This document shows positions 1 to 44,798 of a DNA stretch of 44,798 nucleotides, in pieces. A program made the translations under genes and the position numbers. Location of the stretch: the sequence record LT960609; one strand, given 5' to 3'. Within the stretch, counting starts at the first letter, position 1. Each line of letters begins with the position of its first letter. Under the pieces are notes generated by a model, which was not told where the DNA came from, did no database searches, and saw only the letters and a list, made by a program, of their open reading frames with translations. The DNA comes from Escherichia phage SECphi18.

Positions 1-55
1 GGTGAATAATAGATTGGTTGCAGGATGGGTGTCAACAACTAATTTAAAAAAAAAA
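1..55. repeat. Terminal duplication, copy 1 (identical to 44744-44798)
   Basis: First 55 nt (ggtgaataatagattggttgcagg...aaaaaaaaaa) recur exactly at the window end. Confidence 0.8.
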
Positions 56-80
56 GCGCCGAGGCAAAATGCGACGGCGC
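46..80 (-). terminator. Intrinsic terminator on minus strand
   Basis: Minus strand reads gcgccg-13 nt loop-cggcgc followed by T10 (plus-strand A10 at 46-55). Confidence 0.55.
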
Positions 81-110
81 TAACCAATAAGAGACAATGA
101 GACGGGAATT

Positions 111-139
111 ATTATTACACGCGTGCGCGCCCGTTTCAA
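111..139 (-). promoter_or_regulatory. Sigma70-like promoter, leftward
   Basis: Minus strand: -35 TTGAAA, 17-nt spacer, extended -10 TGtAATAAT; transcript would run into the 46-80 terminator. Confidence 0.4.
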
Positions 140-151
140 TATCCAAAGGAT

Positions 152-180
152 TTGACACCGTGCAGTTTTGGGTGTAGTTT
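152..180 (+). promoter_or_regulatory. Sigma70-like early promoter, rightward
   Basis: -35 TTGACA, 17-nt spacer, -10 TAGTTT, about 30 nt upstream of the first gene. Confidence 0.5.
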
Positions 181-211
181 CGTTGGTCATTAACCAACTG
201 AGGGAAGAGCG

Positions 212-541
212 ATGAATGTAAACGACGCAATCGAAATGTTAACGAAGACTGTTAGCAGTGAGACAAGCCGGTCATGGTCTTATACCGATGCCGTTGGGGC
301 GGTGCTATTTGAGGTCGAGCGCCTGCGCAGTGTAGAAAAAGAATTACGCGCCAGGCTGGAATTGCTCAACGGTACGGCAGCCAGCAAGCTGCAAAAGCAC
401 AATGAAGAAATGGAAGAATACAAAAAGCAGGTTATCCGTTTGCGCGCCGAGGGCAAATCCTGGGCGATGATTGCCGAGTTGACCGGAATTAATCAGAGCA
501 CAGTGCGCTCCTGGGTACGCAATAATAAAACTTCTAAGTAA
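212..541 (+). CDS. Small helix-turn-helix DNA-binding protein (early regulator candidate)
   Basis: 109 aa; RBS gagggaagag before ATG; C-terminal HTH-like segment GKSWAMIAELTGINQSTVRSW. Confidence 0.55.
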   Translation: MNVNDAIEMLTKTVSSETSRSWSYTDAVGAVLFEVERLRSVEKELRARLELLNGTAASKLQKHNEEMEEYKKQVIRLRAEGKSWAMIAELTGINQSTVRSWVRNNKTSK

Positions 542-551
542 GGCCACGGCA

Positions 552-2816
552 ATGAGCTTAATTAAATTCGCTGTAACAAGACCCGCTAAAAAAGGCGAAA
601 AAGCCAGGGCGGAAAACTTCCAGATGACCACCGATGAATTTTTCGAATTTATCAAAGATGCGAAAGAAATCTCCTCGGTGCATATCAACAAGACGGAAGA
701 TAAAGCCGAGTATGCGCGCCGCAAGCGTAAGGCCGACGGCATCGTGGCTTATACCAGTGACGGATTGCGTCGTAAGACCAGTGCGGTGGACCGCTCGATC
801 CTGTTCTTTGATATCGACCGTACCGACACCCGCACCCTACGCCGCTGCCGTAAGGCGTTCATTGACGCGGGTCTGGAGCACGTCTTCCACACCACTACCG
901 GCGACCGCCACCCGCTGAAAGGCGGCACGCGTTGCGCCCGTTTCCTGGTGTTGACCGACAAGCCTGTACCGGCGGAAGACCTGGGCCGCGTCCAGTATGC
1001 ACTATTACACCAACTGGGTCTGTCAGATGTGGACTTCGACGATTGCACGAAAGACACAAACCGCCTTATGTACCTGCCACATCAGCAGTCTGTCGTTAAG
1101 TGTCACTACGGAAAACGTGCCCGCGTCCGTCGTCTGCTTCGCCTGGCTGATACGCTGGGAGTGGAGAAAGAGGAAGTGCGCCGCGAACTAACCCAGGGCG
1201 ATGACGGCGTGGCGGACGGAATTCTGGATTGGTGCTTCCAGGCAGGATTCGAACCGCTGTCGTCTGGTCGTGGTTATGAAGTGCCATGCCCGAACGAACA
1301 TCTGCATAGTGGCGAAGGGTCCACCGCAATCATGGTTAAGGATGGCGAGATCCGTTTCAAGTGTATGCACACCGGCAACGAGTGTTGCTCGGAACTGAAC
1401 AGACACCAGCATCTGGCGCTACGTCTTATCGGGATACCTGACCACCTGAACGTCGAACCACACAACATGTCACGTAAGCAAATCGCCGCCATCCTTCCAG
1501 GACTGGACGACGAGGAAGTGGAATCCTGCTATGAACATATCGTTGATGCAGTTGGCGACGGCGAAGAATACGGCGTGTGCACCGATGCCGACCTGGACAA
1601 CGAGCCGGTTGCGCTGTTCAGTAAGCACGACCCGATCATCGAGGGGTTGATTAACTTTAAATCGACCTGGTACATGGCGGGTGAGTCGAATATCGGTAAG
1701 TCTTTCTACGTGCTGGGGCAGATGGGTGCGGTTGCCGCGGGTATTCCGTTTGGCGGTGCGAAGGTCGTCCAGTCCCATTGCTTCTATTTCGATGCGGAAG
1801 GCGGCGAAGCCTCCAACCAGCGTAAGGAAGCATTGCAGATTAAATACGAGCACGACCTGGACAAGCTGCACATTATAGACCTGCAGTCACGCGGCTGGGA
1901 TATCACCAGCAAATCCGGCTTGCGCGAAGTTATCAGCTTTATCAACCGCACCGCTAACGGCGAACCGGTGGGCCTGGTGGCGTTCGACTCACTCAACCAG
2001 ACGGTTGCGTTGCGGTCCGCCGATGCTAAACCGTTCGACGAGAACAACGCCAGCGATATGGGTGAAGTGGTCAAAGCGCTGAAGGCCATCGCGGAAAATA
2101 CAGGTGGCAGTGCGGGCGTCATCCACCACCCGGCTAAAGGTGCAAACGGCAGCAGAACGCCACGCGGGTCCGGCGCGCTTCATGGTGCTGTCGATTCCGC
2201 GTTCTTCCTGGAACAACCGGACGACAACCAGCCCGGACAATTGAACCTGTATCACGAAAAGGCGCGTAACGGCATCAAGCAAGCGCCGCGCGGATTCGTC
2301 CTGCTCAAGTGCAAAGTTAAGGTGGATCTCCGCAAGTCCGAAGCGTTCGAAGCCCACCAGTCCACCAGCACCGGGCCAGACTTCGGCGATGTGGTTGCCG
2401 GTTGGGACGTCAAGCCGATCGCATCCACGCCTCGCGACGAGACTCTTTACCTCGTACCGGTCGCCCTGGCACCGTTCGCCATCGAACAGGCGAAGGCGGC
2501 GGGCAAGGCCGCAGTTAAGGAAGAGAACACCGCCGGACCGCGCAACGAAAAAGAGAAAGTGCTTTATGCGGCACTGGAAAAACTGATGGAAGATAACCCG
2601 GACCATACTGGATTCAGTAAATCGGCAATTGTCCGCCAGGCCGGACTCGCGAAAGGTGGCACATCGACGAAGGCAATCGACGATATGGTCGAGCGCGGCG
2701 TGCTTGGTTTTTATACAGATCCGCACACCGGGGCAATCTATGGGTCGTCGAATATCGTCATCAAAACGAATATACCCATCACGCTTTCGGCGACCGACGA
2801 CGACTTAAAAGATTAA
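552..2816 (+). CDS. DNA primase-helicase (RecA/DnaB-like ATPase with N-terminal primase-like domain)
   Basis: 754 aa; Walker A-like GESNIGKS in a RecA-like core; acidic N-terminal domain with FFDIDRTD. Confidence 0.6.
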   Translation: MSLIKFAVTRPAKKGEKARAENFQMTTDEFFEFIKDAKEISSVHINKTEDKAEYARRKRKADGIVAYTSDGLRRKTSAVDRSILFFDIDRTDTRTLRRCRKAFIDAGLEHVFHTTTGDRHPLKGGTRCARFLVLTDKPVPAEDLGRVQYALLHQLGLSDVDFDDCTKDTNRLMYLPHQQSVVKCHYGKRARVRRLLRLADTLGVEKEEVRRELTQGDDGVADGILDWCFQAGFEPLSSGRGYEVPCPNEHLHSGEGSTAIMVKDGEIRFKCMHTGNECCSELNRHQHLALRLIGIPDHLNVEPHNMSRKQIAAILPGLDDEEVESCYEHIVDAVGDGEEYGVCTDADLDNEPVALFSKHDPIIEGLINFKSTWYMAGESNIGKSFYVLGQMGAVAAGIPFGGAKVVQSHCFYFDAEGGEASNQRKEALQIKYEHDLDKLHIIDLQSRGWDITSKSGLREVISFINRTANGEPVGLVAFDSLNQTVALRSADAKPFDENNASDMGEVVKALKAIAENTGGSAGVIHHPAKGANGSRTPRGSGALHGAVDSAFFLEQPDDNQPGQLNLYHEKARNGIKQAPRGFVLLKCKVKVDLRKSEAFEAHQSTSTGPDFGDVVAGWDVKPIASTPRDETLYLVPVALAPFAIEQAKAAGKAAVKEENTAGPRNEKEKVLYAALEKLMEDNPDHTGFSKSAIVRQAGLAKGGTSTKAIDDMVERGVLGFYTDPHTGAIYGSSNIVIKTNIPITLSATDDDLKD

Positions 2817-2891
2817 ATTCTGCGCGCATTGGTTGCCGATATGGGAATTCCCATATCGCTAAAAGATTAAATTTTGCGTGCATTGGTTGCC
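2805..2891. repeat. Two copies of a ~33-nt unit (ttaaaagattaaattNtgcgNgcattggttgcc) spaced 54 nt apart
   Basis: Copy 1 overlaps the primase-helicase stop codon; copy 2 starts 54 nt downstream; each ends in an ATTGGTTGCC motif. Confidence 0.6.
2837..2858. promoter_or_regulatory. 22-bp perfect palindrome (candidate protein-binding site)
   Basis: cgatatgggaattcccatatcg is its own reverse complement; sits between the two repeat copies. Confidence 0.5.
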
Positions 2892-2976
2892 ATTTTGGGT
2901 GTTTTTATCCGGTCGTATTGGTTGCCGTGTCGTGTAAATATAGTGAATAGTTATGCAATAAAACTGCATAAACTAA

Positions 2977-3078
2977 GCGGGACAAAAAGCGGGACAAACA
3001 TGAGGCGGGACAAAGCGGGACAGCACCCCTGTCCCGCCCCGGATGACGCGGCCTGGCGAGGAGCGGGACAGCGGGACA
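2977..3078. repeat. Iteron cluster A: six direct GCGGGACA copies plus one inverted copy
   Basis: GCGGGACA at about 2977, 2989, 3005, 3015, 3063, 3071; inverted TGTCCCGC at about 3030; non-coding. Confidence 0.7.
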
Positions 3079-3138
3079 GCACCCCAGTCTTTCAGACTAG
3101 ACGGGGTCAGTGGCCCCCCCCCGTCTGAGACTGAATAA
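3064..3138 (+). other. Conserved ~75-nt structured element, copy A (paralog at 19504-19578)
   Basis: cgggacagcgggacagcaccccagtctttcagactagacgggg...ccccgtctgagactgaataa; hairpins agtct/agact and agacgggg/ccccgtct. Confidence 0.55.
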
Positions 3139-3294
3139 AATCCGGGAGATTGCAAAATACACGGCAGCATGATGCGGATTGCGGTCGTTGATGAACTAGG
3201 CAACCAATGCGGGGTGTATTATGCTGAGTGAAAAATGCGGTTTGCAGTTACAGCAGATAGCGATCGACTTTTTCATGCGCGTGATTAATATTGG

Positions 3295-3323
3295 TTGCAC
3301 CCACCCTGGCACCCTGCTATATT
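3295..3323 (+). promoter_or_regulatory. Sigma70-like promoter overlapping two ATTGGTTGCA motif copies
   Basis: -35 TTGCAC (inside motif copy), 17-nt spacer, -10 TATATT (start of second copy); about 30 nt upstream of the 3352 ATG. Confidence 0.5.
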
Positions 3324-3351
3324 GGTTGCACACCAACATGAGGACTGAACA

Positions 3352-3642
3352 ATGAAAAAATTAATCTGGAATTACGCAATGGCCCTGGCGAAGCTGGTCG
3401 AAGTGAAACAAACAAACGGCAGCGCACCAGAGGCGCGCCTGGTCGCTCCGGCCTGGCATGCGATCATGAACGCGACCGCGGGCCTGAAAGACCCCGAACC
3501 GCTGCGCATGGCTATCCGGGTCTTCGCGATGGCGTTTGCCCGTGAGCGCCTGGCCTATCGCTTCGGTATCGGTGAGACGGCAGCGACAAACGTCGCCCGG
3601 ATTAAAGCCCAGCGCGAACTATTTGCCCAGCTTGCGAAATAA
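3352..3642 (+). CDS. Hypothetical early protein
   Basis: 96 aa ORF; RBS tgaggac upstream of ATG. Confidence 0.5.
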   Translation: MKKLIWNYAMALAKLVEVKQTNGSAPEARLVAPAWHAIMNATAGLKDPEPLRMAIRVFAMAFARERLAYRFGIGETAATNVARIKAQRELFAQLAK

Positions 3643-3651
3643 GGGGCCAAA

Positions 3652-3924
3652 ATGGGCCGTAGACGAGCAAAACAGCTTTCGTGGCATATCCCCCTGCATT
3701 GCATACGAATATGGGCGGAGAATGCGGTTGAGGGCGATTCTGTGTTCTGGTGTTATCGCGATGATGTGAAGCCGCTGACACAGACTCGCTACTTGCACCA
3801 GTTCGCCAGGGAGCATGGGCTACCCATAAAAACGTCCTTGCAACCAATTGGCATTCGTATTACATTACGCCGGAAGCCCGCCGTTGAGCGGGTAGGCAAA
3901 CACTGGAGACTGAGCAAATGTTGA
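3652..3924 (+). CDS. Hypothetical early protein
   Basis: 90 aa ORF; RBS aagggg; starts 10 nt after the previous stop. Confidence 0.5.
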   Translation: MGRRRAKQLSWHIPLHCIRIWAENAVEGDSVFWCYRDDVKPLTQTRYLHQFAREHGLPIKTSLQPIGIRITLRRKPAVERVGKHWRLSKC

Positions 3925-4048
3925 TAGGCGGATTCTCGCAGGAGTTTATCTACCTGCATATGTGCGTACTTGACTACGAACAAAACGGCGTCGCCACGGT
4001 GTGCGATGGCGACACGAAGACTATCGAAGAGATTGAGGAGACAGAGCA

Positions 4049-4606
4049 ATGAAATTACTATTCCGCCGTAAAGCAGATGGCCGTATTCTGAAGCCGATCC
4101 AGACCCTGGATTCCTACGTCCGCCTGCAAAACGCGGCAGGCAATCGGGTGTGGCGGGCGCCGAAACACACGCTGCCGCAGTTCTTCGACGTACTCACTCA
4201 CGATATCGAGCGCGGAGATGTGCTGCGTGATATCCGCGACGGTAGTATGTGGATCGTTGAATATGTCGGTCTTCATGGTCTGCGTATGCAATCCCGCAAG
4301 GATGGCGTAGCAGGTATGACTTACTTCGGGCTGGTCAACTACGAGCGAGTGGGCCGAAAATACTGCCTTCGTGACCGCCAGCCGCATGAGCGCGTTGAGT
4401 TCCGCAAGTCACAGCCCGCCTACGCAACCTACGACTCCCACCAGGTGCAGGCGAGGATGAAACGCGCCGCACACGAAATCGTCAATCGCTTTGATGCCGT
4501 GACGAATGCACAGCGCCATGCGCAGGAATACGGCGTGGGGTTTATCCGTGTCGAACCAGACGGCAGCATGAATGCCATCGACCCGCGCTCGGTGATTCTG
4601 AAATGA
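4049..4606 (+). CDS. Hypothetical protein
   Basis: 185 aa ORF; RBS gaggagacagag before ATG. Confidence 0.5.
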   Translation: MKLLFRRKADGRILKPIQTLDSYVRLQNAAGNRVWRAPKHTLPQFFDVLTHDIERGDVLRDIRDGSMWIVEYVGLHGLRMQSRKDGVAGMTYFGLVNYERVGRKYCLRDRQPHERVEFRKSQPAYATYDSHQVQARMKRAAHEIVNRFDAVTNAQRHAQEYGVGFIRVEPDGSMNAIDPRSVILK

Positions 4607-4743
4607 GTGCGTCTATCCGTGATATGCTGATGCACAACCGCTTTGAGATAGGCGGTCGGGTGTTTCGCAATTACTTCGTGGCGCGTGCCTGGGCGCGCCA
4701 TATTGGCAAACCAGAGGGGGCAATACGATGCTACACGATTTAA
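4603..4743 (+). CDS. Small hypothetical protein (46 aa)
   Basis: ATG overlaps upstream stop (ATGA); clean 46-codon frame ending at TAA; below the ORF-track length cutoff. Confidence 0.25.
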   Translation: MSASIRDMLMHNRFEIGGRVFRNYFVARAWARHIGKPEGAIRCYTI

Positions 4744-5015
4744 TATATTGGTTTGGATTGGGGTGCGCGACACTCGTTGTTACGGTGCTGGCGCTGTTGG
4801 TATGGGTATTCCTGATTTGGCCCGCGGTGGAAGCTGCCAGTATTACCCGCATGACGTTTCAGATATACAAGCGCCGTGGAATCACGGAGCACCCGACCAG
4901 GTTGCGCATGTGGTGGCTATGGTATCGCGATATGATAGGGGGCCGGGTGTTCGAGGCCGTCCGATCGGAAGGGTGGGAGTGGAAAGGCGTCGGCAAGTGG
5001 TCCATTTTCGATTAA
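4728..5015 (+). CDS. Small membrane protein
   Basis: 95 aa; RBS gaggggg; hydrophobic N-terminal segment LGCATLVVTVLALLVWVFLIW. Confidence 0.45.
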   Translation: MLHDLIYWFGLGCATLVVTVLALLVWVFLIWPAVEAASITRMTFQIYKRRGITEHPTRLRMWWLWYRDMIGGRVFEAVRSEGWEWKGVGKWSIFD

Positions 5016-5032
5016 TTATGCAAGCGTGATAT

Positions 5033-5067
5033 AGTCCCAGTGAGATAAAACTTACTGGGACTTTTTT
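5033..5067 (+). terminator. Intrinsic terminator abutting the holin start codon
   Basis: agtcccag-14 nt loop-ctgggact followed by T6, then ATG at 5068. Confidence 0.5.
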
Positions 5068-5358
5068 ATGGATAAGCTAAACGAGTGGTTATTCGCCCTT
5101 GCGTGTCTTGCTGGTGGCTTCGTAGGCGCACGCATTCATGGCGAGGCAACGAAAGGGCCGCTAAACTTCGTTTTATATATCGTGGTTGGCTTCCTGTGCG
5201 CCATATTTGGTGCGCCAGCTATCGCCGAGTGGGCGGGCTTATCCGGCGAGCGCACTGTCGCCGGTTTGGGCTTCGTAACTGCAATCTTCTGGATGCCAAT
5301 AGCCGCCCGGATCAGGGAGACTATTGAGTCGTTCCGACTTCCGGGGGGCGCAAAATGA
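5068..5358 (+). CDS. Holin-like membrane protein
   Basis: 96 aa; two or three predicted TM segments; immediately upstream of the endolysin. Confidence 0.5.
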   Translation: MDKLNEWLFALACLAGGFVGARIHGEATKGPLNFVLYIVVGFLCAIFGAPAIAEWAGLSGERTVAGLGFVTAIFWMPIAARIRETIESFRLPGGAK

Positions 5359-5603
5359 TTATCTCCGTCCTGTTGTTTGTTATCATAGGGGCTTCGTCCC
5401 TGTTTAACGTGTATGCGCCGTCCGTCCGGGATGGCATTTTCGGTCGGGTGTTATATCTGTTAACGGCAATGGTCTGTCTTATCGGATTGTTGCAAACAGG
5501 AGACGTATCAGATACCACCTGGACCGCGTTAATCTGGCTGTTTGCATTGCGCACCCTGCGTAATGCTGTTTTGAATGGGGTAAAACATGCGATTCAGCGA
5601 TAA
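5355..5603 (+). CDS. Second small membrane protein (holin/antiholin-like)
   Basis: 82 aa; ATG overlaps upstream stop; hydrophobic segments. Confidence 0.4.
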   Translation: MIISVLLFVIIGASSLFNVYAPSVRDGIFGRVLYLLTAMVCLIGLLQTGDVSDTTWTALIWLFALRTLRNAVLNGVKHAIQR

Positions 5604-6078
5604 CGGTCTACGATTTACGGCAGCATGGGAGACTTTCAGCCCAGTGCCGTATTTCGCGACTAAGAAAGAGCAGGCCCGTGGCCTGTACACCTGGGGCTAT
5701 GGTCACACCGGCACTAATCCGCCGCGGAGCATTACCCGTGCGGAAGCACTGGAGCTACTCAAGCGAGACGTGGCGTATGCCGAAAACTGGGTGAACAAGT
5801 ACGCACACCCGAGCATCAATCAGGCGCAATTCGACGCGCTGGTGGACCTGGTTATCAATGCTGGTCCAGGTCCGATCATGCCGGACGACGTCGCGGGTGA
5901 TTTCGACGATGCGATCCGCCTGGGTGACTGGGCGAAGGTACGGGCTACACTGCCACAATTCCGCAAGCAAGGCGGGGTAGTGCTCAAGGGGCTTGTCCGT
6001 CGTGCAATCGGCAGACAGGCGCTATTCGATGGTAAGCAGTGGGACGTTGCCGAGAGAATCGGGCGAAACGCAGCATAA
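5587..6078 (+). CDS. Endolysin, lysozyme-like (GH24-type muramidase)
   Basis: 163 aa; N-terminal AWETFSPVPY...TWGYGHTG resembles the phage lysozyme catalytic motif. Confidence 0.65.
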   Translation: MRFSDNGLRFTAAWETFSPVPYFATKKEQARGLYTWGYGHTGTNPPRSITRAEALELLKRDVAYAENWVNKYAHPSINQAQFDALVDLVINAGPGPIMPDDVAGDFDDAIRLGDWAKVRATLPQFRKQGGVVLKGLVRRAIGRQALFDGKQWDVAERIGRNAA

Positions 6079-6094
6079 TACGGGGTAACACAGT

Positions 6095-6355
6095 ATGTTA
6101 AAAAGTATTCTTGATCATAACGCCGACGCGCTCGCTGCGCTGGCTAAAACCGAAGACCCTGGCGCACGCGCTATCATCGCGGATACGATCAGCCATGCGG
6201 GGGTCTTCGATGCGAAGTTGCCCAGCCCGCCGGAAAGTAAGCCGGTGACTAGTGCATCCGTAACTATCACACCGGAATCCGCCGCAGTTGGTGCGAATGC
6301 CACCGCTTCGGTTGCGGTCCAGCCACCCGACGCGACTAACAAGGCAGGGAAGTAG
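6095..6355 (+). CDS. Hypothetical protein (Ala/Pro/Ser-rich)
   Basis: 86 aa ORF directly after the endolysin. Confidence 0.35.
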   Translation: MLKSILDHNADALAALAKTEDPGARAIIADTISHAGVFDAKLPSPPESKPVTSASVTITPESAAVGANATASVAVQPPDATNKAGK

Positions 6356-6514
6356 GTGTCGTCGAATCCTGCCTGTGCGGCGATCGATCAGACTACCGGA
6401 GAAATCACAGCCCAAGCGGCAGGTAGCGCCCACATCTTTTGGGTGGCCTCCGATGGTAGCGGGGCAATGGCGTCCGCCATCTTCACCGTAACGGAAGCAG
6501 GAGAATAAAACCAC

Positions 6515-6540
6515 AAGCCCGGTTAATTCCGGGCTTTTTA
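6515..6540 (+). terminator. Intrinsic terminator
   Basis: aagcccgg-ttaatt-ccgggctt followed by a T-run. Confidence 0.6.
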
Positions 6541-6569
6541 TTGCTTGACTCGGGACCGTGGTATATTGT
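6541..6569 (+). promoter_or_regulatory. Possible sigma70-like promoter
   Basis: TTGCTT, about 17-nt spacer, TATTGT, upstream of the 6601 ATG; weak. Confidence 0.3.
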
Positions 6570-6600
6570 CCTCGGACCCATAATCAGGAAGTGGATTAAT

Positions 6601-7743
6601 ATGCACCCGCAAACTAAAATCACCGACGAGCAATTGATTGCTGAATTACAATCCGGCGCTACATCGAAAGAGATTTCTAAGAAGTACGGTTTATCCCTAC
6701 GAAACGTCTACATGCGCAAAGCCCGCCTGTCGAAGAAAGGTATTGGTCACGGTAACGATGCCGTAATCCGTAAGCGCGTTGCCGATGGCTTCGGGGTTAA
6801 GCGCGTATCCGCCCTGGTGCGCGGCAATGGCGAAGAGGTCATGTCTTGGGTTATCACTGAGCAGGACAAGGAGCGCCAGCTTGAAGCAATGCGCGCCGTT
6901 GTCGAGGGTATGAACAGCGAAATCACACCGGCAGCACCAGTAAGCGCCCCGCCAGTACCGATCCAGGCACTTGACCTGCTTAACCTGTACACCGTGTCCG
7001 ACTTCCACCTGGGCATGTTGGCCTGGGGCGAGGAGACTGGCGAAGACTGGGATATGGCGATTGCCGAAGACCTGTTTTACCGCTGGTTTGTCGAAGCCTT
7101 TGCACGCGCACCGGACGCAGGCACTGCCGTAATTAATATTCTCGGTGATATGGCGCACTTTGATAGTCTCGATGCTGTCACTCCGGCAAGTGGTCACATA
7201 CTGGACGCTGACACCCGCTACCAGAAACTGGTCCGATACATGATTCGCATGGTGCGCAACGTAGTCGAACTGGCGCTGCAAAAACACCACAAAGTCAAAC
7301 TGCTAATCGTCCAGGGAAATCATGACGAGTCGGGTATGATTTGGCTGGCTGAGATGTTCAATACTCTGTACGAGAACGAGCCGCGCGTCGATGTGGATAC
7401 GTCACCGGACGTATACAAGATGGTGCAGCACGGTAAGACCACGCTGTTTTTCCACCACGGGCACAAAGCGCGATTCGATGCTATCGAGCAGGTTATGATT
7501 TCTAAATTCAGACAGGCTTTCGGGTCCAGCGAGTACAGCTATGCGCACGTAGGCCACTTGCACCACCAGAAGATTGTCGAGTCTCGCAATATGATTGTGG
7601 AACAGCACAGGACACTCGCGGCGAAAGACGCCTACGCCAGTCGTGGCGGTTGGATGTCCGGTCGCAGCGCAAACGTCATCACCTATAGCGCCAACTACGG
7701 CGAAGTTGCACGCTTAACCATTAGCCCGGAAATGTTGAAGTAA
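6601..7743 (+). CDS. HTH domain fused to calcineurin-like metallophosphoesterase
   Basis: 381 aa from the internal ATG; N-terminal HTH (ATSKEISKKYGLSLRNVYMRKARL); motifs DFHLG, GDMAHFD, GNHDE, HHGH, GHLHH. Confidence 0.6.
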   Translation: MHPQTKITDEQLIAELQSGATSKEISKKYGLSLRNVYMRKARLSKKGIGHGNDAVIRKRVADGFGVKRVSALVRGNGEEVMSWVITEQDKERQLEAMRAVVEGMNSEITPAAPVSAPPVPIQALDLLNLYTVSDFHLGMLAWGEETGEDWDMAIAEDLFYRWFVEAFARAPDAGTAVINILGDMAHFDSLDAVTPASGHILDADTRYQKLVRYMIRMVRNVVELALQKHHKVKLLIVQGNHDESGMIWLAEMFNTLYENEPRVDVDTSPDVYKMVQHGKTTLFFHHGHKARFDAIEQVMISKFRQAFGSSEYSYAHVGHLHHQKIVESRNMIVEQHRTLAAKDAYASRGGWMSGRSANVITYSANYGEVARLTISPEMLK

Positions 7744-7763
7744 CCCCGCGCTGTAACCCTCCC

Positions 7764-7789
7764 AGCCCGCCGATTTGGTGGGCTTTTTT
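7764..7789 (+). terminator. Intrinsic terminator
   Basis: agcccgcc-gattt-ggtgggct (one G-U pair) followed by T6. Confidence 0.5.
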
Positions 7790-7803
7790 GTGCCTGTTAT
7801 AAT
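7775..7803 (+). promoter_or_regulatory. Sigma70-like promoter with extended -10, upstream of terminase genes
   Basis: -35 TTGGTG, 17-nt spacer, TGtTATAAT. Confidence 0.45.
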
Positions 7804-7873
7804 CCACCTTAGATGGCAGGGCCGTCTCCTATGTTGCCGATGGTCGGCGCATATGAACAAAAGGGCATATATC

Positions 7874-8425
7874 ATGGCAGAAATCAAAGTTAAGGGCCGA
7901 CGCGCCAAACTGGACGGACGAGTAGCAGTAACCCCGCGCCGTAAACCAGGCGAGCAAACTGAGCATACCAATCTCGGACCTGAAATCGAGTACGGAAAGC
8001 GCCGTAAAGGCGGCAAATGTGGACGCCCTACTGACTACCGATCCGTTTACTGCGACCAGCTTCGCCGCTATTTTGCCGACGCCGACGCCTGGCAGGTCAA
8101 CTACTCCGATAAAGGCGCTGCGCAAGTAATCCCCCGCAACAAAATGCCAACCTTCGGTCGATTTGCCGCGGAAATCGGTGTGGGCGTAGCTTGCCTGTAT
8201 CGCTGGGCGCGCGCACATGAGGAGTTCGCCGAGGCAATGGCTGACGCTATGGAATTGCAGAAAACCTTCCTGATGGAAGCTGGCGGCGTGACCATCGCGG
8301 CGGGCTTCGCCACGTTCCTGCTTAAAGCCAACCACGGCGTCCGCGACGATACCCCACTGGATGACGACGAAGATGATAACGGCGACGTCGTTGTCGAACC
8401 TACCGGCAAAGGCCAGGGTGAGTAA
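7874..8425 (+). CDS. Terminase small subunit
   Basis: 183 aa from internal ATG with RBS aaaggg; HTH-like FAAEIGVGVACLYRWARAHEEF; directly upstream of and overlapping the large subunit. Confidence 0.55.
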   Translation: MAEIKVKGRRAKLDGRVAVTPRRKPGEQTEHTNLGPEIEYGKRRKGGKCGRPTDYRSVYCDQLRRYFADADAWQVNYSDKGAAQVIPRNKMPTFGRFAAEIGVGVACLYRWARAHEEFAEAMADAMELQKTFLMEAGGVTIAAGFATFLLKANHGVRDDTPLDDDEDDNGDVVVEPTGKGQGE

Positions 8426-9810
8426 TGCGTAACTATGCGGCAGAACACCGCGCACTGGAACGCGCGATCGCAAAGCGCAACCTACCGCCACGCCCGACAC
8501 GCGTTGCGCAGGCGGTGCGTCTTTACCAGCCTGATTGCCTACCGCACCAGGTCGAACTACTGCGCGACACAAAGACTAAAATACTCGGCCTGTGTTCCGG
8601 CTTCGGTGGTGGAAAGTCGTGGGTCGCTGCGCGTAAGGTAATCCAGCTTCTCACCCTGAACCCTGGTCATGATGGAATTGTGACGGAACCGACTATTCCG
8701 CTCCTGGTTAAAATTATGTATCCGGAATTGGAAAAGGCGTTTGACGAGGCTGGCTTCCGGTGGAAGTTCAATAAGCAGGACAAGATCTATAATGTGCTGG
8801 TGAAAGGAAAATGGACTCGCGTTATCTGTGAATCAATGGAGAACTATACCCGCCTGATTGGGGTTAACGCCGCGTGGATTGTTGCCGACGAGTTCGATAC
8901 CACGAAGCAAGACGTTGCGCTGGCGGCGTATCACAAATTGCTCGGTCGTCTGCGTGCAGGCTTTGTGCGCCAGTTCGTCATCGTGTCCACCCCGGAAGGC
9001 TACCGGGCGATGTACCAGATTTTCGAAGTGGAGAAGGATAGCCAGAAGCGTTTGATCCGGGCGAAGACCACCGACAACCACCATTTACCGGCAGACTTTA
9101 TCGACACGCTGCGCAGTCAGTACCCGGCTAACCTGATCGACGCGTACCTGAACGGCCTATTTGTTAACCTTACGTCGGGCGCGGTGTACAAGATGTTCAA
9201 CCGTGAGGAGAACGCCAGCACTGAAGAAGTGCAACCCGACGACACGCTGATTATCGGTATGGACTTTAACGTCACGAAGATGGCGGCGGTCGTGTACGTC
9301 AGACGGCAGCGCATCACCGAAAACAAGGAGTTCCGCGACGAGATCCACGCAGTGGATGAATTCGTGGACCTGTTTGACACCCCGGCTATGATTGAGGCGA
9401 TCGAGGAGCGCTACCCCGATCATTGTGCTGCCGGTCGGGTCGTCGTTTACCCGGATAGCAGCGGCAAGTCCCGCAAGACTGTCAACGCATCGTCGTCAGA
9501 TATCGCACAACTGGAAGACGCGGGCTTCGAGGTGGAGTACGACAGCGTTAACCCACCTGTGAAAGACCGATTGATCGCGATGAATACGATGATGTGCAAC
9601 TCGAAGGGCGTGCGCCAGTATTTTGTCAACCTGGATAAATGCCCTACACTAGCGAAATGTCTGGAACAGCAGGTTTACGACCTGAAGAAAGGCGAGCCGG
9701 ATAAAACCGCCGGGGTGGACCACATGAACGATGCCGCGGGCTATCCAATTGCGCACCTGTTCCCAGTGATTCGCCCAATCGCCGTTGTTCCAACTGTAGA
9801 CTTCTACTAA
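8425..9810 (+). CDS. Terminase large subunit
   Basis: 461 aa; Walker A GFGGGKS and Walker B-like WIVADE; ATG overlaps upstream stop. Confidence 0.85.
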   Translation: MRNYAAEHRALERAIAKRNLPPRPTRVAQAVRLYQPDCLPHQVELLRDTKTKILGLCSGFGGGKSWVAARKVIQLLTLNPGHDGIVTEPTIPLLVKIMYPELEKAFDEAGFRWKFNKQDKIYNVLVKGKWTRVICESMENYTRLIGVNAAWIVADEFDTTKQDVALAAYHKLLGRLRAGFVRQFVIVSTPEGYRAMYQIFEVEKDSQKRLIRAKTTDNHHLPADFIDTLRSQYPANLIDAYLNGLFVNLTSGAVYKMFNREENASTEEVQPDDTLIIGMDFNVTKMAAVVYVRRQRITENKEFRDEIHAVDEFVDLFDTPAMIEAIEERYPDHCAAGRVVVYPDSSGKSRKTVNASSSDIAQLEDAGFEVEYDSVNPPVKDRLIAMNTMMCNSKGVRQYFVNLDKCPTLAKCLEQQVYDLKKGEPDKTAGVDHMNDAAGYPIAHLFPVIRPIAVVPTVDFY

Positions 9811-9820
9811 GGAAACGACC

Positions 9821-11341
9821 ATGACCGTTAACGTTGACAACCAGCACCCACTTTATGCGCGCATCGCGCCAGAGTGGAAGATGATCCGCGATTGTGTAGC
9901 AGGGGAGCGCGCAGTGAAGGCGTGCGGCCCCTTGTACCTGCCTCATCCCGCCAGTGGCGACAATACTGACCCGAAAGCACGGGCGCGGTATAAGGCGTAC
10001 AAGCAACGCGCTGTATTCCTGAACGCCACCGCCCGCACACTTAACGCGCTGTTAGGCGTTGCCTTTGCTAAACCGGTAAGTCTGGACCTTTCCGGGGCGA
10101 TGGCTGACCTGATTGACGACGTAGACGGCAGTGGTATGCCGCTGCCGCAACTCCTGCGCGGTGCTATGTCGGAAGTGCTGCAATCAGGCCGTGCGGGCTT
10201 TATGGTGGACTACGACCGCCAGGCGCATTTTGATGAACTGGGTAACGTAGTGCCGCAGACAGCCGCTGAGATGGCGTCACACCGCCCGCTTATCCGCCTG
10301 TACACGGCAGAACAGATCATCAACTGGCGGCAGACCCACGGCGTCGATACGCTAATTGTGCTGAAGGAAACGGACGAAATCAGCACCGAAGACCCGGACG
10401 ACTTTGCAAACCACGAAGTAACAATCTGGACCGAGCTTCGCATGATTAACGGTGCGGCACACGCCCGCCGCTGGTACTACAACGCGGACACGTCCGAGGT
10501 GCAAATGGATTTGCCGCGTGGATTTACCCGCACCGACCTTGTTCCGCTGGTGGATGCTGCCGGTCGTGCGCTTACTCAACTTCCGTTTTGCTGGTGCGGC
10601 GCGGTGGATAACAACGCAACGCCAGACGCCGCGCCGCTGGCTGATATTGCGTCCATCAACATTAAGCACTACAACGCCGAAGCGGACGTCGCCGAGATTG
10701 CGCACATCGTGGGCCAACCTACCCTGGTGGCAACGGGCTTGACTCAATCATGGGCGGACAAAAACCTGAAGGGCGGCATTGCCCTCGGTGCGACTAAGGG
10801 CGTTATCCTGGGCCAGAACATGGACGCTAAACTTATTCAGGCCGAGGAGCGCAACTTGTCTGTCGCTCTTTGTGAGCGCCGCGAATTGCAAATGGCTAAA
10901 CTGGGCGCGGCCCTGGTTGAGAAGGGGACCGCACCTAAGACGGCAACGGAAGCGGCCTACGATGCGCAGACTGATAACAGTATCTTGTCGCTTATTGCCG
11001 GTAACGTTGAGAAGGCTTTCAACCGTGCGCTGCAAATCGTCCAGCTATTCACGGGAGACACCGCCGACCAGCGTGTGACGCTGAATAAGTTCTACACCGA
11101 AATCACGGTTGATGCGCAGCTTATGACCGCGATGATGTCGGGTGTGCAGACTGGCACGGTCCGCCTGGCTGATTTCATCAAGTGGATGATGGCGCAGGGC
11201 GTTATCGACGACTCGCAAACCGTCGAGCAGGTGGAAGACGAATTGCGAAATCAGAATCCATTGCCTCAAATGTCCCCTGATGCGGTAGAATCTACCGAAG
11301 AAGACCCGGACAAGGTAGCGGACAATGGCGAAGACAATTAA
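9821..11341 (+). CDS. Portal protein
   Basis: 506 aa; position after terminase; acidic C-terminus. Confidence 0.7.
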   Translation: MTVNVDNQHPLYARIAPEWKMIRDCVAGERAVKACGPLYLPHPASGDNTDPKARARYKAYKQRAVFLNATARTLNALLGVAFAKPVSLDLSGAMADLIDDVDGSGMPLPQLLRGAMSEVLQSGRAGFMVDYDRQAHFDELGNVVPQTAAEMASHRPLIRLYTAEQIINWRQTHGVDTLIVLKETDEISTEDPDDFANHEVTIWTELRMINGAAHARRWYYNADTSEVQMDLPRGFTRTDLVPLVDAAGRALTQLPFCWCGAVDNNATPDAAPLADIASINIKHYNAEADVAEIAHIVGQPTLVATGLTQSWADKNLKGGIALGATKGVILGQNMDAKLIQAEERNLSVALCERRELQMAKLGAALVEKGTAPKTATEAAYDAQTDNSILSLIAGNVEKAFNRALQIVQLFTGDTADQRVTLNKFYTEITVDAQLMTAMMSGVQTGTVRLADFIKWMMAQGVIDDSQTVEQVEDELRNQNPLPQMSPDAVESTEEDPDKVADNGEDN

Positions 11342-12428
11342 TCAACATTTGGCGGATCGAATGATTCGCCGTCACATCTTCACCCAGCGCCTGAGCAATG
11401 ATCAGGCGCGGAGGGTGCTGGCTATGTGGGAGAAGTTCCGGCCCGCTTTGCTAGGCAAGTTGACCGAGTTACTTGATGGCAAAAAGTCCATGAACAACAA
11501 GGCACTTACCACTCTATTAACGCAACTAGACAAGACCGTCAAAACGGAACTGCGCGCCGAGTTTAAGGCGCTGGCTGAAAGCCTTCAGGAGTTCGCCGAC
11601 ACCGAGGCTGATTATCTCACCGACACATTAACGGCAGCGATCCAGCCCGCTGTCGCCGTACCCGCTGTTGAAGTAGTTGGCGTTGTTACCGGCGCGCAGA
11701 TTGCCGCGACGGCAATGAAAAACCCGTTCCAGGGTAATACTATGATGCAATGGCCTGATTCCCTTTCCGAGTGGACCAGGACGCAGATCGGGAATCAGGT
11801 ACGCGCTGGATTCATCCAGGGCAAGCCGACGATGGAAATTATTGCGGACGTGAGGCGCGCGCTAGGCGGTCGTAGTGCGCAAGCAATCTCAAGCGTTGTT
11901 AAGTCCGCGGTCAACCACTATGCGGCGACCGCCCGCGAATTAATGGTAAAAGCTAATGACGATATTCTCGAAGGTCGCCAATGGTTGGCTACATTGGACA
12001 CTCATACTTCCCCTATGTGCCAGCTACGCGATCGCCTGTTTTATCCTGTCGACGTCACTCCCGACACCAAAGGAAAACGCGGCGGGAAAGTGGTGGCGGG
12101 ATCACAATATGGCGCTGGTCCGGGCAAGCTGCATTATTGCTGCCGTTCGACGGAGACGTGGAAAGTTAAGGGCATGGAAGATTGGCCCAGTGGTAAGCGT
12201 CCGGCACTGAAGGCTGAAGCGGGCAGATTGCTGAGTGAGCAGGTCGACGCGCAGACTGATTTCTTCTCATGGGTGCAGCGCCAGCCGCGCCATATTCTGG
12301 AGGAATTATATGGAGTGCAGCGCGCCGACCAGATTATGCGCGGCGTGAAAGTGCCGAAGATGTTCACCGATTCTGGCGAACTGATGACTATCGCACAGCT
12401 TAAAAACCGGGGGTTATGGCGTGATTAA
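11325..12428 (+). CDS. Head morphogenesis protein (Mu F / SPP1 gp7-like)
   Basis: 367 aa; overlaps portal 3' end; typical position. Confidence 0.65.
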   Translation: MAKTINQHLADRMIRRHIFTQRLSNDQARRVLAMWEKFRPALLGKLTELLDGKKSMNNKALTTLLTQLDKTVKTELRAEFKALAESLQEFADTEADYLTDTLTAAIQPAVAVPAVEVVGVVTGAQIAATAMKNPFQGNTMMQWPDSLSEWTRTQIGNQVRAGFIQGKPTMEIIADVRRALGGRSAQAISSVVKSAVNHYAATARELMVKANDDILEGRQWLATLDTHTSPMCQLRDRLFYPVDVTPDTKGKRGGKVVAGSQYGAGPGKLHYCCRSTETWKVKGMEDWPSGKRPALKAEAGRLLSEQVDAQTDFFSWVQRQPRHILEELYGVQRADQIMRGVKVPKMFTDSGELMTIAQLKNRGLWRD

Positions 12429-12729
12429 ATATGCAGCGATTGGACTGGTTATCGGTCTGGCGGTTGGATTCTGGCAGGGTGATTCCTACCGCACTGGCGT
12501 TGAGGCGAGAGCGGCGCAAGAAGCGCAAGCGAAAGCCCAACGGCAGCAAACTAAGGTTGTCGAGGGGGCCGTGCAGGCAGAACAGGCCCGCGACGTGGAA
12601 TACCGGACTATCACGAAAGAGGTTGTAAAATATGTTACGCGTCCTAACCGTCCTGATTGCCGTTTTGATGATGAGCGCGTGCGGATCAAGCAACGTGCCA
12701 TCGACGCCGCTAACCGAGTCGGTCTATAG
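12421..12729 (+). CDS. i-spanin (Rz-like)
   Basis: 102 aa; GTG start; N-terminal TM AAIGLVIGLAVGFW then charged helical region; overlaps the o-spanin in another frame. Confidence 0.5.
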   Translation: MIKYAAIGLVIGLAVGFWQGDSYRTGVEARAAQEAQAKAQRQQTKVVEGAVQAEQARDVEYRTITKEVVKYVTRPNRPDCRFDDERVRIKQRAIDAANRVGL

Positions 12730-12862
12730 ACCACCTTGCACCTTTGAGAATGCCTCGGCAGATCCAGACGAAGACTTGCTGGTTGATGTTAAAAATATGG
12801 AATGCGGGGCTAAGCTAAGGGCGCAAGTGCTGGAGTTGCAGAAAATAATTCGGGGGCCGTGA
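12632..12862 (+). CDS. o-spanin (Rz1-like outer-membrane lipoprotein)
   Basis: 76 aa; signal peptide with lipobox LMMSAC; starts inside the i-spanin gene in a different frame. Confidence 0.55.
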   Translation: MLRVLTVLIAVLMMSACGSSNVPSTPLTESVYRPPCTFENASADPDEDLLVDVKNMECGAKLRAQVLELQKIIRGP

Positions 12863-12876
12863 TGGCCCCCTTTTGT
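12852..12876. terminator. Bidirectional intrinsic terminator
   Basis: gggggcc-gtga-ggccccc followed by TTTT; lies between convergent genes. Confidence 0.6.
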
Positions 12877-13640
12877 TAGCGCGGAATACCGCAAATCTCG
12901 TTTAGTGTTTTCACGTCCAGCGCCACCGCCGTGGACTTAGGCTTGTCCGGGTAAGGAATGAACTGTTCCACTTCAGGCCACGCCTTGATCAGCTTCTTAT
13001 CGGTATTGTGCATATCCAGAACGCCGGTAACGGTTAGTTTGAACGCATCATACTTCGCACGCAACTCGCGGCGGGCCTGGTCGTTACGGTCAAGGCGCTT
13101 GCAGAAGTCGTGGTCTGACGGGTAGTCCGCGCGATCGCGAGGAAGATATATCGGCAACGCTTTCCCGTCCTCGTCCACTTCGCACACTGACGCGAGCATA
13201 ACTGTCTCGAACCCCGGAACGATATCGCCGAGATCAGGCGCGAGCTTATTCATATATTTCTCTTCCCAGTATCCGCGATGTATGCGATGTTGGCGACCGT
13301 CGCCGCTCAATGACAAGGTGCGAACATTGCCGCCTGCGTTGATTTCAAAGGTGGCGTTGTAAACGCTGCCGATACCTTTCGGGCGGTCGGTGTTGTAGCT
13401 ATACGTCGCCTTGTTGGAGTAGACGCTGACGCCGTACATCTGCGACTGGGCATCGCGGATTGCCTTGATATGCTCGCGGAGCGCTGCAAACGTGCGAATG
13501 CCTTCCGGCATACAGTCCAGCGTAATGGCGTACGCAAGGTCGCGAGAGTCCATCATGATGGATTTGGCTTCGGTCGCGATTTCGTGGCCGCGCAGGATGT
13601 TAGCCAGAATCTGGTTTTTAATGTCTTTCGTCAGTCTCAT
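12876..13640 (-). CDS. Reverse-strand moron, hypothetical protein (254 aa)
   Basis: Internal ATG (MRLTKDIK...) with RBS gagga; own promoter; no family recognised by eye; the longer ORF-track N-terminus overlaps the scaffold gene. Confidence 0.6.
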   Translation of the reverse strand: MRLTKDIKNQILANILRGHEIATEAKSIMMDSRDLAYAITLDCMPEGIRTFAALREHIKAIRDAQSQMYGVSVYSNKATYSYNTDRPKGIGSVYNATFEINAGGNVRTLSLSGDGRQHRIHRGYWEEKYMNKLAPDLGDIVPGFETVMLASVCEVDEDGKALPIYLPRDRADYPSDHDFCKRLDRNDQARRELRAKYDAFKLTVTGVLDMHNTDKKLIKAWPEVEQFIPYPDKPKSTAVALDVKTLNEICGIPR

Positions 13641-13662
13641 TTTTGTGTCCTCGTTGTTGGTG

Positions 13663-13698
13663 TGCAACCAATATATGCAACCAATACGAGGATTGCAA
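13663..13698 (-). promoter_or_regulatory. Sigma70-like promoter with two tandem operator-motif copies
   Basis: Minus strand: -35 TTGCAA, 17 nt, -10 TATATT; ATTGGTTGCA copies 13 nt apart cover the spacer and start site. Confidence 0.5.
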
Positions 13699-13788
13699 GC
13701 GAATTTTGCGATTATTTTTATCGCTGATAATATTAGAAGCGTGAAGTCGAGCGGGTGGCCCGCTCTGCCACAATCCCAGGGGGATAGC

Positions 13789-14493
13789 ATGAAACTTACT
13801 AAAGCAGAATATGACGCGTTGCCGGAAGGTATGAAGGCGCTTTTTGTTGCCGATGGCGACGGGTATAAATCAACGTTCATGACCGCAGAAGAAGTACAGG
13901 CGGAAATTAAGGGTCTGAAAGACAACAACGCGAAGCTGGTGAGCGAGAAGAAAGCAGAAGCCGAACGCCGCGCCGAAGCTGAGCGCCTTGCGAAAGAGAA
14001 AGAGGAAGCCGCCGCGCGCAAAAATGGCGACCTCGAAGCGATCGATAAGTCCTGGAAAGATAAGTTTGCGAAACACGAAGCAGACACATCGGGAAAAATC
14101 GAAGCCTACCGCAAGCAGATCCACGATCTAACCATCGGCAGTGCTGCCAAAGACCTGGCCTCGAAGCTGTTCGGTAAGAATGCTGGGATCATGCAACGCC
14201 ACGTAATGGACCGCCTGACGCTGGAAGACGGCGAAGACGGCAGCTTGAAAGTGCGTGTCTTGCAGGATGGCAAACCGTCCGCGCTGACGATGGAAGAGCT
14301 TGAAAAAGAGTTCCGTAATAACGCCGATTTTGCATCCGTCCTGGCCGGCACGCCAGCCGGCGGCGCGCCTAGCAAACCGACGCAGGTTGTCGAAGATGTG
14401 AAGTCGAAAATTACGATGGGCCATAGCTTCGGTATCACCGATCTCACCAAACAGGCCGGGGATATCATCGCTAAGATGGGCGACGACGAGTAA
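13789..14493 (+). CDS. Scaffolding protein
   Basis: 234 aa from internal ATG with RBS aggggg; charged coiled-coil-like Ala/Glu/Lys-rich; precedes the major capsid gene. Confidence 0.55.
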   Translation: MKLTKAEYDALPEGMKALFVADGDGYKSTFMTAEEVQAEIKGLKDNNAKLVSEKKAEAERRAEAERLAKEKEEAAARKNGDLEAIDKSWKDKFAKHEADTSGKIEAYRKQIHDLTIGSAAKDLASKLFGKNAGIMQRHVMDRLTLEDGEDGSLKVRVLQDGKPSALTMEELEKEFRNNADFASVLAGTPAGGAPSKPTQVVEDVKSKITMGHSFGITDLTKQAGDIIAKMGDDE

Positions 14494-14497
14494 GCAG

Positions 14498-14523
14498 ATT
14501 GCCCGCGAAAGCGGGCAATTTTG
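14498..14523 (+). terminator. Intrinsic terminator
   Basis: attgcccgc-gaaa-gcgggcaat followed by TTTT. Confidence 0.6.
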
Positions 14524-14590
14524 CGAGCGCGTAAATCTAAGGTAACATTAACGTCACTGGGCGAATGCTCACAACTCAAAGGATTTCGAT

Positions 14591-15691
14591 ATGTCTTTAA
14601 CAGTGTTCCAGCGTAAACTCGTTACCGCGGTTACGCAAATGATCCCCGACAACCTGAACGTTTTCAACGCCGCCGCCAATGGTGCTGTTGTTCTCGGTAC
14701 TGGTGAAGTGCTGAAGGATGTTGTAGAAAAAATGTCCGTAGGCTTGATCGCCAACCTTGTTACCGACCGTAACGCCTACGCCCCTGTCGGTACTCCGGCA
14801 ACCGCTAAAGTGCTGGCGCGTATGCTGACCAACTCCGTTAACCTATCCGCGAAAGTGGGTCCGGTAGCGATCACTAAGGCTATGATGGCTAAAATCGAAA
14901 CCAACGTTAACAGCGTTGCGGCTGAGATTGCGGCACAGGCTACTCAAGCGATTATGCTGCATTACCTGAAAGCGGGTATCGGTGCGGGTAAAGCGGCGAT
15001 CGAGAGCAACAACAACGCGGTATACACCCAACCGGCGCGCGTTGACGGCGTTGGCGGTCGTACCTTCCCGACCCTGGCAGACTTCCCGCTGGCGGCTTCT
15101 AAGTTCGGCGATCAGGCGTCTTTAATTAAGTCCTGGTTTATGGACGGCGTTACCTGGGCAAACTTCATTGCGTACCAGGCACTCCCGTCCGCTGAACAGG
15201 TATTTGCAATTGGCGATCTCCAGGTAATGGGTGATGGCCTAGGCCGTCGTTTCATTATCTCCGACGCCGCTGCGGATGCTATGGGTGCTGGTAAAATGCT
15301 GGGTCTGGTTCCTGGCGCGGTTGCAGTTACCACCAACGGCCTCGATATGCTGGCGCAGGAGAAAGGCGGTAACGAGAACATCGAACGCTGGTGGCAGGGC
15401 GAGTTCGACTTCAACGTGGCCGTTAAAGGCTACCGTCTGAAGGCGTCCGCTCGTACCCCGATCGAAGGTGTGCGCTCGTTCAAACTGGACGATATTACCA
15501 CTTCCGCTAACTGGGAACTGGACCAGGGCCAGGTAGACAACGCACCGGCAACCGTGCAGGATGTTGGCGCTGTGGGTGATGGCGATACTAAAGGCCGTCG
15601 TAAGACCCAGGCCGCACAGGCAGTGCCTACCCGTCACATCAAGGAAACCGCTGGCGTACTGGTTACGCTGACGGCGACTACCGCGTCTTAA
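14591..15691 (+). CDS. Major capsid protein
   Basis: 366 aa; RBS aaagga; position after scaffold; followed by a strong terminator. Confidence 0.7.
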   Translation: MSLTVFQRKLVTAVTQMIPDNLNVFNAAANGAVVLGTGEVLKDVVEKMSVGLIANLVTDRNAYAPVGTPATAKVLARMLTNSVNLSAKVGPVAITKAMMAKIETNVNSVAAEIAAQATQAIMLHYLKAGIGAGKAAIESNNNAVYTQPARVDGVGGRTFPTLADFPLAASKFGDQASLIKSWFMDGVTWANFIAYQALPSAEQVFAIGDLQVMGDGLGRRFIISDAAADAMGAGKMLGLVPGAVAVTTNGLDMLAQEKGGNENIERWWQGEFDFNVAVKGYRLKASARTPIEGVRSFKLDDITTSANWELDQGQVDNAPATVQDVGAVGDGDTKGRRKTQAAQAVPTRHIKETAGVLVTLTATTAS

Positions 15692-15709
15692 CGGGCGCAC
15701 ATCCCAAAT

Positions 15710-15735
15710 GGGCGGGCTTATGCCCGCCTTTTTTA
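15710..15735 (+). terminator. Intrinsic terminator after the capsid gene
   Basis: gggcgggc-ttat-gcccgcc followed by T6. Confidence 0.6.
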
Positions 15736-15749
15736 TAGGAGTGAATCTA

Positions 15750-16250
15750 ATGTATGGCGACCCGCAAACCTTTGTCGATTATGCCGCTGCGCGAGGCGTT
15801 GAAGTCACGTTGGGCGATGCAACGCGACACCTTACCATCGTTAATGACTTCCTTAACGGCATCAACTGGATCGGCGAACAGGCGGACCAGACAGGAATAG
15901 ACGCATGGCCCCGCATCAATTACCCATCGGACGGGAAGCCGGTGCGCGACACGCTAACCGAAGTCGTGGCGGTAGTGCCTGCTGGGCAAATCGTAGACTT
16001 TGCATCAATCCCCGTTGCCGTTGAGCAAGCTGTTTACCGGCTGGCGCTGTTGGTGGCAGACGAGATCGATATTTCTCCTGTCGGCGATGGTAAAGAGACT
16101 ATTCGCGAAACGGTCGGCCCGATCACGATGGAGTATGACCCGGCGTCGATTGGTAGCGGGGTGTCGTTCCCGTGGTGGGATGGCTTGTTAGGGCACTGGG
16201 TTGATTCTGGCGGCAACGCCGCAGGCAACTTCGACGTATTCAGGGGGTAA
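15750..16250 (+). CDS. Head-tail connector/adaptor candidate
   Basis: 166 aa from internal ATG with RBS aggagtg; position between capsid and tail genes. Confidence 0.4.
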   Translation: MYGDPQTFVDYAAARGVEVTLGDATRHLTIVNDFLNGINWIGEQADQTGIDAWPRINYPSDGKPVRDTLTEVVAVVPAGQIVDFASIPVAVEQAVYRLALLVADEIDISPVGDGKETIRETVGPITMEYDPASIGSGVSFPWWDGLLGHWVDSGGNAAGNFDVFRG

Positions 16251-16251
16251 T

Positions 16252-16368
16252 ATGAGTCCTGCATTACTCGCGGCTATTATCGCCGCCAACACTAAACGGC
16301 AGCCAGAACAGCCGGATCCGGAACCCGAACCACCGGCACAGGAGAGCGAAGAAGATGGCGGGCTTTAA
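16252..16368 (+). CDS. Small hypothetical protein (38 aa)
   Basis: ATG 1 nt after upstream stop; Pro/Glu-rich; below ORF-track cutoff. Confidence 0.25.
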   Translation: MSPALLAAIIAANTKRQPEQPDPEPEPPAQESEEDGGL

Positions 16369-16708
16369 TTACGCAGGATTAAAGCGGAAAGTGAATCCGC
16401 TGATTAAAAAATTCGGCATGACCGTTACGGTGACGCGTCCTGGGTCTGTTGACCGCGTAGACGGCGACGAAGTGGTAAGACCGCCAACGTCGTTTGACGT
16501 CATCGGTCTTCGCGAGGAGTACAAGCCTAGCGAGATCGACGGAACGCGTATCGTTGCCGGTGATGTGAAGTTTTTATGTCGGGCGGTTGAGCAATTGCGG
16601 GTTGGCGACCTGGTTAACCTGAACGGTGCGGACTACCGGGTCGTCAATCCAAACCCACTGCAACCGGCAGGTACGACCATGCTGTTTCAACTACAGCTAA
16701 GGGGCTAA
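16355..16708 (+). CDS. Head-tail joining protein candidate
   Basis: 117 aa; RBS ggagag; position. Confidence 0.4.
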   Translation: MAGFNYAGLKRKVNPLIKKFGMTVTVTRPGSVDRVDGDEVVRPPTSFDVIGLREEYKPSEIDGTRIVAGDVKFLCRAVEQLRVGDLVNLNGADYRVVNPNPLQPAGTTMLFQLQLRG

Positions 16709-16709
16709 C

Positions 16710-17303
16710 GTGGCTGAAGTCTACTCATTCGCCGCCACTATTGCTACGTGGGTGGATAAGACGAAGGAGAACAACGATAAGGCGGTGCGGGCGTACGGGA
16801 TGCAAATACTCGGACGCCTTATTGAGATCTCCCCGGTGGGCGACCCTCGCCGGTGGAAGATTAACAAGGCTTATGCAATGGCCCGCCAGCACGCGAACAA
16901 GGTGAACGCCGCACAGCGCCGCAAGAATGGCGGCAAACTGAAGCGCGGGCAGAAGAAGCACGCCAGTGTGCTCATCTCATTCAAGACTAAAAACGGCAAC
17001 GTCACGTTCCGCCAGCGTGGCTGGGCCGCGAAGAATTACACCGGCGGACGCTTCCGGGGAAACTGGCAGGTTACGTTCGACCGTCCGGCTGTAGGCGCTA
17101 TCGACCGCGTGGACAAGGCCGGAACGGCAACATTAGCCGCGGGGCGTGAAGTGCTGGCGCATTACGATTCCAGTGAATACGGGTCGATCTGGTTTACTAA
17201 CAACGTGCCATACGCGCAGCGACTTGAGTATGGCTGGAGTAAACAAGCGCCCGCGGGGATTGTTCGCGTCGTAGCGGCAGAAATTAATTCGAAGGTGAAA
17301 TAA
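16710..17303 (+). CDS. Neck/tail completion protein (HK97 gp10-like)
   Basis: 197 aa; GTG start with RBS aagggg; C-terminal YAQRLEYGWSKQAPAG resembles the gp10 family. Confidence 0.5.
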   Translation: MAEVYSFAATIATWVDKTKENNDKAVRAYGMQILGRLIEISPVGDPRRWKINKAYAMARQHANKVNAAQRRKNGGKLKRGQKKHASVLISFKTKNGNVTFRQRGWAAKNYTGGRFRGNWQVTFDRPAVGAIDRVDKAGTATLAAGREVLAHYDSSEYGSIWFTNNVPYAQRLEYGWSKQAPAGIVRVVAAEINSKVK

Positions 17304-17725
17304 TGAGCAATACTCTAATCCGCAAGGCGCTTAACAGCGTTGTCGAAGAGCTATCGGTTAGCCTGAGCACTAGCACGCGCCCGATAAAGGTTAACTGGGA
17401 GAACGTGAGCGGCGACCACGCAAACGGCAGCGGTGTCTACCTGGAACCATATCTGCTTCCGGCCCCGACCCAGTTTGTGGGCTTCCAGCAGAAGGGCCGG
17501 ATCTATGCAGGTGTGTATCAGGTCGCCGTGGTATTTCCTGCGGGCACTGGCACACAGTATGCGAGCGAACTGGCGGACGCCATCGCGACGTCTGACAAGT
17601 GGCGGGCCGTAAGGCTTGCAGGCGCTTCATTCCAGCTTCAGGACGCGCCATACACCAGTTCAGTGATTGAGGATGTTGATCGCGCCCGCATCGTGGTTAC
17701 AGTCCCCTACACCTGTTGCGCCTGA
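17303..17725 (+). CDS. Tail terminator/completion protein candidate
   Basis: 140 aa; ATG overlaps upstream stop (TAATG); precedes the major tail gene. Confidence 0.4.
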   Translation: MSNTLIRKALNSVVEELSVSLSTSTRPIKVNWENVSGDHANGSGVYLEPYLLPAPTQFVGFQQKGRIYAGVYQVAVVFPAGTGTQYASELADAIATSDKWRAVRLAGASFQLQDAPYTSSVIEDVDRARIVVTVPYTCCA

Positions 17726-17785
17726 TTTGGCGCATTTCTGCGCGTGCTGTATCATTAATCCGTATATCTAAACAGGAGCTTCATT

Positions 17786-18511
17786 ATGGGTTATCAACTT
17801 CCTAACGGGTCCAGCGTCCAGATTGGGTCCGTACTGGGTAGCGGCATCGCTGTTACGGCAGCTACCAACGCCGCAGCGTCGATCTCCGACCTTACGCAAG
17901 GTTGCGTAATTACCTGTGCGGCTTCGCATGGTCTGGTTGTTGGCGACGTTGTTATGTTCACTAAAACCCCGTGGGTCCGAGCGCTTAACCGCGCATTCAT
18001 CGTGGGTAAAGTGGACACCAACGACGTTACGCTGGCGCGCTTCGACACCGAAGACGTCACAAAATACCCGACCGGCGCTTTCAGCGTAGGCACTCCGGGC
18101 GAAGTGGTGAAGGTGTCGGGCTTTATCGACTTCCCTTTCATTACTAACGTTGCCGTGTCTGGTGGCGACCAGCAGACGACTACCTTCCAGCCGTTGCAGG
18201 TGAACACCGCAATCAGTCTGAACACCACGAAAAACCCGTTAGTACAGACTTACACTTTCACCCACGACGAAGAAGACCCGATCCGCCCAATCCTGGAAGA
18301 CCTGGACGACACACAGAAAACCACTGTGATCAAGTTCACTAACCCAGCGGCAGCAAGCGGCAAAGGTGAGATCCGTATTTACCCGGCTAAGGTATCTTTC
18401 CAGAAGATTCCTTCCGCTGAAGTAAACAACGTGGAAACGGTGCAATCCACTCTGACCATGCAGTCTGATATGGTTATCTACCGTAAGGATCTGGTCGAGG
18501 CATTGTCTTGA
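17786..18511 (+). CDS. Major tail protein
   Basis: 241 aa; RBS aggagc; followed by a terminator and the G/GT chaperone genes. Confidence 0.6.
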   Translation: MGYQLPNGSSVQIGSVLGSGIAVTAATNAAASISDLTQGCVITCAASHGLVVGDVVMFTKTPWVRALNRAFIVGKVDTNDVTLARFDTEDVTKYPTGAFSVGTPGEVVKVSGFIDFPFITNVAVSGGDQQTTTFQPLQVNTAISLNTTKNPLVQTYTFTHDEEDPIRPILEDLDDTQKTTVIKFTNPAAASGKGEIRIYPAKVSFQKIPSAEVNNVETVQSTLTMQSDMVIYRKDLVEALS

Positions 18512-18541
18512 TTTGGTCGCTTAAATAGCGAGTGATAATAT

Positions 18542-18565
18542 GGGGCCAGCACGGCCCCTTTTTTA
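18542..18565 (+). terminator. Intrinsic terminator after the major tail gene
   Basis: ggggcc-agcac-ggcccc followed by T6. Confidence 0.6.
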
Positions 18566-18580
18566 TTGGAGAATATTACA

Positions 18581-18943
18581 ATGGCTAAAGCACCACTCTT
18601 CACACTTGACCCTAAGCCAACCTTTAAGCTGCCGATTGAGATCCCGCGCCCTGGTGAGAACGAACCCGGCAAGATGACTTTTACCGTCCGCCACCGCCCG
18701 ATCGACGAATTTTCGCAAACCATGCAGGACACCGAACGCAAGTTGTCTGAATATGACGACAATGACCCGGACGGCTTTAACGTTATGGTCGAGGCCATCA
18801 TGCACGTCGCTGAAGGCTGGAATCTGCCGGATGAATTTAACGCAGAGAACGTCCGCCGCCTGGTGGTCAACTACCCACGCGCGTTCGGTGTGTTCCACAC
18901 GTCGTACTATCTCGAGCTGATGGGGTTGCGAGAAAAAAACTAA
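18581..18943 (+). CDS. Tail assembly chaperone (gpG-like)
   Basis: 120 aa from ATG with RBS ggag; ends just after a slippery A_AAA_AAC heptamer. Confidence 0.6.
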   Translation: MAKAPLFTLDPKPTFKLPIEIPRPGENEPGKMTFTVRHRPIDEFSQTMQDTERKLSEYDDNDPDGFNVMVEAIMHVAEGWNLPDEFNAENVRRLVVNYPRAFGVFHTSYYLELMGLREKN

Positions 18944-19257
18944 TTGAGGCGGCGCGACGCTTTTATGGCCCGCCGCCACCCTCCGAAGATTTAGCCGCAA
19001 GTTTATGGGGCGCGGCCCCCGAAGATGTTTGTCCGCCTGTTGCGCTATGGCCCGACAACGCGAAGGTAGTCGCAGTCTTCACAGATTGCTCCACGCAATG
19101 GCGCACCGGATTTGGTGGCGCATACGGCATCGACTACGGCGTGCTGGAGTGGTTATTTAAGATGCACGGTATCGAAAACGAGCAGCGCGCGTTTAAAGAT
19201 ATCAAGCTAATGGAACGAATCGCGCTTGATGAGATGGCGCAGCAGAACCCCGCATAA
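18581..19257 (+). CDS. Tail assembly chaperone GT fusion via programmed -1 frameshift
   Basis: Slippery A_AAA_AAC at about 18934-18940; -1 frame stays open about 103 codons to TAA at about 19255-19257; no in-frame start of its own. Confidence 0.5.
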
Positions 19258-19261
19258 TGAA

Positions 19262-19518
19262 GCGGGACAAAAGCGGGACGTCCCGTTTTGTCCCGCCCTG
19301 TAAAACCGCATATCTAATCTCTTTCATTGCATAAACTCAAAGCGGGACAGGCGGGACGTCCCGTTTTGTCCCACCCCGAAATGTGCATACCTATTCGAAT
19401 TTCGTGCATAAAACAAACGGGACAAAAAGCGGGACAGCATAGGGGCGGGACAAAGCGGGACAGCACCCCGTCCCCACCAGTGCTGCCGCGGGTTTTAGCC
19501 GATCGGGACAGCGGGACA
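19262..19518. repeat. Iteron cluster B: about nine GCGGGACA-type copies with GGGACGTCCC palindromes
   Basis: Units of about 80 nt: tgcataaa, then GCGGGACA, then GCGGGACgtcccg; non-coding block inside the tail module. Confidence 0.7.
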
Positions 19519-19578
19519 GCACCCCAGTCTTTCAGACTAGACGGGGGTCAACGGCCCCCCTCGTCTGAGACTGAATAA
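19504..19578 (+). other. Conserved ~75-nt structured element, copy B (paralog at 3064-3138)
   Basis: Matches copy A except for a few changes in the second hairpin that keep pairing through a G-U wobble. Confidence 0.55.
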
Positions 19579-19640
19579 GGATTGTTTTAAAATCGCTGAT
19601 ACAATGTCAATCGGCAACTGCATAAAAAGGGGACTGCATA

Positions 19641-22283
19641 ATGGCAGATCAAGCGGCAGGCATCACGCTGAAGGCTGATGTTGCACAAATCAGAACGGCA
19701 AATACTGTGCTGGACTCCTTCGCACAGAAATCCGAGAACACAGAAAACAAGGTTAAGAAATTAAACGACACCCTCGGCAAATCCAAAAAGGTGACGAGTG
19801 ACGCCGCGGGCGGAATGGAAAAGCTGGCAAACGAATCGCAGCGCGCCGCCGATGGCATGACGAAACAGGAGCGACTCGCCAACAGGTTAGGGATGTCGAC
19901 TAAAAACCTGGGCTTTGCCTCGCGTAACGCCGCATTCCAGCTACAGGATATTGCGGTAACGCTTGAGATGGGGATGCCGGTTCACCGCGTCATGCTTCAG
20001 CAGTTACCGCAGCTAACTGGGGCGTTCGGTGGACTGGGTAACACGCTGCGTTATGTTGCGGGCTTCCTCGGCCCAGTAGGGATCGGCCTTGCCGCCGTAA
20101 CGGCAACGTTAGGCGTGGGCGTGGCAATTACGTCCCGCGCAGAGAACCAGGTCGCCGCGCTTAACAAGACGCTGGCACTTTCCGGTAACATTTCCGGCCT
20201 GACGGCAAACCAGATCCTGGTGCTATCCGAGAACGCCGAGCGCATGGGCGGGTCGTTCCGCAAGACGCGTGACACAATCCAGGCGCTGGCGGCGGCGGGG
20301 GTGAAAGCGGGTGGTGACTTCGGTGCACTGGCGAAGGTAGTGAATGACTTCTCGAAGGTGTCCAGCCAGCCGATCGAGGATGTGGTCGCGGCGGTGGCGA
20401 AGCTGTCTACCGACCCGGTAGGCGGCTTGCGAGCATTGGCTGATAAGTATCACGTCGTAAACGAAGCGCAGATCCAGCAGGTGCAGTCACTAGTGACGGC
20501 TGGTCGCGAAACCGAAGCGGTGGCGCTGGCTAACAAAACAGCCGCGGCGTCGTTTACCACTATGACCAATGAGATCAAGTCCAACATGGGTACGCTTGAG
20601 CGGTCGATGAACGTCGTTACATCGGCAGCTAAATCTATGTGGGATGCTATCCTGGATGTTGGACGCGCGCAGTCCTCGAATGAGTCTGAGATGAAGGCGC
20701 GTGAGTCATTGCAGCGGCTGACAACGGCTTACTATGCCGAGATGAAAGCGGTAAACGCTGCCGGCGGGGTGATGACCGACGCGCAGAAAGCGCGTATTAA
20801 CATGCTTTACAGCGAACTGGTCGCCCAGGAAAAGGTGGTGGCGTCGCTTACCCTGCGTAACCGAGCCGAGCGAGACAACGCAAGTGCCGCGGACGAAGCA
20901 GCAAAGGCGAACGAAGAGGCCAACCGCACCGCCCGCGACCGCGCCGCGTTCGAGAAGGAGTACGCAACCAACGCGAAGAGGCGCGCCGACGAGATCGCCC
21001 GCCTCAATTTGCTTAATAAGCGCGGCGTGATTGACGAGAAAGAGCTTGCCGAGGCGGTGAAGCAGGTAAACGAGCGTTACAAAGACCCCGCCCCGAAGAA
21101 GGCCGCCGCTGTTCGAGTCGATGCCGGGCTGAAAATGCTGGAAGTCGCGCGAAGCGAATTAGCCCAGCTTCGTGAGTCTGGAAAGCAGATCGAAGCCAAC
21201 GCATCGACGCAGACCCGCACGCAACGCGCGCAGGCGGCCCTAAACAAGCTGATTGCCGACAACGAGCAGTTAATCGCTGCGAGCAAAGAAAGGGCGCTGA
21301 CGGCAGCAGAGAAGCAGCAATTAGTCGAGTTCGGGCGCGTGAAGGAAGTCCGCGAGCAGATCGTCGAAGAAGCCAAATTGCTGGACGCGAAAGAGAAGCA
21401 GGTCAAGGCGCACGCGCAGATCGACGCCTTCGTTAAGAACCAGAACGCCGAGCTAAAAGCCACCGCGGCGGGCTATGCGCTTTCCACTCGCGAAGCGGCT
21501 AACCTGCGCGAAGAATTGCAGCTAATTGACCGCCTTAAGCGGGTGGGCGCTAGTGATACCGATATTGATCTGGCAGTGTCTAAACTGCGCGAAGTGCAGG
21601 AAGCACAGACCGGTGCTAACGCCTCACTATGGGATGGATTCAGCCGTGGGCTTAAGGATAGCGTGGATGAAATGGGTAACGGCTATACGCAGATGGCGTC
21701 ACTCACAAAATTCACGTTCGGCGCTATGCAGGACACGATGAACGAGTTTTTCGAGACTGGCAAGCTGAACGCAAAGGATATGGTTAAGTCCATCCTGAGC
21801 GAATTAATAAAGCTGGCTACATCGCAGGCATTCAAGTCCATCGTTAGCGCTTTCGGTGGCGACGGTGGAAAAAACGGGTTGTTCGGCGCTATCTTCTCCG
21901 GCCTCACTAAGAATGCGGACGGCGGAGCGTACGCAGGAGGCAATCTCGCATCCTATTCGGGGAAAGTGGTAAGCCAGCCTACCTTTTTCAGTTATGGCGT
22001 CCAGGCGTTCGCTAAGGGCGCGGGATTGATGGGTGAGGCTGGACCCGAGGCCATCATGCCACTGAAGCGCGGGCCGGACGGGAAACTGGGCGTTGCCGCG
22101 TCTGGCGCAGGCGGTGGTATGGTCGTGACGACTAACGTTTACACGGGGACCGGTAAAACGGATACCAGTGTCAACGGGCCGGACCCACGTACCGCGCAGG
22201 CGTTCGGCAAGCAAATCACCGAGGCGGTGAAGGCCGAGATCGTGAAGGCGACGAAACCGGGTGGTGTACTTTACAAACGATGA
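19641..22283 (+). CDS. Tail tape measure protein
   Basis: 880 aa; long Ala/Lys/Glu-rich helical protein after G/GT; Gly-rich C-terminal region. Confidence 0.85.
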   Translation: MADQAAGITLKADVAQIRTANTVLDSFAQKSENTENKVKKLNDTLGKSKKVTSDAAGGMEKLANESQRAADGMTKQERLANRLGMSTKNLGFASRNAAFQLQDIAVTLEMGMPVHRVMLQQLPQLTGAFGGLGNTLRYVAGFLGPVGIGLAAVTATLGVGVAITSRAENQVAALNKTLALSGNISGLTANQILVLSENAERMGGSFRKTRDTIQALAAAGVKAGGDFGALAKVVNDFSKVSSQPIEDVVAAVAKLSTDPVGGLRALADKYHVVNEAQIQQVQSLVTAGRETEAVALANKTAAASFTTMTNEIKSNMGTLERSMNVVTSAAKSMWDAILDVGRAQSSNESEMKARESLQRLTTAYYAEMKAVNAAGGVMTDAQKARINMLYSELVAQEKVVASLTLRNRAERDNASAADEAAKANEEANRTARDRAAFEKEYATNAKRRADEIARLNLLNKRGVIDEKELAEAVKQVNERYKDPAPKKAAAVRVDAGLKMLEVARSELAQLRESGKQIEANASTQTRTQRAQAALNKLIADNEQLIAASKERALTAAEKQQLVEFGRVKEVREQIVEEAKLLDAKEKQVKAHAQIDAFVKNQNAELKATAAGYALSTREAANLREELQLIDRLKRVGASDTDIDLAVSKLREVQEAQTGANASLWDGFSRGLKDSVDEMGNGYTQMASLTKFTFGAMQDTMNEFFETGKLNAKDMVKSILSELIKLATSQAFKSIVSAFGGDGGKNGLFGAIFSGLTKNADGGAYAGGNLASYSGKVVSQPTFFSYGVQAFAKGAGLMGEAGPEAIMPLKRGPDGKLGVAASGAGGGMVVTTNVYTGTGKTDTSVNGPDPRTAQAFGKQITEAVKAEIVKATKPGGVLYKR

Positions 22284-22290
22284 TAAAATG

Positions 22291-22317
22291 GCCCTCACTA
22301 CAACGTGGGGGCTTTTT
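22291..22317 (+). terminator. Terminator-like hairpin abutting the next start codon
   Basis: gccctcac-tacaac-gtgggggc (one G-U) followed by T5, then ATG. Confidence 0.4.
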
Positions 22318-22917
22318 ATGTCACAAGGTACAATCACACTAACGAAAGGAAGTAAGACCGTCACGGGCGCGGGAACGGCGTTCCTTAGCGAGATCGGGAA
22401 GGTACTCGTATTCGCCCGCATCGACGGCAACGACTACACCGGCAAAATTGCGGCATTCAACTCGAACACGGTCATTACTCTGAAAGATAACTGGGCCGGT
22501 CCGACGAAATCCGGTGCGGCATATGAGCTAATCGAAGCACACGACCCGCGATCAAACGAATGGCCCTATTACTGGCACATGCAATTGCAAGGCGGCGGAG
22601 ACGTGCAGTTGTCTTTCCGGTCCGAGGAATTGCAATTTGGTAACGGTTATGGTCAGAACATCGCAGACGGCCCGAACGCCGAGACGAAACAGTTCCCCGT
22701 GCAATTCATAGGGCTGACTACTGATAAGTGGTGCAACCCCAAACTGGTTTACAACTTCCTTCGCGGGCACTTCGTCAAGCCGTTTGTCGTTACCGCGCCG
22801 GATGGCGAAACAGGTTTATTCGTGGTCGAGCGTTCGAGCTTGTCGTACACGGACAACGGGCACTACACGGCAACGGTATCCGCCACCCTGAAAACTGCTA
22901 TTGGATTCGTAAGATGA
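22318..22917 (+). CDS. Minor/distal tail protein (gpM position)
   Basis: 199 aa from internal ATG; first gene after the tape measure. Confidence 0.5.
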   Translation: MSQGTITLTKGSKTVTGAGTAFLSEIGKVLVFARIDGNDYTGKIAAFNSNTVITLKDNWAGPTKSGAAYELIEAHDPRSNEWPYYWHMQLQGGGDVQLSFRSEELQFGNGYGQNIADGPNAETKQFPVQFIGLTTDKWCNPKLVYNFLRGHFVKPFVVTAPDGETGLFVVERSSLSYTDNGHYTATVSATLKTAIGFVR

Positions 22918-23702
22918 ATAAACTCTATCGTGAAGCGACGCGCTTCGACCCCTCTGGACGCGTTCGCCTGATTCACATTGACGCGCAGGACGTGGAACCC
23001 GGCGACGGCGCGATCGGCGCGGGCCACCACTATTTCCATTACTGCTTCATTCCACACACTGCGGAGGATATTGCTGCCGCGGGTGGTGACGTGGATAAGC
23101 TAAAACCTAAATCCATCTTCTTCGGGGGGCAGGAGTTCGAATTCTGGCCCTTCGATCTGTCAGGCCTCAACTTCTCCACATCGACGGCAGCGGAACCGCA
23201 ACTAACAATCGTCGATGTCGGCGGGATTATCACCAGGCTATCCCTGAATCACGACCAGCTACTGGGCGCGAAGGTTGAGATCATTGATACGTTCGCGAAG
23301 TTCCTGGACAACGGGACAGACCCAGACCCGACGCAGAAACGAGTCCAGGAGTATTACATCGACTCGCAGGTCGGGCGCAATCCAGGCAAGCAAATCACCT
23401 TCGCACTATCCTCACCTGCGGATATGGAAGGGCAGGTCGTTCCACGTCGCCAAATCATGAACATGTGCGAATGGGCGCTCAACGGGAAGTACGCCAGCGG
23501 GGACGGTTGCACTTGGAACCTTGCGCAGCCAGGCATCAAGTATTACGACGAACGCGGAAACGAAGTCATCGCAATGCATATGGACAGATGCGGTGGCTGT
23601 TTGTCAGATTGTTATCTCCGTTTTGGTCAGGGGCTTGCCGACCCGAAAGCTGCGGTGCTGGACTTCGGTGGTTTTCCAGGGTCCAAATTAATCAAGGGGT
23701 AA
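22914..23702 (+). CDS. Minor tail protein L-like
   Basis: 262 aa; ATG overlaps upstream stop; C-terminal Cys cluster CGGCLSDC as in Fe-S-bearing gpL. Confidence 0.65.
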   Translation: MNKLYREATRFDPSGRVRLIHIDAQDVEPGDGAIGAGHHYFHYCFIPHTAEDIAAAGGDVDKLKPKSIFFGGQEFEFWPFDLSGLNFSTSTAAEPQLTIVDVGGIITRLSLNHDQLLGAKVEIIDTFAKFLDNGTDPDPTQKRVQEYYIDSQVGRNPGKQITFALSSPADMEGQVVPRRQIMNMCEWALNGKYASGDGCTWNLAQPGIKYYDERGNEVIAMHMDRCGGCLSDCYLRFGQGLADPKAAVLDFGGFPGSKLIKG

Positions 23703-23704
23703 CC

Positions 23705-24445
23705 ATGCTAACGAAAAAGGTTAAAAGCGATATCGCCGCGCACGTTGCGGCATGTCTGCCGGAAGAAGCCTGTGGGCTGGTCGTCATGGTGGGCCGCAAA
23801 CAAGTATTTGTCCCATGCCCGAACGTATTCGAAGACCCTACCGGCGTGCGCTCACGCAAAGACGCGTTCACGATTAGTGATATGGCCTGGATGGATGCGG
23901 AGGATATGGGCGACGTCGTGCGCGTAGTCCACTCGCATCCAGGCCAGCGAGAGCTTACCCCATCACTGGGCGACGTTAACGGATGCAACGGCAGCGGCGT
24001 AGTCTGGGCCATCACTAACGAATATGGCGACTTTATCGAGATCGACCCTGAAGATCCTCCGCTGGTGGGGCGTCGATTTGTTCTCGGAATTACGGATTGT
24101 TACGGCCTCGTCATGGACTGGCACAAAAAGCAGGGAGTAAGCCTGCCTGACTTCCGCGTGCCGTATAACTGGTGGGAGACAGGCGAGAATCTGTATATGG
24201 ATAATTGGTACGGCGCGGGCTTCAGGGAGTGTGAGGAAAATACGCCGGGGGCCATGGTAATTATGCAAATCAGCGCGCCAGTACCTAACCATGCCGGGAT
24301 ATTCCTTCCGGGCAACCAGCTACTACACCATATCTACGGCAGCCTGTCGAGCGTGATACCCTTCCGGTCGGGATTTTTCCGGGACAATGTGGTTAAATGG
24401 GTACGTCATAAAGACCTACCGGGGAATATAACAGAATGGCAATGA
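23705..24445 (+). CDS. Tail tip assembly protein K-like (JAB/MPN plus NlpC/P60)
   Basis: 246 aa; JAMM-like VVHSHPGQ...SLGD motif; Cys/His hydrolase-like C-terminal half. Confidence 0.7.
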   Translation: MLTKKVKSDIAAHVAACLPEEACGLVVMVGRKQVFVPCPNVFEDPTGVRSRKDAFTISDMAWMDAEDMGDVVRVVHSHPGQRELTPSLGDVNGCNGSGVVWAITNEYGDFIEIDPEDPPLVGRRFVLGITDCYGLVMDWHKKQGVSLPDFRVPYNWWETGENLYMDNWYGAGFRECEENTPGAMVIMQISAPVPNHAGIFLPGNQLLHHIYGSLSSVIPFRSGFFRDNVVKWVRHKDLPGNITEWQ

Positions 24446-25053
24446 CCACATTTAAATTATACGGCGTTTTAGGACGTCGATTCGGTAAAGTGCATAAGCT
24501 GGACTGCTTCACTCCGGGCGAGGGTATCACCGGCCTGTGCGTGAAGTTACCCGGCTTACAGGACTTTCTAATGTCGGCCCACCTGGACAATATGATGTTC
24601 AAGGTGCGCAAAGGCGACCACACGATGACCGGCTATGATGAGCTGGGCGAGTTCCACGGCAACCGCGTCGTCACCATCGCGCCGGTTATGACTGGCGCAA
24701 AAAGAGGGTTGGGACAATTGCTGGCGGGTGTCGCGATCGTAGTGGCGTCGTTCTATACGGGCGGACTTGCTACTGCCGCTTTCGGGGCTTCGGCTGCAAC
24801 CGCTGCCGCTATCGGGACGGCAACGTTTTCGTTCGGCATGTCGATGGCGCTGGGTGGAGTTATGCAATTGCTGTCGCCTCAACCGAAAGGATTGCAAACA
24901 CGGCAGGACGTGGATAACAAGGCTTCGTATGCGTTCGGGGGGCCGGTGAACACGACCGCGCAAGGCACGGCACTTGGTGTATTATGGGGCGAGCGTGAGA
25001 TCGGCGGCGCTATTATTTCAGCCGGAATCGTAACCGAGGATTTGAACGAATGA
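24436..25053 (+). CDS. Tail assembly protein I-like
   Basis: 205 aa; overlaps K and J genes; Gly/Ala-rich hydrophobic C-terminus. Confidence 0.6.
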   Translation: MAMTTFKLYGVLGRRFGKVHKLDCFTPGEGITGLCVKLPGLQDFLMSAHLDNMMFKVRKGDHTMTGYDELGEFHGNRVVTIAPVMTGAKRGLGQLLAGVAIVVASFYTGGLATAAFGASAATAAAIGTATFSFGMSMALGGVMQLLSPQPKGLQTRQDVDNKASYAFGGPVNTTAQGTALGVLWGEREIGGAIISAGIVTEDLNE

Positions 25054-28000
25054 CGATTATCTACGACGTCACGGGCCATAAAGGCGGCGGCGGAAAACAG
25101 CACACCCCACAGGAGACGCCCGATAGCCTGCATTCGCTGGCTAAAATCCGCATCTTGCTCGCGTTGGGTGAAGGGGAATTCGAAGGCATTACGAGCGCCA
25201 GCGAATTGCGGCAGCGTGTATACCTGGACGGAACACCGATCCAGAACGCAGACCTGTCAGAAAACTTCCCTGGAGCGCGTGTGGAGTTCCGCCCCGGAAC
25301 ACAACACCAGGATGTGATCCACGGATTTTCAGCGGTGGAAAGTGAGCAATCCGTTGGGGTAAAACTGGAGAACGGCACGCCGTGGGTGCGCCAGATTAAC
25401 GACACCAGTTTGGACGCCGTGCGCATTCGCATCGGCATTCCGGCCTTGTACACAAACGAAGATAATGGCGACCTGGTGGGTGGGCGCATCGACTATAAGA
25501 TCGTTGTGTATACGGATAACGCCGACCCGCGTGAGTTTACCTTCGCCGCCGTTGGTAAAACAATGTCGCTATACGAGCGCGATCACCGCATCGAGCTACC
25601 GCCGAACGTTAACACCGGCTGGCGCGTGGAGGTGCACCGCATAACGGCAGACTCCACATCGGCGAAAGTGGTTAATGATATCCGGGTGCAGTCCATCACT
25701 GAGATTATCGACGCCCGCCTGCGTTACCCGCTAACCGCGCTGTTGTTTGTGGAGTTCGACGCCAAAGCGTTCCAGAACATCCCGCGCGTGTCCATCAAGT
25801 GCAAAGGCCGCAAAGTTCTAATACCGAACAACTACGACCCGATTAATCATACTTATTCGGGGGACTGGGACGGCACGTTCAAACGCGCATGGACGGATAA
25901 CCCTGCGTGGCACTGGTACGATATTTGTATTACTGAGCGCTTCGGCCTCGGTCGCCGGATCAAACCGCAAATGCTGAACCGGTACGCGCTCTACCAGATC
26001 GCGCAGCGCTGCGATCAGTTGGTAAGTGACGGCAACGGCGGACGGGAAATCAGATTTAAGAATGATATGTACATCCAGTCGCAGACAGACGCCTGGACCG
26101 TGCTTAAGGATTTAGCTGCCATCTTCGCCGGGATGACCTGGTGGGGAAACCAAATGTTGAATATCGTCAGTGACCAACCGGTCGCAGCAGTGTCGCACAC
26201 TATCACCAACGCCTCGGTTATTGATGGTCGATTCGACTACGCATCTGGCAGCCAGAAAACGCGGTACTCCACTTTCGCGGTAGCATACGGCAACCCGAAA
26301 AACCACTATGATGACGCTATCGCAACGGGCCAGCGCGTCGAACTGGTGCGCCGCCATAAGATTAACCGTCTTGATATAACGGCGATCGGCTGTACGCGCG
26401 AATCTGAAGCGCAACGCCGCGGACACTGGGCGCTAATCTCCAACCAGTTGGACCAGCAGGTCAGCTTTAAGGTTGGCATGGAGGGGCTATTCTTTATTCC
26501 TGGTAGCGTAGTAGCGATCGCGGATACTAATATTTCTGGCGGATTTGAGACTCGCGGCGGTCGCCTGTTGTCAGACCCTGGCACGCGTACCGTGCTTAAC
26601 ACAGACAGCGAAATCACATTCCGCCCCGGCGATAAGTTCCTGGTGCGCACCGATAGCGGAAATGTGGAGACTCGCGAGATCGCCAGCGTCAACGGCAACA
26701 AGGTCACGCTAAAAACCGCACTGGATGCCGACCCGATTCCAGACCAACCGTTTTGCGTTGATGGCGATGATATCCAGTTGCAAAAATTCCGCATCACCGA
26801 TCTGGAGTATGACGACTCTACGAGCACTTTCTCGGTGCGCGGGATTGAATACAACGATAGCAAGTATGATGCCGTTGATAATGGCGCTCGCCTTGATCCT
26901 GGTATCTTCACGCAAGTGCCAGACGGTGTAATGAAGGGGCCGGAATCCGTTACCATCACCCCGTCGCAGATCTCATCGCAAGGCCAGCTAATCACCAACG
27001 TGGATATTGTTTTCCCGCCGGTGAAGGATGCCGTTGTGTATGAAATCCAGTGGCGACGTACCAGCTTGCAGAATATGGCGATCCAGTGGGGTAACGACTG
27101 GGTGAACATTCCCCGCACGGCATCGAACGGTGCGCACATCCCGAACGTGTTTTCCGGCAACTATCAGGCACGCGTCCGTGCGATCGGTATGGGCGAGATT
27201 TCATCCCCGTGGGTGTCGTCCGCCATCACGCCGGTGGAAGGTCGCCTCGGTGGGCTTAACGCACCAATCATCACCAACGCGATTTCGGGTCTGCATCAAA
27301 TTCTATGGAAGTGGAACCACAACAACGCCGCGACTGATATTTCGTACACCGAGCTTGAAGTGCGCAAGACTGGCGAAACGGAATGGAAGTTCCTAACCAA
27401 CGTCCCATATCCGGGGTCGGAGTATGCGCAAACGTCGCTGGAGTTCGGAATTTACCAGCAGTTGCGCGCCCGTGTAGCTGATAAAATCGGCAACCTGTCG
27501 GACTGGTCCGCCCCGTTTGAAGGCCAGGTGAGTGACAAAGTTGACGAGTACATGAAGGGGCTTGATGACGAGTTCTTGACTTCCGAGGATGGTAAACGCT
27601 TCCAGGAAGCAATCGACACAATCCCGCAGGGTATTTACGAGGCGATGCTCACCGACGCGCAGCAATTGTTCAACGCCCGCGCCGAGTACAAGGGTATTTA
27701 TGCGGAAATCTCGGTCGCGTATAACGTGGCGGCGGACGCCCACAAGGCGGTCGCTCAACTGGAGACGTTGATCGGCACGCGACTTGACGATGCTGAAGCG
27801 GCGATCCACACGTTGCAGACAGCGCAAAGCACGCACGAGCAAGCCTTCGCCCAGTACCAGCAAACTGTTGCCGCTAAGTTCGGGGACCAGGAAGCCGCCA
27901 TCCAGCAGGTACAAACGGCAACGAGCACCAATGCTCAGGCGCTGGCGGATTATAAAGTCCACGTAGCGGCGCAGTTTGACCAACAGTCCGCAGCTATCGA

Positions 28001-28469
28001 GCAGAAGATGACGTCCACGTTTAACCATGCTGGTGGCAACGCCACGTACAGCCTTAAGGCGGGCGTGACGTATAACGGGACTTACTATGATGCCGGTATG
28101 CAGCTTTCCGTCGTGGCGGAAGGCGGCGCGGTTAAATCCCGCATCGCATTCAAAGCGGACCAGTTCTACATCATGCACCCATCTAACGGGTCGCTTTCGT
28201 CCGCGTTTATCGTAGACGGCGGCGCGGTGTATATTGACACGGCACGCATCAAAGACGCGACTATCAACTTCGCGCAGATTACGGACACGTTGCAATCGAA
28301 TAACTATGACGGCTACTCGCGTGGTTGGCGCTTAGGGAAAGACGGAACGTTTATCAACCTGGGAACCGGTAACGGTGGCGGGATGAAACAGACAAACACG
28401 CAAATCAGCGTTAGGGACGGAAACGGCGTGCTCCGCGTGCAAATTGGTGAAATCACAGGTTATTGGTAA
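25050..28469 (+). CDS. Central tail fibre / host specificity protein J-like
   Basis: 1139 aa; ATG overlaps upstream stop; size and position after I. Confidence 0.8.
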   Translation: MTIIYDVTGHKGGGGKQHTPQETPDSLHSLAKIRILLALGEGEFEGITSASELRQRVYLDGTPIQNADLSENFPGARVEFRPGTQHQDVIHGFSAVESEQSVGVKLENGTPWVRQINDTSLDAVRIRIGIPALYTNEDNGDLVGGRIDYKIVVYTDNADPREFTFAAVGKTMSLYERDHRIELPPNVNTGWRVEVHRITADSTSAKVVNDIRVQSITEIIDARLRYPLTALLFVEFDAKAFQNIPRVSIKCKGRKVLIPNNYDPINHTYSGDWDGTFKRAWTDNPAWHWYDICITERFGLGRRIKPQMLNRYALYQIAQRCDQLVSDGNGGREIRFKNDMYIQSQTDAWTVLKDLAAIFAGMTWWGNQMLNIVSDQPVAAVSHTITNASVIDGRFDYASGSQKTRYSTFAVAYGNPKNHYDDAIATGQRVELVRRHKINRLDITAIGCTRESEAQRRGHWALISNQLDQQVSFKVGMEGLFFIPGSVVAIADTNISGGFETRGGRLLSDPGTRTVLNTDSEITFRPGDKFLVRTDSGNVETREIASVNGNKVTLKTALDADPIPDQPFCVDGDDIQLQKFRITDLEYDDSTSTFSVRGIEYNDSKYDAVDNGARLDPGIFTQVPDGVMKGPESVTITPSQISSQGQLITNVDIVFPPVKDAVVYEIQWRRTSLQNMAIQWGNDWVNIPRTASNGAHIPNVFSGNYQARVRAIGMGEISSPWVSSAITPVEGRLGGLNAPIITNAISGLHQILWKWNHNNAATDISYTELEVRKTGETEWKFLTNVPYPGSEYAQTSLEFGIYQQLRARVADKIGNLSDWSAPFEGQVSDKVDEYMKGLDDEFLTSEDGKRFQEAIDTIPQGIYEAMLTDAQQLFNARAEYKGIYAEISVAYNVAADAHKAVAQLETLIGTRLDDAEAAIHTLQTAQSTHEQAFAQYQQTVAAKFGDQEAAIQQVQTATSTNAQALADYKVHVAAQFDQQSAAIEQKMTSTFNHAGGNATYSLKAGVTYNGTYYDAGMQLSVVAEGGAVKSRIAFKADQFYIMHPSNGSLSSAFIVDGGAVYIDTARIKDATINFAQITDTLQSNNYDGYSRGWRLGKDGTFINLGTGNGGGMKQTNTQISVRDGNGVLRVQIGEITGYW

Positions 28470-28472
28470 CAC

Positions 28473-28493
28473 AGGGGCTTCGGCCCCTTTCTT
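28473..28493 (+). terminator. Intrinsic terminator after the J-like gene
   Basis: ggggc-ttcg-gcccc followed by tttctt. Confidence 0.45.
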
Positions 28494-28506
28494 AGGGAGG
28501 TATAGC

Positions 28507-28809
28507 ATGGCTTTCGGTGTCGCAACATGGGACGCGCAAGGGCGACCAAACAACTACGGGATAAAGCCCGTTTCGGTTGTCGGAATTATTAAACTGGCAC
28601 AAGGTCAAACATCGGGGGCGTGGTCGTTCGATATTCCGTCAGGTATGAAAGTAGGTTTTGCGGTTACGCTGGACGTAGGCGGCACTACGGTCGGTCGGGC
28701 GATCCGTGCCAGCGGGAACACGATAACAGTATCTGCCGCAAACAGCGTCGGCATTGGCAACTACCCAGCATCAGAATGTGAAGTAGTAGTTTTTGTGGAG
28801 AAAGCGTAA
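28507..28809 (+). CDS. Hypothetical tail-associated protein
   Basis: 100 aa from internal ATG with RBS agggagg; N-terminus MAFGVATWDAQG resembles the next gene (MANFGALIDNNNG). Confidence 0.45.
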   Translation: MAFGVATWDAQGRPNNYGIKPVSVVGIIKLAQGQTSGAWSFDIPSGMKVGFAVTLDVGGTTVGRAIRASGNTITVSAANSVGIGNYPASECEVVVFVEKA

Positions 28810-28811
28810 AA

Positions 28812-29483
28812 ATGGCAAACTTCGGAGCATTAATTGACAACAACAACGGCAACCCATTCGTCACGCCAAACTCAACGCCATTCGTCCTCTACGCTAAGGT
28901 GTCGGCAAATTCAGTGGACGCCGGTGCGGATTATAAAACAGCAAGCGGTGGAGTGGATATCCCCGCGAACTATCCGGCGATGGTGTTCATGCGGTCCAAT
29001 AACCGTTGCGTCCTGGCGGCGTCACGATCAGGTAACCGGATTATATTTAGCGGAAGCATTCAGGGCCAGAATAACCCACATTTTACCGTCACGGCGTACA
29101 TATTCGCGCGATTCCCGCAACCGCTGCCGAGATGGGGGTTTGCTATTTGGGACGCCAGTGGGACGTGCATACTAACCAACGAAAGCAAGGTGCTCACCGA
29201 TCTAGTCACTGTCGGCAGCTTCGGCAATAACGGCGGGATCAACATAGACCAGACGCTGCCGGGTAAGTACGCGGTATCACCTATGTTAATGGGCGCCACT
29301 CTGATCCAGATCTTTGTACAAGGGTCGCCGCTGATTATCCAGATCTCGGCGGGGGCAGGGGCTTACGACAACGGAAGCGGCACTCGTATTAACGCGGTCG
29401 CTACGCAGGCTGGGTCAGGGAGCATCGCAGGGTATCAAAACACCGGCGTTGCTCTGACCGCAATTAACGTGGATGGGATATGA
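28812..29483 (+). CDS. Hypothetical tail-associated protein
   Basis: 223 aa; starts 3 nt after the previous gene; Gly/Asn/Ser-rich. Confidence 0.45.
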   Translation: MANFGALIDNNNGNPFVTPNSTPFVLYAKVSANSVDAGADYKTASGGVDIPANYPAMVFMRSNNRCVLAASRSGNRIIFSGSIQGQNNPHFTVTAYIFARFPQPLPRWGFAIWDASGTCILTNESKVLTDLVTVGSFGNNGGINIDQTLPGKYAVSPMLMGATLIQIFVQGSPLIIQISAGAGAYDNGSGTRINAVATQAGSGSIAGYQNTGVALTAINVDGI

Positions 29484-29500
29484 AACGCCCCGAAAGGGGC

Positions 29501-29719
29501 TTATTCGCAGGTGGTGCTTTTGAAGTGGTCGACCGACACATACTGGAAGTTGAATGGGTATCCTGCCCGTAACATTTTATGTCCGCTAAAGTCGGCGACC
29601 CCAAACACCGGGACGGAATACTCCATACCACTATTCATGTATGTTGCGTCGCATATTTTAGACGGCATGTAGGCACAACCGGACAAAAGAACCGCACAAA
29701 TCATAATTAAAGTTTTCAT
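29501..29719 (-). CDS. Small secreted lipoprotein (superinfection-exclusion candidate)
   Basis: 72 aa from internal ATG with RBS aggaga; signal peptide MKTLIMICAVLLSGC with lipobox; three further Cys; opposite strand to the tail genes. Confidence 0.6.
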   Translation of the reverse strand: MKTLIMICAVLLSGCAYMPSKICDATYMNSGMEYSVPVFGVADFSGHKMLRAGYPFNFQYVSVDHFKSTTCE

Positions 29720-29773
29720 GGTATCATCTCCTATATTTGGTTTAGTTTTAGTATTGCACTGCTTAACCATTAA

Positions 29774-29783
29774 TGCAACCAAT
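29774..29783. promoter_or_regulatory. Operator-motif copy in the divergent region between lipoprotein and tail fibre genes
   Basis: TGCAACCAAT about 17 nt upstream of the tail fibre ATG. Confidence 0.4.
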
Positions 29784-29799
29784 TTATGAGGATTCAGCT

Positions 29800-31578
29800 A
29801 TGGCAGCGGGTACACTATCCGTAACGAATAACAGCAAGGCGGTTGTCGGGGTAGGCACGACGTTTACCGCGTTTAAAGCTGGCGACTTCTTAACGCTGGT
29901 GGTAGGGCAAGTCCCATACACCGTGGCAATCGCGTCCATTGAAAGCGCAACCGCGCTCACGCTGGTGTTACCGTTCGACGGCCCAACGGCAACCGGCCTT
30001 GCGTGGGATGGCGTTAAGCGCGATACCATGTCGCTGGCAACGATGGGCGTTACCGTACAGGCCCAAAAAGCATTGCGCTTGATGATTGCAGATGAAAACA
30101 ACTGGCGTGCAATCTTCGGCGATGCTGAAGAAATCACAGTCACGCTCCCGAACGGGCAAGTTATGCAGGGTATGTCGTGGGGCTACCTGTCGTCTTTGCT
30201 GAAGGAAGTAGACCCCGTTGAGATGCGCAACCTGCAACAACAAGCCGCCGCATCGGAAGCAGCCGCGCAAGGATTCCGTAACGAGGCGGAAGGCTTCAAG
30301 AACGACGCCAACACCATCAAGACGCAGACCAACCAGATTAAGGCGGATACGCAGGCGATCAAGGACCAAACGAATCAGATCAAGACTGACACTGGCGTTA
30401 TTCGTGATGAAGCCAATACTGCGAAGGAGGACGCGCAATCTGCCCGCACTGCCGCGCAAGGATTTCGCAATGAGGCTGAACAATTCGCTAATAGTGTTAA
30501 CCCGGAAAACCTACTTGCGAAGGCCAACAACTTAAGTGATGTTGCGGATGTGGCTGTGGCGCGCGAAAACATTGGTGTAGACCGCCTAACGCAAAACATA
30601 ACCAGCGGCGAAACACAAATCAGGACTGCGGCGAGTAATAAATGGATCTTCGTTAAGGAAAATGGCGACTGGGGCGGGTGGGATAATGCCAACAATAAAG
30701 CCATGCCGCTGCCGATTGCATTCGGTGGTACGGGGCGCGGCGATAACGTCGCCGCGTTCCGCCAGTTTAAGTCTAACGGCGAATCCCCGGACGGATTAAT
30801 CCTCAAGCAGGCTGGGGCCGGTTTCGGTGGCGCAGGCTGGGCCAATTCAGCGGATAAAGTACGCTGGCGTATGGGCATCGACGAAGCCTCTGGCCATTTT
30901 AAAATGTACTCATACGACGCAGCGGGAGCGTATCGAGACACCGTCCTCGAGATCACCGGAGCAGGACTCGGGGGCATGGTGTTGTCCCGTGATATGACCG
31001 TGCGCCCGACGACGGCAGTTCCCGCGCGATCGTTCGTTCTAAACAACGGAAAAGCTACCGTCCCGGCTGGTAACTTCCGCACGATGTGGGATACGGTTAA
31101 TATCAATAGTGACCAGATCTATAAATATTTTGAGAAGGGAGACGGCACTGGCTTTACAGTCAATTGGCCCTCATCCGGTGGTGTTATTGCCCTCCAGGGT
31201 ACATCAGGAAGGGACTTTAAGAAAGATATTACCGACGCGGATGTTACAGAAGCGGTTGCACGCATTGAACAAATGCGCATGGTGCGCTACGTGTATAAGG
31301 ACGATGTGCAGGAGCGCGTCCGCTTCGGCATCATTGCCGAGGAAGCAGAAGAGATTGCGCCTCAATACATCAAACACCGTGAGGAGACGTACGATGTGGA
31401 GGTGGACCCCGAGACTAACGCCATCGTCGGGGGTAAGACGCGCGACCGTCCGTCGGTAGACGTTAACCCTATCGTGATGGACTTGATGGGGTGCGCACAA
31501 TATGCGATCGCTGAGTGTAAACGCCTGGCGGCGGAAGTGGAGGATTTGAAAGCCGAGATCGCGGCGTTGAAGAAATAA
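29800..31578 (+). CDS. Tail fibre with C-terminal intramolecular chaperone domain
   Basis: 592 aa from ATG with RBS gagga; central repeats (QTNQIKADTQAIKDQTNQIKTDTG); C-terminus resembles autoproteolytic S74-type chaperone domains. Confidence 0.65.
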   Translation: MAAGTLSVTNNSKAVVGVGTTFTAFKAGDFLTLVVGQVPYTVAIASIESATALTLVLPFDGPTATGLAWDGVKRDTMSLATMGVTVQAQKALRLMIADENNWRAIFGDAEEITVTLPNGQVMQGMSWGYLSSLLKEVDPVEMRNLQQQAAASEAAAQGFRNEAEGFKNDANTIKTQTNQIKADTQAIKDQTNQIKTDTGVIRDEANTAKEDAQSARTAAQGFRNEAEQFANSVNPENLLAKANNLSDVADVAVARENIGVDRLTQNITSGETQIRTAASNKWIFVKENGDWGGWDNANNKAMPLPIAFGGTGRGDNVAAFRQFKSNGESPDGLILKQAGAGFGGAGWANSADKVRWRMGIDEASGHFKMYSYDAAGAYRDTVLEITGAGLGGMVLSRDMTVRPTTAVPARSFVLNNGKATVPAGNFRTMWDTVNINSDQIYKYFEKGDGTGFTVNWPSSGGVIALQGTSGRDFKKDITDADVTEAVARIEQMRMVRYVYKDDVQERVRFGIIAEEAEEIAPQYIKHREETYDVEVDPETNAIVGGKTRDRPSVDVNPIVMDLMGCAQYAIAECKRLAAEVEDLKAEIAALKK

Positions 31579-31588
31579 ATAAATAGAA

Positions 31589-31611
31589 GGGGCCATGCGG
31601 CCCCTTTTTTT
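31589..31611. terminator. Bidirectional intrinsic terminator
   Basis: ggggcc-atgc-ggcccc followed by T7; lies between convergent genes. Confidence 0.6.
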
Positions 31612-32185
31612 AGTTTGAGTTTTCCCAGTCCATTTTTCGCCGCACCAGGGGGCTTTCGTAGTATTCCTTTCCGTCCACTTCCACTAAGGGCCAGTCATTA
31701 ACAATGACGTATGGTTCCGCGATATCCTCGATCACGCCATGCGCGCTTTGCGGCCCTAACGACACACCAACCAGGATAACACCGGCAACGCGACGGGCAA
31801 GATACTCGCGAGCGCAACGCGCCTCTACCAGTCCGCGACGGATGCCGCTGGTGGCCTTAACCTCGTAGGTCCATACGGCATCAATCACATGCTCGCGGAA
31901 GTCTGGACCGGACTTAACCTTGCGTTTACCGACCATGATGATATCGCCGCGGTCAATGGTATTGGCGCTAAACAGGCCGGTACGCATCAGTAAGCCTTGC
32001 GGGATACAACTACGCCCGCCCGCCTGGCCCTCAAGGTACATGCCAGCAAACATCTCGCCCAGCACACCGACAAGACGGCTTTGCTTGCACGCGTCAGACT
32101 TTAAGCGCCACTGGTCAAACTCGATGCTTGCTATCATAGCCGCCAGGTGGAATTGTTTACCGGATATTTCATATTCGCCGTACAT
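31610..32185 (-). CDS. Hypothetical protein, possible PD-(D/E)xK nuclease fold
   Basis: 191 aa; GPDF...VWTYEVK resembles a PD...ExK motif; weak. Confidence 0.35.
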   Translation of the reverse strand: MYGEYEISGKQFHLAAMIASIEFDQWRLKSDACKQSRLVGVLGEMFAGMYLEGQAGGRSCIPQGLLMRTGLFSANTIDRGDIIMVGKRKVKSGPDFREHVIDAVWTYEVKATSGIRRGLVEARCAREYLARRVAGVILVGVSLGPQSAHGVIEDIAEPYVIVNDWPLVEVDGKEYYESPLVRRKMDWENSN

Positions 32186-32227
32186 CGTGTGGCCCTCATT
32201 GATGCGGGCCGAAGCCCGCGATTAGAA

Positions 32228-32749
32228 TTATTTCAGTGCGCCAGTCACCAGTGTTTTTTCCATGTTGCGGAAGTCTTCCGGCGTCATGAGGATTTTGGAC
32301 CCGTCTTCGCCAGTTAGAACGACCATAGGCTGGACGTCCTGGTCTACGACGCCGAAATCGGCGGCTTTGACAGTCTTGCCCGCCGATGCCGAAGGATGCC
32401 ACGCCCCTGCGGTGGCGATGGGCCAACCTTTAAGGCTATCGTATTGCGCTGCCGTTGTATCGATCTGGATCTCGTCATGTACGGTCATGTACGACTCGCC
32501 CAGCAGTGCGGCATATGCTACCAGGTCAACGATGTTATCGTCCTGGTGCTTACGGTGCTGGCGTACCAGCTTCAGGCAGATCAGGAAGGTCCAGGCTTCT
32601 TGCTCGGTAAGGTCGCGACCGGTAAGCGCGTTAAACACGGCAGCGATCTGCTTAGCGCTGCGCTCCTCTTTCGCGTTGTCATAGCCGTTTTCTTTCCCGC
32701 GCTGATCCATAGTGGTGGCGGCGTTTTTGCAGTATTCGTATGCTTTCAC
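32228..32749 (-). CDS. Hypothetical protein
   Basis: 173 aa; GTG start with RBS aaaggg. Confidence 0.45.
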   Translation of the reverse strand: MKAYEYCKNAATTMDQRGKENGYDNAKEERSAKQIAAVFNALTGRDLTEQEAWTFLICLKLVRQHRKHQDDNIVDLVAYAALLGESYMTVHDEIQIDTTAAQYDSLKGWPIATAGAWHPSASAGKTVKAADFGVVDQDVQPMVVLTGEDGSKILMTPEDFRNMEKTLVTGALK

Positions 32750-32793
32750 AGTATTACCCTTTTAGTGAGGGGCAGTATTGCCCCGACACGTTT

Positions 32794-32823
32794 ACTATAG
32801 TGCAACCAACCTATTGGTTGCAA
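32794..32823 (-). promoter_or_regulatory. Sigma70-like promoter containing a palindromic operator
   Basis: TGCAACCAA-cctA-TTGGTTGCA inverted repeat (9-bp arms); minus strand -35 TTGCAA, 18 nt, -10 TATAGT. Confidence 0.5.
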
Positions 32824-33281
32824 GTAAATTTTGCAACGTTTATTGCGTAAATTTTCGGGACCAGATCGCTGCACGCCCGACGAATTGCCGCGATGTTCTT
32901 CTCGCAATCTTCAATGATGACCAGTTCGGACACGTCCGCATAGCAGACCATTTTGAACACGGCGCACGCTTTAAACTCTGGCGGCGGGGTGTCGTCCAGC
33001 ATGTGGCGCATGAACAACCGGCCGTTCGGGAATACTTCCAGTTGCTCGGCGGTCGTGTCCCAACATTCGCGCTGCCGGTTTGTCAGATACGCGATCTCGA
33101 AGCCTTGCTCTTTGTACATGCGCAACAGCGGCAGCATATCCATGTTAAGGTCTTCGCGTACGTGCGCTTTGTGCCACTTCGCCCAAAATGTTGATTTGGT
33201 TTTTATACCCGGAACCAGGTCGGCGCGTGCATCACTCGAACCATTAATAACGCCATCAAGATCACAAATCAGTAGTTTCAT
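32811..33281 (-). CDS. HAD-superfamily hydrolase/phosphatase-like protein
   Basis: 156 aa; N-terminal LLICDLDGVI matches HAD motif I (DxDG). Confidence 0.5.
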   Translation of the reverse strand: MKLLICDLDGVINGSSDARADLVPGIKTKSTFWAKWHKAHVREDLNMDMLPLLRMYKEQGFEIAYLTNRQRECWDTTAEQLEVFPNGRLFMRHMLDDTPPPEFKACAVFKMVCYADVSELVIIEDCEKNIAAIRRACSDLVPKIYAINVAKFTCNQ

Positions 33282-33502
33282 TTTAAGCTCTCAATAAGGG
33301 TGTGTCGGGCGCTGCGCGCGGTGAAGGAGTTACACACGAAATGGCAACGCTTGGTTATGACAAGCCAGCCGGTAAGATCCAGGCCCAGGATATATTCAGG
33401 CCGTGACACGCGCTTCACGTGATCGCGGCGTGGGTCGATGTTATAGTCTCTTTGCATTTGGTATACTACCGCGGGGTCGCGGTCAACGATTAAGATATTC
33501 AT
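33278..33502 (-). CDS. Hypothetical protein
   Basis: 74 aa from internal ATG with RBS gagag; overlaps neighbours by 4 nt. Confidence 0.4.
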   Translation of the reverse strand: MNILIVDRDPAVVYQMQRDYNIDPRRDHVKRVSRPEYILGLDLTGWLVITKRCHFVCNSFTARSARHTLIESLK

Positions 33503-33968
33503 GTAACTCACTCTCGCTCATTATTTCAATTTGTGCGCTGCCGATGGGCGGCGCTTCGTCAAAGATTATCAATTGCTGGCACTTGTTATTGCTAGGCCCG
33601 ACTTCGCCGGTGACGGCGTGTATAAATCTAATCCGCCAGTCCAGAAGAATTATCAGGTTTGCAGTCTTCCTGGCCAGCTTCGCCCCCTTCGTCGACGTGT
33701 CCTGATTCAGTAGCATGACCGTCCGGCGTCCGTGCGCTGCGCACTCTACCCACGGCAGCGGATCGGAATACGGCGGATTGCACCACTTCCACCCTTTCAA
33801 CTCGGACCAGTCCACATCAAGCGCGCTGTGTTCCGCCGTGAAGTAACGCGGTAGCAGATGATTGGCGTCGCTTGCCGCCATATCGTAACGGAATCGGTAT
33901 TTCCGACGAAGCGGTTTAAATAAAGCTGGCGGCGTGCGCCAGCTATCTTTTTGCTCATTCTCCGTCAT
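33483..33968 (-). CDS. DNA N6-adenine methyltransferase (phage Dam-like)
   Basis: 161 aa; catalytic NPPY motif (WCNPPYSD). Confidence 0.6.
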   Translation of the reverse strand: MTENEQKDSWRTPPALFKPLRRKYRFRYDMAASDANHLLPRYFTAEHSALDVDWSELKGWKWCNPPYSDPLPWVECAAHGRRTVMLLNQDTSTKGAKLARKTANLIILLDWRIRFIHAVTGEVGPSNNKCQQLIIFDEAPPIGSAQIEIMSESELHEYLNR

Positions 33969-34413
33969 AGTCTGGATCTATCGCATACAGGGCGGTTTTC
34001 TTGCCACTGGATAGCACGCGTTGGACTCGGGATAGCTCCGCCCTACTGAGCGGTCGGCTATCGGAATAGTAGCTGCCGTTTGCACGCCACGCTATACGCA
34101 CCAGTCCTTTCCGCGGGATCGAAGACTGGCTGCCCTTCGGACGGACGTACTCCTCGGCCAGTTTGCAATGCTCGCGCAGACCTTCGGCAGTGATGCGGTT
34201 TAGCGCGACGGTGGTTGTGTACCCGGTGCGCTGCATAATACCCATCAACTCATACAGCAGTTCGAAGCGCTCCTCTAACTCCTTGCGCATCTTTTCCTCG
34301 CCTTCATAGCTCGCCAGGTAGGTATCCGCCAGCGCGTTCGCCCGTTCGACCTGTTCGCGGGCTTCGAGGCATTGCGCGGCCCAGTAATTTTTCTCTTCTT
34401 GTAAAATTTTCAT
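33955..34413 (-). CDS. Hypothetical protein
   Basis: 152 aa; charged helical N-terminus. Confidence 0.45.
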   Translation of the reverse strand: MKILQEEKNYWAAQCLEAREQVERANALADTYLASYEGEEKMRKELEERFELLYELMGIMQRTGYTTTVALNRITAEGLREHCKLAEEYVRPKGSQSSIPRKGLVRIAWRANGSYYSDSRPLSRAELSRVQRVLSSGKKTALYAIDPDYDGE

Positions 34414-34433
34414 CGTGTTGTCTCCAGGTATTA

Positions 34434-34460
34434 AAAAAGGCGTCCAAACCGGACACCCTT
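34434..34460 (-). terminator. Terminator-like hairpin on minus strand
   Basis: Minus strand: ggtgtcc-ggttt-ggacgcc followed by T6. Confidence 0.4.
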
Positions 34461-34467
34461 AAGATAA

Positions 34468-34494
34468 TGCAACCAATATAATTATGCAACCAAT
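34468..34494. promoter_or_regulatory. Tandem operator-motif pair
   Basis: Two TGCAACCAAT copies 17 nt apart in the intergenic region. Confidence 0.5.
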
Positions 34495-34818
34495 TTACGA
34501 ATAAAAATTTGGGTCGCGCGCTACGTCTACCAGATACAGATTGCTGATTCGGTTGCCGTAGTGGCCTGGTGTGCGCTTGCGGCACACAACGGCGTAGCCT
34601 GGAGGAATTGTATTGCCAGTCTCAATAATCCACGCCACGCGCGCGCCAGATAGCGTCTTGCCGTTGCACTCGATGCGCGTGCCACCATCGGCAGTGTTAA
34701 GGTTGCCGATCTTGCAGCCTGTGGACTTCAGGCGAATGACGCCGGTCTTGCTGTCGTAGGAAAAAAGCTGATTGGTCATTGCCACTGAAAAGTCGATGGC
34801 TTCGAATGTAGTATTCAT
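34495..34818 (-). CDS. Hypothetical protein, HNH-like
   Basis: 107 aa; weak resemblance to homing-endonuclease DNA-binding modules. Confidence 0.3.
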   Translation of the reverse strand: MNTTFEAIDFSVAMTNQLFSYDSKTGVIRLKSTGCKIGNLNTADGGTRIECNGKTLSGARVAWIIETGNTIPPGYAVVCRKRTPGHYGNRISNLYLVDVARDPNFYS

Positions 34819-35510
34819 TTTAAATTTTCCTCATTGACCGCTATCGCGAAGCCGCGCGGGGTGAGCGACCTGATTAATTTGGTGCGGGCAGATTTGCCTC
34901 CGAGGCGACTATACTGCTTCGAGTACCCTTTTTCAACGAAAACAGGTTTCTTCTCTGGCATACGGAAGCCGTTGCCGGTCCATAAGCAGGTCAGCTTCGG
35001 ATATGAATCGCGGGCGTTGATGTACTCTGGGAAGAGCGGGTGTACGTCATCCACCGGTAGATAGCCGCCATACTCCCACGGGTCGAACGAGTGGTCCGGC
35101 TTGCGCCATTGGGTCGATAGCACGCTGCGCGGATTCTCAATCATATATGGCACTTCGAAGAAGTCCCCCAGGTAAGCGGCGATCTTCGCGGTGCGCACCG
35201 CCTTAAGCTGGAAGGCAGGGTCGCGGGCGCGTTTGCGCGGGAAAGCTGGCGCACCGCTAACCGCCAGATCCGTACACGGCGGGAATGCGTAAATGATATC
35301 CGGCGTGCCGAAATCACCATTCATCGCGCGGTCCACGAAGTCCAGATCGATAAACTCATTACGATATCGGATACCGCGCCCATAGATCCGGTAATCAAGG
35401 TAAGACCCGTGATCGGCTTCGGAGTAGTTGAAGCAATAACACTTATGCCCCATCTCGGCAGCACGCTCAATCATCAAGCCGCTGCCGTCAAACAATGACC
35501 AGATTATCAT
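34815..35510 (-). CDS. DNA C5-cytosine methyltransferase-like protein
   Basis: 231 aa; motif I-like LFDGSG, motif IV-like FPPC, motif VI-like ENP; short for a full methyltransferase. Confidence 0.45.
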   Translation of the reverse strand: MIIWSLFDGSGLMIERAAEMGHKCYCFNYSEADHGSYLDYRIYGRGIRYRNEFIDLDFVDRAMNGDFGTPDIIYAFPPCTDLAVSGAPAFPRKRARDPAFQLKAVRTAKIAAYLGDFFEVPYMIENPRSVLSTQWRKPDHSFDPWEYGGYLPVDDVHPLFPEYINARDSYPKLTCLWTGNGFRMPEKKPVFVEKGYSKQYSRLGGKSARTKLIRSLTPRGFAIAVNEENLK

Positions 35511-36931
35511 TTGCGAGCCTTTTTAGCTTTCATGTATTCCATCAAGTCGTCCTGTATATCTCGCTTACTGTCGCGACGCTCGGCGACCAGTTCGTCCAGT
35601 GTTCCGCGCGCCTGGATAATGTAGACGAATACCGGTCGAGGGTGTCCGGCCTGCATCTGGCGAACCGGCCCGATACGTTCAACGATCTGCGAAAAGTGCT
35701 CAAAGTTCCAGGTATCGGAGAAGATTGCCAGGTGATGACCGCCGTCCTGCAAGTTAAGGCCGTGGCCCGCCGATGCCGGGTGTGCAAACATGATGGGGAT
35801 CTCGCCTCTGTTCCACGCTTCCATATCCTTATTGCCCTGCTTACCCTTACCCAACGCGACGCCGTGCGGAAATTTCTTCTTAAGACGTGCCAGGTCATGC
35901 TTATACTGATACGCAACGAGCAACGGCGCGCCGTTCAACTCCTCCACGATACTTTCCAGCGCGTCCAGTTTGGCGTCGTGAATCTTCACCCATTCGTCGG
36001 TGCGCTCGCCGTCTTCGTCGACTTTATACACGGCCCCCGAAGCAAGCTGAAGGCACTTAATAGTCTTCGACGCAGCGTTCGCCGCCTCCACCGTTCCGCT
36101 TTCCAGTTCGGCAAATAGCTCGCTTTCAAACTGGTCGTAAATCTTGCGGGCTTTCTTCGGCAGGTCCACAACAACCGGCGTATAGATTGGCTTGTCGCAC
36201 CCGAAGTATTCTGCCGCGTCAACGGTGAGGGATACATCTGACAGACGTTGTTGTATCTCTTTCTCGGAGTTCTTTAGCGGAGCGTGCTGCATAGTGAAGC
36301 TGCCAGGCTTAACAGGCTTGCTAATAAACCAGCGGTCGGTAAATGCCTTATAGCTACTGCCGAGGCGTTCGCCACCGTCGACAAACCACGTCTGACCCCA
36401 TAAGTCTTTTAGCCCGTTTGGCGCTGGTGTGCCGGTAAGGTTAATCCAGCGCTTGACGTGTTTATGTGCAATCGCTGCCAGTGCGCGGGCGCGCTTGCTC
36501 CCCTGCTTGCTACGATAGCCTTTCAGCTTAGTCGATTCATCGGCAACAACGACCGTAAAGGGCCACGCATCGCCGTAATAGTCTACCAGCCACTCAACCA
36601 CATCGTAGTTAACACAAACCACGTTAGCGTCGCTCTCAAGCGCGGCAATACGGTCCTTCTCCGGTCCGGTGCCGTCTACGACCAGTAGGGATGAGAACCG
36701 CCATTTCTCCTGTTCCGGGGGCCATGTACCCGACGCAACACGCAGCGGGGCCAGCACCAGTACGCGGTCCTCATGATGTGACAGGACGCCAGTCTGGAAC
36801 ATTTTATTCAGCGCCCACATTGTCGCGCCGGTTTTCCCGGATCCCATTGTCGCCCAGATATTACATCGCTTATGCTTGAGGATGAACGCGGTAATCAACT
36901 TCTGATATTCGCGGCGTCGGAATCGTGCCAT
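35507..36931 (-). CDS. SNF2/DEAD-like superfamily 2 helicase
   Basis: 474 aa from internal ATG; Walker A MGSGKTG, DEST box, helicase C-terminal motifs. Confidence 0.65.
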   Translation of the reverse strand: MARFRRREYQKLITAFILKHKRCNIWATMGSGKTGATMWALNKMFQTGVLSHHEDRVLVLAPLRVASGTWPPEQEKWRFSSLLVVDGTGPEKDRIAALESDANVVCVNYDVVEWLVDYYGDAWPFTVVVADESTKLKGYRSKQGSKRARALAAIAHKHVKRWINLTGTPAPNGLKDLWGQTWFVDGGERLGSSYKAFTDRWFISKPVKPGSFTMQHAPLKNSEKEIQQRLSDVSLTVDAAEYFGCDKPIYTPVVVDLPKKARKIYDQFESELFAELESGTVEAANAASKTIKCLQLASGAVYKVDEDGERTDEWVKIHDAKLDALESIVEELNGAPLLVAYQYKHDLARLKKKFPHGVALGKGKQGNKDMEAWNRGEIPIMFAHPASAGHGLNLQDGGHHLAIFSDTWNFEHFSQIVERIGPVRQMQAGHPRPVFVYIIQARGTLDELVAERRDSKRDIQDDLMEYMKAKKARK

Positions 36932-36935
36932 CTCT

Positions 36936-37154
36936 TTATTCCGCCTTTTTCCAGACTTCAGTTTCACTATCCCAGTTCCTCTTTGTGGCGTCGTAGTTGG
37001 TGGCGTGTCCGACGTGGACACCGGTAGCCCGGAAGCTCTTAAATTTTTGCCAGCACACCGTCAACGGCAGCGGATCATTCATGCCTGCGATAAACCACAC
37101 GCGATCGCCCGGTTTACATTCGCCCAGCTTGGTGAGTCGGTAATGTTCTTTCAT
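36936..37154 (-). CDS. Hypothetical protein
   Basis: 72 aa from internal ATG with RBS gggaga. Confidence 0.4.
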   Translation of the reverse strand: MKEHYRLTKLGECKPGDRVWFIAGMNDPLPLTVCWQKFKSFRATGVHVGHATNYDATKRNWDSETEVWKKAE

Positions 37155-37170
37155 CGGCATGTCTCCCAAA

Positions 37171-37195
37171 AATGGCGGGACAAGCCCGCCGTATT
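37171..37195 (-). terminator. Intrinsic terminator on minus strand
   Basis: Minus strand: ggcgggc-ttgt-cccgcc followed by attttt. Confidence 0.45.
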
Positions 37196-37197
37196 AA

Positions 37198-37371
37198 TTA
37201 TTTTTGCTCTGCGCGGTAGCGGCGCTGCCGTTCGCGCTCTTTTTTATTGCGGCACGATTTGCACTCTGCCCGATACCCGTCCGGGCTTCGCGCAGTCTTA
37301 CCGGTGTATTTATGGAACTGGGATAGCGGTTTAACGCAGCCGCAATTACTGCAACGTTTTTCTTCAATCAT
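37198..37371 (-). CDS. Free-standing zinc-ribbon protein
   Basis: 57 aa from internal ATG; CSNCG...CKSC pattern, same as the N-terminal repeats of the HNH endonuclease. Confidence 0.4.
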   Translation of the reverse strand: MIEEKRCSNCGCVKPLSQFHKYTGKTARSPDGYRAECKSCRNKKERERQRRYRAEQK

Positions 37372-37402
37372 CTCTAAAATCCTCGATATGGCTAACCGGC
37401 AC

Positions 37403-37431
37403 ACTATACCGCTATGCGACCAATTCAGCAA
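37403..37431 (-). promoter_or_regulatory. Sigma70-like promoter using an operator-motif copy as -35
   Basis: Minus strand: TTGCTG (inside ATTGGTTGCT), 17 nt, TATAGT; upstream of the zinc-ribbon gene. Confidence 0.4.
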
Positions 37432-37690
37432 CCAATAAATCACAGTCGGCGATGTTGTCTGTAACGCGAACGTCCGCGCCGCGGCGGGCCATCCTCTCAT
37501 GTTCACGTACCTGGTGCGGCTTCGGTTTTCCTCCGGGGCGCTTCACTTCGACGAACACTATTTTGCCGTTGATGATAATAATCAGGTCGGGCGCACCTGC
37601 GCGCCCCTCCCATGCCAGTTTTCGGCAGAATCCGCCAACATCTTTCACCCGTCTCATCAGGTGACTTTGAATCTTGCCTTCTGGTGTCAT
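37412..37690 (-). CDS. VRR-NUC domain nuclease
   Basis: 92 aa; GAPDLIIIINGKIVFVEVK matches the VRR-NUC PD...EVK core. Confidence 0.6.
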   Translation of the reverse strand: MTPEGKIQSHLMRRVKDVGGFCRKLAWEGRAGAPDLIIIINGKIVFVEVKRPGGKPKPHQVREHERMARRGADVRVTDNIADCDLLVAELVA

Positions 37691-38289
37691 TGTCGGCTTT
37701 TCCTTACGGCAGCGATGGCCGGTCCGACAAACTTCTTCATTTCGTCCGGGGTAAACCGGTCCCCGCGGGCTATGTTACACTCTACGCAGCATGGCACGCA
37801 GTTATCTTTCGTATGGCCTACTGCGTTGTCGAGTCGGTCCACGCCATTGTCGCCGGTGAATCCGCAGTATGCGCATGGTTGAGAAGTAAGGCGTAGCACG
37901 TCCTCGGTGGTTAGGTCGGTGTTTAGCCCCTTCCTTTCGTCCGCCTTACGGTACTGAAAGAGCTTATAGTAAGCGCGGATCCCTGGTGTCCGGTGGTTGT
38001 ACTCACGGCGGGACTTATTAGCGCACGACCGGCATTCTTTACGAATATGAGACTGGCTTGCCCGGTTTCCGGGCCGGAAGTTTTCCGGCGTGAGCCGCTT
38101 GCGCTCCCCGCACGTACGGCATGTTACGATCTCCCCAGTATACTCTCGCCATACTTCGCGCGGCGGCGCTCCTCTTTCCCTATCCCGTCGCTCTTTCTTA
38201 TACGCCGCCATGCATTTGGCACACCACGACTGACCCTTGTTGAAAGCGGACTCATCTTTATCCGTATTACAACGCCCACAATGTTTCAT
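37687..38289 (-). CDS. HNH endonuclease with N-terminal zinc-ribbon repeats
   Basis: 200 aa from internal ATG; two CxxC...CxxC ribbons; HNH core CAYCG...GHTKDNCVPCCVECN. Confidence 0.6.
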   Translation of the reverse strand: MKHCGRCNTDKDESAFNKGQSWCAKCMAAYKKERRDRERGAPPREVWREYTGEIVTCRTCGERKRLTPENFRPGNRASQSHIRKECRSCANKSRREYNHRTPGIRAYYKLFQYRKADERKGLNTDLTTEDVLRLTSQPCAYCGFTGDNGVDRLDNAVGHTKDNCVPCCVECNIARGDRFTPDEMKKFVGPAIAAVRKSRQ

Positions 38290-38356
38290 ATACACCCCCG
38301 AAAAAGAAAACGTCAGACAATATTGCCTGACGTTTCCGCTAAAAGCAACATTTCCG

Positions 38357-40648
38357 TTACTTGCGGTATCGATACATACAATCGCCTTCGGCGGCAAGTG
38401 GGAAGCCTTTCGCCCAAATAGGCAGGTCGCACATCAGCGCGCAAAGCTCCTCGGTGGTGTAGTCGTCGGTGTCCGGCACTTCGGTGACCAATTCATCGTG
38501 CACTGACAGGACGATCTCATATCCGGCGGCTTCAACGCCAGGCATGGACCACGCGAGAATATCGCGGCACAACGCCTGTACGATGTTCTCCGTTAGTTTG
38601 CCGCCGTAGGTGTACTGGAAACCCCACTGGCGCGTCGTCTGATTCTCGCCCTGGTATTTGATGCGTGTGCTGGTGCGCTTCTTGCCGGTGTCTTCGTCGA
38701 TCTCGGTCGTGACAGACAGCGCGATACCGGGATAGCTCATGATGCGACCTGACGGCAACTCAATTTTCAACCACCACCCCGCAGCGTTCGGGTCGTCGCG
38801 CTCCTCGTCGAAGGTTGGGTCGTGCTTCGCCTTCGTGCGCACAATCTTGAGCGCTTTTCTACCGTCTGGGCGAACGTTAGCGCCAGCCCAGTAGGCTTTG
38901 CCCGGATTGCGGATTGCACACAACACCGCGTCCTCAAGCTCGGCCCAAAATGCTACGGTCTTCGGGTGGGCCTCACGCCACATGCGTTTGATCGCGTCGC
39001 ATGTCAGCCATACATTTTTAGGCAGTATGTAGGTTGGGCGCTCGTCTTTCTTGCCAGGCTTCGGCGGGCGCTTCGCTTCGTTAATGCGGGCGTATTCATA
39101 ACCCCGTTTAGCCGCTGCCCAAATGTGATCCGGGAACGTGCCTTTCATGACGTCCGCCATAGTGTAAAGGTCGAGGCCCAGGTTTTTAGCGAACTGTAAG
39201 AACGCCGCCACGCCGCCACCATAGCCCAGCCCCAACTCACACGCCTTACCGATCTGGCGCAAGTCTTTGCGGTTGGCTTTGATGTAATCCGGGTCAAGGC
39301 CGAACATCTTACCGGCAGTCTCGCAATAGATATCGCGCCCGGCCTTAAACACCATTAGCGCGGTTTTCTCGCCAGCGATCCAGGCAAGGCCGCGCCCTTC
39401 CACGTTGGAGTAGTCAGCTACGACAAACTTCTTGCCCTTTGCAGGGATAATGCACCCGCGAACGGTCGAGGCGGTCAGCTTCGATATGTCGTACGCCCAG
39501 TGCGCTGTCCCGCGTAACAGGGAATTGATGCCGTTGGTGAGCATGTGCGACCGCACCCAAAACGAGACGTCGCTCTCGCCTTCGCGGCGCTTAATCTTCC
39601 CTTCGTGGTCGTCGCTATACTCGCCGCGTGCCAGGTTTTGCGGCTGGAAGCCTTTACCAGCCCAGCGTAGCGTGCGCTTTGCGCCGCCATACTGAATACA
39701 CCCACGGCGACGACCATCGGCAGACAGGCCATTAACGAGCGGATTGTATTTAGTCGATGCCGTTGATGACGCGCCGAGGCGCATTTCGATAAGCGCTTTG
39801 CCTTCGTCGGGGAAGTCCGGGTCTTCAAGCAAGTCGTTCAGCGTGGATTTCTGCGCGTTGTGGATCGTGAACGCCGGGGCAATATCACGCAGAATCGGCA
39901 GGAAGTCGTTGCCGGTCAGCTTGCCGCCAAACCGCTCCCATGCCTCTTCCTTCAATTCTTCCTTATGCGCCCGCACCGCCTTGATCGCGGCGTTCGCCAG
40001 GTCAACGTCCACATAGAAGCCTCGGTCGTTAATAATCTGGTCGATGAGCAGGATTTCGTCTTCCTTCGGTGAGTTGCCCCAGTCCGGTATGCGCCAGTAG
40101 ACTTCACGCATGGCAACAATATCCAGCGCGGCATAGCGCAGAAATTTGGCCCACTCTTCTGGGTGAGTCTCGCGAGTGTAGCGGCGGATTTTGTAGGTCT
40201 TAGGGGTAGGCTTACAGAATCGTTTAATCAGCGCCTTGCCCGCCTTATCTTTCGCGTGCTCTGCGTCAACGCCCAGTACCTGACACTGCATATCGAGGCT
40301 ACCGGGCAGCGCGTGGCGAAAGGCCATAATCATGGTGTCTTCGATCTGGCTTACCGGCAGGTCAATGCCCCACTTCTCTCGGATAACCAGGCGGTCGAAC
40401 AGGAGGCCGTTAGCCATCACTATTTTAGCTTTCTTACGAGATACACGGCGGAGCGCCTTGCGCAGTTCACGCGGCATTGTGGGGGATTCAGTGGCGTCCC
40501 ATGTCTGCACGCGGCCCTCGTCGATGGCGTATGTGCAAATCATAATCTCGGTCGATGGGTGTTCTGCGTAGGCGTAAGCGCCTACTTTCTTCAGGCCCAC
40601 ATCGCTAAATGTCTCGGTGTCGAGAAACAGACGTTCGAAGTCTTTCAT
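38357..40648 (-). CDS. Family A DNA polymerase with 3'-5' exonuclease domain
   Basis: 763 aa; exo motif LFLDTETFS; polymerase motif C SVHDELV; RBS gagga. Confidence 0.85.
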   Translation of the reverse strand: MKDFERLFLDTETFSDVGLKKVGAYAYAEHPSTEIMICTYAIDEGRVQTWDATESPTMPRELRKALRRVSRKKAKIVMANGLLFDRLVIREKWGIDLPVSQIEDTMIMAFRHALPGSLDMQCQVLGVDAEHAKDKAGKALIKRFCKPTPKTYKIRRYTRETHPEEWAKFLRYAALDIVAMREVYWRIPDWGNSPKEDEILLIDQIINDRGFYVDVDLANAAIKAVRAHKEELKEEAWERFGGKLTGNDFLPILRDIAPAFTIHNAQKSTLNDLLEDPDFPDEGKALIEMRLGASSTASTKYNPLVNGLSADGRRRGCIQYGGAKRTLRWAGKGFQPQNLARGEYSDDHEGKIKRREGESDVSFWVRSHMLTNGINSLLRGTAHWAYDISKLTASTVRGCIIPAKGKKFVVADYSNVEGRGLAWIAGEKTALMVFKAGRDIYCETAGKMFGLDPDYIKANRKDLRQIGKACELGLGYGGGVAAFLQFAKNLGLDLYTMADVMKGTFPDHIWAAAKRGYEYARINEAKRPPKPGKKDERPTYILPKNVWLTCDAIKRMWREAHPKTVAFWAELEDAVLCAIRNPGKAYWAGANVRPDGRKALKIVRTKAKHDPTFDEERDDPNAAGWWLKIELPSGRIMSYPGIALSVTTEIDEDTGKKRTSTRIKYQGENQTTRQWGFQYTYGGKLTENIVQALCRDILAWSMPGVEAAGYEIVLSVHDELVTEVPDTDDYTTEELCALMCDLPIWAKGFPLAAEGDCMYRYRK

Positions 40649-40815
40649 TGCTTAATCCTCACTACGGCGTCAGCGCTGCCGATCATGGAGAAGATGCCGT
40701 CTGACAGGGCGATCTCTTCGCCGTTGTTGCGAATCTCGGCAACCGTGAAATATTCCCCCAGTAGCTTGGACCATACTTGCATTCCGACTTTTACTTCGCT
40801 GGCTTTAATACGCAT
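40645..40815 (-). CDS. Small hypothetical protein
   Basis: 56 aa from internal ATG; 4-nt overlap with the polymerase start. Confidence 0.35.
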   Translation of the reverse strand: MRIKASEVKVGMQVWSKLLGEYFTVAEIRNNGEEIALSDGIFSMIGSADAVVRIKQ

Positions 40816-40825
40816 TTTTCGTTGT

Positions 40826-40850
40826 CCTATTAAAAAGCCCGCATTAAGCG
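40826..40850 (-). terminator. Intrinsic terminator on minus strand
   Basis: Minus strand: agcccgc-ttaat-gcgggct followed by ttttaat. Confidence 0.45.
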
Positions 40851-40873
40851 GGCTTGAATAGTGGGCTTTGCCC

Positions 40874-41659
40874 TTAACGGCGGCGACGTTTACGTGGTGC
40901 TTCGTCTTCGTCGTCGTCCTCATCTTCGTCATCGCGGGACTTGCGGCGCTTGCGAGGTTTTTCATCTTCCTCATCATCGTCGTCGTCATCGCGGCGCTTG
41001 GATTTCTTGGACTTGCGCGGCTTGTCATCTTCATCATCGTCATCACGACGATTTGACTTCTTAGCCTTGCGCGGTGCTTCGTCTTCGTCGTCGTTGTCCA
41101 GGTCTTCATCGGAGCAAGAAGACCCGCCACCCCCGAAGGCTTCACCGTCATCACGGAAGCGTAAACCCAGCAAGCCAGCACCGAGTCCCTTGCCGTTGGT
41201 ATTGTTCCACGCCCAGATATCAAGGGACACGTTGCAATAACAACCGGAGTAGATCTCCTGGCCTTCGATCTCGTCGCCTTCTACTGTCAGACCCTGTTCG
41301 GTCTGCTTCTCACCGAGTGACGTTTGAATGTTTGGCTGTTTGAACGATTTAGCGTTGATGTACAACATGCCTTCGAATTCTTCAGTCACTTCGTCGCGCT
41401 CGTCACCGTCGCGGACTGCGCATTCCTTCGAATCCTGGGCGTAGTGGCGGTCCATCCACTTATCGGCATTCTTCTCGGATTTCAGCTTGTCGGTGAGCAC
41501 TGCGCGCGCTGCCGCTTCCACTTTGTCCACCTGCGGATCTTCTTTATCCAGAAGAATCACGGCACGATATGCCGGTTTTTGTCCATCCTGTTTAGGGGTG
41601 TCACGTTCCCAAATTTTCAGGAAGCATACGCGCACATTTTTCAGGTTGACTTTAGCCAT
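40874..41659 (-). CDS. ssDNA-binding-like protein with repetitive acidic/basic C-terminal tail
   Basis: 261 aa from internal ATG with RBS gaggaa; C-terminal repeats of DDDDEDDKPRKSKKSKRR type. Confidence 0.4.
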   Translation of the reverse strand: MAKVNLKNVRVCFLKIWERDTPKQDGQKPAYRAVILLDKEDPQVDKVEAAARAVLTDKLKSEKNADKWMDRHYAQDSKECAVRDGDERDEVTEEFEGMLYINAKSFKQPNIQTSLGEKQTEQGLTVEGDEIEGQEIYSGCYCNVSLDIWAWNNTNGKGLGAGLLGLRFRDDGEAFGGGGSSCSDEDLDNDDEDEAPRKAKKSNRRDDDDEDDKPRKSKKSKRRDDDDDDEEDEKPRKRRKSRDDEDEDDDEDEAPRKRRRR

Positions 41660-41714
41660 TTTCCAATTCCTCATTTTCACATGTATCGGGGTTATTGGAA
41701 GCCACCCCGTTCGG

Positions 41715-41753
41715 CTTGGTTGCTAATCTACTTGGTTGCGCCTAAGCGGTCAA
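41715..41753 (-). promoter_or_regulatory. Sigma70-like promoter with two operator-motif copies
   Basis: Minus strand: -35 TTGACC, 17 nt, -10 TAGATT; GCAACCAAG copies in the spacer and at the start site. Confidence 0.45.
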
Positions 41754-41992
41754 GCATTTTCATTAAAAAGATTTCTGGTAACGTAGTTGGTGGCGTTCTC
41801 GATCCAGCTTAACGGCGGGCGGTTAATGTTCTTCTCCACCCAATCGACGGCCGCTTCGCTATAGCCGTCATCCAGCCAGCGGGTCGGATGGCGAATCATC
41901 CAGGCAACCATTAACACGCCTTGCACGCAATGCAGGATAAAGCCCAGCGCGCCGAGCAAAAACATCAATAAGATTGCGAATACTTTATTCAT
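41750..41992 (-). CDS. Small membrane protein
   Basis: 80 aa; RBS gaggac; N-terminal TM FAILLMFLLGALGFIL. Confidence 0.4.
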   Translation of the reverse strand: MNKVFAILLMFLLGALGFILHCVQGVLMVAWMIRHPTRWLDDGYSEAAVDWVEKNINRPPLSWIENATNYVTRNLFNENA

Positions 41993-43415
41993 TGCTTAAG
42001 TCCTCGTCAGTGGCTTCAGACCACGCAGGGCGCGGGTCGTCAATTGGTGCTATTACAGGTTTAGCCGGTGCGCGCGTGATTTTATCACACAACTTCGCCC
42101 ACACTTTCGGCTTCTCGTCCTTAAGTACCTTCTCGGCATCCGTAGGACTGAGCAATGTTTCTTTGTACATCACATCGCGCTTGATCCGGGCCTTCGTGAA
42201 GATCTCAATCACTTCGCTCTCGTCCGCCCACTTGCGGATCCCTTCCTTACCGGCAACCATCTTGAGGCCCAACGATTCGCCATCTCCCGCCATGACCGCC
42301 TTGAATACCGCGGACTCGATAGCCTTGATGTGCTGGCGCATTGCGTCAAGACCTTCATATGCCTTGCGCAGTTCCGCCGCGCTCATGGCGCCTGGGGCCG
42401 CTTCCTTCTTACCACGCTTCGCACGTCGTGCCGCTTTCCTGGCTTCGCGGGCCATATTGCGATCGTGATTGGCGCATTCCTCCTCTGTCGCAATACTAGC
42501 GTCGTCGCCCAGGTCTTCGTCGGTTGCCGTTGGAGGTGTCATCGTGTCGATTGCGGCCTTCGCGCGGGCACTACACTGATCCGCAAATCGGCACCACTGG
42601 CACGCATCAACGCTGGGACGGAAGTCGGCACGGGTAAGTCCCTTCTTGCCTCGGGAATACGCCTCCAGTGCGGCAATAGCGCGCTTGGATGCAAACTTCG
42701 CGAATATCTCCAGCGCTTCTACCGAAATATCCCACTCCGACGCCCCTCCGCAATACGGCTGGAAGATAACCAGGCGAACGGTCGTAATGTCGTACATAGT
42801 TTGCAGCTTGCGCAGCAGTCCGAGCGCGTACAACATAAGCTGTTTGTTTTCTTTCGCCTCGACCTTATGCCGCCCGGTCTTCAGGTCGCCAACAATCAGC
42901 ATGTACGTCCCATCGGTCTTTTTCATGACCATGACCATATCGGCAGTACCGAACGTTTTAATCCTGTTGCCGTCGATCTCGTAGCCTGAGTGAAGGACGC
43001 GGGTAAGATCGGCGCGCATCTCAAGCTGGACAAACTCCGCCACTTCGAGGAGCGGTCGCCAGTGGTCGATGTACGCGTCGCACTGTTTCACCATGTCGTC
43101 GTTGACCAGTACGCCGCCTTTCGGTGCTTTAGGGTGCGCCTTTACCGGCCCCTTTCCTTCGTTCTCGACGTAGCACCCTTTATACGTCTTCGCGGTTATC
43201 AGCTTCTCGCCGGCGATAATGCGGTTTAGCACCACCTCCGATACGGTGTGCATACTCGTACCGTTAATCGCCGCTTGCCCTGATTCGTTCGGGATATCTT
43301 TTTCCACCACCAGGGCGGCGGGGCAATCCATCCATTTTTTAGCACCGGATGGGCCGAGTAATGAGTGTTCCGTGTTGCTGCCGGATTGCGTTTTACGTTT
43401 TGGTTTAATCGCCAT
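41985..43415 (-). CDS. DUF2800-type PD-(D/E)xK nuclease (RecB/Cas4-like)
   Basis: 476 aa; N-terminal HSLLGPSGAKKWMDCPAAL signature; Cys cluster CQWCRFADQC. Confidence 0.55.
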   Translation of the reverse strand: MAIKPKRKTQSGSNTEHSLLGPSGAKKWMDCPAALVVEKDIPNESGQAAINGTSMHTVSEVVLNRIIAGEKLITAKTYKGCYVENEGKGPVKAHPKAPKGGVLVNDDMVKQCDAYIDHWRPLLEVAEFVQLEMRADLTRVLHSGYEIDGNRIKTFGTADMVMVMKKTDGTYMLIVGDLKTGRHKVEAKENKQLMLYALGLLRKLQTMYDITTVRLVIFQPYCGGASEWDISVEALEIFAKFASKRAIAALEAYSRGKKGLTRADFRPSVDACQWCRFADQCSARAKAAIDTMTPPTATDEDLGDDASIATEEECANHDRNMAREARKAARRAKRGKKEAAPGAMSAAELRKAYEGLDAMRQHIKAIESAVFKAVMAGDGESLGLKMVAGKEGIRKWADESEVIEIFTKARIKRDVMYKETLLSPTDAEKVLKDEKPKVWAKLCDKITRAPAKPVIAPIDDPRPAWSEATDEDLSNE

Positions 43416-43603
43416 TATTCCACCCTTGAAAATTGAGCAATGTAATAATCGTGTTCAACATTGGCCCGCTTCGCGGCATTGTTCATGGTAGCCGCCAGTC
43501 CTTGAGCTTGCATCCAGCAGCAATTCCAGTTTTGATTCATAACAATTTCTGGTTGCTCGTCGCCGGTAATACGGCAACGAAATAAAACAAAGAATATAGC
43601 CAT
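43415..43603 (-). CDS. Hypothetical protein
   Basis: 62 aa ORF; start directly follows the upstream stop. Confidence 0.35.
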   Translation of the reverse strand: MAIFFVLFRCRITGDEQPEIVMNQNWNCCWMQAQGLAATMNNAAKRANVEHDYYIAQFSRVE

Positions 43604-43855
43604 TTATTTTGTCTCCCAGCGGTCAATTGTTTTTGCTTCGGATGCAACTGCGAAGCGAACATATTCCAGATTGGAATCCGCCCAAATATAAAAGTCGGGG
43701 TTAGTAAAGGTGGTGCGCTTAATTTGCGCGGGGGTGTTACGGCGTTTATCTATTACGGCAACGCGTGACTGAAAGCAGCCGATGCGTTCGAATAGCCAAT
43801 AGTACGGGCGCTGGTCGCGGGAGTCCACCGCCTCGATTAGCGTGAAGCGTGCCAT
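43604..43855 (-). CDS. Hypothetical protein
   Basis: 83 aa ORF; RBS gaggacgag. Confidence 0.4.
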   Translation of the reverse strand: MARFTLIEAVDSRDQRPYYWLFERIGCFQSRVAVIDKRRNTPAQIKRTTFTNPDFYIWADSNLEYVRFAVASEAKTIDRWETK

Positions 43856-43871
43856 TGTCTCGTCCTCTAAA

Positions 43872-43898
43872 AATAGGCCCGCAGATTAGCGGGCCGGA
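43872..43898 (-). terminator. Terminator-like hairpin on minus strand
   Basis: Minus strand: ggcccgc-taatct-gcgggcc followed by tattttt. Confidence 0.4.
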
Positions 43899-43903
43899 TA
43901 ATA

Positions 43904-44029
43904 TTAATCTTCACCGCCGAGTTGTCTATAAACCTCGTCCGGGTCGTCGCCTCTTTCTTCGCAGAAGGCGGTGAATGCCGCCCAATTTTCTGCTATGAAA
44001 TCGAGCATGATTCTCATTTCATAGTCCAT
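43904..44029 (-). CDS. Small hypothetical protein (41 aa)
   Basis: ATG 4 nt downstream of the 44034 gene stop; below ORF-track cutoff. Confidence 0.25.
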   Translation of the reverse strand: MDYEMRIMLDFIAENWAAFTAFCEERGDDPDEVYRQLGGED

Positions 44030-44033
44030 GATA

Positions 44034-44552
44034 TTAATCTTCCAATTCGAAATAAGTTTCGACGATTTCTTTTAGCTCTTTGTGGAAGTCTTCGACGTCG
44101 TCATCTTCCAGCTTGGCGATTGATTTGATCTCGAACGACTCCAGCAGGTCGTCGAATTCGTCGTTCGCATCGTCGTCATCGCCACCGGCAATAATCGCGG
44201 CATACTGTTTGATCTCGTCGCGCATCTCCGCCAGCGGATCGGCATCTTTCTTACCTTTGCCTTTCGCCGGTGCTTTTTTAGCCTTAGCCGGTTTTTCGTC
44301 TTCGGCTTCTTCATCGTCGTCATCTTCTACGACTTCTTTTTTGGCCTTACCCTTTGCCGGCGCTTTTTTAGCCTTAGCCGGTTTTTCGTCTTCGGCTTCA
44401 TCGTCGTCATCTTCGACAACTTCTTTTTTGGCCTTAGACGGCTTCTTGTCTTCCTGCTTACCAACGGCAGCGCCAACGGTTTCATAATGCTTTGCAATGG
44501 TTTCCAGTGCTACTACGCCGCGAGTGATCAGGTTTACGATTTGCTCAAACAT
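44034..44552 (-). CDS. Acidic protein with internal ~90-bp tandem duplication
   Basis: 172 aa from internal ATG with RBS ggagat; repeated KPAKAKKAPAKGK-KEVVEDDDDE blocks. Confidence 0.5.
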   Translation of the reverse strand: MFEQIVNLITRGVVALETIAKHYETVGAAVGKQEDKKPSKAKKEVVEDDDDEAEDEKPAKAKKAPAKGKAKKEVVEDDDDEEAEDEKPAKAKKAPAKGKGKKDADPLAEMRDEIKQYAAIIAGGDDDDANDEFDDLLESFEIKSIAKLEDDDVEDFHKELKEIVETYFELED

Positions 44553-44743
44553 GGTATATCTCCGATTGGTTAAGTTTAGGTGTCGGCAGTTAACTTCGTC
44601 GGTGGCCTTAACATATTGCCAGGTTACGCGTTCTCCCGTTCGGGTAGTGGACCTGGTTATATAATCACGGTTGGGAATCCTGACACTTCGATCCGGCCCC
44701 TGCGTTGCCCCTCTCCAGTTTGCGTCCTGCATCCTGTCGACGG

Positions 44744-44798
44744 GGTGAATAATAGATTGGTTGCAGGATGGGTGTCAACAACTAATTTAAAAAAAAAA
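44744..44798. repeat. Terminal duplication, copy 2 (identical to 1-55)
   Basis: Last 55 nt equal the first 55 nt. Confidence 0.8.

What the first reader, a model, noticed from the sequence alone, without database searches (positions are those of the whole stretch)
44034..44552. Acidic protein with an in-frame ~90-bp tandem duplication
Two nearly identical ~90-bp DNA copies (about 44257-44437) encode repeated lysine-rich and Asp/Glu-rich blocks, at the start of the leftward early operon. A DNA mimic or anti-restriction role is possible.
Basis: inference. Interest (0 to 1): 0.4.

Follow-up and report, generated by a model that had tools for sequence, protein, structure and literature searches.

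The report
Variable charged linker in phage protein
The 87-bp in-frame duplication is real, but it only lengthens a floppy, charge-striped spacer inside a small acidic early protein of unknown function that heads the DNA recombination/replication gene block of many enterobacterial phages; there is no evidence that it blocks restriction enzymes.

Summary
Observation confirmed. The minus-strand gene 44034..44552 (172 aa, pI 4.5) holds two in-frame tandem units of 87 and 90 nt (44259..44435). They differ by 6 synonymous changes and one Glu codon. The window is a Dhillonvirus (HK578-like coliphage) genome.

The repeat lies wholly in a predicted disordered linker of alternating Lys/Ala/Pro and Asp/Glu blocks. 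Close relatives carry 0, 1, 2 or 3 units, so it is a length polymorphism, and some GenBank records already mark it as repeat_region. The conserved parts are a hydrophobic N-terminal helix and a confidently predicted acidic three-helix C-domain.

The family (PHROG 3127) has no Pfam, NCBIfam, PADLOC, PDB or informative fold match. It occurs in at least 437 phage records and in no bacterial genome scanned. In all 14 contexts examined it sits ahead of a DUF2800 nuclease, with a Gp2.5-type SSB and PolA following wherever the contig extends that far. A strong sigma-70-type promoter and a terminator bracket it.

Function is untested. My best inference (about 0.4) is an abundant early protein whose acidic domain binds a DNA-handling protein tied to end processing or recombination. 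An Ocr-like anti-restriction role is disfavoured: BASEL phages that carry the gene are strongly restricted. Interest is modest.

The parts
44749..44778 (-). Sigma-70-type promoter of the leftward unit (TTGACA, 18 nt, TATTAT; 11 of 12 matches). Upstream of it in the circular genome lie a T10 tract and a GC hairpin.
   Evidence: Promoter scan. Junction sequence. The identical 30-mer is present in relatives L001, L002 and L005.
44553..44742 (-). 5' leader of about 190 nt. GGAG lies at 44560..44563, 7 nt before the ATG. No special RNA structure was detected.
   Evidence: Sequence. RNA fold z-score +0.99. No Rfam match above chance.
44034..44552 (-). Coding sequence of the 172-aa acidic protein, a PHROG 3127 member of unknown function.
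   Evidence: ORF list. PHROG match E = 1.7e-53. 166 homologues.
44463..44552 (-). Residues 1-30: conserved hydrophobic N-terminal helix (heptad-like; E3, R11 and E17 conserved). Probable oligomerisation or docking element.
   Evidence: AF2 helix 2-26/28 with pLDDT 50-63. Column conservation across 48 diverse members.
44238..44462 (-). Residues 31-105: predicted disordered linker of alternating basic (KPAKAKKAPAKGK) and acidic (EVVEDDDDEAEDE) blocks.
   Evidence: pLDDT below 50 over residues 22-102. Linker length 22-86 aa across 118 clusters, and Lys/Arg and Asp/Glu counts rise together (r = 0.82).
44349..44435 (-). Repeat unit 1 (87 nt, aa 40-68).
44259..44348 (-). Repeat unit 2 (90 nt, aa 69-98). 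It differs from unit 1 by 6 synonymous changes and one extra GAA codon.
44037..44237 (-). Residues 106-172: conserved acidic three-helix C-terminal domain. The last 63 aa have net charge -18.
   Evidence: AF2 helices 106-123, 127-139 and 150-168 with pLDDT 82-90. Net charge. 8 columns at least 80% Asp/Glu and 18 of 64 at least 60%.
43904..44029 (-). Optional 41-aa acidic ORF (PHROG 15754) between the gene and the terminator. It is absent from several relatives.
   Evidence: In L005, L008-L011 and L014 the terminator starts 12 nt after the target's last codon. Bas14 has only 49 nt between the target and the next gene.
43876..43895 (-). Intrinsic terminator hairpin (GGCCCGC-TAATCT-GCGGGCC) followed by TATTTTT. 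It closes the short early transcription unit.
   Evidence: Terminator scan. Conserved in 7 related loci. A 'terminator' feature is annotated in phage PTXU06.
41985..43415 (-). Context gene: DUF2800 PD-(D/E)XK nuclease, the homologue of Bas14_0045 ('B14T'). The target gene family is always found upstream of such a gene.
   Evidence: Pfam DUF2800 E = 2e-66. Synteny. bioRxiv 10.64898/2026.07.14.737667.
40874..41680 (-). Context gene: Gp2.5/Enc34-type ssDNA-binding annealase. Its own C-terminal tail has four acidic-plus-basic blocks (54-bp repeat at 40966..41098).
   Evidence: Family assignment from the Pfam labels of the homologues, and from PMC8093625.
38357..40648 (-). Context gene: family A DNA polymerase.

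Best explanation
The explanation has two layers.

(A) What the repeat is (well supported, about 0.85). The two units duplicate one 'basic block + acidic block' module inside an intrinsically disordered, charge-striped linker. The linker joins two conserved parts of a small early phage protein. Unequal recombination or slippage between the units adds and removes copies, so close relatives carry 0 to 3 units. Selection keeps the charge pattern and the reading frame but not the length.

(B) What the protein does (inferred, about 0.4). It is made early and probably in large amounts, from its own strong promoter, with a terminator right behind it. The N-terminal helix probably makes it oligomerise or dock. 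The acidic three-helix C-domain probably binds a positively charged, DNA-binding surface of another protein, as a nucleic-acid-like decoy or adaptor. The flexible linker, with its Lys-rich or AT-hook-like patches, gives reach and possibly weak DNA contact.

The gene is always welded to the head of the DUF2800 nuclease / Gp2.5-type annealase / PolA module. The partner is therefore most likely a DNA-end-processing or recombination protein. One candidate is host RecBCD, which would match the gene position of lambda gam and T7 5.9 ahead of their exonucleases. The other is the module's own nuclease or SSB.

Shown: anatomy, disorder, polymorphism, conservation, synteny, promoter and terminator. Inferred: oligomerisation, abundance, binding partner, mimicry.
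For: Repeat and polymorphism:
- TRF array.
- 6 synonymous and 0 non-synonymous differences between the units.
- Linker of 22-86 aa in 118 clusters at 90% identity, while the N- and C-terminal parts are almost invariant.
- One unit in Bas14 and HK578, two here, three near-identical units in SM_A2.
- Mean identity 0.907 between the two copies within a genome, 0.915 and 0.928 between orthologous copies, and 0.885 between paralogous copies of different genomes.

Disorder and domains:
- Two AF2 runs.
- Positionally conserved acidic residues.

Core-gene status:
- All 14 contexts examined place the gene 0 to 4 small ORFs upstream of a DUF2800 nuclease, down to about 25% identity.
- The SSB and PolA follow wherever the contig extends that far.
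- At least 437 phage records carry the family. None of 185,579 bacterial species genomes does.

Expression unit: promoter and terminator.

Module biology from papers:
- 'duf2800-gp2.5-polA' is a recognised module, PMC8093625.
- The Bas14 DUF2800 protein is a non-essential AdnA/RecB-like nuclease, bioRxiv 10.64898/2026.07.14.737667.
- P2 OLD, which RecBCD inhibitors trigger, protects against Dhillonvirus, bioRxiv 10.64898/2026.07.10.737580.

Possible electrostatic partner: the SSBs of this module all carry block-charged tails that end in Arg/Lys runs.

Own knowledge, not tested here: lambda gam and T7 5.9 lie directly ahead of their phage's exonuclease genes.
Against: - No experiment exists on any member of the family.
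- There is no homology or specific fold match to any DNA mimic or RecBCD inhibitor. The fold is a generic three-helix bundle that also matches de novo designed proteins.
- A 63-aa domain on a floppy tether is unlike the rigid elongated dimers of Ocr or Gam.
- The N-helix has only pLDDT 50-63, and oligomerisation was not modelled.
- According to the same preprint, replication intermediates also trigger OLD, so OLD sensitivity is not specific to a RecBCD inhibitor. In the BASEL data the Old effect on Bas14-16 is weak.
- The basic patches fit a DNA-binding role equally well.
- The synteny does not say whether the partner is a host or a phage protein.
Confidence: 0.4

Rival explanations
1. Ocr/ArdA-like anti-restriction protein. 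The acidic protein would mimic DNA and block type I, or other, restriction enzymes soon after infection.
For: The protein is acidic (pI 4.46). It is small, early and behind a strong promoter. The C-domain has net charge -18.
Against: - There is no Pfam, PDB or fold similarity to Ocr, ArdA or other anti-restriction proteins.
- Bas15 carries the gene and is restricted about 100-fold by type I EcoCFT_I through one site. EcoRI, EcoRV and type III systems restrict it 1e-4 to 1e-5 or completely.
- Bas14 and Bas15 have only 0-1 type I sites, which suggests site avoidance instead of inhibition.
- BASEL describes the genus as considerably to moderately RM-sensitive.
- The gene is a syntenic core gene of a replication module.
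- In database records that seem to start near the packaging genes it lies about 35 kb into a 44-kb genome, not at an end.
Confidence: 0.07
2. Architectural DNA-binding protein (HMGA / histone H1 / phi29 p6-like). The Lys-rich or AT-hook-like patches would bind the minor groove of AT-rich DNA, for example at the adjacent divergent promoter/origin region. This would help open or organise DNA for replication, with the acidic domain tuning binding or recruiting the replisome.
For: - [KR]-G-[KR] cores are five-fold enriched in family linkers over shuffles: 42 observed against 7.9 +/- 2.7, with a maximum of 18 in 1000 shuffles.
- Clear AT-hook cores such as KRGRPAKSK, SRGRPKKD and PKKRGRKAK occur in distant members.
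- The window protein has H1-like AKKAPAKGK blocks in the same place.
- A basic patch just before the C-domain is retained even in the shortest variants.
- The gene abuts the 401-nt divergent control region.
- The expression unit suggests high abundance.
- Own knowledge: AT-hook and H1-like regions are functionally interchangeable in the bacterial factor CarD.
Against: - Only 21 of 49 diverse members have any [KR]G[KR], and the window protein has no RGR core.
- Each basic block is flanked by an equally strong acidic block, the linker net charge is about -2, and the whole protein is -23. All of this should oppose DNA binding.
- The most conserved parts are the N-helix and the acidic domain, not the basic patches.
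- Variants with almost no linker exist.
Confidence: 0.2
3. The DNA repeat is itself the functional element, for example origin iterons embedded in a tolerant coding region as in the lambda O gene, and the repeated peptide is a by-product.
For: The repeat lies next to the divergent control region of the replication genes. It falls in a linker-coding segment, as does lambda ori (own knowledge).
Against: - All 6 differences between the units are synonymous, so the constraint is on the peptide and not on the DNA.
- Copy number varies from 0 to 3 in viable isolates.
- Orthologous units differ by many substitutions and indels.
- Distant relatives keep the charge pattern with unrelated DNA and peptide sequences.
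- The unit is 87-90 bp and G+C-rich, unlike iterons.
Confidence: 0.03
4. Regulator of transcription. The first early product would act on host RNA polymerase, for example to let transcription read through the terminator at 43895..43876 into the replication genes, or to shut off host transcription.
For: It is the first gene after the early promoter, and a terminator separates it from the replication genes. Acidic helical domains that enter the RNA polymerase DNA channel are known (own knowledge: sigma-70 region 1.1, T7 Gp2, SPO1 Gp44; the last is the subject of PMC8208478, listed).
Against: There is no similarity to any such factor. The leader RNA has no notable structure. Synteny ties the gene to the nuclease and not to the terminator: in some distant loci it directly abuts DUF2800, with a 1-nt gap in L030.
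Confidence: 0.08

Closest known systems
Lambda Gam and T7 gp5.9 (phage inhibitors of host RecBCD that act as DNA mimics)
   Same: They are small acidic early proteins encoded directly ahead of the phage's own exonuclease/annealase genes (own knowledge). Here the gene heads a DUF2800 nuclease / Gp2.5-type annealase module. P2 OLD, which senses RecBCD inhibition, targets the genus.
   Different: There is no sequence or fold similarity. Gam and gp5.9 are rigid helical dimers without a long disordered linker. This protein has basic patches and a small globular acidic domain. RecBCD inhibition is untested.
T7 Ocr (gp0.3) and ArdA (anti-restriction DNA mimics)
   Same: Acidic, early, highly expressed.
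   Different: There is no homology or fold match. Carrier phages are strongly restricted. The gene is a core module gene and does not lie at the leading genome end.
HMGA / histone H1-like charged tails and nucleoplasmin-type acidic-basic tails
   Same: Low-complexity Lys/Ala/Pro blocks, or RGRP-type AT-hook cores in relatives, alternate with Asp/Glu tracts. The only PDB sequence hit is the nucleoplasmin tail, at a non-significant E = 5.
   Different: The resemblance is compositional, not homologous. The window protein lacks a true R-G-R-P core. The net charge is strongly negative. The segment is dispensable in natural variants.
PHROG 3127 / VOG1545 ('hypothetical protein'; '13.88 kDa late protein' of Salmonella phage MB78)
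   Same: Direct membership: full-length match with E = 1.7e-53. The same family is found in Dhillonvirus, Guernseyvirinae, eiAU-like and other phages.
   Different: Nothing differs, but the family has no known function. I could not trace the 'late protein' label to any paper in the library.
T7 gp2.5 acidic C-terminal tail and replisome electrostatic contacts
   Same: Charged, flexible segments mediate contacts among replication proteins (own knowledge). The Gp2.5-type SSB of this module also carries a repetitive charged tail.
   Different: Here the tails are block polyampholytes that end in Arg/Lys runs, not purely acidic tails. The protein under study is a separate polypeptide with a folded acidic domain.

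Membership tests
PHROG 3127 (uncharacterised phage protein family) | Full-length profile match | tested here: met
   E = 1.7e-53, residues 1-172 on profile positions 1-178 of 178.
Ocr / ArdA anti-restriction DNA mimics | Sequence or fold similarity to Ocr or ArdA | tested here: not met
Ocr / ArdA anti-restriction DNA mimics | Carrier phage escapes type I restriction | tested here: not met
   This rests on published data, not on a test of the gene itself. Bas15 has EOP 0.006-0.014 on EcoCFT_I with one site. Bas15 carries the gene.
Ocr / ArdA anti-restriction DNA mimics | Rigid elongated dimer whose carboxylates trace B-DNA phosphates | tested here: inconclusive
   The model shows a compact 63-aa three-helix domain on a disordered tether. 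Oligomers could not be modelled.
Gam / gp5.9-type RecBCD inhibitors | Homology to Gam (lambda or Mu) or gp5.9 | tested here: not met
Gam / gp5.9-type RecBCD inhibitors | Encoded next to the phage's own exonuclease/annealase genes | tested here: met
   Upstream of DUF2800 in all 14 contexts examined. The Gp2.5-type SSB follows wherever the contig reaches that far.
Gam / gp5.9-type RecBCD inhibitors | Binds and inhibits RecBCD | not testable with these tools
   This needs complex prediction or biochemistry.
AT-hook (HMGA-like) DNA-binding proteins | R-G-R-P core flanked by basic residues | tested here: not met
   The window protein has K-G-K (AKGKAKK, AKGKGKK) and no RGR. True cores occur in some relatives, for example P0105 with KRGRPAKSK.
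Intrinsically disordered polyampholyte linker | Low predicted order, low complexity, and tolerance of length change | tested here: met
   pLDDT below 50 over residues 22-102. Linker of 22-86 aa across clusters whose flanks are nearly invariant. 0-3 units.
Origin iterons inside a replication gene (lambda O type) | DNA-level conservation of short repeats that does not depend on coding | tested here: not met
   Differences between the units are all synonymous. Copy number is 0-3, and the units are not conserved in distant relatives.

The most novel reading that the evidence does not exclude
The protein and the Gp2.5-type SSB of the same module both carry repetitive 'acidic block + basic block' disordered segments, a trait conserved across distant relatives. 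Together they might form a charge-driven assembly: a condensate-like hub that concentrates the nuclease, annealase and polymerase on phage DNA. The number of repeat units would tune its valency. That would be a new organising principle for a small-phage replication/recombination factory, with a natural copy-number series (0-3 units) to test it.
Probability: 0.08. Interest if true: 0.7.

Novelty: new member of a known kind. Interest (0 to 1): 0.3.

Why it matters
The repeat itself is an ordinary length polymorphism. The gene carrying it is the conserved, strongly promoted head gene of the DUF2800 / Gp2.5 / PolA recombination-replication module. It occurs in hundreds of cultured enterobacterial siphoviruses (Dhillonvirus, Guernseyvirinae, eiAU-like), including tractable BASEL phages, and nobody knows what it does.

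The neighbouring nuclease has just been shown to trigger a retron defence, and the genus is sensitive to OLD, a sensor of RecBCD status. A protein that manages DNA ends or the host RecBCD in these phages would therefore be useful to identify. The natural series of 0 to 3 linker units offers a ready-made test of whether spacer length matters.

Tried and rejected
- **Family libraries.** Pfam, NCBIfam and PADLOC gave nothing for the protein. A borderline DUF6669 hit (E = 0.06) was not reproduced in any of 42 diverse members.
- **Solved structures.** A profile search of the PDB found only a non-significant nucleoplasmin tail.
- **RNA.** Rfam on 43800..44798 gave only a chance-level RyhB match that overlies the terminator. 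The 190-nt leader is not unusually structured.
- **Long ORF.** The 232-aa reading from 44732 was rejected.
- **Cis-element idea.** Rejected.
- **Second structure run.** A short-linker variant with a deeper alignment did not give a confident packing of the N-helix.
- **Locus scans.** The search for related loci with the most diverse alignment failed for lack of a conserved stretch. A scan of bacterial genomes found no relative.
- **Literature.** Searches on Dhillonvirus, Bas14, DUF2800, AT-hook plus phage, and MB78 found no study of this gene.
- **'Prohead core protein'.** One record (vB_EcoS-UDS3lw) uses this label. It is isolated and at odds with the gene's position and expression signals.

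Full report
**What the window is.** The last 1.8 kb matches 175 phage records at 90-97% identity, almost all of them Dhillonvirus (HK578-like coliphages). The window is a whole genome of that genus. Its last ~55 nt repeat its first ~55 nt, which is an assembler overlap of a circular contig. So the region 'after' the window end continues at the window start. There a 109-aa HTH gene and a primase-helicase run rightward.

**The observation.** Tandem Repeats Finder reports an 87-bp period with 2.0 copies and 92% matches at 44260..44436. The gene is on the minus strand at 44034..44552, with GGAG 7 nt ahead of the ATG. In codon register the units are 44349..44435 (29 codons) and 44259..44348 (30 codons). 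They differ by six substitutions, all synonymous, and one extra Glu codon. The protein has 172 aa, pI 4.46, 53 acidic and 30 basic residues. The records of phages welsh, jat and bob already carry a repeat_region feature here.

**Anatomy of the protein.** 166 homologues were found among 5.8 billion clustered proteins. They share three parts:
- The first ~30 residues are almost invariant.
- The last ~65 residues are almost invariant.
- The middle segment varies in length and is built of Lys/Ala/Pro blocks alternating with Asp/Glu blocks.

Across 118 clusters the middle segment measures 22 to 86 residues. Its basic and acidic counts rise together (r = 0.82) and its net charge stays near -2. The C-terminal 63 residues carry -18.

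AlphaFold2 was run twice, on the window protein and on a natural 115-aa short-linker variant. Both runs give an N-terminal helix of low to moderate confidence, a disordered middle (pLDDT below 50 over residues 22-102, which covers the whole repeat) and a three-helix C-domain (pLDDT 82-90). In 48 diverse members the N-helix shows a heptad-like hydrophobic pattern with conserved E3, R11 and E17. The C-domain has 8 columns that are at least 80% Asp/Glu and 18 of 64 that are at least 60%.

**The repeat is a length polymorphism.** Within Dhillonvirus I found variants with no acidic block (P0098, P0083, P0094), one unit (HK578, Bas14 TheodorHerzl), two units (this window and most others), partial units, and three nearly identical units in phage SM_A2 (90 bp x 3.2, 97%).

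Copies within a genome are on average 90.7% identical. Orthologous copies are 91.5-92.8% identical, and paralogous copies from different genomes are 88.5% identical. So the duplication is old relative to the genus, with occasional homogenisation or new expansions. The six-to-zero synonymous excess shows that the peptide, not the DNA, is under constraint. That argues against the repeat being a cis-acting DNA element.

**How wide the family is.** A profile search of 1.84 billion representatives found only 65 clusters at 50% identity. All are 115-212 aa with the same layout, and three have a duplicated C-domain. Cultured-phage members include Edwardsiella eiAU Gp46, Salmonella phages St162 and MB78, Cornellvirus VSiA, Kagunavirus, and Serratia, Enterobacter and Klebsiella phages. 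A single divergent query hits 437 records. None was found in 185,579 bacterial and archaeal species genomes, so the family appears confined to virulent phages.

In relatives the linker often carries AT-hook-like cores such as KRGRPAKSK, SRGRPKKD and PKKRGRKAK. [KR]G[KR] is five-fold enriched over shuffled linkers, but it occurs in only 21 of 49 members, and the window protein has K-G-K instead.

**Context.** All 14 contexts examined place the gene at the head of the same block, 0 to 4 small ORFs upstream of a DUF2800 PD-(D/E)XK nuclease. These contexts are Bas14, Cornellvirus VSiA, eight loci at about 37-39% identity, and four of the most divergent members. Wherever the contig extends far enough, a Gp2.5/Enc34-type ssDNA-binding annealase and a family A polymerase follow. 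The block is usually divergent from an HTH gene and a primase-helicase.

The literature recognises 'duf2800-gp2.5-polA' as a module (PMC8093625). A 2026 preprint shows that the Bas14 DUF2800 protein is a non-essential AdnA/RecB-like nuclease that triggers a type IX retron.

The gene has its own near-consensus promoter (TTGACA-18-TATTAT, preceded by a T-tract) and an intrinsic terminator. In this window the terminator follows an optional 41-aa ORF. In several relatives it starts 12 nt after the target's last codon. This predicts early and probably high expression relative to the enzymes downstream.

BASEL reports Dhillonviruses as considerably to moderately sensitive to restriction. In the raw data Bas15, which carries a two-unit copy, plates as follows:
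- 0.006-0.014 on type I EcoCFT_I, with one site
- about 2e-4 on EcoRI
- not at all on EcoRV
- about 1e-5 on a type III system

Bas14 has no type I sites and gives essentially no plaques on EcoRV. So these phages show no Ocr-grade protection. The duplicated segment itself is disordered and dispensable. A DNA-mimic role remains possible only for the C-domain, and it is unproven.

**Most likely mechanism.** I commit to the following at about 0.4. The protein is an abundant early adaptor or decoy. Its N-helix oligomerises or docks. Its acidic three-helix domain binds a basic, DNA-binding surface of a protein involved in DNA-end processing or recombination. The charge-striped linker is a flexible spacer whose length is free to drift.

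The partner could be host RecBCD. The gene occupies the position that gam and 5.9 hold ahead of the exonucleases of lambda and T7 (own knowledge). P2 OLD, which RecBCD inhibitors trigger, protects against Dhillonvirus, although that signal is not specific. The partner could equally be the module's own nuclease or its SSB. The SSB's tail is likewise a series of acidic and Arg/Lys blocks in all relatives checked.

The rivals are:
- an HMGA/H1-like architectural DNA binder (0.2)
- a transcription factor acting on RNA polymerase or the terminator (0.08)
- Ocr-like anti-restriction (0.07)
- a cis-acting DNA repeat (0.03)

**Verdict.** The feature is real, but the repeat is an ordinary polymorphism in a disordered linker. 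The protein family is uncharacterised, widespread and experimentally tractable. That gives it modest interest (0.3) as a candidate for functional study, not as a surprising finding.

Noticed in passing
window 1..55 and 44744..44798: The first ~55 nt and the last ~55 nt of the window are the same sequence (…GGTGAATAATAGATTGGTTGCAGGATGGGTGTCAACAACTAATTTAAAAAAAAAA). This is an assembler overlap of a circular contig. The early leftward promoter therefore appears at both ends, and the true intergenic region is ~401 nt, as in phage welsh.
   Followed up: yes
window 40874..41100 (minus strand; 54-bp x 2.4 repeat at 40966..41098): The Gp2.5/Enc34-type SSB ends in four 'acidic run + PRK(S/A/R)KKS(K/N)RR' blocks and a terminal PRKRRRR. 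SSBs of distant relatives (VSiA, L003, L027, Bas14) have the same block-charged tails with 2-4 blocks. T7 gp2.5, by contrast, has a purely acidic tail. The tails might interact with the acidic protein studied here.
   Followed up: partly
window 43904..44029 (minus strand): A 41-aa very acidic ORF (pI 4.05, PHROG 15754) sits between the target gene and the terminator. It is missing in Bas14 and in six IMG/VR relatives, where the terminator follows the target gene directly. It is an optional small insert of unknown function.
   Followed up: partly
window 2975..2998, 3062..3080, 19260..19435, 19504..19520: The motif AAGCGGGAC(A) and its complement recur in short tandem arrays at two distant places in the genome, including a 78-bp x 2.2 array. 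They could be regulatory sites or terminator-like elements. I did not examine them.
   Followed up: no
window ~44779..44798 continuing at ~56..100 (junction region): Just upstream of the leftward promoter's -35 lie a T10 tract and a GC hairpin (GCGCCGTCGCATTTTGCCTCGGCGC on the minus strand). Together they look like a terminator for leftward transcription or like an UP-element. A rightward TTGACA-17-TAGTTT promoter lies about 150 nt further on.
   Followed up: partly
proteins P0121, P0123, P0134: Three divergent family members (208-212 aa) carry two copies of the acidic C-terminal domain in tandem. Domain-level duplication therefore also occurs in this family.
   Followed up: no
L035 (PQ843332.1, phage P-GXEC-L2P5) and proteins P0097, P0103, P0104: Several database copies of the gene are frameshifted, some within or after runs of A from Lys codons. 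The P-GXEC-L2P5 record is 88.6 kb, twice the genus size, with two matches to the gene. These are probably sequencing or assembly errors, not biology.
   Followed up: partly
one search hit list (MG065648.1 and others): Records labelled Campylobacter phage A144, an Acinetobacter phage and Sodalis phages carry near-identical copies of this Dhillonvirus gene (up to 99% in the aligned parts). The host labels may reflect contamination or misassignment.
   Followed up: no
window 43869..43929 (minus strand): A weak Rfam RyhB match (20.3 bits against a gathering score of 55, E = 0.52) overlies the intrinsic terminator. I judge it to be chance similarity of a terminator hairpin.
   Followed up: yes

What the first reader, a model, noticed from the sequence alone, without database searches (positions are those of the whole stretch)
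44744..44798. Exact 55-nt identity of window ends
Identity of exactly 55 nt equals a common assembler k-mer size, so this most likely marks a circularly closed contig, meaning the window is a complete genome. A true short terminal repeat cannot be excluded.
Basis: inference. Interest (0 to 1): 0.4.

Follow-up and report, generated by a model that had tools for sequence, protein, structure and literature searches.

The report
Assembler k-mer overlap on closed contig
The identical 55 bases at the two ends of this window are a duplicate left by the assembly software when it closed a complete 44.7-kb coliphage (Dhillonvirus) genome into a circle, not a biological terminal repeat, so one copy should simply be trimmed.

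Summary
In detail: window 1-55 equals 44744-44798 exactly, 55 is the only prefix=suffix length, and the 55-mer occurs nowhere else. The window is a Dhillonvirus (HK578/SO-1-like) coliphage, about 92-93% identical to many deposited genomes. With one copy of the 55-mer removed, the end-to-start junction runs uninterrupted inside 141 related records. Three sister isolates give the decisive control: ZCEC10, ZCEC11 and ZCEC12 each carry an exact 77-nt end overlap, at three different genome positions. ZCEC10's overlap lies at this locus, but its left edge is 22 nt further out (77-55). So the overlap length follows the assembler's k, not the biology. Both this window and ZCEC10 break in the genome's longest homopolymer (A10, 46-55). 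A k=55 graph simulation shows that a minority A11 variant makes window 1-55 the sole + strand fork vertex. Published read-based analyses of relatives mostly report headful packaging with circular permutation, so no fixed short repeat is expected. Biologically, the 55-mer lies in a highly conserved divergent promoter region. The unique genome is 44,743 bp. Interest is low.

The parts
1..55 (.). First copy of the exact 55-nt end overlap. This is genuine genome sequence and should be kept.
   Evidence: Present as a single copy in relatives.
44744..44798 (.). Second, redundant copy of the 55-mer. It is the k-mer vertex that a de Bruijn assembler repeats when it prints a self-loop as a linear contig. 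Trim it to obtain the 44,743-nt genome.
   Evidence: The merged junction with one copy is contiguous in 141 records. Literature on the SPAdes 55-bp overlap.
46..55 (+). A10 run, the longest homopolymer in the genome. The overlap ends exactly at its last A. It is the likely cause of the break position, as a +/-1 length variant in the reads. On the minus strand it is the U10 tail of a terminator-like hairpin.
   Evidence: longest homopolymer, and an A11 variant makes window 1-55 the fork vertex at k=55; the only indel-variable site among 7 aligned sequences (A8-A11). ZCEC10's 77-mer ends at the 9th A of the same run.
6..35 (-). Sigma-70-type promoter-like site (TTGACA-18-TATTAT, 11 of 12) inside the 55-mer, facing the leftward early genes. 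The same site is seen at 44749-44778 in the duplicate copy.
   Evidence: The depositors of the genus type phage HK578 annotate a promoter at the homologous place (record 35370-35396, equivalent to window 9-35). This is a consensus match and an annotation, not an experiment.
56..80 (-). GC-rich hairpin (stem 56-61/75-80) followed on the minus strand by U10 (55..46): an intrinsic-terminator-like element immediately upstream of the leftward promoter. The contig boundary falls exactly between the stem and the U-tail.
   Evidence: -16.7 kcal/mol, z = -3.65, 0 of 200 shuffles fold as well. Invariant in 7 aligned sequences.
111..180 (.). Two further promoter-like sites of the divergent control region: minus strand 139..111 (TTGAAA-17-AATAAT with TG) and plus strand 152-178/180 (TTGACA...), the latter facing the HTH gene at 212.
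   Evidence: minus-strand site. HK578 depositor annotation of both sites. Sequence read directly.
44034..44732 (-). First leftward gene next to the junction (PHROG 3127, function unknown). The real start is probably the ATG at 44553 behind the RBS GGAGATATACC, which leaves a ~190-nt leader that runs from the promoter in the 55-mer.
   Evidence: ORF; the PHROG match covers only aa 61-232. Relatives annotate 143-169 aa. Sequence read.
212..541 (+). First rightward gene after the junction, a small HTH protein that relatives annotate as 'transposase/resolvase'. It is followed by the helicase-primase gene (552-2816). Relatives have the same gene order across the junction.
7775..9810 (+). Small (7775-8425) and large (8425-9810) terminase genes. 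The expected packaging start (pac) region lies here, about 7.7 kb from the contig junction.
   Evidence: TerS has weak matches to P22 gp3 and Sf6 small-terminase families; TerL matches Terminase_6N/6C. PHROG terminase families. The pac location is inferred, not shown.

Best explanation
The 55-nt end identity is an assembly artefact. A de Bruijn-graph assembler running with a final k of 55 (the SPAdes/metaSPAdes series 21, 33, 55) resolved the reads of this phage into one self-looping edge. When that loop was written out as a linear contig, the k-mer of its anchoring vertex was printed at both ends. The contig is therefore a complete, closed Dhillonvirus genome of 44,743 unique bases, and 44744-44798 should be trimmed. 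The loop closes because virion DNA in this genus is most likely packaged by the headful mechanism, giving linear, terminally redundant, circularly permuted molecules, so reads span every position. The loop was opened at this particular base, not at a random one, because the overlap ends at the last A of the genome's longest homopolymer (A10). A minority of reads with one extra A, from sequencing or PCR slippage or from real heterogeneity, creates a branch in the graph whose fork vertex is exactly the 55-mer ending in A10. After the minor branch is removed, that vertex remains as the anchor of the loop. What is shown: the exact overlap, the single-copy junction in relatives, the k-sized overlaps at other positions in sister genomes, and the fork-vertex identity in simulation. 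What is inferred: the assembler used, the existence of the minority variant in the reads, and headful packaging for this particular phage.
For: Searches show an exact 55-nt overlap with only two copies. One search shows that the junction rebuilt with one copy of the 55-mer (1,255 nt) is a single contiguous internal match in 141 of 174 related records, for example PTXU06 42058-43310, bov22_1 15443-16698 and Gluttony_ev152 11772-13027. Searches show that five IMG/VR contigs and phage welsh align across the junction without gaps, except in the A-run. One search shows that ZCEC10 has an exact 77-nt overlap (1-77 = 44700-44776) ending in the same A-run, with its left edge 22 nt further out. Searches show that ZCEC11 and ZCEC12 have exact 77-nt overlaps at window-equivalent positions ~41016-41092 (inside an ORF) and ~25548-25624 (inside the tail-tip gene). 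One search shows three things: A10 is the longest homopolymer, the clean circle has no branch vertex at k=55, and adding an A11 variant gives a + strand fork vertex identical to window 1-55. [quoted passage not shown] (PMC10438801) reports ~79-bp repeats in short-read SPAdes/Shovill phage assemblies that Sanger sequencing showed to be artefacts. Read-based packaging calls in relatives: BF9 headful/pac, permuted (PMC10059673); UDS3lw headful/pac (PMC13348001); Opt-212 headful, and all five genomes in that paper circularised on assembly (PMC9022532); 4 of 5 bovine Dhillonviruses circularly permuted (PMC8407724); K19 large terminase groups with P1 and Jerseyvirus headful terminases (PMC10783031). 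Searches show collinearity with ZCEC10 from the first base to the last.
Against: There are no reads, assembly graph or contig header, so the assembler, its k and the A10/A11 minority variant cannot be verified. The SPAdes k series is from my own knowledge of the program. PhageTerm reports in the genus are not unanimous: EE09 was called 5' cos (ATCTTAAGGG; PMC10673088) and bov25_1D 'fixed'. Neither places an end at this junction; the EE09 motif is at window 34456-34465. ZCEC11 and ZCEC12 show that loop anchors are not always at homopolymers, so the A-run explanation of the break position is plausible but not proven.
Confidence: 0.95

Rival explanations
1. A true short direct terminal repeat: the virion DNA has fixed ends and carries the same 55 bp at both ends, as in T7-like or T5-like phages but much shorter.
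For: The overlap is exact and terminal. Two independent assemblies, this window and ZCEC10, end within 1 nt of each other at the A-run, which could in principle mark a physical end. One bovine Dhillonvirus was called 'fixed' termini by PhageTerm.
Against: The left boundary is not conserved: 55 nt here and 77 nt in ZCEC10, each equal to an assembler k value. Sister phages ZCEC11 and ZCEC12 have the same 77-nt feature inside coding genes elsewhere. Most read-based studies of the genus report headful packaging or circular permutation. The site is a promoter/terminator region about 7.7 kb from the terminase genes. No paper found here places a terminus at this site.
Confidence: 0.02
2. False circularisation: the 55-mer is a genuine internal repeat of a larger or different genome, and the contig is only the segment between two copies, so the window is not a complete genome.
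For: De Bruijn assemblers can close a loop on any exact repeat of length k or more (general knowledge).
Against: In 141 relatives the sequence is single-copy and flanked by exactly the window's end sequence on one side and its start sequence on the other. The window is collinear with the full length of ZCEC10. Its unique length is within the genus range of 43-46 kb. The circle has no exact repeat of 55 nt or more.
Confidence: 0.01
3. The break site marks another kind of physical discontinuity at the A-run, such as a cos-type cut, a nick or a preferred pac cut, and the 55-nt duplication was only added on top by the assembler.
For: The break position coincides in two independent assemblies. By my estimate the chance of agreement within +/-1 nt is about 3 in 44,700 if breaks were random.
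Against: A physical end does not create a branch in a de Bruijn graph of permuted or concatemer-derived reads, whereas a homopolymer length variant does, and it reproduces the exact vertex. The reported cos motif of EE09 is 10 kb away. Pac sites of headful phages are normally in or near the small terminase gene (established knowledge of P22, SPP1 and Sf6), which here is at 7775-8425.
Confidence: 0.02

Closest known systems
SPAdes/metaSPAdes circular-contig k-mer overlap (k = 55)
   Same: Exact terminal identity of exactly 55 nt on a contig that is otherwise a complete, repeat-free circle. The same feature is described in PMC12509680 and PMC8483715.
   Different: Nothing detectable. The only unknown is which assembler and settings produced this contig.
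77-nt end overlaps in deposited Dhillonvirus records ZCEC10, ZCEC11 and ZCEC12 (OK310514, OK310512, OK310513)
   Same: Same genus (~93% identity) and the same kind of exact prefix=suffix overlap. ZCEC10's overlap sits at the same locus and ends in the same A-run.
   Different: The length is 77 rather than 55, the next value in the SPAdes k series. ZCEC11 and ZCEC12 are opened at other positions, inside genes.
Terminal redundancy of headful-packaging phages (P22, P1, SPP1, T4)
   Same: This is the likely reason the assembly closes. Relatives are reported as headful/pac and circularly permuted, and TerS has weak matches to the P22 gp3 and Sf6 small-terminase families.
   Different: Real headful redundancy is typically a few percent of the genome (hundreds to thousands of bp) with variable ends (established knowledge). 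It is not represented by a fixed 55-nt repeat in a consensus sequence.
Direct terminal repeats of T7-like or T5-like phages
   Same: An identical sequence at both ends of a linear record.
   Different: True DTRs have boundaries conserved among close relatives, are usually more than 100 bp long, and show read-start peaks and double coverage. Here the boundary moves with k (55 vs 77) and the feature appears at unrelated positions in sister genomes.

Membership tests
De Bruijn assembler circular-contig overlap (artefact) | Overlap is exact and its length equals a k value used by the assembler | tested here: met
   Exactly 55 nt at 100% identity, with no other prefix=suffix length. 55 is the value named for SPAdes circles in PMC12509680 and PMC8483715. 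The k actually used for this contig is unknown.
De Bruijn assembler circular-contig overlap (artefact) | Removing one copy gives a junction that is the native, contiguous sequence | tested here: met
   The merged junction is one contiguous internal match in 141 related records and aligns without gaps in 6 independent sequences apart from the A-run.
De Bruijn assembler circular-contig overlap (artefact) | Position and length of the overlap are properties of the assembly, not conserved among closely related genomes | tested here: met
   ZCEC10, ZCEC11 and ZCEC12 have 77-nt overlaps at three different genome positions. At the shared locus the left edge differs by 22 nt.
De Bruijn assembler circular-contig overlap (artefact) | Reads span the junction with even coverage and a single copy | not testable with these tools
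   No reads or assembly graph are available.
Direct terminal repeat (fixed-end) phage genome | Repeat boundaries conserved among close relatives | tested here: not met
   55 nt here and 77 nt in ZCEC10 at the same locus. All other sampled relatives have a single internal copy.
Direct terminal repeat (fixed-end) phage genome | Read-start peaks at both boundaries and about twofold coverage of the repeat | not testable with these tools
   No reads. Published PhageTerm results for relatives are mostly headful or permuted.
Headful (pac) packaging, circularly permuted genome | Read-based terminus analysis shows no fixed ends, or a single pac peak | not testable with these tools
   Known only from the literature on relatives: BF9, UDS3lw, Opt-212 and 4 of 5 bovine isolates. 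Dissenting calls: EE09 cos and bov25_1D fixed.
Headful (pac) packaging, circularly permuted genome | Terminase related to those of known headful phages | tested here: inconclusive
   TerS has only sub-threshold Pfam matches to P22 GP3_package (22.7 bits, cut-off 29.4) and Sf6_terminase. TerL matches the broad Terminase_6N/6C families. There is no PDB sequence match. A published tree places the K19 TerL with P1 and Jerseyvirus.
Genus Dhillonvirus (HK578/SO-1-like siphoviruses) | Genome-wide nucleotide similarity and synteny with genus members | tested here: met
   92-93% identity over 91-98% of both halves to Gluttony, ZCEC10, SO-1, SSL-2009a and others. Same gene order as ZCEC10 and HK578.

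The most novel reading that the evidence does not exclude
The A-run at 46-55 may be heterogeneous in length within the phage population through replication slippage, not only through sequencing error. It is at once the U-tail of a minus-strand terminator-like hairpin and the A/T-rich stretch just upstream of the -35 of the leftward early promoter. Its length (A8 to A11 among relatives) could therefore tune early gene expression. On this reading, the assembly break would be a by-product of a real, possibly functional, hypervariable tract.
Probability: 0.08. Interest if true: 0.3.

Novelty: not a real feature. Interest (0 to 1): 0.05.

Why it matters
The value is practical. The overlap shows that the contig is a complete, closed Dhillonvirus genome of 44,743 bp, and that 55 redundant bases must be trimmed before annotation, genome-length statistics, ANI comparisons or deposition. 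It must not be reported as a direct terminal repeat or used to infer the packaging strategy. At least three deposited genomes of the same genus (ZCEC10, ZCEC11, ZCEC12) still carry such untrimmed 77-nt overlaps, and in two of them the overlap splits a gene. This illustrates how the artefact spreads into databases and into 'DTR'-based completeness calls. The homopolymer-anchored break is a small, reusable diagnostic: when a k-sized overlap ends exactly at a long homopolymer, an assembly-graph origin is likely.

Tried and rejected
- **PDB sequence searches.** Neither the large nor the small terminase gave a usable match, so the terminases could not be typed against solved headful, cos or DTR enzymes.
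- **Pfam on TerS.** It gave only sub-threshold matches to the P22 and Sf6 families. I treat this as a hint only.
- **Rfam and tRNA scans.** Rfam at gathering thresholds and the tRNA scan of the whole window found nothing.
- **Leader RNA fold.** The ~200-nt leader downstream of the promoter in the 55-mer folds no better than shuffles (z = +0.59), so I dropped the idea of a structured leader RNA.
- **'repeat_region' in phages welsh and bob.** This annotation near the junction is the tandem repeat inside the neighbouring gene, not a terminal feature.
- **EE09 cos sequence.** The reported ATCTTAAGGG exists in the window but at 34456-34465, about 10 kb from the junction, and occurs at chance frequency.
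- **IMG/VR scan.** An exact-pattern scan returned five related contigs but not the window's own contig, so no provenance or assembler metadata could be recovered.
- **Literature searches.** Two broad searches for the k-mer overlap were mostly off-target. A narrower one found the direct statements.
- **Sandbox limits.** Several fetched loci were not exported to the Python sandbox, so their ends were read with get_sequence and the repeat finder instead.

Full report
**1. The observation**

The first 55 bases of the window are identical to the last 55 (1-55 = 44744-44798). No other prefix length equals the suffix. The bases flanking the two copies differ, and the 55-mer occurs nowhere else on the + strand. 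A chance identity of this length is out of the question (about 4^-55). The unique sequence is 44,743 nt.

**2. What the window is**

Both halves of the window match more than 150 deposited phage genomes at about 90-93% identity over 91-98% of their length. Nearly all are Escherichia or Shigella phages of the genus Dhillonvirus, such as Gluttony, ZCEC10, SSL-2009a, SO-1 and HK578.

The window is collinear with ZCEC10 from its first base to its last. The BASEL paper gives 43-46 kb for this genus (PMC8594841), and 44,743 nt falls within that range.

Rightward genes run from 212 to about 31.6 kb: an HTH protein, helicase-primase, lysis genes, terminase, and head and tail genes. Leftward genes run from about 44.7 kb down to 31.6 kb: nuclease, DNA polymerase, helicase and methyltransferases. 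GC and AT skew change sign to match. The contig ends therefore lie in the divergent intergenic region between the two transcription arms, and no gene is interrupted.

**3. Is the junction native?**

I rebuilt the circular junction with a single copy of the 55-mer, flanked by 600 nt on each side.
- It is found as one contiguous, internal stretch in 141 of 174 matching records, whose own starts are scattered around the genome.
- Five metagenomic viral contigs and phage welsh align across it without gaps, in a nearly invariant ~270-nt block. The single length-variable position is the A-run at the right end of the 55-mer: A8, C+A8, C+A9, A10 or A11. HK578 has C+A9.
- In a spread sample of records, only ZCEC10 ends at this site.

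So the genome contains one copy of the 55-mer. The second copy exists only because the record was written out linearly.

**4. The decisive control**

ZCEC10 has its own exact terminal overlap, 1-77 = 44700-44776. It ends in the same A-run, at the 9th of 10 A's, but starts 22 nt further left than the window's overlap. The difference in length, 77 - 55, equals the difference between two consecutive SPAdes k values.

ZCEC11 and ZCEC12 are sister isolates with the same record length. Each also has an exact 77-nt overlap, but at quite different places:

| Isolate | Overlap | Window-equivalent position |
|---|---|---|
| ZCEC10 | 77 nt, exact | A-run in the intergenic region (this locus) |
| ZCEC11 | 77 nt, exact | ~41016-41092, inside a leftward ORF |
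| ZCEC12 | 77 nt, exact | ~25548-25624, inside the tail-tip gene, which the depositors had to annotate as a split misc_feature |

A biological terminal repeat would have conserved boundaries among near-identical phages. An overlap whose length equals k and whose position wanders is a property of the assembly.

[quoted passage not shown] A third paper documents ~79-bp repeats in short-read SPAdes/Shovill phage assemblies that Sanger sequencing showed to be artefacts (PMC10438801).

**5. Why the circle was opened here**

Two independent assemblies breaking within one base of each other is not random. By my estimate it is about 3 chances in 44,700. The following points explain it.
- The A10 run at 46-55 is the longest homopolymer in the genome.
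- The clean 44,743-nt circle has no branching vertex at k = 55, so nothing else anchors the loop.
- When a minority variant with A11 is added, the k = 55 graph acquires a fork vertex on the + strand that is exactly window 1-55.
- With an A9 variant the fork k-mer ends at the 9th A, which is the situation in ZCEC10.

I therefore infer that +/-1 length variants of this homopolymer in the reads created the vertex at which the loop remained anchored. The variants could be sequencing or PCR slippage, or real heterogeneity. This step is inference: it fits both records exactly, but it needs the reads to be confirmed. ZCEC11 and ZCEC12 show that other anchors occur.

**6. Physical ends of the virion DNA**

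Read-based analyses of relatives mostly report headful packaging or circular permutation:
- BF9: headful/pac, permuted (PMC10059673).
- UDS3lw: headful/pac (PMC13348001).
- Opt-212: headful, and all five phages in that paper circularised on assembly (PMC9022532).
- Four of five bovine isolates: circularly permuted (PMC8407724).
- The K19 large terminase clusters with P1 and Jerseyvirus headful enzymes (PMC10783031).

There are two dissenting calls. EE09 was called a 10-nt 5' cos (PMC10673088) and bov25_1D 'fixed'. Neither puts an end at this junction. The EE09 motif lies at window 34456-34465 and occurs at chance frequency.

In the window, the small terminase has only sub-threshold matches to the P22 gp3 and Sf6 families. 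The large terminase belongs to the broad Terminase_6 families and has no PDB sequence relative. So my own test of terminase type is inconclusive, and the headful assignment rests on the literature. Under either packaging mode, the 55-nt duplicate is not a terminus.

**7. What the 55-mer is biologically**

Read on the minus strand, the region runs as follows.
1. A promoter-like site at 139..111.
2. A GC-rich hairpin at 80..56 followed by U10 at 55..46, which is an intrinsic-terminator-like element (-16.7 kcal/mol, z = -3.65).
3. An 11-of-12 sigma-70 promoter match, TTGACA-18-TATTAT, at 35..6.
4. A ~190-nt leader up to the probable start (44553) of the first leftward gene.

The HK578 depositors annotated promoters at the homologous three places, including a rightward one at about 152-178. 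The contig boundary thus falls exactly between a terminator stem and its U-tail, inside a highly conserved divergent control region. This is ordinary regulatory DNA and unrelated to packaging. These are consensus matches and annotations, not experimental facts.

**8. Verdict**

The feature is an assembler k-mer overlap on a complete, circularly closed contig. It is not a biological feature, so interest is low. Trim 44744-44798. By community convention the genome could then be rotated to start at the small terminase gene (7775).

The only mildly novel reading left open is that the A-run is a genuinely slippage-prone tract with regulatory consequences. I give that a low probability.

**9. Side observations**

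- A 174-nt non-coding repeat occurs twice (2965-3138 and 19405-19578). It is built of iterated GCGGGACA motifs: 16 in the genome against 2.35 expected, with 14 of them in two clusters. Each cluster is followed by a long hairpin.
- A 52-nt piece of the leftward leader (44665-44716) is 92% identical to intergenic DNA of ~50-kb T1-like Drexlerviridae.
- The neighbouring gene contains a 90-nt tandem repeat. Phage mckay's record appears to start or end in that region.

Noticed in passing
window 2965-3138 and 19405-19578 (motif clusters 2977-3078 and 19262-19518): A 174-nt non-coding direct repeat (~80-86% identical between copies, also present twice in ZCEC10). It is made of iterated GCGGGACA motifs: 16 in the genome against 2.35 expected, 0 of 100 shuffles reach 16, and 14 of the 16 lie in these two clusters. 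Each cluster is followed by a long hairpin (CAGTCTTTCAGACTAGACGGGG...CCCCGTCTGAGACTG) and AATAAA. The arrays look like iterons or regulator-binding sites. One lies after the helicase-primase gene and the other before the tape-measure gene.
   Followed up: partly
window 44665-44716: A 52-nt stretch of the leader upstream of the first leftward gene is 92% identical to intergenic DNA of ~50-kb T1-like phages of another family (Drexlerviridae: swan01, tunus, BEBK14, MatMar). In swan01 it also lies between two minus-strand genes. The leader RNA does not fold better than shuffles, and there is no Rfam match. This is a non-coding element of unknown role conserved across genera.
   Followed up: partly
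window 46-139, minus strand: A promoter-like site (139..111, TTGAAA-17-AATAAT with TG) lies only ~20-30 nt upstream of a strong terminator-like hairpin plus U10 (80..46). Together they could specify a very short transcript of roughly 55-60 nt, or insulate the leftward early promoter. The whole block is invariant in 7 aligned sequences except for the length of the A/T run.
   Followed up: partly
window 44240-44419, inside the gene 44034..44553/44732 (minus strand): A 90-nt tandem duplication (81% identical) lies in the acidic/lysine-rich coding region of the first leftward gene. Related short repeats occur at 40890-41111. Phage welsh annotates the homologous stretch as repeat_region, and phage mckay's record appears to begin in this area, suggesting it also disturbs assemblies.
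   Followed up: partly
window 44034-44732, minus strand: The mechanical ORF of 232 aa is probably over-extended. The PHROG 3127 match covers only aa 61-232, relatives annotate 143-169 aa, and a strong RBS (GGAGATATACC) precedes the ATG at 44553.
   Followed up: partly
GenBank records OK310514, OK310512, OK310513 (ZCEC10/11/12; loci L002, L008-L011): Three deposited 'complete genomes' still carry untrimmed exact 77-nt end overlaps. In ZCEC11 and ZCEC12 the record start splits a gene, which is annotated as misc_feature 'similar to ...'. Their true length is 44,699 nt rather than 44,776.
   Followed up: yes
window 34456-34465, minus strand: An exact copy of ATCTTAAGGG, the 10-nt sequence reported as a 5' cohesive end for the Dhillonvirus EE09 (PMC10673088). 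That report conflicts with the headful/permuted calls for other genus members. Occurrence of the motif is at chance level (2 hits with up to 1 mismatch against 1.47 expected). Whether EE09 really differs in packaging or the call is a library artefact is unresolved.
   Followed up: partly
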